Shown: positions 1 to 64,000 of the stretch, piece by piece
Layout: each line of letters opens with the position of its first letter
Numbering within the stretch: the first letter of the stretch is position 1
Source: Chloroflexota bacterium
Lineage (GTDB): Bacteria > Chloroflexota > Limnocylindria > QHBO01
DNA: 64,000 nt
Reading direction: 5' to 3'
NCBI GenBank assembly: GCA_013816405.1
Contig: JACDEL010000005.1
Location: 3,210 to 67,209, forward strand
Made by a program: the position numbers and the translations under genes
The notes under the pieces: generated by a model
Seen by the model: only the letters and a program-made list of their open reading frames with translations
What the model was told of the DNA's origin: nothing
The model's database searches: none

Positions 1-349
1 CAACCGTAAACTTGACGCCGCTTCCCCCATAGTTCTGATCGAGCCATAGACAAACGGACGTGTTGATAGAGCCTTCGTTGTAGGTCGCGCTACTGATGCA
101 GTCATCCCAGTGATCGCCGAATCTGATAAAGCCGCTGTTACAAAGGCCAGCCTGAGTGTGCGGGACGTTGGCTAGGTACGTCGAGCCAGTCGGATAGCAA
201 AACTGCTTCCAATCGCCACTTTGATTGACGTCTTCGTAAACATACAGATAAGCCTGACTGCAAGTCGCCACGACCGGATGCGCTGTAACGACGACAAGGG
301 TGGTTGCCATGCAAAGCGCAACGACACCAGCTGCAAGCTTCCGCGTCAT
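1..349 (-). CDS. Secreted small protein (signal peptide plus beta/gamma-crystallin- or inhibitor-I36-like repeats). Only the 5' part is in the window; the 3' end lies beyond the left edge.
   Basis: Absent from the ORF track because no stop lies inside the window. Minus-strand ATG at 347-349, with SD AGGGAGGAT (complement of 355-363) 5 nt upstream. My translation is MTRKLAAGVVALCMATTLVVVTAHPVVATCSQAYLYVYEDVNQSGDWKQFCYP...SVCLWLDQNYGGSGVKF. That is a hydrophobic signal peptide followed by two Greek-key-like repeats. The family assignment is from motif memory only. Confidence 0.55.
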   Translation of the reverse strand, partial: MTRKLAAGVVALCMATTLVVVTAHPVVATCSQAYLYVYEDVNQSGDWKQFCYPTGSTYLANVPHTQAGLCNSGFIRFGDHWDDCISSATYNEGSINTSVCLWLDQNYGGSGVKFTV

Positions 350-460
350 CGTTGATCCTCCCTACTCGCGGCCTGACCGGCCTCATTGATTCTGCGCCGA
401 CGCCAAGCTGCGGTCAATGAGTAGTTCTCTCGTCATTGGCGACTTAGGTACCGCCGACTC

Positions 461-1171
461 CTACCGTCGCATGAGGCGGATGATCAGCAGCGACCCCTCG
501 AATAAGAGAAACATCACGCCAGACAGCATCAGCGGAGAGATGGGATCGCCCCCCGGCGTGAGCACAATTGCAGCGAGGACGATCGCGAGCACCGCCCAGC
601 GCCTCGCGGCCGACAGACGGCGGTGGCTAAGGATCCCTACGCGGGCGAGTCCGATGAGCACGATCGGAAACTCAAGTACGAGCCCGAATGCGAGCATCAT
701 CGTCGTGACGAAACCAACGTACCGGTCGATCGTAAGGTTCGGGTCCGCTATCCCCTCTGAAAAATGTAAAAGGAAGGCCATAGTGTAAGGAATCACGGCG
801 TAGCCGATGACGACCCCGGTCACGAATAGAAAGATCGCGGCCAGGATTACTGGCCAAACGAAGCGGCGCTCCCCACGCGTAAGTCCTGGACTGAGAAAAC
901 GCCACAGCTGAAACAGGATGATTGGCATGGCAATCGCGATGCCGAGGAAGCCCGCTATTTTCAGCTGCGCCGCCAGCGCGTCGGCTGGGCCCAGAAACGA
1001 GAGGTGCCGATACTCTTGAGGCAGCTGGACCTTTAGGAGATTGACCACATCGCGTGACACAACGAACCCTACGACCGCAGACGCCAAAACCGCGACCACG
1101 ATGACGATCAGACGACGGCGCAACTCCTCAAGGTGCTCGATGAGACTCATTGTCGCGTCGGTATCGGTCAT
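461..1171 (-). CDS. tatC: Twin-arginine translocase subunit TatC
   Basis: ORF 461..1213 is a polytopic membrane protein with TatC hallmarks (SLIEHLEELRRRL near the N-terminus, FLSPGLTRGERR loop, LTPGGDPISP). I moved the start to ATG 1171 (MTDTDATMSLIEH), which has AGGTGA about 8 nt upstream. ATG 1150 is an alternative. Confidence 0.85.
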   Translation of the reverse strand: MTDTDATMSLIEHLEELRRRLIVIVVAVLASAVVGFVVSRDVVNLLKVQLPQEYRHLSFLGPADALAAQLKIAGFLGIAIAMPIILFQLWRFLSPGLTRGERRFVWPVILAAIFLFVTGVVIGYAVIPYTMAFLLHFSEGIADPNLTIDRYVGFVTTMMLAFGLVLEFPIVLIGLARVGILSHRRLSAARRWAVLAIVLAAIVLTPGGDPISPLMLSGVMFLLFEGSLLIIRLMRR

Positions 1172-1657
1172 GTGGGGATCACCTAGGACGCCGCGGTCAG
1201 GAAAGGGACGCAAGCGAGCCTAATGGCGCACGCGGTCTTTATCAGATTGCGCCCATCGACGCTCGTTACGTGACGCGGGTTCCATGGAGCCTACACGGAT
1301 CCTTGCGATGAACGCACCATCCTCACTCTAGCAGTCGGGACCGAGCAGGACGGAGGCGGCGCCGTGAGCGACCTACCGACTCGTTGGCCTCTGGACGAGT
1401 AACCCATACGCTCCAGGCGCCCGATGCCCGCCGCTGTCAACGGGCCGCGGCCCGGGTCCAAGACCTAGGTGTTGTTCCTGAGGTTAGTGAGACATGGACG
1501 CATCAGGACCGATGAGGTGGTTAGCGTCCGGTCATGGACCAACTCAACGGCATCATCGCGCCGACAGACACCGTCGACTGCAGCGACACACGTACCAGGA
1601 GGGACCGGATTTCCTGTTTCTCGCGACCCGCGGTGGGCGACCGCCAGCGTCGCAGCG

Positions 1658-1793
1658 CGTCGCGATCTGAGCGTGGTGCGCCTTAGAGCGCGCTGCGTGC
1701 GGGTGGCACGCGAGCAGGGCATCGCCGCTGCCGTGGCGCTCGGCGTGAGCCGTGCGAGCCTGCACCGCTGGCGGCAACGTCACGCCGTCGGAT
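1658..1793 (+). pseudogene. Orphan helix-turn-helix fragment resembling the N-terminus of IS481/IS3-type transposases
   Basis: Inside ORF 1469..1888: ...VRVAREQGIAAAVALGVSRASLHRWRQRH... Compare the intact IS481 transposase in this window (WSVSRAARAAGISRQSGSKWWNRYR). No catalytic domain follows. Confidence 0.3.
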
Positions 1794-1908
1794 CCTCGCC
1801 TCGCGGTCAGGGGAGCCGAGATCTACATAGAGCAAATGCGGCTTGGCGGCCGCAACGCCGATGCAGAGGTCCGACTCCGTCTATATGAGCCACGCCAGTT
1901 CTGTGCGG

Positions 1909-2307
1909 TCACGACCGCAGCCGCCGATACGCCTCCTGCGCGCGCTCATCGGCCGCCGAGGCGCCGTAGCGGGAGAGCATGTCGCGACTCTTCCAGGCGG
2001 CCAGGCGCATGAGATCGCCCTCGGTGCCGCCGTCAGAGAGCCATTGGTGGGCGAAGGTATGGCGGAACAGGTGCGGGTGCAGCTTGGGCATGCCTGCCAG
2101 CGCGCCGCGGCGGCGGAGGACCTGGGCCAGGCCGGTATCGGTCAGGCGGCCTTTCTTGCCGAGCCAGAGCCAGAGGCTGTCGGCGTCGAAGTGCAGTTTG
2201 CGGACGCGGAGGTATCGGTCCAGGGCGCGGCTGGTCTGGCGGTCGAAGGGTCAGGCGCGCGGGCGGCGGCCTTTGCCCAGCACCAGCGCCACCTCGTGGT
2301 CGAAGTC
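1909..2307 (-). pseudogene. Tyrosine recombinase (XerC/phage-integrase family) C-terminal remnant with an in-frame TGA
   Basis: ORF 1909..2091 reads [43 protein letters not shown] (H-x-x-R ... W ... Y catalytic box). The same frame upstream reads ...[66 protein letters not shown], with the stop at 2251-2253. The N-terminal core-binding domain is missing. Confidence 0.75.
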
Positions 2308-3065
2308 GGATTCCGCGCCGCCCTGGACTGCGACGTCATCTTCTCGTGCGTCGATAGACCCTGGCCACGTGCTGCGCTCAACCTGATTGCTCTTGCGCAC
2401 CTAATTCCAGTGATCGACGGCGGCATCGCGGTCCGTTCGCGAGGGGGCCGCTCATTGATTGGAGCCGACTGGCGTGCGCATGTCGCCGCACCCGGGCGAC
2501 GTTGCCTCGAGTGCACGACGTCCTCGACGCGCAGGCCGACGCACTCGCCGCGCTCGTCCTCGTCCCAGCGCAGCTCTGCCCAGGCTTCGGCCATAGCCAC
2601 GTCGTCAAAATCAACGGGGGCGAGGTCCGGGTCGAAGGCGTCGGCTTCGGGATCGAGCGCTTCCGAAGACCGCATGAGCCTGACCAGAAATCGCTCAGCG
2701 CCTTGGACGAGGGCGCGGTCCTCAGTCCAGTAGCCGAACTCCAAGTTACGGCGCGACGAGCGAGTGAAGTTCGCTGACGATATCCAGAGCCGGCAAGGCG
2801 TGAATCCGATGACATCCTCGACGTGGCCCAGCGGGCCCTCGTCGTGCCACCAGAGATGACCGAGGAGTGCCAGCTTGGCGTGAACAATCGGCGGAAAGGA
2901 GCCAAGCCGCCGGTAACCCAGTGTCCGAATCGTGGGTACAACTGCAGTGTCCATCGGTGTGTACGGCCCGACGATCGCTGGCTCGCCGTCGACTTTCAGT
3001 GCGAGCCCCCTCAGGTCTGCGAAGGCTCGAATCGGCCTCCCCAGGCGTGCGCTCGTTGAGCGCAC
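2142..3065 (-). CDS. Phospholipase-D/HKD-family nuclease-like protein (single HKD motif); the 3' third is probably not native
   Basis: The first ~185 aa look like a real protein: ...[21 protein letters not shown]...[23 protein letters not shown]. This gives H-x-K ... SSANFT, as in Nuc/BfiI-type PLD nucleases. Beyond ~2520 the frame becomes Arg/Ala/Ser-rich and runs antisense through the ThiF and integrase remnants, so the native stop was probably lost. Confidence 0.5.
2311..2515 (+). pseudogene. ThiF/E1-like adenylyltransferase fragment
   Basis: Part of chimeric ORF 1843..2733: [68 protein letters not shown]. This resembles the segment after the nucleotide-binding fold of bacterial E1-like (ThiF/MoeB-type) enzymes, up to the C-x-x-C. 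No GxGxxG part is present. It abuts the integrase remnant at 2308-2310. Confidence 0.5.
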
Positions 3066-3517
3066 GCAGGGGCTCTAACTTGACGGCCGCCCGCCCACGA
3101 CGAGCGGCATGGCGATCGACTACCGGATCCGCTACGCGTTCGCCGTGACGCCACCCGCCGAGCTCATCGCCTACGGCGGCGCGGCCGACGTCCTCTCGAA
3201 CCTCCTCTTGGAGATCGACCCCGAGCATCCCGCGCTCTGGGAGTTCGCGACCTTCCTCGGAACGCTCGGCGCTCCTTGAGCTGCTCGTTCCGCCAGGGCG
3301 GTGGCTGACCGAGCCAGCGGCATCGAGCGGATGGTTGACGGGTCGCGTTCGTCGTCGAGGAGTCGGCGCGCTAGGCGGTTGGGTGAGGGGAGGACACCGA
3401 GGTGGCGGCATCCGAGTCCGCGGAGCGCGCAGTAGCCGTAGGGGCGTCGGCTTCCGATCGGAAACCTCTTGCAGGGCGGCCAAACTTCCTGATAGGATCG
3501 TTACAGGAGTTGTAACG

Positions 3518-4333
3518 ATGGACTCAGAACCTATGAAGCGGACGCTCTCCCCACGGCTGGCGGACGTCGTGGCCGAGCTCGAGCTGCGTCAAGCACAGAC
3601 CGTCTCCATCGAGGACGTTGCCAGGTATCTGGGGACCGATCCGGCTTCGTCTGCGACGCGGCGCATCATCGGCCGGCTCGTCGCACAGCGGTGGCTGGTA
3701 GCGCTTCCGACCCGGGGCCGCTACGAGTTCCTCCCCGCCAGCGGCGGGCCATTCTCCCGCAACGACCCGCTCGCGGGTCTTCGCGCCGCAATCGCTCAGC
3801 GGCCCAACCTTCGGGCTCAGATCGGGCTGTCGGCGGCGGCGTTCCTCCGCGGCCTCGCGGACCGCGCGCCGCGGCGCTATCAGCTTCTCGTCGCCGCGGC
3901 GCAGCCGCTCTCGGCGGCCTTCACACGCGAGTATAAGGTCCACCGCGTCGCACCGACGCGCCTCTTCGGCGCTGAGCCGATCCGCGAGGTCCCGGTGTCG
4001 ACGGTGGAACGACTCGTCGTGGAGGCCGCGCTCTGGCCGGATCGCATCGGCGACCTTCGGTCGGCGGCGCATTGGCTGGGCGAAGCCGTACAGCGGGCCG
4101 ACCATGGCCCGCTCCTGGAGATGTTGTCGGCGCTCGCCTCCGACCGGACCACCGCTCGAGCCGGCTACTTCGCCAAGGTGTTCGGCCGGCCCGACCTGGC
4201 GGGTGAGATCCGCGGTCTCGGGCGGTCGCCGGTCGCCGTTCCACTCTCGCCCTCAACGCGGACCGGGTCCGATACCCCGCGCGACGCCGAGTTCAATGTC
4301 CTCGACAACGTCGGGGTCGCCTCGCGCCGATGA
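3518..4333 (+). CDS. abiEi: AbiEi-family antitoxin/transcriptional regulator (type IV TA)
   Basis: ORF 3335..4333. ATG 3518 (MDSEPMKRTLSPRLADVV...) has AGGAG at 3505-3509. It has an N-terminal wHTH (VSIEDVARYLGTDPASSATRRIIGRLVAQRWLVALPTRGRYEF) and the AbiEi C-terminal region. Its stop overlaps the next start (ATGA at 4330-4333). Confidence 0.8.
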   Translation: MDSEPMKRTLSPRLADVVAELELRQAQTVSIEDVARYLGTDPASSATRRIIGRLVAQRWLVALPTRGRYEFLPASGGPFSRNDPLAGLRAAIAQRPNLRAQIGLSAAAFLRGLADRAPRRYQLLVAAAQPLSAAFTREYKVHRVAPTRLFGAEPIREVPVSTVERLVVEAALWPDRIGDLRSAAHWLGEAVQRADHGPLLEMLSALASDRTTARAGYFAKVFGRPDLAGEIRGLGRSPVAVPLSPSTRTGSDTPRDAEFNVLDNVGVASRR

Positions 4334-5271
4334 TCACGCTCGGCGGCGTCAACCAGATCTCGCGGTACTACGGCGGGAGGGCTTTCGACCAGGCGTTTCT
4401 CGAGCTCGCACAGGAGCACCTCCTCCTGTGGATGGTCCGCGAGGGGCTCTTCGCGAATGGTCCGGAGGACGTGGTCTTCAAGGGGGGAACGGCGCTCCGG
4501 AAGTTCCGGCTTGCCCTGCGCGGCCGCTTCTCGACCGACCTCGACTTCGCGATTGCCCGAGCGGAGTACGCGGAGCATGTGCTGCTCTCGCTCGACGAGG
4601 GCTTCGAGATCGAGGGCGTCTCGTTTTCGGTACCGCACGGAGCGATCGATTGGGGCGCTCTGAAGGCGCGCTGGATCGCGACGAACGATCTCGCGACCTC
4701 GGTCGAGTCGAAACTCGACTTCTCCCTGCGAGCGACGCTGCTGCCACCGGAGATCCCGACGAGCCGTGCTGCCATCCCTGGGGTCGTCCGCGACTTCCTC
4801 GGCTTCGACCCACCACTCGTCCCGCTGATGGCCCTCCCCGAGAACCTCGCGGAGAAGCTCGCGCGCTTCCGCCGCCTGATCTTTGCGCGCGACCTATACG
4901 ACCTCTGGAAGCTCGGGTCCCTAATCCGCGACGAGATGGAACTGGTCCGGACGATCGTCGGGTTCAAGGTCTACTTCGACATCATCGAGGAGGGACAGGC
5001 AGGAACGCGACCATTCCGAGGCGGCGTTGAGTTCCAAGGTCGCCGAGCCGACGAGGTCGTCGACCCCGACGACCTCGGGCTCGTGATGGGGGAGCCGGCC
5101 TCGATCCCAGACATGCTCGCGGCCATTCACGGAGTCTTTGGAGCGATGGGCGCGCCCTCCGGTGCGGTCGACGAGCGCGTCGCACGCATCGACCCGACCG
5201 ATGCCTACTGGGTCCGGCAGCAGTACGAGCGATTGCGTAAGGAGTTCCGAGCCCCGACGGCCGCGGGATGA
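4330..5271 (+). CDS. abiEii: AbiEii/AbiGii nucleotidyltransferase toxin (DUF1814)
   Basis: VVFKGGTALRKF, RFSTDLDFAI and ENLAEKLARF...ARDLYDLW are the signature motifs of the AbiEii NTase family. It is translationally coupled to abiEi. Confidence 0.85.
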   Translation: MITLGGVNQISRYYGGRAFDQAFLELAQEHLLLWMVREGLFANGPEDVVFKGGTALRKFRLALRGRFSTDLDFAIARAEYAEHVLLSLDEGFEIEGVSFSVPHGAIDWGALKARWIATNDLATSVESKLDFSLRATLLPPEIPTSRAAIPGVVRDFLGFDPPLVPLMALPENLAEKLARFRRLIFARDLYDLWKLGSLIRDEMELVRTIVGFKVYFDIIEEGQAGTRPFRGGVEFQGRRADEVVDPDDLGLVMGEPASIPDMLAAIHGVFGAMGAPSGAVDERVARIDPTDAYWVRQQYERLRKEFRAPTAAG

Positions 5272-5346
5272 CCCCGGGCCGGCGCAGCTCGCGGTGGACC
5301 TCCGCCCAGTCCGGGACCGGCCGCTGATCGGGCGGCGGCGGCGCCT

Positions 5347-5904
5347 CTAAATGAACTCGATCCAGGACTCGAACTGAAGTACAACAAGTTCTATATCGGC
5401 CTTGCGAAGGATGGACGCCCAAACAATTTCGTCTCGTTCAGACCGCAAGAGGACTAGCTCCGAGTAGACATCAGACTCGAGCGGTCCGACGACACGCAGG
5501 CCCAACTCGACACCTCGGGACTTGACGTCATGGACTACGACGCCCGCTGGGGCCAGTACCGGATCCCTGAAGTAGCTGTCGGCGCCCACCCACAGCTCTG
5601 GCGGAATCGCCCGATCGCGATGCTGGTAGTACATGTACTCCCACCCGTTGAAGCCGATGAACGCGTAGTTGCCGAAGCGTGCCCAGTCGTCCCGGGATAG
5701 CGCGTCGGGCGTCGCGTACCCCGTGTTTACGACCCTGGCCAGGCTCTCGTTCTCGATCATCATCTCCATCGGCCGCTGCGCGAGCGACAAGGCGTTGTAG
5801 TGCGCCTGGCTGCGCAGCACTTTCGTGTTGTCGCGGATCTGAAACCCCAGGTACACGACCGACACGATGACCGCAATCGCGCCGGTAACCTCCGTGGTGC
5901 CCAT
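5347..5904 (-). CDS. Small membrane-anchored protein of unknown function; native 3' end probably replaced
   Basis: ORF 5347..6258. Only the part from ATG 5904 looks coding (MGTTEVTGAIAVIVSVVYLGFQIRDNTKVLRSQAHYNALSLAQRPMEMMIENESLARVVNTGYATP...), with GGAG ~10 nt upstream. The last ~70 codons read antisense through the remnant at 5350-5570. Confidence 0.5.
   Translation of the reverse strand: MGTTEVTGAIAVIVSVVYLGFQIRDNTKVLRSQAHYNALSLAQRPMEMMIENESLARVVNTGYATPDALSRDDWARFGNYAFIGFNGWEYMYYQHRDRAIPPELWVGADSYFRDPVLAPAGVVVHDVKSRGVELGLRVVGPLESDVYSELVLLRSERDEIVWASILRKADIELVVLQFESWIEFI
5350..5570 (+). pseudogene. Remnant of a conserved hypothetical C-terminal module (KYNKxYIG...NNF...DYDxRWGxYRI type; DUF5655-like, name uncertain) with an in-frame TAG
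   Basis: My plus-strand translation is NELDPGLELKYNKFYIGLAKDGRPNNFVSFRPQED*LRVDIRLERSDDTQAQLDTSGLDVMDYDARWGQYRI. There is no start codon and no upstream part. Confidence 0.4.
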
Positions 5905-6035
5905 GCCACCTACTCCAAACGTGATGACCCGATGATGACGGGGATGAGATACGAAATCCCATGCTCCAGCCGCGATTCCCCACCTTCGGCTGCTACTCTG
6001 ACGGATACCGATACCCGCAGCCCAGCGGGGCACCC

Positions 6036-7829
6036 ATGACCAACCAGTCGCAGACCCCTCCGAGCCTGTGGCGCGGCACGGTTGCGATGATCCTCTCGAA
6101 CCGCATTCAGCTCGCCGATCTGCCGGTCGGTGCGCGTTGGCTTGCGCGGGTGGCGCTCGCACTTGCGGTCGTGATGGCCGTCCTGTTGGTGGCGACCCCG
6201 CTGAATCTCCGCCTGCCGGGCGGAGGCCTCGTGGTCCAGCGCTCTGACAATCCGACAATCAACCGTCTGGTCTTTGCCATCGTGATGATTGGCTTCGCAG
6301 CCGGGCTCGCGGCACTTGGCTATGCCGTCAGCGTGGGAGTTTTCCGTCGCTGGCGCCTGGTCGTCACTGGCATGGGACTGGCTGCGCTGGCGACGATACC
6401 CGCCGATGCGCTTGGCATCGGCCCTCCCTGGGCCATTCCGATCATGTTGCTGGGTCTGGCCAGCGGCTTCGCGCTGTTTGCCGCCCTCATCTTCGGGATT
6501 CCGCGAGCGAGGTGGATCCTTCCGGTCCTGGCGGGAATACCTCCATTGGTCGGCCTGGCCATGGTCGTGACGGCCGGGATGTTCGACCTGCCCACTGGCT
6601 ACACCCCCGCCTTCTTCGAAACGTATGAGCTGACCCCGGTGATGACTCGTCTCGCGGCCACGGACGCAATGTTCATCGTCCTGGGACTGTGGGCGACGGT
6701 GGAATACGGCCGCGGTCTGGGGAAGGGGGCGGCCCAATCGGGTCAGATCACGGCGAGCCTGTGGCTCCTCCTGCCGGTGCTGCTCGGGATCAAGGCCGCC
6801 TGGCTCGTGCTGACTTCGCTCGGGTGGCTCCCAGGACCGCTCATCCCGGCTCGGACTGCCGGAGGCATTGTCTTCGGGGACGAGTCCTGGCTGAGCCTCG
6901 TGCAGGCAATCGCCTTCGGAGGCGTCATTGGGTTCTGGCTCCTCCGCAGCCGGACGCGCCCGGACCGCCAGGGGGTGCTTCCGGCCCTCCTGTTGGTTGC
7001 CGTTCCGCTTGTCGGTGCGTTCATCCTCCCGCAGCTCGGGCTGGCGATCGACGGGTTCATCTCCGACTTTGGGACAAGGCTGACACTGATTCCCCGCGAT
7101 CCCCAACCAAAGCTGGACGACTTCGTGCTCTTACTCGACCGAAGCCAGGACGTGCTTCTCGCCGCTGCCCCGGCAATCGCCGCCTACTTCGCGGCGGCAG
7201 CCGGCCTGCTGTCGCTAGCGCGGCGCGGATGGAGGGGCGGCACCATCTTCCTGCTCGCATTTGCGGCGTGGACGATCGTGCCCTCCACGACGTGGCTCAT
7301 CAGGGAGGGCTTCGGCATCACGACGCTCTTCGAAGGCCCCATGATCGGCGACGGCACCGAGGCGATCCTCGGCCAAGTCCACCCGATCACGCTCGACTTG
7401 GTGCTGACGGCCGTGGTCCTGGGGTTGAGCATCGCCTGGTGGGCGGGATGGCAGAAGCATGTGCGACCGCCGGAGCTGTTGGTCGTTCTCGTCCTGTCGA
7501 CCCTCGTGGCCTACGGTGGCAGTGCCGCGGGCATCTTCGGGGTTGTCCTGTTCTGGGTCGGCCTGGGGTTCCCGATCCTCGCCCAGTTTGTCTTCGACGC
7601 GCGCGCGCTGAACGAGGAACGTCCAGGCCGCGACGGCCGAGTCCTCGCCGCTCTGGGCTTCGCACTGCTGGTCTCAGCCTCGACCATCCTGCTGATCGCA
7701 CTCGAATTCGTCGGTCCTGATCATCCCGGGTTCGAGGCGTTCGCCAAACGACTCTTGCTTGTTCCGCTTGTGGTCGTGCTGGCAGGTGCGGCAATCTTTC
7801 GGCCGCCACCGCGACAGGCAGCCGCCTAG
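6036..7829 (+). CDS. Large polytopic integral membrane protein, unknown function
   Basis: ORF 5961..7829. ATG 6036 (MTNQSQTPPSLW...) is followed by more than 12 hydrophobic helices separated by short loops. The overlapping minus ORF 5910..7106 is Arg/Gln/Pro-rich shadow. Confidence 0.7.
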   Translation: MTNQSQTPPSLWRGTVAMILSNRIQLADLPVGARWLARVALALAVVMAVLLVATPLNLRLPGGGLVVQRSDNPTINRLVFAIVMIGFAAGLAALGYAVSVGVFRRWRLVVTGMGLAALATIPADALGIGPPWAIPIMLLGLASGFALFAALIFGIPRARWILPVLAGIPPLVGLAMVVTAGMFDLPTGYTPAFFETYELTPVMTRLAATDAMFIVLGLWATVEYGRGLGKGAAQSGQITASLWLLLPVLLGIKAAWLVLTSLGWLPGPLIPARTAGGIVFGDESWLSLVQAIAFGGVIGFWLLRSRTRPDRQGVLPALLLVAVPLVGAFILPQLGLAIDGFISDFGTRLTLIPRDPQPKLDDFVLLLDRSQDVLLAAAPAIAAYFAAAAGLLSLARRGWRGGTIFLLAFAAWTIVPSTTWLIREGFGITTLFEGPMIGDGTEAILGQVHPITLDLVLTAVVLGLSIAWWAGWQKHVRPPELLVVLVLSTLVAYGGSAAGIFGVVLFWVGLGFPILAQFVFDARALNEERPGRDGRVLAALGFALLVSASTILLIALEFVGPDHPGFEAFAKRLLLVPLVVVLAGAAIFRPPPRQAAA

Positions 7830-7850
7830 AAAATCACTGGCTGGCCATTC

Positions 7851-8219
7851 TAGGTGCGAAGCAGACCCTCAACCGACAGGTCTTCGTCCAGCTCCTCCCA
7901 GCGGATCCCAACCCCGCGTCCGATCAGCCGCCACTGCTGTCGTTGCTCGGGCGATCAGAGGCCAAGCATCGGAACCACGCGATGGGGACGCGCACGCTTC
8001 GGCCATCGTTCAGCGACACCGACAGGTGCGTCCGCCCAACCTGGACCTTTGTCGCACGGACCGAAGAGGGGCCGAAGAAGTCCTTGAGCTCCCGTTGGTG
8101 GGCCACCACGAGACGGCCGATGCGGGCAACCTCCACCCCATTGTATCCGGCGCTTTTCGCCAAGCTGACTGGCTCCAGAAGAAGAACCGATAGGGACCGG
8201 CGCGCAGCACGGTAGGCAC
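7851..8219 (-). pseudogene. Decayed DUF4160 / DUF2442 gene pair (internal deletion plus frameshift)
   Basis: MPTVLRAGPYRFFFW (DUF4160 N-terminus, ORF 8010..8219) jumps frame into ...LEPVSLAKSAGYNGVEVARIGRLVVAHQRELKDFFG (DUF4160 C-terminus). The central EPPH(V/I)HV block is missing. Next comes VRATKVQVGRTHLSVSLNDGRSVRVPIAWFRCLAS (DUF2442). A 1-nt shift near 7940 then leads to SPEQRQQWRLIGRGVGIRWEELDEDLSVEGLLRT*, ending at 7851. Confidence 0.6.
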
Positions 8220-8327
8220 GGACCGACCCTAGCGACAACCTCGTTACCACCCACTTACCGCTTGCCCGCGCTGCTACCCTCTCCCGAGGATCAGGCGCCC
8301 ACCTGAGCCACACCTTGCGGGGGACCG

Positions 8328-8545
8328 ATGACTGACTTCGCCACCAACGTCCTCTATTAGTGCGACAACCTCGACATCCTGCGTCGCTACCTGCCCGATG
8401 CCAGCGTCGACCTGGTCTACCTCGACCCGCCCTTCAACTCGAATCGCGACTACAACGTCATCTTCCGCGACGAGTCGGGCAACGCGACCGATGCCCAGCT
8501 GCTGGCCTTCGAGGACACCTGGCACTGGGGCCCATCGGCCGAGGC
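8328..8545 (+). pseudogene. N-terminal remnant of an N6/N4 DNA methyltransferase (DPPF motif) with an in-frame TAG
   Basis: MTDFATNVLY*CDNLDILRRYLPDASVDLVYLDPPFNSNRDYNVIFRDESGNATDAQLLAFEDTWHWGPS. This is the canonical start of PF01555-type methylases (LYxGDNL, DLIYLDPPF, DTWxW). The rest of the enzyme is absent. Confidence 0.75.
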
Positions 8546-8727
8546 GACTGACTCCAGCGGTGGCGGTGCTAGGAGTAGGCCCCGCGAATCAACTGTCACT
8601 GGGCGTCGAGGGTTGCCGCGACGCTCATGAACCGATGACCGATGGTGTCATGCGTCGGTCCGGAGCGCGGGCGCAGTCCAGCATACCGGCAGCCCGCCTA
8701 GTGGCTGCTTTCCTAGCCTCAACGCGC

Positions 8728-10362
8728 CTAAGCAACCATGCACAGGCCAGCGTAAGGAGCAAAGAACGGCTTGGGATGTGGAGGTAGGACGAGCGTCACC
8801 CGCTGCCGCGCCCGGCTCATCGAAACGTAATGAACCCGCCTAAGTCGTCTCATGCCGTCAGGATCCCACTGATCCGAATCATCGGAAAGATGGACCAGCA
8901 GCACTTCGTCCATCTCCCGACCCTTCACTTGGTAGACGTTCATCAATGAAATGGGCGCTTTCGGCCATGTGATCTCGTCGACCCATGCCACGCTGCGCCG
9001 TGCCTGCGCAAGTCGCGTCACCGCGGCGGCGATGCTGCGGTCTACAGGGCGCCCGCGCAGGCCAAGCGTCTGGCCTCTGAAATCCCGAGTTCCAAGCTCC
9101 CACAGCTGACGAGGGCGGCCCCGGAACAGCCTCCGCCAAAACGATTCAGCCCGACCAAGGAACGCTTCCAACGGTTCGCCGGCGAGCGCGCGGAACGCAT
9201 CTCGTTCGGCCTCGAGAAGTGTGATCAACCCCGGCTCAAGGAGCTCTCTGTCCCGCACGAGACCGAAGGCCAGCTCGGGGGGAGTTCCTCGGTAGCACGA
9301 GGTGACAAAGACTCCCAGGGCAATCAAGAACTCGTCCCAGTCCCCGTCGCCAACCACGAATCGTGCACACGCTGCAATTGCGAGCTGCGCCTCACCTGCT
9401 GCTCCGGACAGGCCGATGATCTCGTGCTCCATCTCCTCCGCGCGAAGACGTTCGGCGAAGTCGTTTACGCTCCTGTTGGTTGCGAGGAAAACTCCCAGCT
9501 GTGATGCGCCTCCGCGTTGCGCTTCGCGAATGAGGTCGACAAGGGCGTCGAACCCGTCTTCGGAGGCACTGTACTGAACGATGCGAAGTCGGTCGTTGCG
9601 GCACGCGTCCGCTATGGCGTCGCTGCCGTAGTCGCGCTCGCGGATCGCAGCTGCAGCGCGGGGAATTACGTTCGACGGGTCCCGGCGAGAGTCGTAGCCC
9701 AGGTCGTACACCGTCGCACCAGACGCTCGGTAGTCGGCGATGCGCCGTGCGATGGTTGGATCCGTCCAATCGAAGATCACCTGGTCGGCATCGGCCAGGC
9801 AGATCAGCTGAGTCTCCCCGGCCAGCTCCTCCAGCAGCGCGGCGGCTGGTGCCGTGGTGTCCTGAAACTCGTCGCAGATCACTGCCGCGTATCGCTCTCG
9901 ATAGCTATTGGCCAGCCAGGGTGCATTGCGCAGGAGCTCCAGCGCTGCAGGCACGATGGCATCGAAGGTCAGCGCTCCAGGAGCAGCCAAGCCGAGCTTC
10001 TCTTCTTCTCGAGTCAGGATTGCCAGCGGTTCCAGCGAACCACCGGCGAACCGCCGAAAGCCGTTAAGCAAAGTCATCGCGAAAGCGTGGAACGTGGAAA
10101 TCTCTATCCGCGTTCCGAGTTCGCCGGCGAGTGCGTCCGGTGCTCTTTTCGCTAGCTCGGTCGTCGCGGAACGCGAAAACGTTAGGAAGAGGACTCGCTT
10201 GGGCGGCGCCGGCGCTTGACCTTCGAGGATCCGGCGCGCCATGAGCAATGCCAAAGCAGTCTTGCCCGTTCCAGGTCCTCCCAATATCAGAACGCGCGGC
10301 TCATCTGCTTCGTATGCAGGGCGCTGCGACGGAGTCAGATCGCCAGGCGTTACCGTGCTCAT
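8728..10362 (-). CDS. gajB: Gabija GajB, UvrD/PcrA-like SF1 helicase
   Basis: Walker A is GGPGTGKTALAL, the DExx box is CDEFQDT, and the C-terminal motifs are VYQVKGREMDEVLLV and VSMSRARQRVTLV. ATG 10362 (MSTVTPGD) overlaps the gajA stop (ATGA at 10359-10362). Confidence 0.8.
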   Translation of the reverse strand: MSTVTPGDLTPSQRPAYEADEPRVLILGGPGTGKTALALLMARRILEGQAPAPPKRVLFLTFSRSATTELAKRAPDALAGELGTRIEISTFHAFAMTLLNGFRRFAGGSLEPLAILTREEEKLGLAAPGALTFDAIVPAALELLRNAPWLANSYRERYAAVICDEFQDTTAPAAALLEELAGETQLICLADADQVIFDWTDPTIARRIADYRASGATVYDLGYDSRRDPSNVIPRAAAAIRERDYGSDAIADACRNDRLRIVQYSASEDGFDALVDLIREAQRGGASQLGVFLATNRSVNDFAERLRAEEMEHEIIGLSGAAGEAQLAIAACARFVVGDGDWDEFLIALGVFVTSCYRGTPPELAFGLVRDRELLEPGLITLLEAERDAFRALAGEPLEAFLGRAESFWRRLFRGRPRQLWELGTRDFRGQTLGLRGRPVDRSIAAAVTRLAQARRSVAWVDEITWPKAPISLMNVYQVKGREMDEVLLVHLSDDSDQWDPDGMRRLRRVHYVSMSRARQRVTLVLPPHPKPFFAPYAGLCMVA

Positions 10363-12110
10363 AGTTCGACAAGGCCCGCCGAGCGAGCCACGACGATTTC
10401 CCGTACGCGGCCCAGCGCACTGACCGCCTTCGTTGGCAGATGCGCGTCGCCAAGCTCCCAAATGAAACTGGGATGCAGCGAGCCAGGTCGGTCATGAAGG
10501 GTCCTTGCAAGTGCGCGCCTCAGCCCAGTGCTCGGCAGCGCGTCCCAGTTGGTTGGGAGGGCGAGATCGCCGAAGGCGAGCTGTAGCTCACTGAAGACTC
10601 GGATCAGTTCAGTGTCCGCGACGCCATCGAGCAGGGCATCCTCTAGTGCCATGCGCGAGGGGAGGCGGACGACCACGTCAGCCCCTGCAAGGCAGTCCTG
10701 AACAACCGCGTCCGTCGCGGCCGGCGCTCCGGTGTCGTTATCGAGCAGGATGACCGTGAAGATCCCCAGCTCCCTCCCGGCGCGCGCCACTTTGACGGCC
10801 TCTCCGTCGCCCTGGGCCTCGACGAATGTGATCCCAGCCGCATCGAACGATCTGATGCGGCCCAGCGCAACCGCGCGCTCTGCGAGTGCGGAGTAAGCCA
10901 TTCGATCGTGGTGCCCCTCAACGATGACGACGGCGCTTGAGTTGTATGCCTCGACGAGGGTCGACGTCAGGTACCTGGCGGAGATGCGCTCTCTGCGGCT
11001 TGCGGGACGCCGGCCGCGGGCCGCGCGACGAACACCACCCTCTCGGTAGAGTCGGACGATCTCTTCGGTGGCGAAGGCAGAGGCAACGCCAGGCGCATGC
11101 GTTGCCACGACTAACTGGCCAGCGGTCCGGCGTAGCTCCCCACAGAGGTGCCTTGCCAAGAACGGATCGAACTCCCCGCCGAAGTCGTCTATTGCGACGA
11201 TTGCACCGCCCCCAGCGGCTGCCACCGCAAGGAGCGTCGCTGTGCGGAGGGCGGCCAGCAATGTGGCCCCCTGCCGCGCAGCGGGCAAGTGCTCAGGGGA
11301 GTCAAGCAACGTAATGGCCGCCGCGAGGGAGCGCAAAAGCCCGGATGGAGCGCCGCCGTCAGGGAGAAAGCGAACCAGTTCCATCGCGTCTGTGGCGTCG
11401 TCGAAGCGCCGCACAGCTCGCAGCGGCTCGAGAATCGCCTGAAGCGCTCCCGCAACGCGCGCCTGGGAGGAAAAGTCAGCCGCAGCAGCCTCTACAGCGG
11501 TCATGAAGCGGTCGACCGCTTCTCCGAAAGGCTCGCCGGTCTGGACGTCGATGAGGCGTCTCAGTTCTCCGCGTCCGGCAAGGTCCAGCGGTCGCGTGCT
11601 GAGCCCTCGTTGCCAAAAGAAGGAGATCAGAGATCGCTCGCTCGCACTCGCGCGAGGGAAACTGGAGCGAGCCGGATCAGCGAATTTCGGGTAGTACACC
11701 TTCTCGCTTGGTTGGCCATCCTCGATGGCCAATCGGTATCCAAAGCGCACGATCGACTCGTGTCTGTCCGCATCAGGTGCGGTTCCGGCCGGCAGGGCAG
11801 TAACAAGGCGCTCGTCGCGGCGGTCCCAAAACTCCAGGTGGTTGAAGAGCGCGCTCCGCACCTCATCCGCCAGATCGCCGACGGTCACTTCTACTACAGC
11901 CGGCAGACTGGGGTCGAATCCGTGGAGGTCGAGTTCGTTCCCCGGCCGACCACGGAGCGAATCTGGGTCTAGCGTGCGGATCAAGGCCTCGATGAGGTCC
12001 GACCTACCGGCGCCGGGCTCACCGACGAGCGCCGCATGAGCCCTTAGCGGCGTCTCAAACACCGCGAACCCGCGGAAGTTCTCGATCTTGATGTGGCGGA
12101 TAGCTGCCAT
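10359..12110 (-). CDS. gajA: Gabija GajA, OLD-family ABC-ATPase + Toprim nuclease
   Basis: MAAIRHIKIENFRGF, Walker A GEPGAGRSDLIEAL, Walker B AIVAIDDFGGEFD, and Toprim VIVEGHHDRMAY ... ILLDNDTG. At 583 aa and directly followed by the UvrD-like gene, this is the Gabija architecture. Confidence 0.85.
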   Translation of the reverse strand: MAAIRHIKIENFRGFAVFETPLRAHAALVGEPGAGRSDLIEALIRTLDPDSLRGRPGNELDLHGFDPSLPAVVEVTVGDLADEVRSALFNHLEFWDRRDERLVTALPAGTAPDADRHESIVRFGYRLAIEDGQPSEKVYYPKFADPARSSFPRASASERSLISFFWQRGLSTRPLDLAGRGELRRLIDVQTGEPFGEAVDRFMTAVEAAAADFSSQARVAGALQAILEPLRAVRRFDDATDAMELVRFLPDGGAPSGLLRSLAAAITLLDSPEHLPAARQGATLLAALRTATLLAVAAAGGGAIVAIDDFGGEFDPFLARHLCGELRRTAGQLVVATHAPGVASAFATEEIVRLYREGGVRRAARGRRPASRRERISARYLTSTLVEAYNSSAVVIVEGHHDRMAYSALAERAVALGRIRSFDAAGITFVEAQGDGEAVKVARAGRELGIFTVILLDNDTGAPAATDAVVQDCLAGADVVVRLPSRMALEDALLDGVADTELIRVFSELQLAFGDLALPTNWDALPSTGLRRALARTLHDRPGSLHPSFIWELGDAHLPTKAVSALGRVREIVVARSAGLVEL

Positions 12111-12324
12111 TGCTGCCTCGGACCGGGGTTGCGCTCGAAGGGGAGCCTAGCGGCCGATCAGACTCAGGTGCAATATCTCTAATCCCTCGTTGAGCGCGGA
12201 CGACCTCCAGCGGCTGGCAACCGCGGGTTGGGAGCCAAGGTCGCGGGCGCGCTGCACGGAATGCTTGTGCAACGCTTATGGACATGCTAACGTTATCGCA
12301 TATGCAAGCATCAAGGGCACGCAC

Positions 12325-13602
12325 GTGAGTCCACAACTGCAACTCCTGCCGCCAGTGCAGCCCGAGCTAGGGCTGTATTTTCGGCCAGGCAGGAATGACC
12401 ACGTCGTTCTTCAACAGCTGCTAGTGGAGGGACGAGCCCCCACGGGCCTCGTGTTCGAAGCGCGCCTCGGAATGCGTCACGAGGATCTTTGGCAGGCCGC
12501 GGTAGATGCCGGCGTGGACGCCGTCTTGGATACGAACTCCCAAGAGTTGTGGGCGCCGGCCGAAGTCCACCTGAGCGGGGTGAACGACATTCCATGGTCT
12601 TTCGCGGGGGCCGCTGGCGAGCCTCAACTCCGAGGCGATGTGGGCGACGTTCTGGTCGGAAGCATCGCCACCTACATCAAGGACCACGGCTTCACGGCCG
12701 TCCTCGTTCCGACGCACTACCTTCGGGGCCCAGAGGATTCGTATCTGGCGGTTGACATCTCCCTCGCGAAGCGCCTGCGACAACAGCTCGACTTGCGTGG
12801 TCTGGCTGACGCCCGGCTCTATTACCCGCTGGCCATGCCGGCCGCCGCACTCCGGGATTCGCACGCGCGAGAAGTCCTTGTAGACGCCCTCAAGGGTTTG
12901 GATCTGGACGCAATATGGCTGCGCCTTCATCCCTTTGGGACTAACTCATCTGGCCCAGTCGCCCTGCGCCGGTATGCGCTAATCGCTCACCACCTGCACC
13001 CACTGAATCTACCGCTTGTCGCGGAACGGACTGGGACGGTAGGCGTGGCGCTTCTCGCTATCAATGCAGTTAGCGGAATCGAATGTGGGGTGACCCTGGG
13101 CGAGCGATTCGATGCAGCTCGGTTGACTCGTCCGGGTGGGCGTGGAGAACCGTATTCGCACCCGCCACTGGTCTACCTCGAGGCAATCGGCCAGTTCGCT
13201 ACGAGAGCTGAAGCTAGAGAGTTGCTGTCGAGGCGACGTATCAGGCCGGCCCTTGGATGCCCTGACCCCGGATGCTGCCGCGGCGGGCCAGACGATATGG
13301 TTCGCAATCCTCGACGGCATGGGGTGGTGCAGCGCATCCGAGAGGTGCGGGACGTCGCCGCGACGCCGCCACACCGACGGGCACGTGAGTACCTCGACTC
13401 GGTGCTCCGGAGAAGGACAGATGTCGCGATCCGCCTAGGTCCAGCGCATCCACTAATAGAGAAGGCTCGACACCGGCTCGATTCCTGGCACGGAACCCTC
13501 ACGGCACTTCTTGACGAACGGGGTGCCTGGCCAGCGCCGCAGGCGGCGACTGGGCAGCGCGTTGGACGCCGCGTGCCCATGCGCCAGCCCCGATCACTAT
13601 GA
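12325..13602 (+). CDS. Hypothetical protein (~425 aa), unknown fold; C-terminal Cys cluster
   Basis: ORF 12190..13602. I prefer GTG 12325 (VSPQLQLLPPVQ...) because 12270-12320 is AT-richer and contains the palindrome GCATATGC, which looks like promoter DNA. The alternating hydrophobic and charged pattern suggests an alpha/beta fold. There is a GCPDPGCCRGGPDDMVRNPRRH cluster. Its stop overlaps the next start (ATGA at 13599-13602). Confidence 0.6.
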   Translation: MSPQLQLLPPVQPELGLYFRPGRNDHVVLQQLLVEGRAPTGLVFEARLGMRHEDLWQAAVDAGVDAVLDTNSQELWAPAEVHLSGVNDIPWSFAGAAGEPQLRGDVGDVLVGSIATYIKDHGFTAVLVPTHYLRGPEDSYLAVDISLAKRLRQQLDLRGLADARLYYPLAMPAAALRDSHAREVLVDALKGLDLDAIWLRLHPFGTNSSGPVALRRYALIAHHLHPLNLPLVAERTGTVGVALLAINAVSGIECGVTLGERFDAARLTRPGGRGEPYSHPPLVYLEAIGQFATRAEARELLSRRRIRPALGCPDPGCCRGGPDDMVRNPRRHGVVQRIREVRDVAATPPHRRAREYLDSVLRRRTDVAIRLGPAHPLIEKARHRLDSWHGTLTALLDERGAWPAPQAATGQRVGRRVPMRQPRSL

Positions 13603-13964
13603 GCTCAGCGCCTAATGGTGGAGGACGGATGCCTACTGCACTTGCTGCACGACTTGATTCAATCCAGGGGAAAGGTGGGATCAACGCACGTGAGGTAGCC
13701 GATCTGCTGGGAGCCAGCCCTGCGGCAGTCTCGAGGTGGCGTCGCGGCAGAATGCCGGAGCAAGATCGTCTGCGGCTCTTGCTCGACCTCGATTGGCTGG
13801 TTCGCCAACTTGCCGACTTCTACGAGCCGGACGAGGCGCGGCTCTGGCTATTCGCTCGTCATCCGCTCCTCCAAGGTGATCGACCATTTGACCGGATCAA
13901 GCAAGGCCAGATGGAGGATGTACTGACGCTCATCGATCAGCTTGGATCCGGAGCGGTCGTCTAG
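13599..13964 (+). CDS. Xre-family antitoxin with DUF2384 domain (MbcA/ParS-like)
   Basis: The HTH is INAREVADLLGASPAAVSRWRRGR. The C-terminal WLFARHPLLQGDRPFDRIKQGQMEDVLTLIDQLGSG is typical of DUF2384. It is followed by a RES-domain gene. Confidence 0.8.
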   Translation: MSSAPNGGGRMPTALAARLDSIQGKGGINAREVADLLGASPAAVSRWRRGRMPEQDRLRLLLDLDWLVRQLADFYEPDEARLWLFARHPLLQGDRPFDRIKQGQMEDVLTLIDQLGSGAVV

Positions 13965-13975
13965 CGTAGTGCGCG

Positions 13976-14515
13976 ATGGAGTTCCGACCCGATCCCATAA
14001 TCGCGGAGGCCCTTTGGAAGCTACCGACTACCTCCGTCCCGGACACGGTATGGAAACACACCTTCGTCCGCCAATCCCCGACAACCCCCAACGTGCGGGG
14101 CGCTAGGTGGAACCCGCGCGGCGTTCCTGCGATCTATTTGGCTACGGACCGGAAGACTGCTCTCGCTGAGGGCCGCTATCTCGCCGGACAGCAGCCTCAG
14201 GCGATCAAGAAGGATCGGCAGATTCACGCGCTGAGGATCGATGGCCTGAAGAACGTGCTCGATCTTCGCGACCGCCGGACCCTGCGAGCTCTCGGAGTGT
14301 CAGAGACCGAGCTGGAATCTCCGGACCATGGCGCATGCCAACTCATCGGCGGTACCGCCGAATGGGCCGGTTACGACGCCATGCTCGTTCCATCCGCCCG
14401 AGCTGAAGGCGCCAATCTCGTGGTCTTTGAGCGTAAGACTGGAGAGACATTCGAAATGAGCGTCATTGGATCGGAGGCCATTGAGCCAGACGAGGGCCGG
14501 ACGGCGCCTGAATAG
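13976..14515 (+). CDS. RES-domain toxin (MbcT/ParT-like NAD-targeting enzyme)
   Basis: The R-E-S triad is present in context: GARWNPRGVPAIYLATDRKTALAEG ... YDAMLVPSARAEGANLVVF. Confidence 0.85.
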   Translation: MEFRPDPIIAEALWKLPTTSVPDTVWKHTFVRQSPTTPNVRGARWNPRGVPAIYLATDRKTALAEGRYLAGQQPQAIKKDRQIHALRIDGLKNVLDLRDRRTLRALGVSETELESPDHGACQLIGGTAEWAGYDAMLVPSARAEGANLVVFERKTGETFEMSVIGSEAIEPDEGRTAPE

Positions 14516-14934
14516 GTGGGTCCCCGCGGGCCCGAGCGCGACCTGACTGTGAGTTAGGACGTCAGGCGGTTCACCCGACGCCGGCAACCAGGTGTTCCGC
14601 CATGGACTCGACTGTTGGAAGCGACCTGAGTCGAAGTCAGATGGTCGCGTCGTTCGGAAGCCCGTCTCGAACGAAGATCTGCTTTTCTCGAGTGTCCCGT
14701 CGGCGCCCTACCTGCCGCGGCGGCGGCTCTCGCCACGCGAAGTTGCTAGGGGCAACCCCCCTTGTCCTAAAACCACTCGCATGAGTGATCTGCCGCGGCA
14801 GGGGCGCGGCACGGGAGGTATGGGCGGGACTGATCGCCTGTCAAGGCGACGGCATGACCTCGGTGCACTGCCTAGCTCCTCCCCGACCGAGCGATAGGGC
14901 GACCTCGTACACTCGGGCCGAGAGGGAGTCGCCC

Positions 14935-15726
14935 ATGCCACCGGCCGGTCGCGCATTCGATTTGGGGCAGCGCAAGCGCGGGGAGATCATCGAGGTCACG
15001 CTGCGCGGCAGCGCCGCCAACGTCCTGCTGGTCGACTCAACCAACAAGCGCAACTTCGAAGCCGGCCGCCGAACGAGTTACACCGGCGGCTTAGTCAAGC
15101 GCTCCCCACACCGTATGGCGATCCCACGGTCTGGCCATTGGTACGTGCTGGTGACCATGGACGGGCTCCGCGGGAGGACGGACGCTGCGGTACGCGTCCT
15201 GCCTGGACCGCTGCCACCCGCCCGGCCCTCCTACGCCGGCTCAGCGCTGGGTCCGATCCGCCAGGCGGCCGATGAGTACGTCGAGGTGGCCGAAGAGGCG
15301 GCGCCTGACAGCAAGCCCTACGACGTCTTCATCTGTCACGCCCACGACGACAAGGACGAGGTGGTGCGGCCTCTAGCCCACGCGTTGCGCGATGAGAATT
15401 TGGCGGTCTGGTATGACGAATTCGAACTGAGCATCGGGGCCAACCTACGCCGCAAGATCGATGAGGGACTCGTCCGCTCCCGCTTCGGGGTAGTCGTCCT
15501 GTCGCCGGCGTTCTTCGGCAAGGGCTGGAAGCAGTACGAACTGGACGGGCTCGTCACCAAGGAGGTCGCCGGCGGCGCGCAGATGATCCTGCCGGTCTGG
15601 CACAACGTCGGTCAGGCAGACGTAATGGGCTACAGCCCCACCTTGGCGGGCAAGCTGGCACGCAGCACCGCCGAGTACAGCATCGAGCAGATCGCCTCCG
15701 AAATCGCTGAAGTGGCCCGCGCATAA
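14935..15726 (+). CDS. DUF1883-TIR two-domain protein
   Basis: ORF 14785..15726. ATG 14935 has GAGAGGGAG at 14921-14929. The N-terminus FDLGQRKRGEIIEVTLRGSAANVLLVDSTNKRNFEAGRRTSYTGGLVKRSPHRMAIPRSGHWYVLVTMDG is DUF1883-like. The C-terminus YDVFICHAHDDKDEVVRPLAHALRDENLAVWYDEFELSIGANLRRKIDEGL...VVVLSPAFFGKGWKQYELDGL is a TIR domain with the catalytic Glu context. Confidence 0.85.
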   Translation: MPPAGRAFDLGQRKRGEIIEVTLRGSAANVLLVDSTNKRNFEAGRRTSYTGGLVKRSPHRMAIPRSGHWYVLVTMDGLRGRTDAAVRVLPGPLPPARPSYAGSALGPIRQAADEYVEVAEEAAPDSKPYDVFICHAHDDKDEVVRPLAHALRDENLAVWYDEFELSIGANLRRKIDEGLVRSRFGVVVLSPAFFGKGWKQYELDGLVTKEVAGGAQMILPVWHNVGQADVMGYSPTLAGKLARSTAEYSIEQIASEIAEVARA

Positions 15727-15816
15727 CCATTGTCGAAGTGGCGTTCATCGGCGAGATGGCCGTCGCACGTCCTCGATCAGAGCTAAGCGAAGTCACGAGG
15801 GACACGCCGCCTGGCT

Positions 15817-16647
15817 CTATTTCCCCGTAGCTGAGTCGGCCACCAAAGCTCGCCACGGGGCGATCCGCGCCGCGCATTCGGGTTCGTCGAACGCCTCAGG
15901 GATCGCGACTGCTTCGATCGCTTGGGTAGCGAACCGAAGGGCGGTCCGCCAGTGCGGGTCATCGAGGATGAAAGATGGATAACACAACGCCTCGACGGTC
16001 CCGCCGGACTCTGGATTGATGGCTTCACCGCGGCTCGTCACCGCCGCGGCGACGGCACTCATGGCAAGCATGGCTCTGGATCGCAGGTCTCCATCAACCG
16101 GCGGCCCCGGCCGTCGCTCGAGGTTCGGTGGCAGAGCACGGACACGTGCGGCGTCGAGCGTGGCAGCCTGATCGAGGACGGCTTCGACTGCTTGGCCATG
16201 CGGACCCCACATTCGCCAGCGGGGCAGCTTGGCCACCACCGTGTAGGCATCGCATACGGGCCATGCCGGCTTGCCGCCGCGGATCGCCCAGCGCGTCCCC
16301 TCAAGTGCTGTGACTTGCCAGATCGACTCTCCAGGTCGAACCATCACCCGCTCCGGACTTGGATGGAAGCTGAGCCCCTCGCGCTCCCAGCTCGGCACGA
16401 TCCCCCACCGACCCGAATAGACGTTGCGCCGCTGGGACTCGTCTTCGACCCGCATCCCAATTGCCAGCTGGCGGGGCGGTGGCATCATCGCGCGGATGTC
16501 GAGCGCTTCATTCGGGCCGTCAAACAGGCCAGGCGCCTCAAGGCCCATCATCGCGTACGCCGATGACTGCACCCGGTCCGAAACGAAGTAGGCGCCGGCG
16601 GAGTCAGGCAACGGCGGCACGTTACGTCGCGGCAGCATTCGGATCAT
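15817..16647 (-). CDS. Hypothetical protein (276 aa)
   Basis: It is the longest ORF in this interval and is not low-complexity. It lies 78 bp downstream of the DUF4062 gene on the same strand. I recognise no motif. Confidence 0.5.
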   Translation of the reverse strand: MIRMLPRRNVPPLPDSAGAYFVSDRVQSSAYAMMGLEAPGLFDGPNEALDIRAMMPPPRQLAIGMRVEDESQRRNVYSGRWGIVPSWEREGLSFHPSPERVMVRPGESIWQVTALEGTRWAIRGGKPAWPVCDAYTVVAKLPRWRMWGPHGQAVEAVLDQAATLDAARVRALPPNLERRPGPPVDGDLRSRAMLAMSAVAAAVTSRGEAINPESGGTVEALCYPSFILDDPHWRTALRFATQAIEAVAIPEAFDEPECAARIAPWRALVADSATGK

Positions 16648-16724
16648 CAGAGCATCACGCTACGGCTGGCAGCGCTCCTCTGGCATGACCCAATGGTCCC
16701 CAACGGATGGGCTCGTGCCCGCGA

Positions 16725-17822
16725 TCACCCAGTTTTGCTAGGCGTGCGCAGGCGTAGCCGCAGCCGCGCGACGATCTCTTCGGCAATTCCAGCTGCCGCT
16801 CGAGCGAGGGATGAGGTTGCAATTGCGGAGTCGGGCTCCAAGTGCAGCGGTCCCGAGGCTCGGCCCATGAATGGGTATGTCCACGAGGTCGGGCTAGTGC
16901 GCTCCGCCAGCGACTCGATCCTGCTCAACGCGATCCCGACTGCGACTGTATCGCTCGCGATGAGATCCAAGCTGGCAACGAGGCGGAGGTCATCGGCGAT
17001 CATCGAGCGGAAGACGCCTTCGTCGTAGTCAGTAGCGCCGTGTTCGCTGGGGAGCTGCCGCCAGACGGTGACCGTACGGTCGACAGTGACGCGCAGGCCA
17101 CGCTCGTCGTGAGCAGCTTGTCGGCCGAGCGCGACGGCGACCGCCCCCTCGTCGATGCTCCGTTCGAGCGGCTCGGACTCGCTGATCAACCCGTGCTCTC
17201 GAGCACTACGCGCAAGCCGGCCCGCCAGCGGTTCTAGGTCGATGGCTCGCAGCCGGGACGTCGGGCCGATCGGAACCACGTGCGTGTCGAGAACGACGCC
17301 GGTCGTACTGAGAAACGAGCTTCCCGCCTCGCGCCAAGGAACGATGACCGGGTCTGCTAGGGCCTGGGGGATCAACGGCTGCAGTAACGACCGGGCAGCC
17401 TCCAGTGCCGGCTTCAACTTCCCAAGCAGCTCCGGCACAGAGTCGAAAGAGTCTCGGAAGACGCCATACGCATACGCCTCGACTTCGGCGATGAAGTCTT
17501 GCTGACGCGGCTCCGGAGTACCGCCGCGTCGACGGAAGACGACGATCGGCTTGCCGAGAGTCCGGGCTACCTGCCATTCCTCGGCGGTCGGAGCAAGACC
17601 GGTGTCCGGCAAAGGCTCGCCATAGTGCTCGCCGAGGAGTAGCAGGTAGATGTCGGAGCTGCGTACCAGGTCCACGCACACCGCTCGTGAGGGCACAGAT
17701 TGGGCGGGCTCATCCTCAAAGCGGACCGGCTCATGACCGAGTGCGGCGATCAGGGGCGCGGCCGCATCACGAGCATCATCCAGTCCTTGCCGAACCGAGC
17801 TAATCATCACGCGCAGCGTCAC
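16725..17822 (-). CDS. DUF4062-domain protein (TIR/nucleoside-deoxyribosyltransferase-like N-terminus) with an unknown C-terminal domain
   Basis: MTLRVMISSVRQGLDDARDAAAPLIAALGHEPVRFEDEPAQSVPSRAVCVDLVRSSDIYLLLLGEHYGEP...TAEEWQVARTLGKPIVVF follows the DUF4062 pattern (VFISS..DL..eR......lGh.pv..E..........c...v...D.yi.i.G.rYG). Confidence 0.7.
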   Translation of the reverse strand: MTLRVMISSVRQGLDDARDAAAPLIAALGHEPVRFEDEPAQSVPSRAVCVDLVRSSDIYLLLLGEHYGEPLPDTGLAPTAEEWQVARTLGKPIVVFRRRGGTPEPRQQDFIAEVEAYAYGVFRDSFDSVPELLGKLKPALEAARSLLQPLIPQALADPVIVPWREAGSSFLSTTGVVLDTHVVPIGPTSRLRAIDLEPLAGRLARSAREHGLISESEPLERSIDEGAVAVALGRQAAHDERGLRVTVDRTVTVWRQLPSEHGATDYDEGVFRSMIADDLRLVASLDLIASDTVAVGIALSRIESLAERTSPTSWTYPFMGRASGPLHLEPDSAIATSSLARAAAGIAEEIVARLRLRLRTPSKTG

Positions 17823-17851
17823 CCGGTCATCGTGCCACCTTCGCCCGTAGC

Positions 17852-18736
17852 ATGAGCGACACGCCAGCTAGCCTTTTGACCGTTGCCAAGGCGATCGAGG
17901 TCGCGGCCGGCCCGGCCGAGGGTTCCCGCATCGCCGCGGTTGCCCTCCGCGAGGTGGCGAGCGTCTTGGCGGGCATCCAGTCTGCGACCGCGGAGCCGCC
18001 TGACACCGTCGAAGATCTCCACGTACAGGCCGCGGCGCTCCAAGCGGCGACTGAGCAGCTTGCCCGACTGAGCGCCGCCGTCGGGTACTGGAGCCCCCCT
18101 ATGACTGCGAGTGCCTGGGAGCGCCTCTGGCCGACACTCCTCTCCGAGCACGCCTCAACCCGTACCCATGGGATGGTGAGCGAACTCGCCGCCTACCCGG
18201 CTAGCCTGGCCGCGTACGCCTTCGGGATTGGTGCCGTTGCGGCCGGTCGATACGAACGCGTCGCGACATTGCTCAGCACGCCGATACCGTCGGACAACCG
18301 ACCTTGGCGACCGCTGATCGAGGTGGTGAGTCCTTACCTCCTGGGTGACCGTGGCGCGGTTCAGTTGCCCGGAGCGACGAGCCGCATCTGGCCATTCAGC
18401 GACCATGTGCACTCGGTGGCGCGCCCTTGGTTTGCCGACTTGGTGCCCGACGACGCTGACTTCGAGCGACAGTTCGACCGGTTCGAGACGCTGTCTGCCT
18501 TAGCGCGCTACTGGCTCGACGGGCCGCCACGCGCCGACGCGTGGGTCTACCTCGGTAGGTTGCGCCGACACGGCCGGTACCTTGACGACGCGACCGTCAA
18601 CCTGCTCACTGAACCCGGCAGGCAGTCACCGGCGACTGAGCTGCTGCGAACGCTCGGTTGCCCAGAGGACGAAATGTCGACGACCCTAGAAGACTTCCAC
18701 GCTGCGGCTCGAAAGGTGTTGGCGCAGGTCTTCTGA
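17852..18736 (+). CDS. Hypothetical protein (294 aa)
   Basis: ATG-initiated ORF, divergent from the DUF4062 gene with only a 29-bp gap. No recognised motif. A hairpin CACCAGG-ggcgt-CCTGGTG lies at 18745-18763, after the stop. Confidence 0.5.
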   Translation: MSDTPASLLTVAKAIEVAAGPAEGSRIAAVALREVASVLAGIQSATAEPPDTVEDLHVQAAALQAATEQLARLSAAVGYWSPPMTASAWERLWPTLLSEHASTRTHGMVSELAAYPASLAAYAFGIGAVAAGRYERVATLLSTPIPSDNRPWRPLIEVVSPYLLGDRGAVQLPGATSRIWPFSDHVHSVARPWFADLVPDDADFERQFDRFETLSALARYWLDGPPRADAWVYLGRLRRHGRYLDDATVNLLTEPGRQSPATELLRTLGCPEDEMSTTLEDFHAAARKVLAQVF

Positions 18737-18824
18737 GCGTCGGGCACCAGGGGCGTCCTGGTGAGAACTGCACCTGAGCTGCGCGCCTGGGGCCAGATTG
18801 CCAGGGACAGTCAGACCAATCCAC

Positions 18825-19427
18825 TCATGCGAGGCCGTGCCGGATCAGCTTCCCGATATAGGCGACCTGCTCCACCAGGACGGCGTTGTAGTCACGCGCC
18901 ATCGCCTGAATCACCCCGCGGGTCAACGGGTCGAAGCGCTTGTATCGCAGTTCTCGGTCGTAATCGTTGTGCAGGTGTTCGACGTAGACCCAGAGCCGCC
19001 ACGCTTCGGGAGGCTTGATCCAATTTTCGCCGCCATCGGGAAGCACCGGCTCGTCGGGGTCGACGACCTTGATGTCGCGAGGCTCCTGGGCAGCGGCATA
19101 CGCCTTCCGTGCCTCACGGAAGCCTGCATCCCAGCCAGGCTTGCGGGCTCGCTTCAGCAGGAGCGCGTGCAGGCTAGGGATGTAAACGTCTTCGCCCCGA
19201 GAGTCGAACTTGCGTAAGTCGACCAGAGCGTCGCGAACCTGTGCGCGTGGAGGCTCGGTGATACGAACGCCGATCGGCCCACCGCCTCCGTGGATCGCGA
19301 CCGTGCTTTTGATCCCGAGCACGCCCGATGCGGCGATCGAGTCGGCGAGACGCAAGGCGAGTTCAAGGCTCTCGTCGTCGGTTCGTCGTGGTGGGGTCCG
19401 CCCGGTCATGAAGACGATCCTAGCCAC
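18825..19427 (-). CDS. Hypothetical protein (~195-200 aa)
   Basis: The last gene of the long minus-strand block. The C-terminal half looks well-formed (ENWIKPPEAWRLWVYVEHLHNDYDRELRYKRFDPLTRGVIQAMARDYNAVLVEQVAYIGKLIRHG). The start is GTG 19427 or ATG 19409. Confidence 0.55.
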   Translation of the reverse strand: MARIVFMTGRTPPRRTDDESLELALRLADSIAASGVLGIKSTVAIHGGGGPIGVRITEPPRAQVRDALVDLRKFDSRGEDVYIPSLHALLLKRARKPGWDAGFREARKAYAAAQEPRDIKVVDPDEPVLPDGGENWIKPPEAWRLWVYVEHLHNDYDRELRYKRFDPLTRGVIQAMARDYNAVLVEQVAYIGKLIRHGLA

Positions 19428-19512
19428 CGCTTCGAGCGGAAGCGCTCACACGCGAGCCGGGTGGGCCTCGCCCACTTCGGGAGCCGTGGTCATGGGCAAG
19501 AGGCCAATGTTG

Positions 19513-20076
19513 TCAAGACCCAGCGCGGCGCCGCTCGTCATCGGGGTCCTTCAGCCAAATTCGCCCCTCGCGACGAAGGAAGCGACCTCGATACGTGGCG
19601 TTTCCGACGCGGGCGCTCACTTGGCCGCCGCGTAATTCGTGGCCGCTCCTCGGTGGCTCGAATAGGTTGCGTTCGCGGATGCGGCCGGCAATGTCGTTGG
19701 CCGTCAGCGGTTCGTCCGCGTCCAGCAGCACCCGGATGATTGCATCATGTAGGCGCCGGGGTGCCTCTGACGCGCTCCCCCTCGGCCGGTCCAATCCTGT
19801 CTTCCCTCGCTGTCGGCGGCCGGCTGGCTGAGTCCGCCTCGGGGTTGGGCGCTGAGTCGCTACCTCGGTGGGCGAGTCTGGCACACGAGCGGACTCTGCC
19901 GGGTCGCGCTCGCCGGCCCTGGGCTGCGTGGCGGCGGACGACTGCAGCCGCTCCAAGAGCTGGTTAGTCCGTTCGCCAATTGCGATCAGGCGATCGAGGC
20001 GTTCGGCGATCGCATCCATCTCAGCTCTTGCAATTGGGTCAGACCCGCGTCCGAAACGCAGAAATGGCAACCTCAT
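19513..20076 (-). CDS. Coiled-coil plus C-terminal winged-helix (HARE-HTH-like) protein
   Basis: N-terminal helix (AEMDAIAERLDRLIAIGERTNQLLERLQ), a Pro/Arg-rich linker, then LHDAIIRVLLDADEPLTANDIAGRIRERNLF...GGQVSARVGNATYRGRFLRREGRIWLKD, which resembles HARE-HTH. The ATG overlaps the upstream stop (ATGA at 20073-20076). Confidence 0.5.
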   Translation of the reverse strand: MRLPFLRFGRGSDPIARAEMDAIAERLDRLIAIGERTNQLLERLQSSAATQPRAGERDPAESARVPDSPTEVATQRPTPRRTQPAGRRQRGKTGLDRPRGSASEAPRRLHDAIIRVLLDADEPLTANDIAGRIRERNLFEPPRSGHELRGGQVSARVGNATYRGRFLRREGRIWLKDPDDERRRAGS

Positions 20077-20987
20077 GAGTCAGCAGCATACGCGGGCGTT
20101 GGCCATCCGGCCCCTCGATAAACCGGACAGCCGACGACTGCCGCCAAGGAGTCCCACTGCTCCAGAAGTGCCGCGGCGTAGATCATCAGTTCAGAAGGAA
20201 CCTGCCCGCCGAAACCAAGGTCCGGGATCCGCAGCCCTTCTACGGCCTCCCCGCCGGCAGGAAGCTTCCCGTAGAAACGATGGGTAGCGGCATTGCGCAA
20301 CTTGCCGGCATGGCGGATTAGGGGTTGGTCGTACCAGGCACGAAGTGCCGCTGGGAATGGTTCGTCTGCTGGGTCCATTTCGAACAACCGCTTCGCGTCG
20401 CGTTTGCCGTGGAACCCAGCCACCTCATCCAGCGCGGAATACCCGGCGGCCAAAATGCCTTCGAAGTGGGCTTGGATCGGGATGGGAACCTCGCGCAACG
20501 CTTCAGGCGGAGTAGCTGCCATCCAGCGCCGGAGCTGGTCGAAGTGGTAATGCGCGATCTCGACCTTGCGACACGCGGCGTTCAGCATCTCCTCGGGGTC
20601 CCTTGTCGCCGATGAGCTTCGGAGTTGGTACACCCACGCGGGGCGGCGGCTTCCTGAGACCTGGACACCGATCACGACTCGCTCGTAATCGGGTGCCTCG
20701 TAGTCGTCGAGCCTCGCCAGCAAGTTGGCGGCATGGGGGCCCGGCAACAGCACCAACTCGCCAGGTATGTCGCGATCCCCGTCTTCGTCGAACTTAAGCA
20801 CGCCGGATGGCGGAGCGGTAGCCCGGGCTACCGCGCCGCTGATCCGCTGGACCCCCGCCTCATCAAGGGCCGCGGACGCACCACTGCGGTGGAGCCGAAG
20901 GAGTCCATAGACGAACAGCGCCTCACCGTCGTCGCCAATGCTGACCGGCTCGGGTCGCGGTGACGTATCCGCGGAGATGTCCTCCAT
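20073..20987 (-). CDS. Fusion of a gamma-glutamylcyclotransferase-like (AIG2/GGACT) domain with a HEPN-like domain
   Basis: The N-terminus is ALFVYGLLRL...GELVLLPGPHAANLLARLDDYEAPDYERVVIGVQVSGSRRPAWVYQL (GGACT pattern: FVYGTL ... G.l ... LD.yE ... Y.R ... AwvY). The C-terminus has IAHYHFDQL ... AGKLRNAATHRFY, an R-x4-H HEPN signature. Confidence 0.65.
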   Translation of the reverse strand: MEDISADTSPRPEPVSIGDDGEALFVYGLLRLHRSGASAALDEAGVQRISGAVARATAPPSGVLKFDEDGDRDIPGELVLLPGPHAANLLARLDDYEAPDYERVVIGVQVSGSRRPAWVYQLRSSSATRDPEEMLNAACRKVEIAHYHFDQLRRWMAATPPEALREVPIPIQAHFEGILAAGYSALDEVAGFHGKRDAKRLFEMDPADEPFPAALRAWYDQPLIRHAGKLRNAATHRFYGKLPAGGEAVEGLRIPDLGFGGQVPSELMIYAAALLEQWDSLAAVVGCPVYRGAGWPTPAYAADS

Positions 20988-21037
20988 GGGAAGAGGCTAG
21001 CGCGTTCATGCGCCTCCGGGTCAAGGGCTGCGCTGCG

Positions 21038-21298
21038 TCAGCTGTTCTCCCCCGCCTGGAGGCCGACGCCTACGAGTTGAGCGTCCGCCATTAGGGCGGC
21101 GACAGCATCAGATCCCAGCGGGCTAAGGCACGCTGCCAGAGCTTCACGAGCGCTACGGCCAAGACCCATCTCCGGCGCACCGCTAATTTCGGCCACCGCC
21201 AACCAACGGCCGTCGAAGTTGCGCAGGCGCACGTCGACGTAGAAGTCGAGCTGCGACGCACCGATGCGGAAGTTCACGCTCATCAGCGTAGGTCGCAC
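21038..21298 (-). CDS. Small HicB/UPF0150-like protein
   Basis: DFYVDVRLRNFDGRWLAVAEISGAPEMGLGRSAREALAACLSPLG resembles the HicB N-terminal fold pattern (dG.w.A.v.e.pg....G.t.eEAl). The start is GTG 21298 or ATG 21283. Confidence 0.4.
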   Translation of the reverse strand: MRPTLMSVNFRIGASQLDFYVDVRLRNFDGRWLAVAEISGAPEMGLGRSAREALAACLSPLGSDAVAALMADAQLVGVGLQAGENS

Positions 21299-21369
21299 CG
21301 CTTACGGAGCGCTTACGGGTTCGGATATGTCCGAGGGTTGCTGCCGTCGCAACTGCCGATAGCGGGCGG

Positions 21370-22098
21370 TTAATCCTCGGGCCACCAGTCGCGGGTCAAC
21401 GGAAGCTGACCGAGTTGGATGCGGATACTCCTCCACTTCGGCAGGTGCTCGTCGAGCAATGCCATGAATGGCGCGTCATGACGCCGATGGAGCAGGTGCA
21501 GCAACTCGTGGACGACCAGGTACTCGGCAGCTGACTTGGGCTTTTTTGCCAGCTCGCTGTTGAACCACAGTCGCCGGGTCGCCGGATTGCACGACGCCCA
21601 CTTGGTCTTCATTCGCCGCACTCGCCAATCAGCCACCTCGACCCCGAGCTTCGGTTGCCACGCGGCAACCAGAGCCGGAATGAACTGCTTGAGCTGCTCT
21701 CGATACCAACCCTCCAGGATCTCGGCGCGCTTCTCGCGCGTGGCTCCCGACCGACACGTCAATTCAAGGTAGCGGCCCGCAATGCGGACCCTCGGACGGG
21801 CGGGCGCCTCAACCACACGAAGAAGGTAGCGGCGACCCAAGTAGTAGTGCGTTTCGCCGCTCACGAAGTCACGGCGTGACTCGCGGGCTTGTTCGCGGAA
21901 GCGGGCCTGCTGGCGACGGATCCATCCAAGCTTTCGCACCACGGCTACGCGGACCGCGTCAGCTGACAACCCCTCGGGCGCAGCCACCCGCACGCGGCCG
22001 TCCGGTGGGTAGACGCCGACGTGCAGGTTCTTGATGGGCTTCCGGACGACGTGAACCGGCAAACCGCGAACAGTCTCGAGTGCCGACTCAGTACTCAT
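21370..22098 (-). CDS. YgjP-like (DUF45/M48-type) zinc metallopeptidase, a common type I R-M accessory gene
   Basis: KTKWASCNPATRRLWFNSELAKKP and EYLVVHELLHLLHRRHDAPFMALLDEHLPKW (HExxH). ATG 22098 (MSTESALE) overlaps the hsdR 3' end by 11 nt. Confidence 0.8.
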   Translation of the reverse strand: MSTESALETVRGLPVHVVRKPIKNLHVGVYPPDGRVRVAAPEGLSADAVRVAVVRKLGWIRRQQARFREQARESRRDFVSGETHYYLGRRYLLRVVEAPARPRVRIAGRYLELTCRSGATREKRAEILEGWYREQLKQFIPALVAAWQPKLGVEVADWRVRRMKTKWASCNPATRRLWFNSELAKKPKSAAEYLVVHELLHLLHRRHDAPFMALLDEHLPKWRSIRIQLGQLPLTRDWWPED

Positions 22099-25000
22099 GC
22101 TGGGTAGTAACAAGTGTGAGCATGCGGTCGAGACGTTCGCCTTCGGACTCGGACGTCGCCTCATCGGCCCCGACCGCCGCTGGGGCGGCGAGCAAGGCCT
22201 CAGCGATAGCGATGCGGACGCGGCGTGTCTTCATGAGGTTGGCGCGCCAGCCATCCTGACGGCTGCGCTGGACCGCCGCGTCGACGGCAACCGCAAGTTC
22301 GGCATCGCCGCCAAGGTTGTCGTACAACGCCTGCTGCGCCGGGGTGTCGATCGCATCTGGGTACGCCGCCGTACTCGGTCCCGCTTGCGCCTCCTGGACG
22401 AGCTTGACGATCTGCTCGAGGTACTGCTCGTACTCGATCGCCTCGCGGCGGCGCTGTTCGATCAGGGCATCGAGGAGCTCGGACATCCGCTCGTAGTACT
22501 TCGGATTGATCGGGGACTCGTCGATGATCAGACGTCGGACGTTGTTCTCGATGGTCTCGGCCACCGCTTCTCGATCGGCTCGAATGCCGCCCGGGAGTTC
22601 TTCGACGAATGCTGGTCCTCGCTCGGCGATGAGCTGCATGAGGGATAGGTCGTCAAAGGCGCTGACCTGCTGACTCGGATCAGCCTGGATGTATGTATCG
22701 ATCAGGTGGCGCATGGCGGGCTCGTACATCTTCATGTCGATGTAGTCGCCGCTGGCCAGCTTTACCTCGCCGCGGACCTTCTCGAAGTGGTCGACATCGG
22801 CCTTGATCTTGGCGGCCTCCTCGGTGGTGTAGCCAGCAGCTTCCAGTTCACTCGCGATGTCGGCGTAGGCCCGGATGAGGGAGGAGACGAGCTTGTATAG
22901 CGATAGCCGCTTCGGCTCGTTGTCTTTGAGCTGCTCTGCGTTGCCAGCTTCGGCTGCGCAGAAGTAGCGCATGTAGTCGGCGGACTCGCGGGGTAGTGCG
23001 ACCGGCTCGCACAGCGCTCGGACCGCCTCCAGCTTCTCGTCGAGTCGCTCATGGGCCTTGGTCAGCCGATCCTCGAGCAGGCCGATGACGTCCTCGCGGT
23101 CGAAGGCATCAAAGGCTGCACCGGTGTAGTCCTTCACCGCACCCTCGAGGCTGCGGAACAAGTCCTTGTAGTCGACGATGTAGCCGTATTCCTTGTCGTC
23201 GGTGTCGAGGCGGTTCACGCGGCAGACCGCCTGGAACAGGCCGTGGTCACGCATCTGCTTGTCGATGTACAGGTAGGTTGCTGGCGGCGCGTCAAAGCCG
23301 GTGAGCAACATGTCCACCACGATCAGCAGCTTCATCTGACCGGGCTCGTGGAGGAATTTCTCCTTGACCTGCCTTTCGAACTCCTCCACCCGGTTCACCG
23401 CCATGTCGGCATCCTCATCGAACCAGTCCGCGAGCATGCGTCGGTAAATCTGGTACTGCTCGAGCCGCTCGGTTTCACCCTCCCCACTCTCCTCACCCTT
23501 GATCTGGGCGACGTTCGGCTCGTACGAAGTGACGATGGCGCACTTGCCGTGGAGCCCGGTTTTCTCGAACAACTCGTAGAACTTGCAGGCCTGATAGATG
23601 CTGCCAGCGACGAGAAGCGCATTGCCGCGCCCGCTGCTCAGGCGATCACGCACCTCCATGTCCATCAGAATGTCGCTCGAGATCTGCGCCAGCCGGGAGT
23701 GGCTAGACAGGACCTCCTGCATCGTGCCCCAGCGGCGTTTCAGTTGGGCCTTCGCGAGATCGGTCAGGCCGCGCGTCTTCGCCTCGAACCACTGGTCGAC
23801 CCGCTCCGGTGATGCCAGCCGCTGCTCGATGTTGCGCGCCTCGTACCGGAGGTCGAGCACGACCCCGTCCGCGACGGCTTCGTCGTACTTGTACGGATGG
23901 ATGATCGGGCCGAATACCTCGACACTGCGCTTCTTGTCCGCCTTGAGCAGCGGAGTGCCGGTAAAGCCGATAAAGGTGGCGCCCGGCAACAGCTCGTTCA
24001 TCGCCTCATGGAGAACGTTGGACTGCGACCGATGGCATTCGTCGACGAACACGACAAGTTCGCCCTTGGGCTCGAAATCCGCGGGAAGCGCGCGCTTCAA
24101 GTCAGCGATGAAGTCGGCGACCTCGGCCTCGGTAGCGTCGCCCTCGCGGCCGTGAAACTTCTGGATCAAGGTGCAGATCAGCCATCTCTGGTCCTCATTG
24201 AGGACCTTCACCAAGTCGGAGCCGCTTGAGGTGCGGTGGATCTCTTCCTCGACGCCGAAGAAAACATCTTCGACCTGCTGATCGAGTTCGGTCCGATCGG
24301 TGACGATCAGCACTCGACCGTCACGGACGTTCGCGCGGATCCACTTCGCCAGCCACACCATGATCAGGCTCTTGCCTGAACCTTGGGTGTGCCAAATGAT
24401 CCCGCCCTCGCGGCGCTGGACGAACTGCTGAGCGGCCCGGACGCCGAAGTACTGGTTGTGGCGTGCGATCTTCTTGGTGCCGGCGTCGAAGACGATGAAG
24501 TCGTGGATCATCTCCAACAGCCGGCCCTTCTCGCACAGCTGCAGAAGCGCGCGGTCCAGCGGACCCTCGACTGAGCTGGGCTCCTTCCAGCTCAGGTAGT
24601 ACTTCTCTGGGGTCTGGATCACGCCGTAACGCAGGCCCTCGGTGTCGTTGCCGGCAATGACGAGCTGCACGGTCGAAAAGAAGGGCTGGATGAAGTCGCG
24701 CTTCTGGTTGTCGAGGTTCTGACGGATCCCTTCGGAGACCGAGACGACAGACCGCTTGAGCTCCAGGACCGCCACGGCGATACCGTTGATGTAGAGCACG
24801 ACATCAGGGCGCTTGCCGTGCGCGCGCGCATCGGCGGCGCCGACAGTGACCTCCTCTGCCACGGCTAATTGGTTGCGCTCCGGATGCTCCCAGTCGATGA
24901 GGTGAACGGTTTGAGTCAGCTCGCCGACATCGGGCTTCACGTGAACGCCATAGCGAAGCAGCGAGTACACGTCGCGATTGCGGTCATACAGGCTGCGCGT

Positions 25001-25219
25001 GGCGTTGTCGGCCGCCCTGCGAAGCTGGTAGAGCGCTCGGGTGATGAGCTCTTCCTCGTAGCCCTGGTCCCGGAGGTATGGAACGAGAAGGCCCTCCTCA
25101 ATGTTGCTGTTGTTCTCCCGCTCGGCCCAATCTCCGAGATAGTCGTAGCCAAGCAGCTCGGCCAGCAACCTCACTACCCGGTTCTGGGTGCGACGCTCGA
25201 TCTGCCCGACGATGCTCAC
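22088..25219 (-). CDS. hsdR: Type I restriction enzyme R subunit
   Basis: 1043 aa. It has an N-terminal nuclease region, the SF2 motor (HTQGSGKSLIMVWLA, VVFVDECHRSQ, FTGTPL) and a C-terminal helical domain. It overlaps hsdS by 4 nt. Confidence 0.95.
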   Translation of the reverse strand: MSIVGQIERRTQNRVVRLLAELLGYDYLGDWAERENNSNIEEGLLVPYLRDQGYEEELITRALYQLRRAADNATRSLYDRNRDVYSLLRYGVHVKPDVGELTQTVHLIDWEHPERNQLAVAEEVTVGAADARAHGKRPDVVLYINGIAVAVLELKRSVVSVSEGIRQNLDNQKRDFIQPFFSTVQLVIAGNDTEGLRYGVIQTPEKYYLSWKEPSSVEGPLDRALLQLCEKGRLLEMIHDFIVFDAGTKKIARHNQYFGVRAAQQFVQRREGGIIWHTQGSGKSLIMVWLAKWIRANVRDGRVLIVTDRTELDQQVEDVFFGVEEEIHRTSSGSDLVKVLNEDQRWLICTLIQKFHGREGDATEAEVADFIADLKRALPADFEPKGELVVFVDECHRSQSNVLHEAMNELLPGATFIGFTGTPLLKADKKRSVEVFGPIIHPYKYDEAVADGVVLDLRYEARNIEQRLASPERVDQWFEAKTRGLTDLAKAQLKRRWGTMQEVLSSHSRLAQISSDILMDMEVRDRLSSGRGNALLVAGSIYQACKFYELFEKTGLHGKCAIVTSYEPNVAQIKGEESGEGETERLEQYQIYRRMLADWFDEDADMAVNRVEEFERQVKEKFLHEPGQMKLLIVVDMLLTGFDAPPATYLYIDKQMRDHGLFQAVCRVNRLDTDDKEYGYIVDYKDLFRSLEGAVKDYTGAAFDAFDREDVIGLLEDRLTKAHERLDEKLEAVRALCEPVALPRESADYMRYFCAAEAGNAEQLKDNEPKRLSLYKLVSSLIRAYADIASELEAAGYTTEEAAKIKADVDHFEKVRGEVKLASGDYIDMKMYEPAMRHLIDTYIQADPSQQVSAFDDLSLMQLIAERGPAFVEELPGGIRADREAVAETIENNVRRLIIDESPINPKYYERMSELLDALIEQRRREAIEYEQYLEQIVKLVQEAQAGPSTAAYPDAIDTPAQQALYDNLGGDAELAVAVDAAVQRSRQDGWRANLMKTRRVRIAIAEALLAAPAAVGADEATSESEGERLDRMLTLVTTQHEY

Positions 25220-26496
25220 ACGAGCACCCCGTCGCGTCCGGTGGAGCGGTCGTCCGCTGCCAAGCGTGTCTTTCCGGAGAGGAGCTGGTCCGCCATACCC
25301 TTTCGGATCAGCAGCGCCTTCCCTGCACGCTGCCGGAGTGCAAAGACGTCGGCATCCATTTCCGCCAATACGCCCGCGATGGCTCGCTGTTCATCCAATG
25401 GCGGGACCGCCACGAGCAAGCGACGGACGTCGCCACTGTTGATGGCCGGGTAATTCGACCCGCTTAATAGCGCGTCGATCTGGCGGGCGATGTCGTCGCC
25501 CATCATTTGATAGAAGATGAAGCGGGGGTCAGCACCGCCGGGTCGGCCCCGGATAACAGCAAACCCGGTCGAGCAGATCCACGGGCCGCCTCCGTCCTCG
25601 GTGAAGAGCAAGTGGGATTTCAAGTTTGGTCGAACCGTGCCCACGAGGACGTCATTCGGTCTCACGCGGCGGCGGGCACGCGATGGAGCTGAGGTGAACG
25701 CCTGTTTTGAGTGCCCTACGAGGCGCCCCCGATCAACGTCCTCGAGAGAGATGTAGCGAAAGTTGAAGTCGGGCGGCGTTCCAGACCCAAGGTTTTCTGG
25801 ATCGACGTCCGCCAATTGCTGAATTGGGAGCGACTCCCACGGTTCGGCATACCCAGGCAAGCGACGCCTGCCGGTCAGGAGCTGCTGGGCGGTCGCTTCC
25901 CGGAGAGCGACCTTCTTCCTGATGATGTCTCCAAGCGCGCCTATCCAGCCCTGAGCATCGGACAGCGCGTAGGCGATGCGGCGCTGGTCCGCTGTGTGGT
26001 CCGGTACGAGCACCCGGAGTTGCTCCAGTCTTCGGCGCTGGATGCCGGTCGCCGTCGAACCGCTTGCGTTCTCGGCAAGGAGGCGTTGGAAGCGTTCGCC
26101 TTGGAGCGCAAAGTAGATGTACTCCGGCACCGCCGCCGACGCGTCAACTCGGAGCATCACCGTACGCTGACTCAGAATGTACCGCCGGTCGTCCGAGATG
26201 AGGGCAACGTTGCCAAGCGGAGCCTCCGTAGTCATGACGATGTCTCCGGCTCGGATATCTCCACGCGTCATCCAACGCCGGTAGAGCGCATCCGACCCGT
26301 AGTTGGTGCCTTCGCCAAGGTCGACAAGCCCACGCTTCACGTTCCGGGCCGACAGGGCCGGGATCCCGCCTCCACCCCACTCCATCCCGAGCTTCTTCGG
26401 CGTGCGCCCGCGATAGTCCATGATCATGGTCGTGAGCTCCGCAATGCTCCGCAGCCTCCAACCGTCCGGCACGCTCGATCCAGTGAGTCCGTTCAT
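25216..26496 (-). CDS. hsdS: Type I R-M specificity subunit
   Basis: Two target-recognition halves, each followed by the conserved helix (PDHTADQRRIAYALSD... and VPPLDEQRAIAGVLAEMD...). There are 4-nt overlaps on both sides. Confidence 0.9.
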   Translation of the reverse strand: MNGLTGSSVPDGWRLRSIAELTTMIMDYRGRTPKKLGMEWGGGGIPALSARNVKRGLVDLGEGTNYGSDALYRRWMTRGDIRAGDIVMTTEAPLGNVALISDDRRYILSQRTVMLRVDASAAVPEYIYFALQGERFQRLLAENASGSTATGIQRRRLEQLRVLVPDHTADQRRIAYALSDAQGWIGALGDIIRKKVALREATAQQLLTGRRRLPGYAEPWESLPIQQLADVDPENLGSGTPPDFNFRYISLEDVDRGRLVGHSKQAFTSAPSRARRRVRPNDVLVGTVRPNLKSHLLFTEDGGGPWICSTGFAVIRGRPGGADPRFIFYQMMGDDIARQIDALLSGSNYPAINSGDVRRLLVAVPPLDEQRAIAGVLAEMDADVFALRQRAGKALLIRKGMADQLLSGKTRLAADDRSTGRDGVLV

Positions 26497-28967
26497 GTCG
26501 AGCTATCCCACCGCTCAAAGCCCATTGCCGCAAGGTGAGCCTGGACGCGCTCCTCCGCTTTGCTCGACCTCTCGTTCAGTTCAGACAAAGGCGTCGCGTA
26601 GCGGGTCGCCAAGTTGCCGACCCGTTTAGCGAGTAGATCCGAAACGTCGGCAACCGCCCCGATAACTTCAGCGCGAAGTTGAGCCATCCACTTCTCTGTG
26701 ATGACAACGTCCTGCACGGCATCCAGGTCGAGTCGCTCGTAGCGCGCCGCAATTGCATCGTTGAGCGCCTTCTGCTTGGCTGCGAGGCTGACCTTTAGGT
26801 CTGCCTGCTTGCCCAAGAGCGCGTCGACTGCCTGCACCACCCTGTGTTCGTCGGGGTCGTACTCGTCGGTGCCCACTGTTGCGGCAACTTCACGGACCTG
26901 GTTGGCCACCAGTCGTTTTGAGAGCTTGCCCTTCGCGTCCATGGCGGCTTCGAGAAGCCCACCTTCGACAGAGTTCTCCTCCACCAACTCGTCGAGCTCG
27001 GCCTCGACCCCGAGCAGTTCAGCTGTGACCTCGTCGAGCTCCGCGCGCTCGGGCGCGAGGAAGCGAGAAACGAGATGGCCAGAAGGCAAGACATCTGATC
27101 TGTACTTCTGTCGGCCAATCACGAAGTCGGCTGCCCCTCCGTTGGTGGCTGTCCGTGGTCTAGCCGCCTCGATCCATCCAATTTGCGAGATCAGATATGC
27201 GTCGTCCTGCATCGTGCTCGACCAGTAGTCCATGAACCGCTGATAGATCTCGTATGCATCCAACAGCGGTGCGTCGGTGAACGCGCTTAGCAGGCTCTCG
27301 CTGAGGTCTTCGAGCAGGGCGCCAGGTCGATCTCCAGGCCCGAACGTGGTCAGGGTAGATCGCCTCGCAGCTTGCCAAACCGCGAACCGCTGGCCCGCCG
27401 CGGCGTCGAACGCCGCGAGGTCGTCGTGGCCAGATACGAACGACGCCGTATCCGACGCGGGCACACAGAGTTCGCTGTACTCGCCCTGACCCACCGATTG
27501 GAACAATTGGTTGCGGAGGCTAGGGAGGGCGTCCCAGTACGGCCCCAACGCGTCGATGTCCTGGTTAGGGATGCCACCCCGAAGATGCGCCTGAATGTCC
27601 TGCACGTCTTCAGGGGCACCGCCTTCGATGTAGCGAGGGAGGTTCAGGTTGTAGCCGTTGCTCTGGATCTCATCGAAGGGGACGTATCTCGAGTATCCAG
27701 CCGTGTTCAGTTGGCGCATAAAGACATCGACGATGCGATGAATGTCCTGGTCGCGCAGGCGGTTCTTGTTGCCGTCCTTCCGAAAGCCTCTCGAGGCGTC
27801 GATCATGAAGATGCCGCGTCTCGTTGCCGCTCCTTCTTTGTCCAGAACCAGGATGCAAGCGGGGATCCCGGTGCCGTAGAAGAGATTGGCGGGCAGGCCA
27901 ATGATCCCCTTGATGAAGCCACGCCGGACGAGCTCCCGCCGGATAACCGCCTCGGCGTTGCCTCGGAAAAGGACGCCGTGCGGCAGGATGACTGTGCCCT
28001 TTCCGGTGCTCTTCAGGCTCGCGATGATGTGCAGAAGAAAGGCATAGTCGCCATTCTTTGCCGGCGGCAGCACGTAGGGCGCAGAGAAGCGGCCGAACTC
28101 GTCATTCGCCGGGTCGAACCCGTTGCGCCAGGCCTTGTTGGAGAACGGCGGATTGGCGACAACGAAGTCGAAGGTCTTGAGGCTGCCATCGCGGTTGCGG
28201 AACTGCGGATTGGCCAGCGTGCTGTAGCCGCCGGGCGTGATCTCCGCCGTTGGTGCGTCGTGCAGGATCATGTTCATCCGCGCCAATGCTGCCGTCGCTA
28301 CGTCCATCTCCTGACCGTAGATGGCCATATCGAAACCGGTGGCGGAGAGCGCCTCGTCATGCGCCTTCAGTAGAAGCGACCCAGATCCGCACGTCGGGTC
28401 ATAGACCGTCTGACCAGCCGAGCGGGCTGTGCCCATGCCGACGACCTTGGCAAGGATGCGCGACACCTCGGCCGGCGTATAGAACTGGCCCTTGCTCTTT
28501 CCTGACTCGGTGGCGAAGTGCCGCATCAGGTACTCATAGGCGTCGCCCAGCAGATCGTCGCCTTCGGCTCGGTTGCTGCGGAAGTCAAGGGCGGGGGTGT
28601 TGAAGATGCCGATCAGGTTGGACAGTCGATCGACCATCTCCTTGCCGCGGCCGAGCTTCTCAGGGTCGTTGAAGTCGGCGACATTGATCACGCCCGTGAG
28701 GTCGTTGGCTTCCGCGAGGCGGTGGATGATCTTGTTGATCTTCTCGCCGATGTCCTTGTCGCCGCGCAATGCCACCATGTCGCTGAAGCTGGCGCCGGCC
28801 GGAACGTCCAGCAGATAGTTCGACTGGCTTGCCGCCTTGTCCGACACGTACTTCACGAACAGCAGCACGAGGACGTAGTCCTTGTACTGCGATGCGTCCA
28901 TGCCGCCACGCAGCTCGTCGCAGGACTTCCACAGCGACGCGTAGAGCTCGGACTTCTTCAGGGCCAC
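26493..28967 (-). CDS. hsdM: Type I R-M N6-adenine methyltransferase subunit, long form (824 aa)
   Basis: The HsdM N-domain is MALKKSELYASLWKSCDELRGGMDASQYKDYVLVLLFVKY. Motif I is YDPTCGSGSLLLKA and motif IV is FVVANPPFSNKAW. There is a ~330-aa helical C-terminal extension. Confidence 0.95.
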   Translation of the reverse strand: MALKKSELYASLWKSCDELRGGMDASQYKDYVLVLLFVKYVSDKAASQSNYLLDVPAGASFSDMVALRGDKDIGEKINKIIHRLAEANDLTGVINVADFNDPEKLGRGKEMVDRLSNLIGIFNTPALDFRSNRAEGDDLLGDAYEYLMRHFATESGKSKGQFYTPAEVSRILAKVVGMGTARSAGQTVYDPTCGSGSLLLKAHDEALSATGFDMAIYGQEMDVATAALARMNMILHDAPTAEITPGGYSTLANPQFRNRDGSLKTFDFVVANPPFSNKAWRNGFDPANDEFGRFSAPYVLPPAKNGDYAFLLHIIASLKSTGKGTVILPHGVLFRGNAEAVIRRELVRRGFIKGIIGLPANLFYGTGIPACILVLDKEGAATRRGIFMIDASRGFRKDGNKNRLRDQDIHRIVDVFMRQLNTAGYSRYVPFDEIQSNGYNLNLPRYIEGGAPEDVQDIQAHLRGGIPNQDIDALGPYWDALPSLRNQLFQSVGQGEYSELCVPASDTASFVSGHDDLAAFDAAAGQRFAVWQAARRSTLTTFGPGDRPGALLEDLSESLLSAFTDAPLLDAYEIYQRFMDYWSSTMQDDAYLISQIGWIEAARPRTATNGGAADFVIGRQKYRSDVLPSGHLVSRFLAPERAELDEVTAELLGVEAELDELVEENSVEGGLLEAAMDAKGKLSKRLVANQVREVAATVGTDEYDPDEHRVVQAVDALLGKQADLKVSLAAKQKALNDAIAARYERLDLDAVQDVVITEKWMAQLRAEVIGAVADVSDLLAKRVGNLATRYATPLSELNERSSKAEERVQAHLAAMGFERWDSST

Positions 28968-29085
28968 CGGCTGACTCCACTCGGATTGATGGGACCAGCA
29001 ACGATCGGCGGCGGGCCCCCGCTGTCAAGAACGTGAGGGTACCGGCCCGGAGTCCTCGTGCGCCAGCGGCCACGCGCTCGGGAGA

Positions 29086-30909
29086 TCACGACTCCGAGGC
29101 TTCGGCTGGCGGCTCGTCATTGCCATCTCCTGGCCCGCTGCTGGCGGCAGCTTCCTGCTCAGCCTTTGCCTTCTCTGCACGCTGCTGGATGACGGCGTAG
29201 CCGAGAGTCAGGAGGGTCAAGACACACAGTGTCGCCGCGTTATGGACGTTGCCCGGATAAGCAAATGCGCCATGCGCGACGTTGTTCCGGATGTTCTGGC
29301 CATAGGGCTCGATGAACACGGCCTCGATGTTTAGAGCCAGATCCTCGCCGAGCGCGCCTCGGACTTCTGGCGCCTCGAGCAAAGCATTCATGCTCACCCA
29401 GCGCGTGCCCTCGTGCGGCGTATAACTCTGAGTCCGGGCTCCGACCTCGCTCGCCAGCACGCGTAGGGCGCGTTCGACCTGCGGAGCGAGGATGTGAAGC
29501 GCTGCCCAGACGTCGCCGGCCTCGTAGCGAACCAGCCCGGGGGCCGCCGCATCGGCTAGCGACTCATCGATGTTGGCCAGCACTGTCGTGAGGTTCGGCG
29601 CCGTCCAGGAGCCACGCTTGCGGAACTCGTCGAGCAGCAACTCAGAGATGCCCGCGGTCATGATCGCCCGTTTGCTGGCCCAGCGGATCTCGCGGGCGCG
29701 GGCGAAGTCCTCGGGGTAGCGAACTCGGTCCGGCTCCGGTTGTACCCGACCATCCGCTTCCAGCTGCGTGTGCGAGAACAGCGACGTGAATGTCCGCGCA
29801 TCCTCAAGGTCGCGGCCTTCGCGGACGAGGCCCCACGACAGCCACAGGCCGAGTTCGAACGGAAGTTGCAGGAAGGCGAGAACGCTGGTCTCTCCCCCGA
29901 GGGCCTTGGCATCGGCGTCGCGTCGAACGTCATCGAGCGAGATAACTGTCGTACCCGTAGCGGTGAAAAGCTCCTCTTCCCTGATCTGCGCGCCTGCCTC
30001 CTCGTAGGCCTTGCGCAGCCGCTGGAGTGAGTCGGCATCACCTGCTTCTCCGTACCGGCTGATCGCCTCGCGCAGCCAGTGCTGGCGCACTAGACCAGTA
30101 TGGTTGTCTGCTTCGGCTTCGCACAGTGCGCCCTCGGCTCTGAGGTGGCCGTTGGCGCTGTCGGTGTCGCTGAGGGTGCGGGCGAGCTTGACGCATGCCT
30201 GCAGCAGCTGCTGCTTACCCAACAGCTCGGGCGAGGCATCGACCGAGGCCGCCAGGTCCTCGCGTAGCTGCCGGCAGGCATCCGGTTCAAGCGACAACAC
30301 ACGGGTTGCGGCCTCAGTGAGACTCAGCACACCCAGCGTGCCATCGCGCTTCGCAAACTCGCGGACCATGCTTTCCACGGCCGCCCGGGTGGGTTCCATC
30401 TGTTGCCGGAGGTTGGTGGCAAGCCATACCGCGCGCAGCATCATGTCAACGGCCGCGACGTACTCCTCAGGCTCATCGAGGTTCGCGGCATGCGCGGCGG
30501 CGATGTAGGGCTCGATCGCGCGCGAACCCTGCGCCCCGTCGCGGAAGCGCAGCCACAGGAAATCGCGGTAGCGCGCTTGGGCGTCGACCCGAGTAGTCCG
30601 ATCGGCACGTCGTTCGGCATAAAGGCGGAACGCCTCGGCGAAGGCGCCAACCTGTGGCGTCCCGTCCGTGCTCGATCCAGGCGGAACGAGGTTGCTTCCG
30701 AACTGCGCAGCGTCCTCTGGCGTGGCAATTTCCAGCTGGCACAGCAGCCCATCCGCGTCGACCAGAGCAGCCCAGTCGTTCGGCTTGCCTTCGCGCCCAA
30801 TCGCTCGGAGCTGCGCGCCGAAGGCACGAAGAACGCCTGTGAACGTGGCTTCTGCCTCACCTGCGCGTCGGACAGCCTCGTCGACTGGCTGATCGATCTG
30901 CTGGTTCAT
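29086..30909 (-). CDS. DUF4209-type protein with a HEPN-like R-x4-H motif, first gene of the R-M block
   Basis: ORF 29086..30993. ATG 30909 (MNQQIDQ) is preceded by GAGAGGAAGGG. The C-terminus is HILAPQVERALRVLASEVG...LGEDLALNIEAVFIEPYGQNIRNNVAHGAF, the DUF4209 signature. Confidence 0.7.
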   Translation of the reverse strand: MNQQIDQPVDEAVRRAGEAEATFTGVLRAFGAQLRAIGREGKPNDWAALVDADGLLCQLEIATPEDAAQFGSNLVPPGSSTDGTPQVGAFAEAFRLYAERRADRTTRVDAQARYRDFLWLRFRDGAQGSRAIEPYIAAAHAANLDEPEEYVAAVDMMLRAVWLATNLRQQMEPTRAAVESMVREFAKRDGTLGVLSLTEAATRVLSLEPDACRQLREDLAASVDASPELLGKQQLLQACVKLARTLSDTDSANGHLRAEGALCEAEADNHTGLVRQHWLREAISRYGEAGDADSLQRLRKAYEEAGAQIREEELFTATGTTVISLDDVRRDADAKALGGETSVLAFLQLPFELGLWLSWGLVREGRDLEDARTFTSLFSHTQLEADGRVQPEPDRVRYPEDFARAREIRWASKRAIMTAGISELLLDEFRKRGSWTAPNLTTVLANIDESLADAAAPGLVRYEAGDVWAALHILAPQVERALRVLASEVGARTQSYTPHEGTRWVSMNALLEAPEVRGALGEDLALNIEAVFIEPYGQNIRNNVAHGAFAYPGNVHNAATLCVLTLLTLGYAVIQQRAEKAKAEQEAAASSGPGDGNDEPPAEASES

Positions 30910-31079
30910 CCCTTCCTCTCCGCGGGGGGCGCTTGTTCGAGCTAGCTCCCGACGCCAAACAACGTCAAGCCAACCCTCCGATTGAAGCGCCACATCGCAG
31001 TATCTATCGCGCTACTACACGTCTACTGTCGCAGTTGGTCGGAAAGTCCCATGGAGAATGCAGTCGGCCCTGGGTGACC

Positions 31080-31457
31080 ATGGCGGCAAAGGGAGGTCTG
31101 TTGCCCATCACCAATGACCCGACCGGCGACTTCTATTGGCAGATACCCGCGACCGAACGTGGCCTGCTCAAGGAGCTGACTGGCGCCGAGGGCGCTCTTC
31201 TCGATGTCGTCGCCGAGCGCGACAAGGCGGAGGTCGCCCGATGGGCTGAGCGAGTCGCCGAGATCTGGGTCGCGCTGGGGGCGGGCCGCCCGGGCTGGAT
31301 GGCTTCGCCGGTCGACGACACCGGCCTCGGTGCGGCGCTGCTGGCCGACCGCGGACCAGAGCTCGCGGTGCAATTCGGCAGCGGCTCGCGACCAACCTCG
31401 AAACGCTCGATCCCCTCGTCCAGCTTGAAGCCGAGTGGTGGTCCGGCCTGGCGCTGA
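31080..31457 (+). CDS. Hypothetical protein, possibly the 5' part of a frameshifted gene continuing in 31463..31771
   Basis: MAAKGGLLPITNDPTGDFYWQIPATERGLLKELTGAEGALLDVVAERDKAEVARWAERVAEIW... The last ~30 codons turn Ser/Pro/Gly-rich. The other frame meanwhile reads RLATNLETLDPLVQLEAEWWSGLALTRVNLRFLERDW, continuous with the next ORF. Confidence 0.35.
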   Translation: MAAKGGLLPITNDPTGDFYWQIPATERGLLKELTGAEGALLDVVAERDKAEVARWAERVAEIWVALGAGRPGWMASPVDDTGLGAALLADRGPELAVQFGSGSRPTSKRSIPSSSLKPSGGPAWR

Positions 31458-31462
31458 CGCGC

Positions 31463-31771
31463 GTGAACCTCCGGTTCCTCGAGCGTGACTGGCGGCCAAT
31501 CGAAGCGTTCCCCAAGTCGGGCAACTACGTCGGGGCAAAGGCGCGCCACAACGTCACTACGCGTCAGCGCATCCTGACCGCACTCGCCAAGCGCGACCGA
31601 GCACGCCTCGAGCGCTCCCTGGCCGCTCTCGCCGAGTCTGCCGACGGCGAGCCGTGGCTCTTGGCCTGGGCGCTTTACCGCGAAGCCAAGAAGCTCCGCA
31701 TCGGAGCGTCGGTCAGTTTGCTGGAGCGTAAGCCGCCCAAGGCTAGCTCTAGTTCCCAATCAGGTTGTTGA
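31463..31771 (+). CDS. Hypothetical protein whose last codons are supplied by the IS481 left end
   Basis: The ORF runs into the IS inverted repeat (...KPPKAS|SSSQSGC*). See the previous entry for the likely frameshift relationship. Confidence 0.35.
   Translation: MNLRFLERDWRPIEAFPKSGNYVGAKARHNVTTRQRILTALAKRDRARLERSLAALAESADGEPWLLAWALYREAKKLRIGASVSLLERKPPKASSSSQSGC
31742..31747. repeat. Target-site duplication GCTAGC (left copy)
   Basis: GCTAGC lies immediately outside the left inverted repeat. An identical hexamer sits at 32787-32792. IS481-family elements duplicate a 6-bp NCTAGN target. Confidence 0.75.
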
Positions 31772-32786
31772 CGGGTTGAGGGCCCGTATCCTTCGGCTGT
31801 TGGCGTCGAAACCAGAGCTGAAGGAGGGGCCCTCGTGCCACATGCTAACGCCTGCCTCACGCCGCGGGGCAGGCAGATCCTGGTCAGCCGCATCGCCGAC
31901 GGCTGGTCGGTGAGCCGAGCGGCGCGTGCCGCCGGCATCAGCCGCCAGAGTGGCTCCAAGTGGTGGAACCGCTACCGGCGCGAGGGCCGCGACGGCCTCG
32001 TCGACCGCCGCAGCGTGGTGCGGCGCCAGGCGCGCGCCCATCCGCCTGAGCTGACTGAACGGCTATGCCGGATGCGACGTGAGCTGCGGGTCGGGCCGCA
32101 CCGCCTGGCGTGGCAGACCGGCCTGAGCCGCTCGACGGTGTATGCCCTCCTGCGCCGCCACGGGCTGGGCCGTCTCGACCGCCTCGAGCCACGGCCCCCT
32201 ATCGTCCGCTACGAGCGTGCCGCGCCCGGCGAGCTGCTGCACCTCGATACCAAGGCGCTGGGCCGCATCCGCCCCGGTGGCGGCCTGCCCAAGCCGCAGC
32301 GGACAGCCGGCTACAGTGCCGGACGAAGGCGAGGCATCGGTTGGAACCGGGTCCACGTGGCGATCGACGACCATTCGCGCATCGCCTATGTCGAGGAGCT
32401 GGCCGACGAGGCGCCAGTCACCACCGCCGCCTTCCTGGAGCGCGCGGTGACCTTCTACGCTGGCCAGGGCATCACCATCCAGCGCGTGCTGTCCGACAAC
32501 GGTGGCTGCTACCGCTCCGGGCTGTTCGCGGCGGCCGCCGAGCGGCTGGGCATCGGCCTGCGCAAGACGCGCCCCTACCGCCCGCAGACCAATGGCAAAG
32601 CCGAGCGCTTCATCCGCACCCTGCTGAGCGAGTGGGCCTATGCCCGGCCCTTCCATGACACCGCGGCACGGGTCGCCAGCCTGCCGGCCTTCGTCGACTT
32701 CTACAATCGGTCCCGACCGCATTGGTCACTCAACGGTCAGCCGCCGATGAGTCGGGCTTCCGTCAACAACCTGAGTGGGAAGAACA
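31748..32786 (+). mobile_element. IS481-family insertion sequence (1039 bp)
   Basis: The terminal inverted repeats are TCTAGTTCCCAATCAGGTTGTTGACGG (31748-31774) and the reverse complement of 32760-32786, TGTTCTTCCCACTCAGGTTGTTGACGG. The inner 15 nt are perfect. It carries a single DDE transposase ORF and is flanked by a GCTAGC duplication. Confidence 0.85.
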
Positions 32787-32791
32787 GCTAG
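31835..32791 (+). CDS. IS481-family DDE transposase
   Basis: An HTH (SVSRAARAAGISRQSGSKWWNRY), then the rve core with LLHLDTK, HVAIDDHSRIAY and PQTNGKAERF. The stop codon (32789-32791) lies in the target duplication just outside the right IR. Confidence 0.9.
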   Translation: MPHANACLTPRGRQILVSRIADGWSVSRAARAAGISRQSGSKWWNRYRREGRDGLVDRRSVVRRQARAHPPELTERLCRMRRELRVGPHRLAWQTGLSRSTVYALLRRHGLGRLDRLEPRPPIVRYERAAPGELLHLDTKALGRIRPGGGLPKPQRTAGYSAGRRRGIGWNRVHVAIDDHSRIAYVEELADEAPVTTAAFLERAVTFYAGQGITIQRVLSDNGGCYRSGLFAAAAERLGIGLRKTRPYRPQTNGKAERFIRTLLSEWAYARPFHDTAARVASLPAFVDFYNRSRPHWSLNGQPPMSRASVNNLSGKNS

Positions 32792-32792
32792 C
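32787..32792. repeat. Target-site duplication GCTAGC (right copy)
   Basis: See 31742-31747. Confidence 0.75.
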
Positions 32793-33018
32793 TGGCGATG
32801 GCGCTCGAAATGAGCGCGTAGGCATAGCCTGCACTTCCACGGACCGGAAGCAATCGTGGCCGAGGTCGGCATGGTCATCCACGCATCCGCCCACCAAGCA
32901 AACCGTCGAGCTGCCCACGTTTGGGGGTTGAGGGTGGCCAGCATCGGCCAGGGCAGGGGTACGGGTAGGCGCGACCGCAGCAGCGATAAGCGCGGTTGAG
33001 GTCGGTTAGGGTGATGGC

Positions 33019-33654
33019 ATGACGCTCGCCCAGCGGATTGTCGAGGCGCTCAAGACCGCGACGCTCGATGACGATCAACTAGCGACCCAGCTGGGCGTCG
33101 TACGCCAGCAGATCAACCAGACGGGGCGGGCCCTCGAGAAGCGGGGGGTCCTGTCGCGCGCCATCGGCCCCAGCGGCAAGATCGTCAACCGTCTCTCCGG
33201 ATCATCGGCGGCACCGTTGCCCGTCGTGGCTCCGCTAGCGCCGAGGCGGTCGCCCCTCGCGAGCGACGCGTTAGCGGAGGATGAGGTCAAGACGGCCATC
33301 CGTGATCGCTTCGAGGCGCAGGGCTTCACAGTAGCGGTCGCCTGGGGCCGCGTGCGGGGTATCGACATCGAAGCTCGACGCGGTGACGAGCGATGGGCCA
33401 TCGAGGCCAAAGGTGAGGCGCCGACGGATCAAATGGGAGGCAACTACTTTCTCAACGCTCTCGGCGAACTACTCCAGCGTATGTCTGATGACCGCGCTCA
33501 TTACGCCATCGCGCTGCCGGAGAACCGTCGCAACCTCGGGCTAGTTGAGCGCTTCCCCGATCTCGCGCGCCGGCGGCTCGGCCTGACCGTCTTCTTCGTG
33601 CGGCGTGAAGAGGCGAGTTACGCGGTCCGCGAGTTGGGGCCGTCAGATGGCTGA
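33019..33654 (+). CDS. Winged-helix + PD-(D/E)XK (Mrr-like) nuclease-fold protein
   Basis: The N-terminal wHTH is AQRIVEALKTATLDDDQLATQLGVVRQQINQTGRALEKRGVLSR. The C-terminus is EDEVKTAIRDRFEAQGFTV...VRGIDIEARRGDERWAIEAKGE, the E ... D ... ExK pattern. Confidence 0.65.
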   Translation: MTLAQRIVEALKTATLDDDQLATQLGVVRQQINQTGRALEKRGVLSRAIGPSGKIVNRLSGSSAAPLPVVAPLAPRRSPLASDALAEDEVKTAIRDRFEAQGFTVAVAWGRVRGIDIEARRGDERWAIEAKGEAPTDQMGGNYFLNALGELLQRMSDDRAHYAIALPENRRNLGLVERFPDLARRRLGLTVFFVRREEASYAVRELGPSDG

Positions 33655-34633
33655 GCTCCTTCTCCACGGCCGCCCGGTTCCCACCGTGTTCGATCTGCTC
33701 GGCCGAAACGAGAACGACATGACGTTCGCCCTGGCTTGGGGCATGGCGCAGAGCAATGGGTTCCTGCGGGATGTCGTGCGGTCAGTCACCGGCGGTGAGC
33801 TTTCGACGGACGATGCGGTCATCAACCTGCAGCGGCACGATGAGTTGGGCGGCTTCACCGATGTCGAGGTCTCGGTGCCAAGCCAGCTCCATCTGATCTT
33901 TGAGGCGAAGCGTGGTTGGAGCCTACCGAGCGACGCGCAGCTTCGCCTGTATGCCAAGCGACTCGATCAGTCGGAGGCTGCGGATCGACTCCTAATCGTC
34001 CTTACCCAGTGGGGCGTGGAGGCGTTCGTGGCCTCTCGCCTCGGGGACTGGGAACTCCCCTATCCTCGTGTCACTCTTGGCTGGGATCGACTCGTGGCGC
34101 TCGCAAAGGGGCGCGCCCGATCAGGTCCGCATGCCGAGCGGCGGCTTCTGCGAGAGCTGACGACCTACTTCGCTAGCGTGGCTGACATGCGGGACATTGA
34201 CAGCAATCAGGCCTACGTCGTGTCGCTATCCAGAGGCTCAATCGAGGGCTGGCCGATGAGCCTGGTTTCAGTCGTCGAAGACCAACGGCGGTATTTCTTC
34301 CCGGTTGGGCGCGGTGGCTGGCCCAAGATCCCGCCGAACTACATGGCCTTTCGCTACGACGGTCGCTTGCAGTCGATCCATCACGTCGATGGCTACGACA
34401 TCGTTACCGACATCGGTGAGCCCTTTCCTGGAGTGCCGCCCGCCGAAGGCGATCCTCATTACCTGCTCACTCTCGGTCCGCCGATCCGCCCTCCGACCGA
34501 GGTCCGAAACGGCCCCTCGATCATGCGGGCGATGCGCACGTGGATCGATATCGACCTCTTGCTAACGTCACCGACTATCACCGACGCGCTGAAGGCGACG
34601 CGCCAGCGCCGATCCGATGCCGATGGTGCCTGA
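33647..34633 (+). CDS. PD-(D/E)XK-like nuclease-fold protein with an unknown C-terminal domain
   Basis: ORF 33605..34633. ATG 33647 (MAELLLHGRPVPTVFDLLG) overlaps the previous stop by 8 nt. GGFTDVEVSVPSQLHLIFEAKRGW gives D ... ExK. The C-terminal part reads YFFPVGRGGWPKIPPNYMAFRYDGRLQSIHHV. Confidence 0.6.
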   Translation: MAELLLHGRPVPTVFDLLGRNENDMTFALAWGMAQSNGFLRDVVRSVTGGELSTDDAVINLQRHDELGGFTDVEVSVPSQLHLIFEAKRGWSLPSDAQLRLYAKRLDQSEAADRLLIVLTQWGVEAFVASRLGDWELPYPRVTLGWDRLVALAKGRARSGPHAERRLLRELTTYFASVADMRDIDSNQAYVVSLSRGSIEGWPMSLVSVVEDQRRYFFPVGRGGWPKIPPNYMAFRYDGRLQSIHHVDGYDIVTDIGEPFPGVPPAEGDPHYLLTLGPPIRPPTEVRNGPSIMRAMRTWIDIDLLLTSPTITDALKATRQRRSDADGA

Positions 34634-35144
34634 GCGGCCGCGCTGGGAGGAGTTGCGCGAGGCCTTTGCCCGCTACTCAGCCGGGCGAGCCGAGCTGCTT
34701 GAGGCATTGGGGATCAAGGGTTCCAACCGGGATCCCCTAGCGGAGTTCAGTGAGCGGATCGTCGCGGCCCTTCTCGACGGCGAGCTAGCCACCAACCGGG
34801 TTCAACGTGGCTGGGATGTCATGGCCGCCGGCCGGCGAGTGCAGGTGAAGTACCTGGCCAACGCGAGCGACGAAGTGTGGGTGAACTAGCATCACGTGCA
34901 GGTCACCGCCGACATGGACGACTACGCCATCGTGTTCTTCGAGGGCCTCCTGCCCGTATCGGTAATTGTCTTCCCGACCGATCGCCTAGAGCCAATTGGC
35001 GCGGCACTCGGCAAGAAGCATCCGAACCAGACCACGACACTCCAGCTGACGAGGGTCAACTACCGTCAGATGATGAGCGAGCGAGACCGCTTCGGCCAGA
35101 TGGGAGTCCGCACCTTCGACCTACGCCCGGTCACCTCTGGTTGA
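34617..35144 (+). pseudogene. Small restriction-endonuclease-like (D...QVK) gene interrupted by an in-frame TAG
   Basis: ORFs 34617..34889 and 34896..35144 are in the same frame, separated only by TAG 34887-34889. The joined read is ...RGWDVMAAGRRVQVKYLANASDEVWVN*HHVQVTADMDDYAIVFFEGLLPVSVIVFP. The start overlaps the previous gene by 17 nt. Confidence 0.55.
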
Positions 35145-35190
35145 CGCGTTGCTGACGGCAGCCGGCCGCCGGCCGGCGTAGGCTGCTGGC

Positions 35191-36225
35191 ATGGCCGACC
35201 GCAAGCTGCCGGGCGACGAACTTGCTCAACTCGCACGCTCGGTTCAGCGTCACCAGGCGGACCTAGACAGTCTGCTCTCGGCTTCGCGCCTTGCCGATCA
35301 GGTGCTCGCGTCGGAAGCCTTCCTGCGAGGTGGTGTCAACCTCGACTCCTTGGTTGGCGGATGGCGAACCGAGCTGTTCGAGTTCCAGGATCTCGCGCGA
35401 GAGTCAGTTGCCGGCGCCATGGCAGCGACCGCAGCGAGTAGCAGTCTCGCTGCCCTCAGCGTCGCCCGACTGCCCCACATCGAAGTGCCGAACCTCGGGC
35501 GTGCCATATCCGAGTCCCTGTCGCAGTACGTCAGCGGCATCGGACGCGAGGCGGCGGCTTCCCTTGCCGCGGCGCTTCAGCCCACCGCCATGGCGGCCAC
35601 TAGCGGTCTCCTCGCCCTCCTGGAGCGGCACGACGAGTTCGAGCGGAAGGCGGATGAAGCGCTCTTCGAGATGGGCTGGTGGTATCCACCCAGCGGAGAT
35701 AGCCAGACCTTCAGCGAGATCGGGCGACTTGCCCTGGCTGGGAAAAAGGTGAAGGTCCGGCGGGCGATGGTCGAGCTCGGGCGCTCGCGGCAGATGCGGC
35801 GGATGCTCAACGACTGGACCGACCTCGAGCCCTTCCGCCGGCGGGGGCGCTTCCTCCGAGATGGGCTCCGTGACCACAGCGACGAGCGGTTCCGCGTGAG
35901 CATCCCGCTGCTGCTGGCGGTAATCGAGGGCATTGTCATTGACGTGTACGACCCAGGTTCCATCCTGACCAGTCCGAGACCCCTCATGCCCGACGTCGCC
36001 GCCTCGGACACGGTTGTGGGCCCAGCCGCGGCGGATGTCGTCACCATGCTCTGGTCAAAGCAGGACTTCAGCGCCGTCGCGACCGGCACCCGGCAGCTCA
36101 ACCGCCATCTCATCATGCACGGGCGCTCGACCGGCTACGGCACCGGGGAGAACTCGACCAAGGTCCTCTTTGCCCTGGATCTGCTCGCTTGGCTGGTCGA
36201 GCGACGCCTAGCTGGCGAGCACTAG
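35191..36225 (+). CDS. Hypothetical protein with a C-terminal HEPN-like (R-x4-H) motif
   Basis: 344 aa. The C-terminus is TGTRQLNRHLIMHGRSTGYGTGENSTKVLFALDLLAWL, resembling Abi-type HEPN ends (RNxxxHG). Confidence 0.6.
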   Translation: MADRKLPGDELAQLARSVQRHQADLDSLLSASRLADQVLASEAFLRGGVNLDSLVGGWRTELFEFQDLARESVAGAMAATAASSSLAALSVARLPHIEVPNLGRAISESLSQYVSGIGREAAASLAAALQPTAMAATSGLLALLERHDEFERKADEALFEMGWWYPPSGDSQTFSEIGRLALAGKKVKVRRAMVELGRSRQMRRMLNDWTDLEPFRRRGRFLRDGLRDHSDERFRVSIPLLLAVIEGIVIDVYDPGSILTSPRPLMPDVAASDTVVGPAAADVVTMLWSKQDFSAVATGTRQLNRHLIMHGRSTGYGTGENSTKVLFALDLLAWLVERRLAGEH

Positions 36226-36243
36226 AGCCGCTGGTGCAAGATC

Positions 36244-36288
36244 ACCGCATCGCGCCGACACCGCATCGCGCCGACACCGCTTCGCGCA
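36244..36288. repeat. 16-bp tandem repeat, 2.8 copies (CACCGCATCGCGCCGA)
   Basis: 36244-36259 and 36260-36275 are identical. 36276-36288 is a partial third copy with one change. A second 12-bp tandem GTGGTGCTTATC/GTGGTGCTTATT lies at 36316-36339. Confidence 0.85.
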
Positions 36289-36443
36289 GGAGTTGCCATC
36301 GCTATGCCGACGGCTGTGGTGCTTATCGTGGTGCTTATTGCACACATCGGTGCCACCTGCGGTATTCGGACGAGGTCGCTGGCGCGCCCGGAGCGCCTCA
36401 GCAATCGGTTTTCAAGACCGCTGAAGTCTTGCAGGTGGGGCCG

Positions 36444-36460
36444 GCTGACTCACAGTCAGC
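36444..36460. other. Perfect 7-bp hairpin GCTGACT-cac-AGTCAGC between convergent genes
   Basis: Read directly from the sequence. There is no U-tract, so a terminator function is only a guess. Confidence 0.3.
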
Positions 36461-36525
36461 GGCGCTGCGGTCAGTTGAGAAGGATCTCGGCGTCGGAGTC
36501 ACGGGTCCGGCCGAGTTGGAGAACC

Positions 36526-37713
36526 TCAGGAGCCAGGCCGAGTGGCGGGAACGCGAGCCGCCCTCGCGCGGCGCAAGGGTGCAACGCGAGCCCTAGCCGC
36601 TCCGGTGGACCGCTCTTCCGCCACAACAGCGAGGTGATGGCAGGTAGCAACTGCTCGCATCCAGTACTGACTGCGGCTGAGCCTGGCTCCGTCGGCGAGT
36701 TCCTCAATGAACCGGTCGCCCCAGCAGCACGCCGAACCGACGAACGGCGGGTGCATCCGAAGACGTTCCGCAAGGGCCCGGTAGTGGACAGGCACCTCAT
36801 CATGGTCGAGCTCGTCCATCGGCCGGCCACGGGAGACATACATGAATTCGCCAGCCGTGTACCGAATGCTCGGGCGCATTTTGGGGACGGCACCCGGGGG
36901 CGGGGGGACCGGATGCTGCGCGGCGTAATCGGCGAAGCGCAGGCGCACAGCGAGATGCGCTTGGACCTTGTCAAAAAGTGCAACTTCGCGCCTCGCGATA
37001 GCGTTGAGCGAGTCGTCGGCAATCTCCTCCGCAAGCGAGTCAGGCACAGACGTTCCCGCGAGGATTACAGTCCTCCAACGCGCTGCCGACACCGCCTGAA
37101 GGGCAAGCCTCACTACTGAGGAAGGTTCATCCATGCCGGGGGGTATATAGCCCAGGTCGAGCATTAGGTCCAGTCGCTCGGGATCCACACCCAGCGTGGC
37201 GACTTCAACCCGTAGATCGTCGGCCAGCTGACGCGAGCCGTAAGCCAGCGCGGCATCCGCACGAACCAGAAGCGCAGCTCCGAGATCGTCGGAGGCAAAC
37301 CTTCGAACTATGTCGGCCAAGTCCGGTCTGCCGAACGGATAGACGGGCAGAAATGCGAGGTTGGAGGCCACAGCAGCCTCATAGACGTCTTGCATGTATT
37401 CGCCACCCAATGGCGCGATGCGCCTGCGCCGCCGCGGTGTACCCACGGCATCCAAGTAGAGGGCTCGGTCGCCGGTCGCGGCTGCCAACCTTGCCAGCTC
37501 AGCAGCTGGCGCAACCCCTCCTTCGTCACCCCGCAGTTCCGGGGGCACGATCCTGAGCCATGGCGTTATCGCTTGCGCGGTTGCTGTCGCCGTTTGCTGC
37601 AGGGCGATCCTCTCGCCTCGCTTCACCAGCAGGATCGGAACGTACGCGTTCAGAGCGGTCGTGACTTCAGCGAACCGCCGCAGCATCCCTAGCTGCCTTG
37701 ACATAGGAGGCAT
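36526..37713 (-). CDS. 'Beta protein' family (PF14350-like) protein, function unknown
   Basis: NAYVPILLVKRGERIALQQ matches the family start (YxPILKxKxGExxAL). Later blocks are LDLMLDLGYIP, RFADYAAQHP, SIRYTAGEFMYVSRG and CCWGDRFI. The true start may be ATG 37704 or 37686, because the operator palindrome lies 10 nt upstream of 37713. Confidence 0.6.
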   Translation of the reverse strand: MPPMSRQLGMLRRFAEVTTALNAYVPILLVKRGERIALQQTATATAQAITPWLRIVPPELRGDEGGVAPAAELARLAAATGDRALYLDAVGTPRRRRRIAPLGGEYMQDVYEAAVASNLAFLPVYPFGRPDLADIVRRFASDDLGAALLVRADAALAYGSRQLADDLRVEVATLGVDPERLDLMLDLGYIPPGMDEPSSVVRLALQAVSAARWRTVILAGTSVPDSLAEEIADDSLNAIARREVALFDKVQAHLAVRLRFADYAAQHPVPPPPGAVPKMRPSIRYTAGEFMYVSRGRPMDELDHDEVPVHYRALAERLRMHPPFVGSACCWGDRFIEELADGARLSRSQYWMRAVATCHHLAVVAEERSTGAARARVAPLRRARAARVPATRPGS

Positions 37714-37722
37714 GAGGAGTAT

Positions 37723-37745
37723 ATGATAACCCCACGGGTTATCAT
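37723..37745. promoter_or_regulatory. Perfect 10-bp inverted repeat ATGATAACCC-cac-GGGTTATCAT, a putative operator in a divergent promoter region
   Basis: The arms are 37723-37732 and 36-45 of the same decade (37736-37745). It sits between the Beta-protein gene and the HigB-like/HigA-ImmA genes. The repeat itself is certain; the operator function is inference. Confidence 0.55.
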
Positions 37746-38098
37746 GTCAAGAGGTCGGACACATTGACGTTTCATGGGGAGACCGCAAGCTTGCTAAGGA
37801 CTGCACTACCGACCGATCAGGAGCGCGGCGGTTTGGTGCCAATCAATGGGCGGTACTCAAGCGGCGCCTGACCGTCTTGTACGCCGCTCCGACGTTGGCT
37901 GATGTCCGAGGCACACCTGGTCGTCTCCATCCGCTAGCCGCCAACCGCGCCGGCCAGTATGCCCTCGACCTCCGCGGGGCCACGCGCCTCATCATCGAAC
38001 CGAACCATGACCCGCTGCCCGAGCATCAAGACGGCCGCGTCGATGAGTCACGTGTGACCGCAATCCGAGTAATCGAGGTCATTGACTACCATGACTGA
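37744..38098 (+). pseudogene. HigB-like 'killer' toxin (RelE/ParE superfamily) lacking a canonical in-frame start
   Basis: The frame of ORF 37877..38098 is open back to 37730 and reads HIDVSWGDRKLAKDCTTDRSGARRFGANQWAVLKRRLTVLYAAPTLADVRGTPGRLHPLAANRAGQYALDLRGATRLIIEP...RVIEVIDYHD. This is the HigB/PF05015 pattern (F.D..L.K ... L..L..A ... L ... H.L.G.r.GqwS ... vDYH). The only nearby ATG (37744) is in the +2 frame and stops after 7 codons. That leaves either a 1-nt frameshift or a non-ATG start (ATT 37763, with GAGG at 37751-37754). Confidence 0.55.
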
Positions 38099-39179
38099 GA
38101 CGCTGAGATGGACCCCAGAGTGGCTCGTCGCTCCGGGCGAGGTCCTCGTGGAAGCGCTAGAGGAGCGCGGCATGTCTCAGGCCGAACTCGGTCGACGCAT
38201 GGCTCGCCCGCTGAAGACCATTAGCGAGATCGCTACGGGTAAGGCTGCCATCACCCCCGAAACCGCCATCCAACTCGAGCGCACACTGGGGATCACGGCC
38301 GCAATGTGGCTTGGGCTCGAGGCGCGCTACCGTGAAGCTCAAGCAAGAGAACGCGAAGCGGTCGAGCTCGAGGAGCATGTCACCTGGCTCAAGAGGTTCC
38401 CGATGCGGGAGCTCCTCTCGCGTGGCATCGTTCGACGTGACTCATCTACTCCCCAACAGGCGGCTGAACTCCTCAGCTTCTTCGGTGTGAGCAATCCCTC
38501 GGGATGGGCTCAACACTGGGGTCAGATCGCAGCCAGCTATCGCATGAGCCGCCGAACCAGGGTGTCTCGATTTGCGGTTGCACTCTGGCTGCGTACCGCC
38601 GAAAGAGAAGCTGAGAGCCAGCCGATTCCCGCATTCGACCGGAATCGCCTGCGGGCCATCGCTCCGGCGCTCCGGTCCCTGTCGCGAGCGCTCGTACTCG
38701 GGTCCGCCGTCGATGAGGCCAAGGAAGTTCTGAAGTCAGCGGGCGCGGGACTTCTGCTGATTGAGGGGGTAACCGACGCGCCAGCAAGTGGCGCCGTTCG
38801 GTGGGTCAGAGGCAACCCATGGATCATCCTCACCCTCAGGCACAAGACCGACGATCAGTTGTGGTTCAGCCTGCTTCACGAAATCGGGCACCTGTTGGAA
38901 GGCATTCGTCGCCAGGAGGTCGCCGAGGAGCTACCTGTTGGAAAGCTCGCCGATCCAGCAGAGAAGGCTGCCGACGACTATGCCCGAGAGATTCTTCTGC
39001 CCGAGGCTGAACTCAAGGTTTGGCTGCGCAACCACTCAATCGACAGGCAGACGATTCGAGACCTCGCGGCAAGCCAAGGAGTCGCTCCCGGGATCGTTGT
39101 CGGCCGGCTCCAGCGCGACGGACTAATTGAGCCGGCCCGGTTCAACGATTTAAAGCGGAGTCTGGATCCCCGTGGTTAG
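38091..39179 (+). CDS. HigA-type HTH antitoxin fused to an ImmA/IrrE zinc metallopeptidase domain
   Basis: APGEVLVEALEERGMSQAELGRRMARPLKTISEIATGKAAITPETAIQLERTLGITAAMWLGLEARY is a HigA-like HTH. The C-terminal LWFSLLHEIGHLL (HExxH) plus AADDYAREILLP is ImmA/IrrE. ATG 38091 lies just before the toxin stop (38096-38098). Confidence 0.8.
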   Translation: MTETLRWTPEWLVAPGEVLVEALEERGMSQAELGRRMARPLKTISEIATGKAAITPETAIQLERTLGITAAMWLGLEARYREAQAREREAVELEEHVTWLKRFPMRELLSRGIVRRDSSTPQQAAELLSFFGVSNPSGWAQHWGQIAASYRMSRRTRVSRFAVALWLRTAEREAESQPIPAFDRNRLRAIAPALRSLSRALVLGSAVDEAKEVLKSAGAGLLLIEGVTDAPASGAVRWVRGNPWIILTLRHKTDDQLWFSLLHEIGHLLEGIRRQEVAEELPVGKLADPAEKAADDYAREILLPEAELKVWLRNHSIDRQTIRDLAASQGVAPGIVVGRLQRDGLIEPARFNDLKRSLDPRG

Positions 39180-39328
39180 GGACCGACACGCGCCGGGGAG
39201 GGAACGATCTGATCCGCAGTCAGGACCCCACTGGTTCAGACCGGAGGACGTTCGCCGTTGCACCGAGGGCTCTTGGGGTCTGAGCGGGAGGGCTCTTCAG
39301 GCGAGAATGGCACCCGCGCGAGGTGAGG

Positions 39329-42274
39329 TCATGACGACTCGTCGGGCGGGTGCTTCGTCTCGTCGGTCTCCGCGGGCATCGAGTGCTTTCCGCGTCGGGC
39401 GTCCATCTCTTCGAGTGTTGGGAAGAGGGGCATCGCCATCCGGTGGCGAACCGTGATTGGTCGGGGGCGCGGGACGTCTAGTTCCGCGAATCCAGGCTTT
39501 GATTCGACGTCCCGACCAGGTTCACGTGGTTCGCGGACGGCCTTCCGGATCCTTCGGGCTGCGGCTCCCCGGCGGCTCTCTCGGTCGGCCGGGGCCGACA
39601 TTGGATCCTGACTCTCTTTCATCCGCCCGATCCTCATGGCGTCCTGCTCATCGACCTTACCCTGTTCTCGGAAAACGGATGCGCTGAGCGACCTCTCACG
39701 GCTGAAAGGACGTCCGAAGAGTGTGGTGCCGCGCGCGTAAACGACGATCCGATACACGCCAACTGCGGTGGCCGTGAAGTCCGCACTGAAGCGCCCACCC
39801 TCGACCTCCATGAACTTCACGGTCGTTTCTGTTCCGTTCGGCCACTCCACCTCCGACCAGACCGTTGCGCGGCCCTCCACCGGCGTGTCGTACTCGGACA
39901 GCGTGGCGCTGAGCCAGACATCCGAGCCGGGCTGGTGAGTCTTCTGGATCGCCTCGGCGAGGAAGTGCAGGTTCGAATTGGCGTGGATCTCGAGGCTGTA
40001 GGGCAGGGCCTGGCTTCCGAGTTCAGCGACAAGCGCTCGATCAGCATCCTTGGCCCGCTCGTTGAGGCGCAGCACGACATGCCATTCGCCCGCATGGCTC
40101 CCCTCTGGCGATCCCCCGAGCGCGGGGAGGGACAACCTGTAGAACGAGATGTGCGGGCGCTCCACGAACCTGACTGCGGGCTCGATTGTGCCTGTCGACG
40201 GGTCGACGATGACGCCGGCCGGAGTTTCGAGCGAGAACTCGATGTACTCCGGCGCCGGCGAGAGGAGCAGCACATCGACGCCGGCGTCGGCTTCGGTCAG
40301 CCAGAAGGGGATCCGGTGCTCGGCCCCGAAGACAAGCTGCCCGACCGGGTCGACGACGATCTGGGCATTGGTGAAGCCTGCCTGGATCTGCAAGAAGTAC
40401 TTGGACAGCAAGAAACGCTCGCTCTGCCCGATTGCTCCGGTGACCAGAAGGGACCCGCCGTTCTGGTGCGTCAGGCTGTCGAGCGCATCCTCGCTGACGT
40501 TGCCGGCCGTTCCAAATCCGATCGCGAACGTGTCTGCGCCAATCGAACCGGCGGAGTCGACGGTCGCAATCGACGGCGGCGTGTTCTCGTTGCCGTCGGT
40601 CAGCACGAGCATCCCCAGCGCTCCGTACGTGCCGGCCGGCGTAGCGTCGAGCGTGTCCCGACCCTCGGCGACACCGCCCCCGATCGATGTCGCGCCCCGA
40701 GGATCGAGTGTCTTGGCCGGATCGGAGGTGGCGAGGATATCGGCGACCCGGTCTCTTCCCGTGCCGGCGACCGGCGGAAGCGGCCCGACGTCGGTCACGT
40801 CGAGCAACCGGTTCACCTCATGATCGAACCGTACGATCCCGATCCCGTCACCTTCCTGCATGACCTCCAGGAACACTCCAACGGCCTCACGGAGCTTGTC
40901 CACCTTGGCCTGGCCGTCGCCGGAGTCGTCGGACATACTCCCGGACCGGTCGAGAACCAGAGCGACCGCGGACGGCTGGCGAGGCACGCTGTTGGCCGAT
41001 AGGTTCACACCCCAGGTCTCGGTCCAGACCGTCTCTCCGGCCGAATTGTGCGACGTGGCTCGGACGGTCAGGCTGCCAACGCTGATCGTCCCTGCGGCCG
41101 TCGAGTAGGAAATCCAGATCCGGCCCTTGGTAGGAGTCGGGTCATCACTGGTGGGAATGACGACAGACGTGCCGAGTGGGGTCCCCAGACCGGCCGATGG
41201 CCCGGCGATGATTTCCAGCGTGATTGCGTTGCACGGTCCGGGGACGACCTTCAGGACCACGGCCCGATAGGTCGTGACCGGCGTTCCGCCGATCCCCTCC
41301 TGGATATCCGTGAAGGCAACGCTGCTGGTCTTGGAGATGACCTCGGGCGGATCGTCGTCATACCAGTAGCCACCCGGTGTGATCGCGTGATGATTGATGA
41401 GCGATGCCGAGGTACGAGCTCCAGCCCACGGCGCGGTGGGGAACATCGCGTCGTTGAAGATCAGGTTGTCGCCGGCGTTGTGTCCCAATGGGGCGCCGGA
41501 TGGCGGTAGGTACGCGTCAGCCGTCGGATGCTGGCGCTGCCACACGGCCCACAGACGATCGATGTTGCAGTGATGGAGCCAGAACACGGGATCGTTCGGT
41601 GAACTGGCAAGATACATCGTTCGAGCGAGCCACCTGTGGACCAGGTTGTGAAGCTGGTACTCGACCTGGATGCGAAGGCTGTCGCCGCCACCGCCCGATG
41701 CCATGTCGTCCCACGGGGCCGCGTCATACGCCGTCTGAGCAAGAGCGGTGACCTGGTCGCCAGGGATGCTGTTCAAGTTCTGAGCGTCGGCCCGCTCGCC
41801 GAACCGACGGCCCAGGAACGATGGATTACCGGGCGAGTCCTTGATCCTGATCGTCCAATTGCCGGCATCGAAGGCAAAGGCCCCGTCCATAACCCGCCCG
41901 TCGCTGGCGCGGCCGTTCGTGCCGAGGCCTGACAAAGGGTCCGCATCGAAGATCGGCGCTCCGGTGCCCCGGTAGAGGTTCCAGTCCCAGTAGGGGATCG
42001 AGACGGTCGAGTCGATCGTCTGAAGATTCGCCTCGAAATGACGCATCAGGTCCCGATGCCATGAGAAGAAGGCAGGAGCCATGTGGGCCCACGAGGGCAT
42101 GACACTCATCGCCCGGAGATGGAGTGCGACGTAGTCGTCGTAGCGATGCATGTTGGAATCGCCGGGGAAGAGGACACTCGGCCATGCTGCGTCGTTCTTG
42201 AGCTTCAACAACGCGGCGATGAAGTTCTTCTTCTCCGCCGTCGTCAACCGCGCCCAGCTCTTGCGGCAGGTCAT
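39329..42274 (-). CDS. Tyrosinase (type-3 copper) - von Willebrand A - Ig-like multidomain protein
   Basis: CuA is MHRYDDYVALH...PAFFSWHRDLMRHFE...IPYWDW. CuB is QLHNLVHRWL...NDPVFWLHHCNIDRLWAVWQ. The vWA MIDAS is ALVLDRSGSMSDD ... TSIGGG ... MLVLTDGNEN. These are followed by ~300 aa of beta-rich sequence and a charged tail. There is no signal or Tat leader. Confidence 0.85.
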   Translation of the reverse strand: MTCRKSWARLTTAEKKNFIAALLKLKNDAAWPSVLFPGDSNMHRYDDYVALHLRAMSVMPSWAHMAPAFFSWHRDLMRHFEANLQTIDSTVSIPYWDWNLYRGTGAPIFDADPLSGLGTNGRASDGRVMDGAFAFDAGNWTIRIKDSPGNPSFLGRRFGERADAQNLNSIPGDQVTALAQTAYDAAPWDDMASGGGGDSLRIQVEYQLHNLVHRWLARTMYLASSPNDPVFWLHHCNIDRLWAVWQRQHPTADAYLPPSGAPLGHNAGDNLIFNDAMFPTAPWAGARTSASLINHHAITPGGYWYDDDPPEVISKTSSVAFTDIQEGIGGTPVTTYRAVVLKVVPGPCNAITLEIIAGPSAGLGTPLGTSVVIPTSDDPTPTKGRIWISYSTAAGTISVGSLTVRATSHNSAGETVWTETWGVNLSANSVPRQPSAVALVLDRSGSMSDDSGDGQAKVDKLREAVGVFLEVMQEGDGIGIVRFDHEVNRLLDVTDVGPLPPVAGTGRDRVADILATSDPAKTLDPRGATSIGGGVAEGRDTLDATPAGTYGALGMLVLTDGNENTPPSIATVDSAGSIGADTFAIGFGTAGNVSEDALDSLTHQNGGSLLVTGAIGQSERFLLSKYFLQIQAGFTNAQIVVDPVGQLVFGAEHRIPFWLTEADAGVDVLLLSPAPEYIEFSLETPAGVIVDPSTGTIEPAVRFVERPHISFYRLSLPALGGSPEGSHAGEWHVVLRLNERAKDADRALVAELGSQALPYSLEIHANSNLHFLAEAIQKTHQPGSDVWLSATLSEYDTPVEGRATVWSEVEWPNGTETTVKFMEVEGGRFSADFTATAVGVYRIVVYARGTTLFGRPFSRERSLSASVFREQGKVDEQDAMRIGRMKESQDPMSAPADRESRRGAAARRIRKAVREPREPGRDVESKPGFAELDVPRPRPITVRHRMAMPLFPTLEEMDARRGKHSMPAETDETKHPPDESS

Positions 42275-42480
42275 CGTGCGCCCTGTATCGCGGAGGGATC
42301 AGTGAGGCCACGATACCCCAGCCATCGAGTATTATCAATACTCTGCGGGGCCAGCGCGACACTCGATTTGCGAGGCTCCTCACTCGCTGCCCAACCAGGA
42401 AGAGTGCAGACCCTGCGGCCAGTTCGACGGGACTCTCGGGCGCAGAGCCCGGGGGTGCCTTGCAACAAAGGAGAGTAAGT

Positions 42481-42768
42481 GTGGCGGATTCGATTGAGGT
42501 GCGGTGTATCAACAAGACCGACCGCACGGATCCGCATGAGCGGATTAGCCACATCGGCGGGACCAACCCGAACGGAGCCGCCTGGAGGCTCACGGAGGCA
42601 GATGCGATTGCCGGCATCGAAAGTGACAAGTGGGCCTTCTCTGTAGATCGGCCAAAGGGCGACCGTGTTGCGGTGATTGTCGCCAGCCGGCTCGGGCGCA
42701 AGTACCTCAAGACCACAGCCGACGGGGATCAGCCCAACAACCTGCTCTTTCTGCCCGAATGCCCCTAG
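42481..42768 (+). CDS. DUF3892-domain small protein
   Basis: GTG 42481 has AAGGAG at 42468-42473. IEVRCINKTDRTDPHERISHIGGTNPNGAAWRLTEADAIAGIESDKWAFSV...YLKTTADGDQPNNLLFLPEC fits DUF3892. Confidence 0.65.
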   Translation: MADSIEVRCINKTDRTDPHERISHIGGTNPNGAAWRLTEADAIAGIESDKWAFSVDRPKGDRVAVIVASRLGRKYLKTTADGDQPNNLLFLPECP

Positions 42769-43622
42769 CTTTGAGGCGGCCTATTTGGAGTCGCGACGCC
42801 GGAATATCCGGTCGCTACACATACGCGCGGACCGAAGACTGTCGTGGGTCCGCATCCCACCAGAGTTCCGAAAGCACGCATTCACCGTGCACATCAGCCA
42901 ATTCGAAGGCGATCGGGAGGTGGGGCGGGTGACCTGGCGGCTGGTGCCCACCCGCTGGTTAAAGGAGCGTGCCCGGGGGGACGGGCGACTGCGCATTCGC
43001 GTAGCACGCTGATAGCGGTATCGCTCCTGGCCGATCATGATTTTCCTGCCCGATTTCGAGGCTCGCCGAATGAGGAACCTCGAGCAGGTGCGTGCCGCCC
43101 GTGCTGCGGCGCCACAGACAATCAGATCGATCCGGCTCGGGCGCAGCCGGCGATTCGGCGCATTGAGAGCACACGCTGAGCACGAGGGTCGCCTTCACCT
43201 CAAAAGTGCCGAAAGCCCCCCTCTGCATTCGCGCGCACCCAGTAAGCCACGCCGCCTCGACCGGCTACGCCGTCCTTCGGTCCATCCATCGCAATGCAAG
43301 CCATAGACTGACGGTCAGTTGGTTAGTGCCGTCATTGCCTATCCGTACCCCTTCCCTATCACGATCAGTACCACGGCCGGCGGAGCTTTCGTCGTCACGC
43401 CGGCGCAGCGTCGTCGTCGAGAGCTCATCTCGCAGTTCGCCCCGCACCACTTTGGCTTGGCCACTTGGCTTCCAAGTGCGAACCGAAGCCGGGTTAGGCC
43501 TCTACGTCACCTCGATGCCGACGGCGCCCGCTCCGGTCATCCCCGGCTTGTTGGAGACGTGGTGGTCCCACGGATTCATGCGCGACCCACACAGCCAGCG
43601 GCGAGATGACAACCTAACCAGG

Positions 43623-44942
43623 CTATCCGCGAGACTTAAGCGCCATTGCCTCCCGATACAGCACAACCGCCTCGGCAGGCTTCCCGAGCCTGTCGAGCAG
43701 CTCGGCCCATTCTGAGAGCAATGGCCGCAGGCGCCCTGCAAACCTGAGATCGCGGTACCCCTGAGCGGCAAGGCGAAACTCATCTAGGGCGTGGTCTGGA
43801 CGTCCCTCGGCCGCAAGCACCCGCGCCCGAGTGTAGTGAATGGCCGCCGATGCCTCCGGGTTTCGCCCGCCGTCGGCATCGGCGGCTGCCTCAGCCAACT
43901 TCTGAAGAGCTGCTTCGTGGTTCCCTTCGGCGAGTGCGATCTGGGCCTCAGTGTCGAGTACGTGCGGCAGAAACGTCGCTTCGGGCATGACATCGGCATG
44001 CTCGCGGGCTTGGGCGGCGAATGCATGTGCTCGTTCCAGGTGACCTAAGTGAAGCATCGCGAGGGAGAGGGTGTTCTCCATTGACGCGATCTCCTGCCTC
44101 GCGTGAAGGACCTGGAATAGCACGAGCGCCTGGCTCCCAGCCTGTAGTGAGGCCTCGTCGTCACCTACGTCCCCATAGCTTCGCGATAGATTCATCAACA
44201 GGGTAGCTCGCCGCCCGTCGTCCAAGTCGGAGACACGGCCACGCGCCTCTTCGAGATAGGCCAGGGCGCGCTGGGGCTCTCCTTCCCAATTCTCGACATT
44301 GGCCAAGGCGACGAGCAGGCGGAAGCGGAAGTCGGGCAAGACCTCCATGCCCTCACGGACGCGCTCGAGCAGCGTCTTCAGGATGGTTCGCGCTTCGCCT
44401 GAGTTGTCGGCCAGATAGTGGGCGTAGGCCAGCCAGTACCCGGCGTACGCGGCGTCCGCGGCTCGTTGCAGCCGCTCGAATCGTGCAGCCGACTCTGCCG
44501 CAGGGGCCACCGCCTCGGCGCCCCGCCGTAGCCGACAGAGGCTCTCGGCTATCCCACGCAGAATCTCGGCCCGAGCTCGGTCAGGTACCGCCGAATCGAG
44601 CAGGCTTTGATATTCACCAAGCGCTCCGGCGTAATCGCCTGAGGCCAGGCGCAAGTCTGCCCCCAGCCGATCCGCTCTGCCGGGCTCGGCGGGGAGAAAC
44701 GCCCCGATCGGAACACCGAGGCGCTCCCCGAAGTAGTGCAGCGCGGCCATGGACGGCTTGGTCAGTGCGTTTTCCAGCGCGCTGACGTATGCCGGGGTGT
44801 AGCGCGGTTGCGCCAACTCCCGCTGAGTGAGCTTGGCCGCCGTTCGCAGCCGCCTCACGTTCTCCCCGATGGCCTTCGCCAAGGGGCGGTTGTCGACAAC
44901 GTTCAAGACCCGCGGCTTGCGACGGGTTGCTGTTGGTTCCAT
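43623..44942 (-). CDS. XRE-family HTH + TPR-repeat transcriptional regulator
   Basis: The N-terminal HTH is LAKAIGENVRRLRTAAKLTQRELAQPRYTPAYVSALENA. About 330 aa of Ala/Leu-rich TPR-like repeats follow. Confidence 0.8.
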   Translation of the reverse strand: MEPTATRRKPRVLNVVDNRPLAKAIGENVRRLRTAAKLTQRELAQPRYTPAYVSALENALTKPSMAALHYFGERLGVPIGAFLPAEPGRADRLGADLRLASGDYAGALGEYQSLLDSAVPDRARAEILRGIAESLCRLRRGAEAVAPAAESAARFERLQRAADAAYAGYWLAYAHYLADNSGEARTILKTLLERVREGMEVLPDFRFRLLVALANVENWEGEPQRALAYLEEARGRVSDLDDGRRATLLMNLSRSYGDVGDDEASLQAGSQALVLFQVLHARQEIASMENTLSLAMLHLGHLERAHAFAAQAREHADVMPEATFLPHVLDTEAQIALAEGNHEAALQKLAEAAADADGGRNPEASAAIHYTRARVLAAEGRPDHALDEFRLAAQGYRDLRFAGRLRPLLSEWAELLDRLGKPAEAVVLYREAMALKSRG

Positions 44943-45111
44943 GCGACCGACTATACCGCACCACGCCTATTCGTCCGTCCAAGTCTTTCTTGTGGATGAT
45001 ATTAATACTTGACAGCCACCTATCCGTCCTCCACGCTTCTTGAGGGTGGTCGCCAGATCGACTCCCCGATCGAGGGCCGGGCCATGAGGCGCGCCGGGAA
45101 GGAGCACGCCC

Positions 45112-45400
45112 TTGGCTACCTGGGTCCGGAAGGTCCGTCCCCTCATCTTCGCGTTGTCCATTGCGGTCCTCACGGCGCTCGCCACGACGGCCAGCGTCCT
45201 GGCGAACAGCGACAAGGGCAGTTGGCCATAGGCCGACTGCACAGCCCCTGAACACGGCAACCAACTAGCAGCGGCGCGCGGTCCGGCCCTCACCGAAGCG
45301 CGGCTGCTTGGATCCGTACGATTTTGCTGCTAGGGTCGCACGCGCCGGCTACGCGACCGACCCGTCATACACGAAGGTGTTACACGGGGTCATGCGAGCG
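45112..45400 (+). pseudogene. Remnants of a secreted N-acetylglucosaminidase/muramidase-type gene
   Basis: TTG 45112 (with GGAAGGAG 7 nt upstream) opens a 39-codon ORF that is only a signal peptide (MATWVRKVRPLIFALSIAVLTALATTASVLANSDKGSWP*). In another frame, 45311-45400 reads DPYDFAARVARAGYATDPSYTKVLHGVMRA, the typical C-terminal end of glucosaminidase domains (aGYATDP.Y). Confidence 0.4.
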
Positions 45401-45721
45401 AGCGTTGGAGGCGGCGGGCTTCAAGTAGGAAGTGGGGTGGAAGCCGCTGTTGCCGAACCTGCGGTTGGATGCTCGAACCTTGGACCTTATGCGGCCCACT
45501 CTACCCGGTTCCCGACCTTGACCCGCCATTGATCCCAAACGCATCGACCGCGGATTCTGACCTCGACGGTCAGGTGTGTCCTCGGCCGACGTTGTTGCGG
45601 ATAGAGCCAAGCCGGATCGTGCGCCCTCAGCAACTACCGTCAGTCCCCCTTCTCCAGGAAGCCCTATCCAATTGATCGGCCGGCCGCTCACCCATGCTGC
45701 TCAAGCGCACGCGAGGCCGCA

Positions 45722-47242
45722 TTACGGTTCTGAAGATCGCTTTCGAGCCCTCGTCGGTATGGGCGGGACACTGACCTCTTGAAATGCCTTTCCGGCGCGC
45801 AGGTCGGCGTGCAGCTCGACATACGGCACGCGATCTGCGAGTAGGTTCGTTGAGCGCAGTGTCATGCTCGTGTCGAGGGCGGCAACCAGGGTCTCCCTCG
45901 GCACAGCCGTTGCCGGCGACTTGCCGTGAACACCAGGCTTCGTCGAGAGGAGAGCCCACCTCGGGTCCGACTTCGACCGCGGCTTCCAGAGATTAAACAA
46001 CGTGCGTGGGGTGGCGTTGCGACTTCCGTGGTGGCCGACCTTGTACACGTCCACCTCACGTAGCAGCGCTCGGTTTCGCGTTCGCTTGAGGGCGTATTCC
46101 CAGTTCTCGATCTGGGCATCGCCGCCGAACAGCAGCCGGATCCTCTTGCCACTCGCATCCACGTCGAAGAGGAGGATGACGCTCGTGTTGTTGAGCACCC
46201 CATCCAGGATCCGAACGATTCGATAGAGCGAGTTGAGCTGCTGCCGGCCCATGCGGTCTGTCAGCCAGCGCACAGGCCCAACTGGACCGAAGGCTCCGGC
46301 TGAATCAGGGGCATCGGTTTCCGCCGGATCCGGCGCCACCCCGGAGACATCATCGTGTGCACCTGCATGCGCCGCCGACTCGGTGGACGCGGGCAAACCC
46401 CGTTTGCCATGCGCAGGCCCGATGAGATCCGTGCGGGTAAGGTTGCCCAGCAGTTGGTTGTAGATCATCCAGAACTCGTCCGGATCGCTTTCTCGCTGGC
46501 TCTTGACCGCTTCGTGTTGGTCCACGGTCGGCGGCCCAAGAACTCGAGTGCGGATGCCCGGGACGACGGATTCGATCCCCGACCGCATCCCGTAATGCAA
46601 ATAGGCGGGCTTGCCCGCGTCGCCCCAGGCCTTGAGCTGGTTGACGGCGTCCTCGTTCTTGAGTTGGTCCTCGGCGAGGCCCGAGGCCTCGGCTGCGAGT
46701 GAATTGGGTGGCGACTTCCTGATCTTTTCGAAAAGCCCTGTGGTGAAGGTCTCAGCCGATCCGAGTGTCCTCATGAACCTTCGGGACTTGGGTCCGATGG
46801 CAACCTCCGTATCCCGAGCGTTTCCCCTGGTGGCCGATGGCGCAATGCCTGTTCCTGCTGCCGCGGGACCGCGCGCGCCTCGATCGAGGTCAGGATCCTC
46901 GGTCCACGATCGGATGACGAGCTTTGGGTATCCCGGGTCGACCAGCAGCTTGGCGATCTGCTTGTCGCCAAATGCTGAGAGATGGTCGCGGTGGCGATGG
47001 GTCACAACGATGACGTCGATCTTGCCCTGCGCATGGTCGCGAATGAGTTTTGCGATCTGGTTGAGGGACGAGAGCCTGCCGCCCATGCTGGTGCTCCCGA
47101 AATCAATCAGGACGTGGCGCTCCTTACGGCCGTCGTCAAGGGCCTGCCCATACTCGAAGCTGAGAAGGAAGCAGTCCCCGAATCCCACCTGGTACATGCG
47201 TATGCGGAGTCCAATCGGTTTGGCGCTGGCCATCGCTACCAC
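45722..47242 (-). CDS. Metallo-beta-lactamase-fold hydrolase, ComEC/Rec2-like subtype
   Basis: IRMYQVGFGDCFLLSFEY...HVLIDFGS, VIVVTHRHRDHL (HxHxDH) and VYKVGHHGSRNA. There is a long low-complexity insertion. The start overlaps the upstream stop by 7 nt. Confidence 0.8.
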   Translation of the reverse strand: MVAMASAKPIGLRIRMYQVGFGDCFLLSFEYGQALDDGRKERHVLIDFGSTSMGGRLSSLNQIAKLIRDHAQGKIDVIVVTHRHRDHLSAFGDKQIAKLLVDPGYPKLVIRSWTEDPDLDRGARGPAAAGTGIAPSATRGNARDTEVAIGPKSRRFMRTLGSAETFTTGLFEKIRKSPPNSLAAEASGLAEDQLKNEDAVNQLKAWGDAGKPAYLHYGMRSGIESVVPGIRTRVLGPPTVDQHEAVKSQRESDPDEFWMIYNQLLGNLTRTDLIGPAHGKRGLPASTESAAHAGAHDDVSGVAPDPAETDAPDSAGAFGPVGPVRWLTDRMGRQQLNSLYRIVRILDGVLNNTSVILLFDVDASGKRIRLLFGGDAQIENWEYALKRTRNRALLREVDVYKVGHHGSRNATPRTLFNLWKPRSKSDPRWALLSTKPGVHGKSPATAVPRETLVAALDTSMTLRSTNLLADRVPYVELHADLRAGKAFQEVSVPPIPTRARKRSSEP

Positions 47243-48990
47243 TCCTCCGCAAGGTTGGGTGACTGGTGGTGGAATTCAGCAAAGCGTTGGCCGAGCGGCA
47301 CGCCGAGCGAAAAGCCAAGCCGCCCCTTCGTATCCCACAGCCCTCGGTCGACGAGGTACTGGAGCCGTCGCTGCTGCCGCGACCAGTCATCCAGCCGCTT
47401 GAACCGCTGGTATTTCACTGCGCCGAACTCATCGAAGATGATCGTCCCGCCGCCCCACAGCTTGAGCTTCGTCTTGTCGGGGATGATTTCGGTCGATGGG
47501 AGGGTGAACGGCGGATCTCCGGGCTTGGTTGGCTGAGCAAGCTTGTCGAGATCAGCCCGACTGAGGATCAGCTCTTGGACGTAATCCACGACGGTCTCCG
47601 AGACGACGAACCCTCGCGGGCCGGTCCGCACCGCAGGCCGAACGTTCTCGACGTGCAGGTAGTAGGCCGGGTCGATCCCCAGAAATCGCGCATGGTCCCA
47701 AATGAACCGGAAGGTCTCATCCGGATCGGACCGAAGTGAGGCGTAGCTGAAGTCTCGGTAGGTAGGCCACCCGGTGGGCGGTGCGACCCAGTCGGGGGCA
47801 CCCTGAACCTCGATCCCGAATGACCTGAAACCCTCTTTCAGCGCCTCCACGTAGCCGTACTCGTCGTCGGGGTTCACCTCGTGCTCGGAGGCCACGATCG
47901 CCGTCAGAAAATCGGCAAGCTCGAATTCCACGGGCGGGCAGTAGTCGATCGCCCGGATCACCATGTTCAGCAGATGTTTCGCGGCCGTGGCGCCCTCTTC
48001 TGACGCTCGCCCGCGATCGATCGTGCCGGCGCCGACAATCGGAATAAGGCGATTGGTCCACATGTGGAGATACGTCCGGATGACCGCCGCGACAAGGATC
48101 TCCCCGCGGCGGTGGGGCTCCGCCCATTCAGGATTGCGCAGGTCCTTCCAGGCGGTCGTGGGCTCCTGATCGATCGAGCGCCGCAGGCCGTCGCCGCGAT
48201 TGAGGTGCAGCGCATTGCCGAACTGCCTGCCGATGGTGAACAGGACCGACGAGCGAAGTCCGTCGAACGTCAGCCGGTCGGCGCGCACCCGAGCCTGACC
48301 GGGATCGCCGAGCACGGCCTGGATCGATTCCCGCGCCGACAGGATGGAGAGCAGCGCAACGAGGTCCGCGAATCCCTCGTGGAACCCGGCCTGGTCAGGG
48401 AGGCCAGGCGTGTCGAATCGGCGCCTCAGGCCGTCGAGGATGGCGTGCGTCGTCTCGTGGGCGACGATGTCGTGAGCCAGGCAGGTCATGATGCGACCGG
48501 ATGCCTGGCTGTTGAAATACCCGAATAGCAGGGCGCGATCATCGTCCGAGTAGTACGCATTGGCCTCGGCAAAGGCCCTCGGGACCAGGTATAGCTGCGA
48601 GCTTCCGAACGCCCACGGCACTGGGCGGCCCAGGGCCGTCTCAAAGAATCCGAGTGTCCTCGCCGCGATCGCGTACACGTTCTGGGCATGAAAGGCTGGA
48701 TCGCGAAGGAGCGTCCTGTCGTCGGCCTTCGCGAATCGGTCCCGATAGTCCCAGCCGGCCGAGTCGCCGCGCATCGGCGCCAGCCTGGCCGGGCGATCAA
48801 GCGTGCGACGGCTCGCGTCGAAGCCAACGACGTGGAAGCGCGGGCCACGTGGACCAGGCTCAAGGCGGCTGGCCGGTACCTGGATGACCGCCCGCAGGAT
48901 GGGCTGATCGCCATTCGTCGACGCCTGGTTAGTCACCAGCGGATCGCGCGCGATGATCGTCATTGGGAAGTAGCGCAGCCGTTCCTGCAT
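47236..48990 (-). CDS. Thermolysin-like (gluzincin, HExxH+E) zinc metallopeptidase with a large C-terminal domain
   Basis: ORF 47236..49347. ATG 48988-48990 (MQERLRYFPMTIIARDP) shares nt 48990 with the upstream TGA (TGATG). The active site is CLAHDIVAHETTHAILDG ... QAGFHEGFADLVAL. There is no signal peptide. Confidence 0.8.
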   Translation of the reverse strand: MQERLRYFPMTIIARDPLVTNQASTNGDQPILRAVIQVPASRLEPGPRGPRFHVVGFDASRRTLDRPARLAPMRGDSAGWDYRDRFAKADDRTLLRDPAFHAQNVYAIAARTLGFFETALGRPVPWAFGSSQLYLVPRAFAEANAYYSDDDRALLFGYFNSQASGRIMTCLAHDIVAHETTHAILDGLRRRFDTPGLPDQAGFHEGFADLVALLSILSARESIQAVLGDPGQARVRADRLTFDGLRSSVLFTIGRQFGNALHLNRGDGLRRSIDQEPTTAWKDLRNPEWAEPHRRGEILVAAVIRTYLHMWTNRLIPIVGAGTIDRGRASEEGATAAKHLLNMVIRAIDYCPPVEFELADFLTAIVASEHEVNPDDEYGYVEALKEGFRSFGIEVQGAPDWVAPPTGWPTYRDFSYASLRSDPDETFRFIWDHARFLGIDPAYYLHVENVRPAVRTGPRGFVVSETVVDYVQELILSRADLDKLAQPTKPGDPPFTLPSTEIIPDKTKLKLWGGGTIIFDEFGAVKYQRFKRLDDWSRQQRRLQYLVDRGLWDTKGRLGFSLGVPLGQRFAEFHHQSPNLAEEW

Positions 48991-50429
48991 CAAGTCACCT
49001 CGGGGCGTAGGGCACTGCGCGGATCTGGCAGTGGAGCAGCGAGCGTCGGCTTGAGCCAGGCGGAGGCGGCCAGTCCCATGGCCTCCCTGAGCCTGATGGT
49101 CACCGAGTCCCGCTGCTCGTCGCCCTGGAAATGGTAGTAAAGGGCGTGTGCGTAGGCCGGGATCCGGGCCTTCCAGCCGTTGGCCAGCAACGGCCGATCC
49201 AGGATTCCGTTGCCGAACAATGGGCCGAGCGGTCCACCGAACCAGTCGCCGAAGAAGCCGAAGTGGGCGGGGAACCACATGTTCGTCCAGCGCACCACCG
49301 CGAACGGTGCAGCGTGGTACAGCACGCGACGACCACGGTTGTTCCACGAGAACCAGAGCTTCTGTCCGTTCACGTTGTTTTTCTCCGACAACTCGTGCTG
49401 CGGTGGGCAGGTGGGTAGCTCCCGCAGCAACACTCGGTTGTCGAACTTCTTCCGATTCCGGGTATAGATCCGATCTGCCATGTACATCGGGCTACCGAAG
49501 CTGAGGAAGTCGGTGATCAGCCACGGATTGCCTTGTGCGCGCATTCCCAGCCATAGCCTCCGTTGGGTGTCCTGGTAGGCGGTCACATCCGATCCACGCG
49601 TCAAAGCCGATGCCGCCGCCTCAAGGTCCGCAAGGCCGCTGGGCTGGTCGCCCTGCTCCGGCTTGTCGACGTCCGGTCGGACAGGACCGGCATGCTGTTT
49701 GTCCATCTGGCCCCAGAGGTAGCTAATCGCGTCGTATGCGATGTACGAGCCAAGACTGTGGGCGATGATGACAATCCGCTGGTAGCGCCCGTCGGCATGT
49801 AGTCCCTGCAAGAGGTCGATGATTCCGGCCCGAATGTCGCGCCGCACCTCATATGAGCGCGGGGACGTGTCAAGGTAACGGATCACGTCGACGAAGCTCG
49901 AGGTCAGCCACGACGGCAGCCAGCGCGTCAGGACGTACGTGAGCAGAATCGCGCTCAGTCCACCTCCGACCACCGCTTTGAGGATGTCCACCAGGGTGAT
50001 CTGGCCCAAATCCAAGGCAAGGTCCGGTCGAAGCGACAGGAACAGAAGGACGCTCGCGATCAACAGCGCCCAGAAGATAGCCCACAGGACACGGAGGCCT
50101 GCGGGTACGTACCACGGGGGCGCAAGCAGCATCCGGCGGAAGGCGGGCCAGAGGTCGTCTAGCCGGTTGTCCTGCATGAGGTGGGCCCAGTGGTATTCAA
50201 AAAACTCAGTCTGTGCCCGAATCTCGCCCGCATCGTTGTGAGCAGCAGGGGCGAGGTACCGACGCGACTCATACGAATCCACAACCTGGTCTGGTCGCGA
50301 ATAGAAGAGGCGCTTGCCGCCTCGGTCGGCCCCGAGAGCGGCACCGATGAATTCGTTGAGGGTCTCCAGCGGGCGCTGCTCGCCCATGCCGTGGACGATA
50401 ACGACGGCTTGCCGGAGATGCCGTTCCAT
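48990..50429 (-). CDS. Alpha/beta-hydrolase (lipase/esterase-like) with two inserted TM helices
   Basis: AVVIVHGMGEQRP (oxyanion-hole region). The TM segments are VLWAIFWALLIASVLLFLSL and AVVGGGLSAILLTYVLTRWL. The nucleophile elbow is RIVIIAHSLGSYIAYD. Confidence 0.75.
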   Translation of the reverse strand: MERHLRQAVVIVHGMGEQRPLETLNEFIGAALGADRGGKRLFYSRPDQVVDSYESRRYLAPAAHNDAGEIRAQTEFFEYHWAHLMQDNRLDDLWPAFRRMLLAPPWYVPAGLRVLWAIFWALLIASVLLFLSLRPDLALDLGQITLVDILKAVVGGGLSAILLTYVLTRWLPSWLTSSFVDVIRYLDTSPRSYEVRRDIRAGIIDLLQGLHADGRYQRIVIIAHSLGSYIAYDAISYLWGQMDKQHAGPVRPDVDKPEQGDQPSGLADLEAAASALTRGSDVTAYQDTQRRLWLGMRAQGNPWLITDFLSFGSPMYMADRIYTRNRKKFDNRVLLRELPTCPPQHELSEKNNVNGQKLWFSWNNRGRRVLYHAAPFAVVRWTNMWFPAHFGFFGDWFGGPLGPLFGNGILDRPLLANGWKARIPAYAHALYYHFQGDEQRDSVTIRLREAMGLAASAWLKPTLAAPLPDPRSALRPEVT

Positions 50430-50518
50430 CCCTCGGGTTCCTCCCCGCTAGACGCGACTGATTGGCGCCGGGCTCGGCGCATTCTCTCACCCGAATCAAC
50501 CGCCCGGATGGGCGCTCG

Positions 50519-50725
50519 TCAGCGGAAAGACTCCGCCCGGTAGAGGTCGGCCGGCAAGTTGTGGTCGATCACGAAGCATTCGACAGCACAGCCGAATACC
50601 TCTCCGTCGTTGAATGAGGTCTCGACGCAATGCCGGAGGCAATCTCGGAGGTCGCCACCAACCTCCCAGGGGTTCGACCCACGTCGGCGCGTCTCCGCCT
50701 CTTGCTTTGGATCTTCTGGTGCCAT
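50519..50725 (-). CDS. Possible small twin-CX3C protein (68 aa)
   Basis: ATG 50725 within ORF 50519..50821: MAPEDPKQEAETRRRGSNPWEVGGDLRDCLRHCVETSFNDGEVFGCAVECFVIDHNLPADLY. It lies 90 bp upstream of the hydrolase operon on the same strand. A purine-rich stretch (GAGGGCAGGAAG) sits before the ATG. Confidence 0.35.
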   Translation of the reverse strand: MAPEDPKQEAETRRRGSNPWEVGGDLRDCLRHCVETSFNDGEVFGCAVECFVIDHNLPADLYRAESFR

Positions 50726-51043
50726 CTTCCTGCCCTCATCTACAGCGCAAAACCCATTGATCAGTTCGGCAGCTCCTCCTGAGCCGTGGCCAGCGGCACG
50801 ATCGCGGCGAGCGGTGCGCAACCCTTAGAACCATCCCGCTCGCTCCAGTGCCCTGGTTGGCGAAGAAGGTCAAGTATCATCAATCTTCGTAGCTGATGTC
50901 AAGAAGGTTGTGAGCCGCCCAAGGAGTCCGTGAGAATCGCATTCTCGCACCGACAGGGGCCACTTGCGCTGGCGACTATTATTTATCCCTTGGGGTCTGA
51001 GGCCCACCGCTGGCGGACCGAGACCGAAAGGGAGGGACCTCGC

Positions 51044-51331
51044 ATGACGACAGCGGCACTCATCGGTTGGGCGATCGTCGGCTGGTGCGGCACGCCGTTT
51101 CCGAGGCACTGGCCGTGGCCACCACCACCCCCGCCCGACGGCGACCCGTGGATCATGAAGGTCATCGGCATCGTGGGCGGGATCGCCGGCGGCTGGGCCT
51201 TCGGTCAGCTCTTCGGAGCGGATCTCGATAACGCGGCTGGTCTCGCGCTCACGATGTTCGGCGCCTGGTCGGGCTCCAACATCCTAAACGATGCCTACGG
51301 CATGGTCCGGGGCGGACAGGCGCGCGGTTGA
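51044..51331 (+). CDS. Small membrane protein (GlsB/YeaQ-like Gly-zipper helices)
   Basis: AAGGGAGGGA lies at 51028-51037. The protein reads MTTAALIGWAIVGWCG...PWPPPPPPDGDPWIMKVIGIVGGIAGGWAFGQLFG... Confidence 0.6.
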   Translation: MTTAALIGWAIVGWCGTPFPRHWPWPPPPPPDGDPWIMKVIGIVGGIAGGWAFGQLFGADLDNAAGLALTMFGAWSGSNILNDAYGMVRGGQARG

Positions 51332-52227
51332 TGGCCATGAGTCCCATGAAGAGAGGTTTGTCGATCGGCTTGGCCATAGGGATGGCCTTTCTGACTGGTT
51401 CTCCTGTTCAGGGAGCTCGGCCAACGGGGCCAACGGACATTACAGCCACCGCAGCGGGTGAGAAGATCGCATCCGATGCAGCGATGCGTTGGACGAACGC
51501 AGGAATTCCAACGTCCGCATCCGACGTCATCGTTCTGGACTTAGGCGCTGACGGTATGCTCGTCGCCCCGCGAAACGCCACAGGCCTTGCAGGAGGCGTC
51601 GAGCTGAGAGCAGATGGCAGTGTCATCACATCCGGGGCAGCATTGGCAGCGCCGGATGGCTCTGGCAGCGGGTCGTTGAACTCGAGCATGACCAATACCG
51701 AAGCTACTACCGCCGCTGTACCGACGTGGGGCTTCTGGAGCGGGAGTTGCTTCAGTCGGCTGAACACATCGGCGGGGTGGATGGACACCTGCACGTCGTT
51801 CTACAAGCTGTTCAATGATGTGGACGGGGGCTACGACTATTGGGACCTGCACCTCTATTCAAGCGCCTACGCCTACAACAACCTGGGCTACTACCTAACC
51901 CAGTCGTATGTGCGGAGCCTCAGGTCGGGCGGCGCAACTCAGTACTGGGTGGACTGGAGCCTCAAATCTGTTCACGACACCGGGTGTCAGCAAGACTCTC
52001 TCAGTGTCTCAGCACTCGGATTCGGCTTGGGCTTCGGCCATACGTTCTGTGAAAAGTGGAGCCCGTATAAGTATGCCGATGCCGGGCACATGAACGACAC
52101 GTGGACAAAGGGGTTCTTCGCGCCGACGGGAATGCGAGAGAACGCGCTCACGGTGGTGGTGAAGGTTCCACAGGGAGGCATTCCGAGCTACTCCATCGGA
52201 TACAGCTTCGGAACTGCGCACATCTGA
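51331..52227 (+). CDS. Secreted protein of unknown function
   Basis: The signal peptide is MAMSPMKRGLSIGLAIGMAFLTGSPVQGA. The mature part is Cys- and aromatic-rich. The start overlaps the previous stop. Confidence 0.65.
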   Translation: MAMSPMKRGLSIGLAIGMAFLTGSPVQGARPTGPTDITATAAGEKIASDAAMRWTNAGIPTSASDVIVLDLGADGMLVAPRNATGLAGGVELRADGSVITSGAALAAPDGSGSGSLNSSMTNTEATTAAVPTWGFWSGSCFSRLNTSAGWMDTCTSFYKLFNDVDGGYDYWDLHLYSSAYAYNNLGYYLTQSYVRSLRSGGATQYWVDWSLKSVHDTGCQQDSLSVSALGFGLGFGHTFCEKWSPYKYADAGHMNDTWTKGFFAPTGMRENALTVVVKVPQGGIPSYSIGYSFGTAHI

Positions 52228-52715
52228 TGTCTCGCGGGCCAGTGCTATTGCTCGGAGCCCTCGGAGGGGTGCTTGTTACCTCTTGCTCGCTTCTCACATC
52301 TCACCCTGCGCCGGGAACGCGCATTCCGACCGGTGTTGAGGTAAGCGGGCTGCTCACCCAAGCAGTGGACCTTGTTCAGGGCGGTGACTTAGACGGGTTA
52401 TGCGAGCTCGGAGGGGGCAATTGCCAGCGAATTCTGGAAGAGAACCGAGACGCGGTGCCGACCGACGCGCCAACGATCCTTGGTAGCTCGGTGCTTCATC
52501 CCGAGCAACACGGGGACGCGTGGAGCGTCGGCGGCCGGATCCTGGAGGTATGCGGCACAGACGGTCTAGGCGATCCTTACCGAACGGCCATGCTCTTCTT
52601 CTTCAACGAGAACGACCAGCTGCGTATAACGGAGCCGGTCTATTGGTCGAGGATGCGCATCGCGACTGGATCGATCGCCGAACCAAATATGCAGCAGGCA
52701 GGCGAAGGTTGCTAG
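52227..52715 (+). CDS. Lipoprotein of unknown function
   Basis: ATG 52227 shares one nt with the upstream TGA. MSRGPVLLLGALGGVLVTSC contains a lipobox-like VTSC. Confidence 0.65.
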   Translation: MSRGPVLLLGALGGVLVTSCSLLTSHPAPGTRIPTGVEVSGLLTQAVDLVQGGDLDGLCELGGGNCQRILEENRDAVPTDAPTILGSSVLHPEQHGDAWSVGGRILEVCGTDGLGDPYRTAMLFFFNENDQLRITEPVYWSRMRIATGSIAEPNMQQAGEGC

Positions 52716-53095
52716 CCTCCGAAGGAGACTCGTTCCCCAGATGGGGCAATTCCGTGCTCTGCAGTCTGAGCTGGACGCAATCTCGGTTCTACTACCTCTC
52801 TTGGGGTGCACAGCTAGCCGTGCCGTTCCCCGAAATTCATGCGACGAGCGGTTGCGAATGCGTCACAATGGAAGATGATCGTGCTCTACGCCTACCTCTA
52901 CGTCCCAGGCGCGACGAACATGGACATATCCGTCAGCTTGACCGAATCAGCAGCGTGCACTCAGAGACCGCCATGCAGCGGGATAAACAGCACGGCCTCC
53001 GCCGGCTGGACGCAGCTCTACAACCGCCTTGAACAGTGACGGTCGTAGCGCCCAATCGCTTAATTGGGCGTCGGACATTCGGTACGGGTACTGAG

Positions 53096-53707
53096 ATGAG
53101 GACGTCGATGTCTCGACACCGCTGGAGGTTCGGTGCGCGTGGGCGGGTGGCTCTGGTGGCTGCGGGCGTCGTGGCTGTCGTGTCGGTCGCGGTGGCCGTA
53201 GGCGCTGGTCCGCGTGATGGGTTGCCTCCTGCCAAACAAGCCGCTCTCGATCAGGCTGCCGCTGACCAAGCGAAAGGCCTCGCCAATCCGGCCCCCAAGC
53301 CAACGAGCGACTCCCCTCAAGTGATTCCGCTTGGTCCTCAGGCTCCGACGCCCCAATTCCCCGGCGTGCAGACGGTCAACCCCGGCGCGGGCGTAATCAT
53401 TGAGTCAAGTGCGGCACCACCTGGGGAAAGAACGCGGTCTGGATCAACCTCTGGCAGGAGCAAGGGGAATCGCACGCAATAGGCGTGTACGCTGGGGGGG
53501 GTCGCCGATGATCCAACCCAGGGTCTCGTCGTGTGGGTTCGGAGCGGCCCAGCGCCGGAATTTTCCGACGTCGTGGGTCAAGAGATTCTGACCCCCCGGC
53601 GTGCAGGGCCCGTACACGTCGTGGCTGCTAACGGTGAGGTTCTTACACTGCTCGCGGCGGATGGAACCAGCTTCACTTTCGACGCGAGCACTGGCGTATT
53701 TCAATAA
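53096..53707 (+). pseudogene. Membrane-anchored/secreted protein gene with two apparent frame disruptions (one at a G8 tract)
   Basis: Frame 2 reads MRTSMSRHRWRFGARGRVALVAAGVVAVVSVAVAVG...QTVNPGAGVIIE. Protein-like sequence then continues in frame 1 from 53404 (VKCGTTWGKNAVWINLWQEQGESHAIGVYAGGG). It returns to frame 2 after GGGGGGGG (53494-53501): VADDPTQGLVVWVRSGPAPEFSDVVGQEILTPRRAGPVHVVAANGEVLTLLAADGTSFTFDASTGVFQ*. Confidence 0.5.
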
Positions 53708-53754
53708 GTCCGAACGTTCGAGCACCTGGGTCCGCCCCCGCCCGGGAGTCGTCG

Positions 53755-54810
53755 ATGGCTCACCTCCCGTCCCTGATTCACCGCCCGCTGGCAGGCTGGT
53801 TGGCTGTCCTGCTCGTTATCTTCGCAGCCTCTTGCGCCGCCGCACCATACCCAACAGCCACGTCCACCTTCACGGATAGTGTTGCGTCCCCCTCTCTCGC
53901 GCCAACCTTACCGCCGGCAGGCCGCATCGTCCGCACCATCCCCGTGACCGTGAATCTCCTCGGAGCTCTGAGTCTTGCGGAAGGCGATGGCAGCATCTGG
54001 GTGGCCGTGAGCGGCTTGCCAAGTGGTCGGGTACTGCGCATCGATGCTCAGTCCGGTCGCCAAATCGCTGAGATCCCAGTCGGTTGGGCTCCTGCGGGAC
54101 TAACCGTCGTCGGGAATGAGGTCTGGGTCGCCGATACAATCGGTGACGGTTCGCAGGCCACAGCCAAACAGAACCTCGTCGAGGTCATCGATGCGCAACG
54201 CAACGCGGTCGTTCGCCACTATGAGGTTCCTGTACCCGAGGACCTTGCCCCGCTCGACGGGGCCGTATGGGTCGTTAGTGCCGACGGGAGTGACCACAGC
54301 ACCATCCGACGCCTTGATGACGGAATTCTGTCTCGGTCATACACCCTCCCGGAACCTGGCGCGACGAGGCTCGTGGTGGCGAACCAGATACTGTGGGCCG
54401 CAACATGGTCGGGCTCTGACACGACGCACCTTTGGGGAATCGACGTGGCACGAGCCCAGATTCCGACGCCAATCTCGGTTGGGGGGAACGTCTCCGCTTT
54501 GGCGACTGACGGTTCAGATTTGTATCTCGCAGGATCGCCCGCGATCGGACTCGTCTCGGAGATCTCTCCGGTGAGCCAGGCACTGGTCGCAACGTCGCGA
54601 TCGTTCGATGCATTACAGGCGATCAGCGCGACATCAACCGCGGTGTGGGTGGCCACAGGCTTGGGCGAGCTTTACGAGTTGTCCCATGGACATCTCACGG
54701 AGGTGGGTCGGTTAGCGAATCTCGGCGGCACTCCCTCACAGCTGCTCGTCAACGACCACGTTTGGATCATGACTGATGCTGGTCTAGTCGAGGTCCAGCC
54801 GACCCCCTAA
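53755..54810 (+). CDS. Lipoprotein with beta-propeller-like repeats
   Basis: The signal/lipobox is WLAVLLVIFAASC. There are repeated (V/I)WVA... blades: SIWVAVSG, EVWVADT, AVWVVSAD, ILWAATW, DLYLAGS, AVWVATG and HVWIMTD. Confidence 0.7.
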   Translation: MAHLPSLIHRPLAGWLAVLLVIFAASCAAAPYPTATSTFTDSVASPSLAPTLPPAGRIVRTIPVTVNLLGALSLAEGDGSIWVAVSGLPSGRVLRIDAQSGRQIAEIPVGWAPAGLTVVGNEVWVADTIGDGSQATAKQNLVEVIDAQRNAVVRHYEVPVPEDLAPLDGAVWVVSADGSDHSTIRRLDDGILSRSYTLPEPGATRLVVANQILWAATWSGSDTTHLWGIDVARAQIPTPISVGGNVSALATDGSDLYLAGSPAIGLVSEISPVSQALVATSRSFDALQAISATSTAVWVATGLGELYELSHGHLTEVGRLANLGGTPSQLLVNDHVWIMTDAGLVEVQPTP

Positions 54811-54818
54811 CCGCCCGC

Positions 54819-54848
54819 GAGCGGGCCGAGCGCCTCGGCCCGCTCTTT
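54819..54848 (+). terminator. Intrinsic terminator: 12-bp GC-rich stem GAGCGGGCCGAG-cgc-CTCGGCCCGCTC followed by TTT
   Basis: The stem is 54819-54830 / 54834-54845 and the T-run is 54846-54848. It lies 9 nt after the lipoprotein stop codon (54808-54810), between convergent genes. Confidence 0.7.
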
Positions 54849-54947
54849 ACGCGGAGACGTGGAACTTGGAGAGCGCCGGCCGACCAGGCCGAGCAGTCAG
54901 TCGACCCCCTCTCCCTATACCCCCGGTTGATTCACACTCCCCGCGAG

Positions 54948-56497
54948 TCACTTCGAGACCGCCATGCTACGAAGCGACTCCCACCAGCGCGGATGCGGGG
55001 TCCGCAGCCCTCGCCTGACGAGCGCGCAGTAGCCGACCGACAGCCCGGTCACCGCCGCCAACTTGCGCACCGGCACCCCTTGGATCAGCGGCAGGATTTC
55101 ATGCCGAAAGCTGTCGGGATCTGACGGCTGCCTATGGGATCCATCCCAAGCCAGCGCCTCAACACGTCGTCGTCGCTGCACGATTCGCTGCTTCGCTCTA
55201 GCTTCGCGGCTCGCCGCGGGATCGCCGCCGATCGCCCGCAGGTCGGCACGAATCGCGCGAGCTGCAGCTAGGCCAGCGAAACTTGCCTTGAGTCTGACTT
55301 CAGTCCGGCAGCGATCGCACCATGAACGGCCCGCAGTAACCCCGACGCCGCAATTCCGACAGATCGGTTGTGCCACGCTCGGGTCCCGGCGCCCCACTGC
55401 ACGTTTGGTCGCGTTCGGAATGGGTCCCGCCCGGCCGAGCGGTTCGCCTGGGTGAGCATGGTCGGCAGCTGACCGACCCGGGAACCCGGGCCGTCGGCGA
55501 AAGCCTGAGCGACGCGTTCAACGATAGGTGCCAAGAGGCGCGCCCAATGCGGTGCCGTTTCTGCCAGACGGTGAGTCAGCGGAGGCAGGACGCGACATAC
55601 GCCCTGGCGAGTCTCGTAGAAGTCATCTGCGCGGAAGACCGACCTGCGCAGGAGCTCGAGAATGTAGGCGTCAACGTCGGGGCGTATCGCCTCCATCACG
55701 TTGAGCGTCAACGAATCGCGTGACTTCTGGTCGGCGTGCAGCACGCCGAGACCCGGGTCCAACCCGGCGGCAAGGCACGCCAAGCGAGCCTCGGCCTCGA
55801 GAATTGCATACAGATAGTTGAGCAGCGCGTGTGCGGGGGTCGCGGCGAGCCGCGCGTTGCCCGTCAGCGGCGATCGGCGGCGACCGACCGTCCGCCAGTG
55901 CTCGGGCGCATTCGAGGCATCGGCCCGGGTCCATGGCATCGGGACCGAGGCCCACGCGCTCCAGTAGCCGTTGGCGGCTGCCGCCTCAACGATCATCAGT
56001 CTTCAGGCGAGTTGGCTTACCTCGAGCTCCGGCAGCAGCCGCTCGATGGTTTCGACGACATCCGCACAATTAGACAGGTCGGTCGCCACGCGCGCCTGGC
56101 CAGAGAGCTTGCGGGTCAACAGATCGCGAGCGATCGAAAGCCCATGCCCTGTGCCCCAGGCCAGACTCTGGGCTCGTCGCAGGCGCGGGTCGTTCAGACC
56201 GAAGTTTCCTGAGGTGGCCAGGATCCGCCCATCGGGATCAAGGTGGATAAAGGGGACCCCGACGTCTGCCAGCCAACGCATTGCGTCGAGCGTCACGAAG
56301 CCGGTGTGCCCGAGCAGAACGAGTCGGCGGATGCCGTTCGTAGCACGACTGAATCGACTCTCTCAACGGAGCGGGCCGACGCCGTCGCAGACAACCAAGC
56401 GCCCGCGTTCGAGATGCACTCGAATCCCGTAGCCGTCCACTACGCAGACGCCGGACTTGCTGACGGTGATGGGGGTCGTTGTAGGCTGGGTTTGCAT
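54948..56497 (-). pseudogene. cas1: Cas1-like ('Cas1-solo' type) gene with two in-frame TGA codons, one frameshift, and a C-terminal Zn-ribbon/HTH extension
   Basis: ATG 56497 (GGAAGGAG at 56508-56515). One frame reads MQTQPTTTPITVSKSGVCVVDGYGIRVHLERGRLVVCDGVGPLR*ESRF...GIRRLVLLGHTGFVTLDAMRWLADVGVPFIHLDPDGRILATS...LPELEVSQLA*RLMIVEAAAANGYWSAW...AATPAHALLNYLYAILEAEARLACLAAGLDPGLGVLHADQKSRDSLTLNVMEAIRPDVD... The TGAs are at 56363-56365 and 56003-56005. A frameshift near 55420 leads into ...QPICRNCGVGVTAGRSWCDRC...VRKLAAVTGLSVGYCALVRRG (ORF 54948..55397). Confidence 0.7.
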
Positions 56498-57116
56498 GGG
56501 AAGCTAACTCCTTCCTGTGCCACTCCCCCGAGCCGTTACCAGCGGCCGCGGGGGCTAATCTCGCTAGTTCGCCGGGCTCGATCCGATGACGTCGAGAACC
56601 GCGACCATCAGCACCCGCTCTTCGAGCGGGATGCCTCCCAGATCGACGTTTGCGTCCTTGGCATAGAGCGGCAGGATGTCGCGCGCCCAGGCATACCAGC
56701 CGCTGGTGCGAGCCACGACGGTTTCCTCGCCAGCAGTTTGCAGTAGGGCCGCTGTCTAATCACCCTAGCTCGGGCGGCGCCCTGGTTCGTGCAGGGCGGC
56801 CAAAGGGTCCCCTCCGTATTACATCTGCCCACCTAGAAGCGCAGCGATCGTCCGAGCACAAGGCCACAAGATGTAGTGGTGCACCTTCGAGGCGCTGACA
56901 CCGAGGTTGTCGAACACTCGTAATTGTACAGAGGACGGCGGGATTCAAGTCAGGTCTGACCCACTCCATCTTCGCCCGCATGCGGCGAGCCTAGCACCGC
57001 CTAGCGGCCTTCCGACAAGGCTGCTGCGGCGGATGGAGGCAGTGGTACGCTCGCGGCACAAGGGTTGGGATGGCCGGTCCGCGGAGTGATTGGGGGAAGA
57101 CGGAGGGAGCCAACTC

Positions 57117-59066
57117 GTGCGACTGGTTTCGTTGCGTCTCACGGGTTACCGCAGGTTCCTCGATGCACGCGTCTCGCTCGATGCGCCTGTCGTCGCAATC
57201 GTCGGGCCGAACCAGGCAGGCAAAAGCAGCCTCCTCAGTGCTCTTCGGGCCCTGGAGACCGATGATCCGATTTCCGAACGCGATCTCACTCGCAGCGCTC
57301 CGCCTGCGCCCGGCTCAGTGGTTATCGAGGCGCGATACCGACTGGACGCGGAAGCAATACAGGCTTTGGCGGACCACGGCATCAGCAAGCCGCCTCTCTT
57401 CCTCATCGAGCGGAAGAAGCACGAGGGTTCACTCGAGTACACAACTGAGCCGCCGTTAGTCAGGGATCGGGCCCTTCGTCTTCGGACGGTGCCCCGCTTA
57501 CGGAAGGCCTCGCAAAGCCTTTGGGCCAAAGGTCTCGCGGCTATCGAAACGGCGCCTCGTCCTGAGACGCCTGAAGGCGTCTCGACCTCAACGCCGGCTG
57601 AAGCACGGATTTCTGAACTAGCCGTGGCGCTCGATTCAAAGGCGGAGAGCCTACCTACTTCGACGCTCGATCTAATCGATCAGGTCCGGGACCATCTGGC
57701 AGGCGGCGGAGGGAACTCCAAGCGCGAAGAGTTGAGGAACAGTCTTGCGGCGTTGTCACTGACTGAGCGCGAGCTGCACCCCAGTCGTGTCGCGACCAAG
57801 CTTCTCCAAGACCACGTCCCAAGTTATCTGGATTTCGGTAGCGGCGCCCGCATGCTCGAGCCTGAATACGATTTCGCGACTCTCGATCTAACTGAGCCTC
57901 CAGACGCACTCGTCAACCTCTGCTCGGTTGCCGGGCTGGACCTTGGTGCCCTGCAGGGAATTCTGTCTACCACAGACCCAGCCGAGACCGTGAATCTGCT
58001 AGACCCGGCCAATGCGACTCTCGCGTCGGTATTCGGTCAATTCTGGACGCGCGCCAAGTTCTCCTTGCGGCTTGAGCGGGATGGGAGTCGCCTCCACATC
58101 CTCACCGACCGGAAGCCGGGGAAATGGGCGTCAATAGCCGAATCCAGCGACGGAATGCGCGCCTTCGTTGCACTGATGGTATTTGCACATCAAAACCCAT
58201 CAACTCCCCGACCAGTGCTGCTTGTCGACGAGGCGGAGACGCACCTCCACTACGAAGCTCAGGCCGACCTTGTACGCGTTTTTGAGTCGCAGGACGCGGC
58301 AGGGCAGGTGATCTATACGACGCATTCGGCGGGGTGCCTTCCCCAGGACTTGGGACGCGGAGTGAGGGTCGTGGGTCGGATTCCAGAGACGGACACAAGC
58401 GAGATTCGGTCATCGTTTTGGACACTTGGGCCCGGCTTCTCGCCGCTCGTCATTGCGATGGGAGCGAGCGCACTTGCCTTCACACCCACACGATTCGAGG
58501 TAATCGGAGAAGGAGGGTCGGAGACGTTGCTGCTGCCGACCCTTCTTCGCGAGGCGACAGGTCTAGAGAGGCTCGCCTTTCAGGTAGCTCCGGGTCTAGC
58601 GAATGCTTCGTTCGCCCAACTGAAGGAGTTGGGTCTGGAGGCTGCTCGGGTCGCCTATCTTGTCGACAGCGATCAGAGTGGGCGGGACAAGCGGGCTGCC
58701 TATCTCGCTGAGGGCATTCCCCCGAAGTTGGTCGTCTTCCTCGGGGCGTCTAGCACGAGCAACTTCGCTATTGAGGACTTCCTCGACGAAGAGGTGTACC
58801 TCGCCGCTGTGAACCTGGAGAGCGCCGGGCGCCACGACCCTGCATATGAGATCCCCTCAGGCCAACTCCCGCGACGGGGGCGTGCCAAATGGGTAAAGGC
58901 GCGGCATGCTGCGAAAAGACTCCCAACCCTGAGTAAGACTGAGGTGGCTGCCAGGGCTCTTGACATCGCAGTCGGGAGGCTGCTGTCGGACCCAACTCGT
59001 CACAAGACGCTTCGGGCGGTCCATGGGAAGCTGCTTGCTGCGTTGGGGGTTGATGAGACAACGTAG
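57117..59066 (+). CDS. OLD-family nuclease: ABC-type ATPase fused to a Toprim domain (single-gene; could alternatively be a fused PARIS-like AriA-AriB)
   Basis: GTG 57117 has GGAGGGAG at 57102-57109. Motifs are LVSLRLTGYRRF, Walker A IVGPNQAGKSSLL, signature SSDGMRAF, Walker B VLLVDEAETHLH, and Toprim FEVIGEGGSETLLL ... VAYLVDSDQSGRDK. Confidence 0.85.
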   Translation: MRLVSLRLTGYRRFLDARVSLDAPVVAIVGPNQAGKSSLLSALRALETDDPISERDLTRSAPPAPGSVVIEARYRLDAEAIQALADHGISKPPLFLIERKKHEGSLEYTTEPPLVRDRALRLRTVPRLRKASQSLWAKGLAAIETAPRPETPEGVSTSTPAEARISELAVALDSKAESLPTSTLDLIDQVRDHLAGGGGNSKREELRNSLAALSLTERELHPSRVATKLLQDHVPSYLDFGSGARMLEPEYDFATLDLTEPPDALVNLCSVAGLDLGALQGILSTTDPAETVNLLDPANATLASVFGQFWTRAKFSLRLERDGSRLHILTDRKPGKWASIAESSDGMRAFVALMVFAHQNPSTPRPVLLVDEAETHLHYEAQADLVRVFESQDAAGQVIYTTHSAGCLPQDLGRGVRVVGRIPETDTSEIRSSFWTLGPGFSPLVIAMGASALAFTPTRFEVIGEGGSETLLLPTLLREATGLERLAFQVAPGLANASFAQLKELGLEAARVAYLVDSDQSGRDKRAAYLAEGIPPKLVVFLGASSTSNFAIEDFLDEEVYLAAVNLESAGRHDPAYEIPSGQLPRRGRAKWVKARHAAKRLPTLSKTEVAARALDIAVGRLLSDPTRHKTLRAVHGKLLAALGVDETT

Positions 59067-59418
59067 TCCGTTATACCTTCCTGAGGCATTCAGGCCTCAC
59101 CCGCATGACGCGAGCCTAGTATCCGTCCGCCCCAACGTCGCGACCAGGGCCTCTATCTCACCCCGCAGCCGATCAGCTGACGGCCTGTCCGGGTTCGCGT
59201 CGTCTGAATGAGGTCCTCTCCTTTCTCCCTCGAAGATTGAGGCATGTCGCTCGTTGAGAAGCTCCACCCCCGGCCGTTCACGGCGATGAGTCCGAAGATG
59301 CGCCCCCGACTGCAGCGAGCTGTTCCACTAGGCATTCGCCCAAAACTGGCGCATTCCTTACACACTTCCTCACACATTAGGTCTTGATCTCCAGCCGCCA
59401 CGGTCGTAGCGTAGCGGC

Positions 59419-59727
59419 ATGCAACCGGTCGTCACAACCCGCGAACTCCGACGGGACATCCTGGATCTGGCAGAGCGCGCCGTGGCGGGCGAGGCCTTTG
59501 TGGTGATGCGGCATGGCCGTCCGGTCGCCCTGCTCCGCAAGGCCCGCCCTGAGGAGGATCTGCGTCGGGTGCCGATCGAAACGTTCCGGCGCCACATCGC
59601 CCGTTCGTTGCGCCAAGCGCAGCAGCGCCCCCATCTCATCACCTGGCACGGGCGTGACTCGGTCGTACTGGCTCCCGTGCCGTCCGAGCTCATGGAGCAG
59701 CAGCCGGATTCGGAGGAAGAACTGTGA
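59419..59727 (+). CDS. Protein made of two Phd/YefM-like antitoxin-fold repeats
   Basis: Repeat 1 is VVTTRELRRDILDLAERAVAGEAFVVMRHGRPVALL. Repeat 2 is VPIETFRRHIARSLRQAQQRPHLITWHGRDSVVLAPV. Confidence 0.6.
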   Translation: MQPVVTTRELRRDILDLAERAVAGEAFVVMRHGRPVALLRKARPEEDLRRVPIETFRRHIARSLRQAQQRPHLITWHGRDSVVLAPVPSELMEQQPDSEEEL

Positions 59728-60326
59728 CCCTGCGCCGGGACATCCAAGCGCTCGGCATGCGAGAAGCCCGCGAGAAGTGGCGGTCGATTGTGACGCACGT
59801 GATCGATGGCCAGCCCATCCTGATCCTGCGCGACCTCCAGCCGTCAGCGGTCATGCTGCGCTTTGACGAGGTGCAGCGCTGGCGCCGCATCGAGGAGAGC
59901 CTTTCGGCGCTCCACGGCCTCGAGATCTACCCCGAGCTGGCGCGCAGCACGGCCGAGCTGGCGGCGCTCGTTCGCGGACACGAACGGGCGAGTGTCGCCG
60001 CCCTCCGCGGCCTGGCACGCCAGAGCCGCGACATTTTGGGTGCGCTGCGGACGATGGCGGTCAGCGATGTGCCACGTGGGTTCGCCGGCTTACTCGACGA
60101 GATCGAATCGGGACGGCTGATGACCATCGTCGTCAAGAAACAGCTGGCGGTGACGCTCGTCTCACCGCGCGAGTACGACCGCCTGCGAAGCCTGACGCTG
60201 GCAGCGACCTGGTTCCGGACCGCTGGCCTTGACCTGGAGACGGCCGAACCCGACCAGATCAGCGCTTGGGTACGTGACTTCCGGGAGCGACCGGCGGCGG
60301 CGGCCTCCGAAGCGACGGGGGCCTGA
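59724..60326 (+). CDS. Second protein with two Phd/YefM-like repeats
   Basis: It overlaps the previous stop by 4 nt. The repeats are LGMREAREKWRSIVTHVIDGQPILILRDLQPSAVML and MAVSDVPRGFAGLLDEIESGRLMTIVVKKQLAVTLVSPREYDRL. Confidence 0.5.
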   Translation: MTLRRDIQALGMREAREKWRSIVTHVIDGQPILILRDLQPSAVMLRFDEVQRWRRIEESLSALHGLEIYPELARSTAELAALVRGHERASVAALRGLARQSRDILGALRTMAVSDVPRGFAGLLDEIESGRLMTIVVKKQLAVTLVSPREYDRLRSLTLAATWFRTAGLDLETAEPDQISAWVRDFRERPAAAASEATGA

Positions 60327-60337
60327 GGATCCGTCAC

Positions 60338-60721
60338 ATGACTCGTCACGTGCTGTCCGCGCACCGCCGGCTTCTGGCCAGCCTCGCAGGCGCTCTGCTG
60401 TGGCTGGTGGTCCTCGGGAGCCCTGCGTTCGGCGCCGACGTACCTCCCGGCGCGAAGGAGGCGCTGGCGCCGGTGATGCGCATGATTGGGACACTGGTGG
60501 CCATCGCCATCGGCCTGGGCATCGCCATGTGTGGCGCGGTCATCGTATGGGGCGGCATCGAGAAGACGATGGCCGGCGCCAACGCCGACGCCGAGCATCG
60601 AGCGCAGCGCCGGATTGCCAACGGCATCAGTGGCCTGCTGTGGATGATCGGCGCATCGGTCATTGTCGGGACCCTGACCGCCATCGCGGTCGCCTACGGC
60701 CTGATCGACAAGCCGTTCTGA
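60338..60721 (+). CDS. Small membrane protein with signal peptide and two TM helices (TrbC/VirB2 pilin-like topology)
   Basis: The signal is LLASLAGALLWLVVLGSPAFGA. The two hydrophobic helices are IGTLVAIAIGLGIAMCGAVIVWGG and GLLWMIGASVIVGTLTAIAVAYG. The call rests on topology only. Confidence 0.45.
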   Translation: MTRHVLSAHRRLLASLAGALLWLVVLGSPAFGADVPPGAKEALAPVMRMIGTLVAIAIGLGIAMCGAVIVWGGIEKTMAGANADAEHRAQRRIANGISGLLWMIGASVIVGTLTAIAVAYGLIDKPF

Positions 60722-60734
60722 GCCGGTCGATGCC

Positions 60735-61832
60735 ATGGCCTTCGCCGCCCGACTCCGCGCCGCACTCCCGCTGCCCAAGGACGAGGGTGACGCTCATCCG
60801 CACCTCTCGCGGGTCGCGCTGCTCTTCCTGGTGCTGGCGCTGGGCGGCCTCGGACTCGCCGTCGTGGGCAGGACGCCCACCGCGCCGGAGCGGCCGACTC
60901 CGGCGCTCATCGGGACCGAGGCCGCCCGCTTGCCGCGCGGCGAGCTGCCGCTCATCGGCGATCCGATCCGCGACCTGACGATCTGGTACGCGCAGCGCGT
61001 CAGCGACGCCAACCGCGCGGCGGTCGAGAACCTCAAGGGGAACTTTCTGACGCCGATCGACCCGCTGACCGATCAGGCCACCACCGACCTGTACGGCAAG
61101 ATGCTGGTCATCACCATCCCGCTGCTGACGCTCGGCGGGCTGATCCTGGGCTACCTGATCATGGTGGCGCGCACCAGCGGCGAATCGGCGTACGCGGTGC
61201 GCTCGGTCACGCCGCGTTTCGTGGTCGGGGCGGTGCTCTCGATCTGCGGCATCTTCGGCGTCAGCGTGCTGGCCCAGTTCGTGATCGCCACCGACCTGGC
61301 CATGGTCGGCGTCTCGGTCTCCCCCGCGCAGGTCGGCGGCGCCGAGCAGTGGCCGGCCGGCGGCGGCGTGTTCCTGGTGCTGCAGCGCGGCGGCTTCGAC
61401 CCGCGCATCGGCGAGGGGCCGGCCAACTGGAACTCGGGCGCCTGGCTCAGCTCCGGCCTGCTGGCGGCGGTGCTGATGACCTTCCTGCAGATGATGAACG
61501 CGGTGCTCGGCGCGGTGGAGCGCCTGCTGGTGCTGCTCGGCCCGATCTGCCTGGCCGCCTACGCCCTGCCGGCCACCCAGCGCCTGGCCAACCTGTGGCT
61601 GAAGCTGCTGTCCGCGGTGCTGGCGGTGCGCTTCGGCTGGGCGATCGTGTTCATCCTGTTCAGCCTGCAGGTGCCGCCGCACCTCAACGACGCATGGGTG
61701 CCGCTGAGCGTGGGCGACACCAACGCGCTGATCGGGCTGGCGGTGGGTGCCGCGGCGCTGATGCTGGTCCTGCCGCCGATCCTGGTCAACCTGGTCCTCA
61801 ACTCGCCCGGACCGCTGAGGGTCGAGCGGTGA
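60735..61832 (+). CDS. Polytopic membrane protein (VirB6/TrbL-like topology)
   Basis: 365 aa with at least 6 hydrophobic helices, in a secretion-gene context. The antisense ORF 60660..61904 is Arg/Gln/His-rich shadow. Confidence 0.5.
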   Translation: MAFAARLRAALPLPKDEGDAHPHLSRVALLFLVLALGGLGLAVVGRTPTAPERPTPALIGTEAARLPRGELPLIGDPIRDLTIWYAQRVSDANRAAVENLKGNFLTPIDPLTDQATTDLYGKMLVITIPLLTLGGLILGYLIMVARTSGESAYAVRSVTPRFVVGAVLSICGIFGVSVLAQFVIATDLAMVGVSVSPAQVGGAEQWPAGGGVFLVLQRGGFDPRIGEGPANWNSGAWLSSGLLAAVLMTFLQMMNAVLGAVERLLVLLGPICLAAYALPATQRLANLWLKLLSAVLAVRFGWAIVFILFSLQVPPHLNDAWVPLSVGDTNALIGLAVGAAALMLVLPPILVNLVLNSPGPLRVER

Positions 61833-63253
61833 ACCGCGACGGGCTGGTCGAGGTGCCCGAGAACGCGCTGCTCGAGGAGCGCATCGCGTTGGGGCTGACC
61901 GCACCGCAGCTGGGGATCGTCACCGGCGCGGTGCTCTTCGGCGCCGCGTTCAACCTGCTGCCGCTGTGGGCGCCCCTCAAGGTCATGCTGATCCTGCTCA
62001 TATCGGGCCCCGTCGCCCTGGCCGCGGTGTTGCCCGTCCGCGGCCAGCCCGCCTACCGCTGGCTGCTACGCGCGCTGCGCTACTGGCGCTCACCGAAGAT
62101 CTGGCGGCCGATGGTGGTGACTGCCGTCACCGCTAATTCACCGGCAGAAGCAGCCAGTAAGCCGCCAGTAAGCCACGATGTGGACGATAGCGCGGAGGTA
62201 GCCACAACAGGCCAACCGCCAGACGTTAGGCAGGCGACCGCATCCTCACCTGCCGAGGAGCGAGGGGCTATGGACGGCGCGCCGGCCCGGCTGCGGCTGA
62301 TCCGCCCGGACCAGTCCGGACCTGATCCGGACACGGCGGCTCTGAGGGAGGACCAGCAGCAGCGACCTCCCTCGGTCCCCTTCGTGCTCCTCGGCCCGCG
62401 CCTGGTGTGCTTCCTCTCCTTCGTCGGTGGCGTTGGCAAGACAACGCTGGCCGTCGAGACGGCGTCGTACGTCGCGGCGCACGCCCGCTATCGCACCCCC
62501 GAAGGCGAGACGCTTGGCGTCCGCGTCCTGCTCATCGACGCGGCGCGGCTCGCGGCAGCGGCTGGGCTGCGCCTGGGCCTTGACCCCGATGGCCTGTCGA
62601 AGGCGTGGACCTACCGCGACTGGGCGGATCCGCAGGCCGCGCTCGACGCCCGGGTGCAGAGCCGCCACCGCGTCGACGTGATCACGCTGCCACCCCATCC
62701 ACAGCTCATGGGACGGGAGCGGCCGGTCGCCGAGGACGTCGGGGACGAGTTCCGCGCGCCCGAGGCAGAAGCGTTGCTCAACGCGGCTCGCGGCGCTGCT
62801 TACCAGTTGGTGGTGGTCGACCTCGGTGGTCTGCTGGAGGACGGCCACCGGGTCCTGCTCAAGGAGGCGGCCGTGATCGTGGGCGTGGTGCGCCCGACGC
62901 TCGAGTCGCTGCCCGACGTGCTGCGCCTCGCCAATCATCTTCGCGAGGTCGGCTTGGGGAGGAAGCTGGTGCTGGTCGCCAACCAATGCGAGGACGACAC
63001 TGAGCTGCGCCGCTTTGCGCGCGAGGCTGACGTGCCCCTCATCGGCGCTGTTCCGCCAAGTCCGGCCTTCGTAGCGGCCGCAGACCGCCATGAACTCGCC
63101 TGGCGGGCCGATCCTCGACTCAGAGATGCGCTGCTGCCGATCGCGCGCACGGTGTGGCCGCTCGATTCGCTGGCGACGCAGCCGCGGGCCAATGGTTCCC
63201 TCGCCGGCTTGCTTCGGCGCGCGCTGAGCCGTGCCGGCAGGCACGACCGATGA
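61829..63253 (+). CDS. Fusion of a PrgI/VirB3-like membrane module with a CpaE/TadZ-type (MinD/ParA-family) P-loop ATPase domain
   Basis: GTG 61829 overlaps the previous stop (GTGA). The N-terminus is EERIALGLTAPQLGIVTGAVLFGAAFNLLPLWAPLKVMLILLISGPVALAAVL...YRWLLRALRYWRSPK (PrgI-like: fGLT.rQ). After a linker, the C-terminus is VCFLSFVGGVGKTTLAVETASYVAAH ... YQLVVVDLGG ... LVLVANQ. Confidence 0.65.
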   Translation: MNRDGLVEVPENALLEERIALGLTAPQLGIVTGAVLFGAAFNLLPLWAPLKVMLILLISGPVALAAVLPVRGQPAYRWLLRALRYWRSPKIWRPMVVTAVTANSPAEAASKPPVSHDVDDSAEVATTGQPPDVRQATASSPAEERGAMDGAPARLRLIRPDQSGPDPDTAALREDQQQRPPSVPFVLLGPRLVCFLSFVGGVGKTTLAVETASYVAAHARYRTPEGETLGVRVLLIDAARLAAAAGLRLGLDPDGLSKAWTYRDWADPQAALDARVQSRHRVDVITLPPHPQLMGRERPVAEDVGDEFRAPEAEALLNAARGAAYQLVVVDLGGLLEDGHRVLLKEAAVIVGVVRPTLESLPDVLRLANHLREVGLGRKLVLVANQCEDDTELRRFAREADVPLIGAVPPSPAFVAAADRHELAWRADPRLRDALLPIARTVWPLDSLATQPRANGSLAGLLRRALSRAGRHDR

Positions 63254-64000
63254 GGCCCGCCGGCGCTGTCCTCAGCAAGGCCACGCTCGGCAAGGTACGC
63301 CGCATGCTTGTGGCGCGACTGTCCCCCGAGGTGCTCAACCCGTTCGCGCGGAGTCCCGAGCACGATGCGCTCCTGCGCAACACGCTCGCCGAGATCTGCG
63401 CGGACCCCGAACTCGACTTGGCTCCCAGCCCGGCAGTGTTGGCGGAGATCGAGGCCGAGATCTGCGGCCTCGGTGCGTTGCAGCCGCTGGTCGACGACCC
63501 CGAGGTGGCCGACATCCTAGTCAACGCGCCGGACGCCATCTTCGTCGAGCGCTCCGGGCGCCTCGAGCAGACCGCTGTGCGGCTGAGCGGCACACGCGAG
63601 CTGATCGACCTCGCGGAGCGCATCGCTGCGCTGGCCGGGAGGGAACTGTCGGTCGCCCATCCGGTGGTCGACGCGCGCATGCCGGACGGCTCGCGGGTCA
63701 ACGCCGTGATCCCGCCGGTGGGCGGCCCGTACCTGTCGATCCGCAAGTTCAATCGCCTGCGGCTCGACCTCGTGCCGGGCGGCCACCATGGGCGCAGTTG
63801 GGTCGAGGCCGACGGCATGAGCGCCGAGCTGGCCGACTTCCTGATCGCCATGGTCCGCGCCCGCGCCAACCTCCTGGTGGCGGGCGAGACGGGCGCCGGC
63901 AAGACGACCCTGCTGCGCTCGCTGACCGACGCCTTCGCACCCGACGAGCGGGTTGGCGTGGTGGAGGACACCGCCGAGCTGGCGTTGGAGAACGCCAACC
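63250..64000 (+). CDS. CpaF/TadA/VirB11-family secretion ATPase, 5' part (runs off the right edge)
   Basis: Not in the ORF track because it has no stop in the window. ATG 63250 overlaps the previous stop (ATGA). My translation is ...LQPLVDDPEVADILVNAPDAIFVERSGRLEQTAVRLSGTRELIDLAERIAALAGRELSVAHPVVDARMPDGSRVNAVIPPVGGPYLSIRKF...NLLVAGETGAGKTTLLRSL. Confidence 0.85.
   Translation, partial: MRPAGAVLSKATLGKVRRMLVARLSPEVLNPFARSPEHDALLRNTLAEICADPELDLAPSPAVLAEIEAEICGLGALQPLVDDPEVADILVNAPDAIFVERSGRLEQTAVRLSGTRELIDLAERIAALAGRELSVAHPVVDARMPDGSRVNAVIPPVGGPYLSIRKFNRLRLDLVPGGHHGRSWVEADGMSAELADFLIAMVRARANLLVAGETGAGKTTLLRSLTDAFAPDERVGVVEDTAELALENAN

Follow-up and report, generated by a model that had tools for sequence, protein, structure and literature searches.

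A recently inactivated family-3-type casposase in a Chloroflexota genome, and relatives that probably home to sigma70 promoters

Casposons are self-copying transposons related to CRISPR. In the window, the 64,000-nucleotide stretch of DNA analysed here, a broken Cas1 homologue lies on the minus strand at 56497–54948, together with a gene stub, an ATPase gene and two casposon-like ends (Table 1). Read from the ATG at 56497, it matches PF01867 over residues 19–300 with an E-value of 1.2e-35 and scores 105 bits with TIGR00287, above that model's cut-off, while all CRISPR subtype models fall far below their own cut-offs. A first-pass annotation had described a Cas1-like frame of about 515 codons, broken by TGA codons at 56363 and 56003 and by a frameshift near 55420; we confirm the gene, its length (516 codons when read through) and both stops, at codons 45 and 165, and place the shift slightly downstream, at approximately 55400–55410. 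A Logan contig from the probable source run, which represents the same sample and is not independent, spans 52000–60000 in one piece with 0 differences, so the stops and the shift are not assembler errors. Two other runs, X2 and X3, contain almost none of this DNA and do not bear on the matter. Because both stops are TGA and a paralogue on contig C5 of this genome is shifted in the same linker, one could propose that the gene is alive, expressed through TGA read-through and a programmed shift, or that its breaks are assembly errors. We consider this exceedingly improbable, as a single transition would turn codon 45 into the arginine kept in 102 of 107 relatives, an invariant aspartate has been lost too, no slippery motif is visible, the second assembly agrees, and 128 of 166 relatives have a single open frame, with the shifts in the remaining ones scattered.

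Table 1. Features of the casposase gene and its surroundings, in window coordinates
Feature	Position	Strand	Remarks
Casposase pseudogene (Cas1 domain, Zn ribbon, XRE-type HTH)	54948..56497	-	516 codons read through; nests among polB-linked casposases
Nonsense codon 45, TGA	56363..56365	-	Arg in 102/107 relatives
Nonsense codon 165, TGA	56003..56005	-	Position variable among relatives
Frameshift, net +2/-1, in linker before Zn ribbon	55400..55410 (approx.)	-	Tail resumes in another frame and ends at 54948
Catalytic Glu171, intact	55985..55987	-	Invariant in 107/107 relatives
Catalytic His254, intact	55736..55738	-	Alignment with 107 full-length relatives
Asp266 to Asn, E. coli D218 equivalent, H+12 residue	55700..55702	-	Asp in 107/107 relatives
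Catalytic Glu269, intact	55691..55693	-	Alignment with 107 full-length relatives
Four-Cys Zn ribbon	55308..55361	-	Zn ribbon in 105/107 full-length relatives
XRE/Cro-type HTH domain	54972..55121	-	Model of relative P0002; moderate Z, top rows all XRE-like
Upstream-gene stub, 3' third; 5' part missing	56564..56746	-	53% over 58 aa, E 5.5e-16 (L008); E 2e-6 (L007)
Short module, extended -10-like box and ATG	56978..57023	-	Recurs near casposon ends; weak evidence alone
OLD/GajA/AriA-like ABC ATPase gene	57090..59066	+	Between upstream-gene stub and end A
Casposon end A, facing cas1; candidate left end	59103..59229	-	76% over 127 nt to L092 right end, E 2e-18
TSD-like 14-mer starting CTCAA	59228..59241	-	In register with end A; no -10 box outside
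Casposon end B, 24 nt past cas1 stop, facing away from cas1	54877..54923	-	77% over 47 nt from L004 TIR base 1, E 1.3e-4
Possible shortened TSD remnant before end B (weak)	54924..54930	-	Like C89 TSD minus 6 nt

All four catalytic residues (E, H, D, E) are invariant among the 107 relatives, and the window copy retains three of them, with D266N as the fourth. The triad E171/H254/E269 is spaced as are E162/H232/E247 of the Methanosarcina mazei casposase (PMC6977970). It had been suggested earlier that a metal-binding Asp was replaced; the Asp-to-Asn change in the H...D...E block is present, but the residue is the equivalent of E. coli D218, which is required for nuclease activity (PMC4046053); the three metal ligands are other residues and remain intact. 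The gene is 71–73% identical to intact relatives, and only two of 77 conserved columns are altered with respect to the 107 full-length relatives (the Arg45 stop and Asp266 to Asn). For two stops arising under C-to-T/G-to-A decay, about 3.5 conserved-column changes would be expected and one was seen, a difference within chance; the two altered columns would thus fit recent neutral decay. The terminal branch of the window copy (0.21 in a quick maximum-likelihood tree) is no longer than those of intact relatives, which points to recent inactivation.

The C-terminal Zn ribbon and HTH noted in the first-pass annotation were both recovered. In the structure model of a relative (pLDDT 89.5), the tail is predicted to fold as a Zn ribbon followed by two long helices and an XRE/Cro-type HTH, and the helical domain finds its best structural matches exclusively among XRE/Cro HTHs (top Z 6.1, rmsd 3.0, 60 residues aligned). 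By profile and by fold alike, the top PDB match is 6opm, the M. mazei casposase, which comes ahead of A. fulgidus Cas1 by a narrow margin only. The tail was also considered as a mimic of sigma region 4; the fold search returned XRE/Cro HTHs, and the missing sigma-4 rows are not decisive.

A homologue search yielded at least 2,879 protein clusters, mostly of 505–550 aa and with identities reaching 73%, from Chloroflexota, Acidobacteriota, Actinomycetota and other taxa. Related loci were retrieved with an alignment as query (the single protein P0002 retrieved none), and among the 116 with at least 4 kb of upstream sequence, polB, a family B polymerase gene, was found in 102, identified by weak Pfam matches (E 0.002–0.005) together with DTET, DxxSMYP and DTDS motifs. 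Thirty complete elements of 8.9–20 kb were delimited by TIRs, whose GGG start was part of the search rule, and by 14-bp TSDs; 29 of them carry polB. In the first 24 of these, polB and a small conserved gene were each present in 23, and an HNH-like gene in most. In the typical layout, one end is followed by cargo, polB, HNH and a small HTH-like gene, all reversed; next come an upstream gene, cas1, more cargo and the other end. One locus departs from this layout (L077:10001-19332), having polB downstream of cas1 on the same strand, with a second casposase (L069) on the contig. Three polB-less casposases (L027, L032 and L155) form a long-branched trio, two of them from Acidimicrobiaceae and one, L032, broken; these could be non-autonomous or domesticated.

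In the quick tree the window row falls among three complete elements (L004, L008 and L092) and a polB-bearing locus (L091), far from two array-linked Cas1 rows, as an earlier proposal to place the gene in a Cas1 phylogeny had left to be seen; the inner branches have SH-aLRT values of 85–91, none starred, and the tree was built without named reference casposases of family 3 or any other. Among described systems, the closest likeness is to family 3, represented by AceAut-C1 of Ca. 'Acetothermum autotrophicum', whose casposase is a C-terminal fusion to Zn-binding and HTH domains (Krupovic et al. 2014, PMC4046053). The window gene has the same two domains at its C-terminus, with domain order and shared motifs judged by eye from the printed sequence, and its relatives resemble family 3 in having polB, HNH, TIRs, TSDs of 14–15 bp and intergenic insertion. 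Unlike family 3, the window copy is dead and lacks polB, HNH and paired ends, and the −35 box rule and CRISPR cargo of its relatives, described below, are absent from the literature that we searched. The M. mazei family 2 casposase (6opm; Hickman et al. 2020, PMC6977970) shares the E/H/E site, a C-terminal HTH (essential in M. mazei), a 14-bp TSD whose 5' motif is conserved, GGG-starting ends and tandem insertions; it differs in being archaeal, only about 23% identical and without a Zn ribbon, and in inserting at the 3' end of tRNA-Leu or at intergenic sites that bear a CGCA motif. We conclude that the window gene is very probably the inactivated integrase of a family-3, AceAut-C1-like casposon.

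Relics of such an element surround the gene. The stub at 56746–56564, directly before cas1, corresponds to the gene that precedes cas1 in the complete elements L008 and L007. Beyond it lies the ATPase gene, which by its position is probably cargo of the window element; similar AAA_15/21 cargo is also found inside L004 and L005. End A matches the TIR of L007 at 74–76% over about 50 nt from base 1 (E 4e-4 to 1e-3), which is cleaner TIR evidence than its longer match to L092, since the latter consists in part of a promoter-like module that is present elsewhere too. Short modules, each an extended −10-like box with the ATG of a small ORF (product starting MRVK) after it, recur at 56978–57023 and 59103–59125 of the window, on contigs C89, C12, C5 and C102 and in L092 and L004, and possibly act as inward leaderless promoters near casposon ends. 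End B is identical at 26 of 27 positions to an end on contig C89 and probably derives from an older, adjacent element; it fits a decayed tandem, since 19 of the 30 complete elements have a GGG-starting, older-end-like sequence on the flank opposite the promoter.

A check for the TIRs or TSD of a casposon remnant, suggested at the outset, was thus answered in part: two TIR-like ends with significant matches were found, but they share one strand and are not accompanied by a matching pair of TSDs. No partner TIR or TSD for either end was found in the genome, and with no inverted TIR pair and shared TSD enclosing the copy, the limits of the window element are placed by inference. Counting against our main reading, end B resembles the TIR of L004, the closest complete relative, yet faces the wrong way. 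The ends emerged by comparison with those of relatives; a plain repeat search of 44–64 kb returned chance-level repeats only and missed them, and a TIR weight matrix run over the window singled out neither. A candidate TIR site at 56765 (matrix score 12) was set aside, as two other window sites score higher. The window contains no tRNA, and no sigma70 consensus was found in 54600–59500.

Further along, at 59419–64000, two tandem Phd/YefM-domain genes with no evident toxin are followed by genes for a pilin-like protein, a membrane protein and CpaE/ParA-like and CpaF-like ATPases, with higher GC (0.70); this region probably marks the border of an integrative conjugative element. Elsewhere in the window, at 8262–8548, a segment of 100–215 nt has copies, 75–96% identical, on eight or more other contigs, with five of them on contig C37.

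The first-pass annotation had seen in this gene a 'Cas1-solo' lineage decaying inside a defence island. The decay, the role of Cas1 outside CRISPR, the casposase-like character and the defence-rich surroundings all stand; a stand-alone lineage of defence-associated integrases does not, given that the relatives lie with polB in casposons bounded by TIRs and TSDs. A domesticated Cas1 in the style of Cas1-solo group 1, put to use by the host or a defence island after loss of its casposon and only lately decaying, would account for the small number of conserved residues lost and for the defence-rich setting, and 14 of the 116 loci are indeed without polB. Many of those polB-less relatives, however, are themselves broken or shortened, the immediate neighbours vary between loci, casposon stubs flank the window gene, and no orthologue, one partial match aside, was found in 28 genomes of the same genus. 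The group 1 proteins of Methanomicrobiales likewise occur without CRISPR and with an incomplete catalytic set, but they are archaeal and vertically inherited and miss catalytic residues throughout, whereas the four residues are invariant in 107 relatives of the window gene and only the window copy is damaged. Domestication is therefore, in our view, very unlikely. The window gene is a recently dead family-3-type casposase, left from a gutted casposon in a defence-rich, mobile region; as such it is an already-known kind of element and, on its own, ordinary debris.

The rest of the genome (95% complete, 102 contigs) holds no match to Cas2 (PF09827 and PF09707) and no CRISPR array: a simple repeat scan, which did detect arrays in other loci, gave two three-copy matches, neither of them array-like. 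The earlier observation that neither cas2 nor an array accompanies the gene thus extends to the genome, which the taxa of close homologues suggest to be a MAG of a soil Chloroflexota. These absences bear on a further alternative, that the gene is an orphan cas1 of CRISPR adaptation whose operon and array were lost, in keeping with its TIGR00287 score above cut-off and with two relatives that lie directly before type I operons. CRISPR adaptation Cas1 (for example A. fulgidus 4n06) shares the fold and active site, but casposases integrate element ends rather than spacers, and the window gene, besides being without Cas2 or an array, has a Zn/HTH tail that CRISPR Cas1 lacks. Subtype models all score far below cut-off, the tree separates the gene from array-linked Cas1, the two operon-adjoining relatives lie within complete casposons, and the linkage to polB, TIRs and TSDs largely refutes this origin, which we regard as scarcely credible.

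No polB match was found in the window or the genome, and profiles of the HNH and conserved HTH genes from complete relatives match nothing in the genome. A search for intact paralogues, also proposed at first, came back empty: two further casposase copies are present, both broken, along with more casposon ends. At C5:19030-20572 (L089), a second pseudogene from a different branch carries two frameshifts, with an HTH-like gene upstream and no polB. At C12:9607-16914 (L090) lies the right arm of another casposon, comprising a cas1 3' stub with 86% DNA identity to the window HTH, three large convergent genes of 367, 983 and 872 aa, for which layout alone would suggest type III R-M, and a TIR with a perfect TSD motif about 170 nt upstream of a tRNA-Gly. 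At C89:12811-12970 (L109) there is a solo end whose TSD fits the consensus and lies on a −35-like box, with a 1087-aa gene downstream. Contig C89 was considered as a continuation of the window element and rejected, because suf housekeeping genes follow within 6 kb and the ends of the contigs show no overlap. No full copy of the window gene was found in 60 related genomes, a patchy distribution.

The complete relatives reveal a target preference. TCAA occupies TSD positions 2–5, in one orientation, in 22 of the first 24 elements, and reads TTGA(C) on the other strand. In 23 of the 30 elements a TAnnnT box follows 17–18 nt outward of TTGA(C), with none at other spacings from 8 to 29; among control TTGAC sites, such a box is present in 3% overall and in 10% where the site falls outside long ORFs. 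When elements sharing a target are collapsed by eye, about 19 of 26 retain the −10 box at 17–18 nt. Comparison of the insertion sites shows the target to be a 14-bp sequence whose last bases are the TTGAC of a sigma70 −35 box in the host. The genes downstream of these promoters differ (scpA, hrcA and Ni-SOD among them), and elements lie both ways relative to the target (16 against 14). The −10 signal would arise if the enzyme recognised the −10 box, and equally if only harmless insertions survived selection. Window end A is without the −10 box typical of targets, and the rule rests on the relatives rather than the window copy. Family-3 casposon targets have been given as 'intergenic' only (PMC4779613), and neither promoter targeting nor CRISPR cargo of casposons was found in the literature searched; an earlier description may nonetheless exist.

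Two of the complete relatives carry CRISPR modules. L007:833-20788 (ENA ERZ25039480 contig_112663) is a 20-kb casposon with a perfect 50-bp TIR and a perfect 14-bp TSD, in which cas1 is followed by type I-E cas3, cas8e, cas11, a cas7-cas5 fusion, cas6e and about 24 repeats; its polB is split into two ORFs. L025:369-13784 (JAIQEY010000065.1, Terriglobia) is a 13.4-kb casposon with a perfect 147-bp TIR, and directly behind its casposase come type I-C cas5c, cas8c, cas7, cas3 and a six-repeat array. In neither was a cas2-sized gene found at the usual place, nor a second cas1. At 29 and 32 nt, the repeats have canonical lengths that differ from the 14-bp TSD, so these are most likely captured interference modules; since the enzyme duplicates 14 bp, we think it quite unlikely that the casposase feeds spacers to the arrays. 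Taken with the target preference, it seems probable that this bacterial branch of casposons homes to sigma70 promoters, where it duplicates 14 bp up to and including the −35 box, and at times carries along a type I CRISPR interference module and array, the casposase being the sole Cas1.

These observations suggest a history for the window element. In an intact element, PolB would copy the casposon, as in the published model, and the casposase would join the GGG-starting ends to the target with a 14-nt stagger, as suggested by the TSDs and by biochemistry of the M. mazei and A. boonei enzymes. Insertion would leave the host promoter whole and pointing away from the element, and older ends would accumulate on the far side of the target. 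A deletion of several kb may then have taken polB and HNH together with the HTH gene and two thirds of the upstream gene, and no matching right end remains; it is only because the remainder of the element was deleted that the gene looks 'solo'. With the polymerase gone, cas1 would have drifted, acquiring two nonsense changes, the D-to-N substitution and the frameshift, although the order of deletion and decay may have differed, and the present copy would yield no working enzyme.

As a pseudogene, the window copy teaches little by itself beyond showing how a casposon remnant comes to be annotated as a 'lone cas1', and the interest lies instead in its relatives, with their promoter insertion and CRISPR cargo. 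A Cas1-type integrase that chooses −35 boxes would represent a safe-site strategy undescribed for casposons in the literature searched. The preference offers a direct test of what the casposase HTH, an essential domain (PMC6977970), recognises. Finally, in casposons that carry Cascade, Cas3 and an array, a casposase and an effector module stand side by side, as has been proposed for the way CRISPR adaptation arose, and that idea would become testable within one element.
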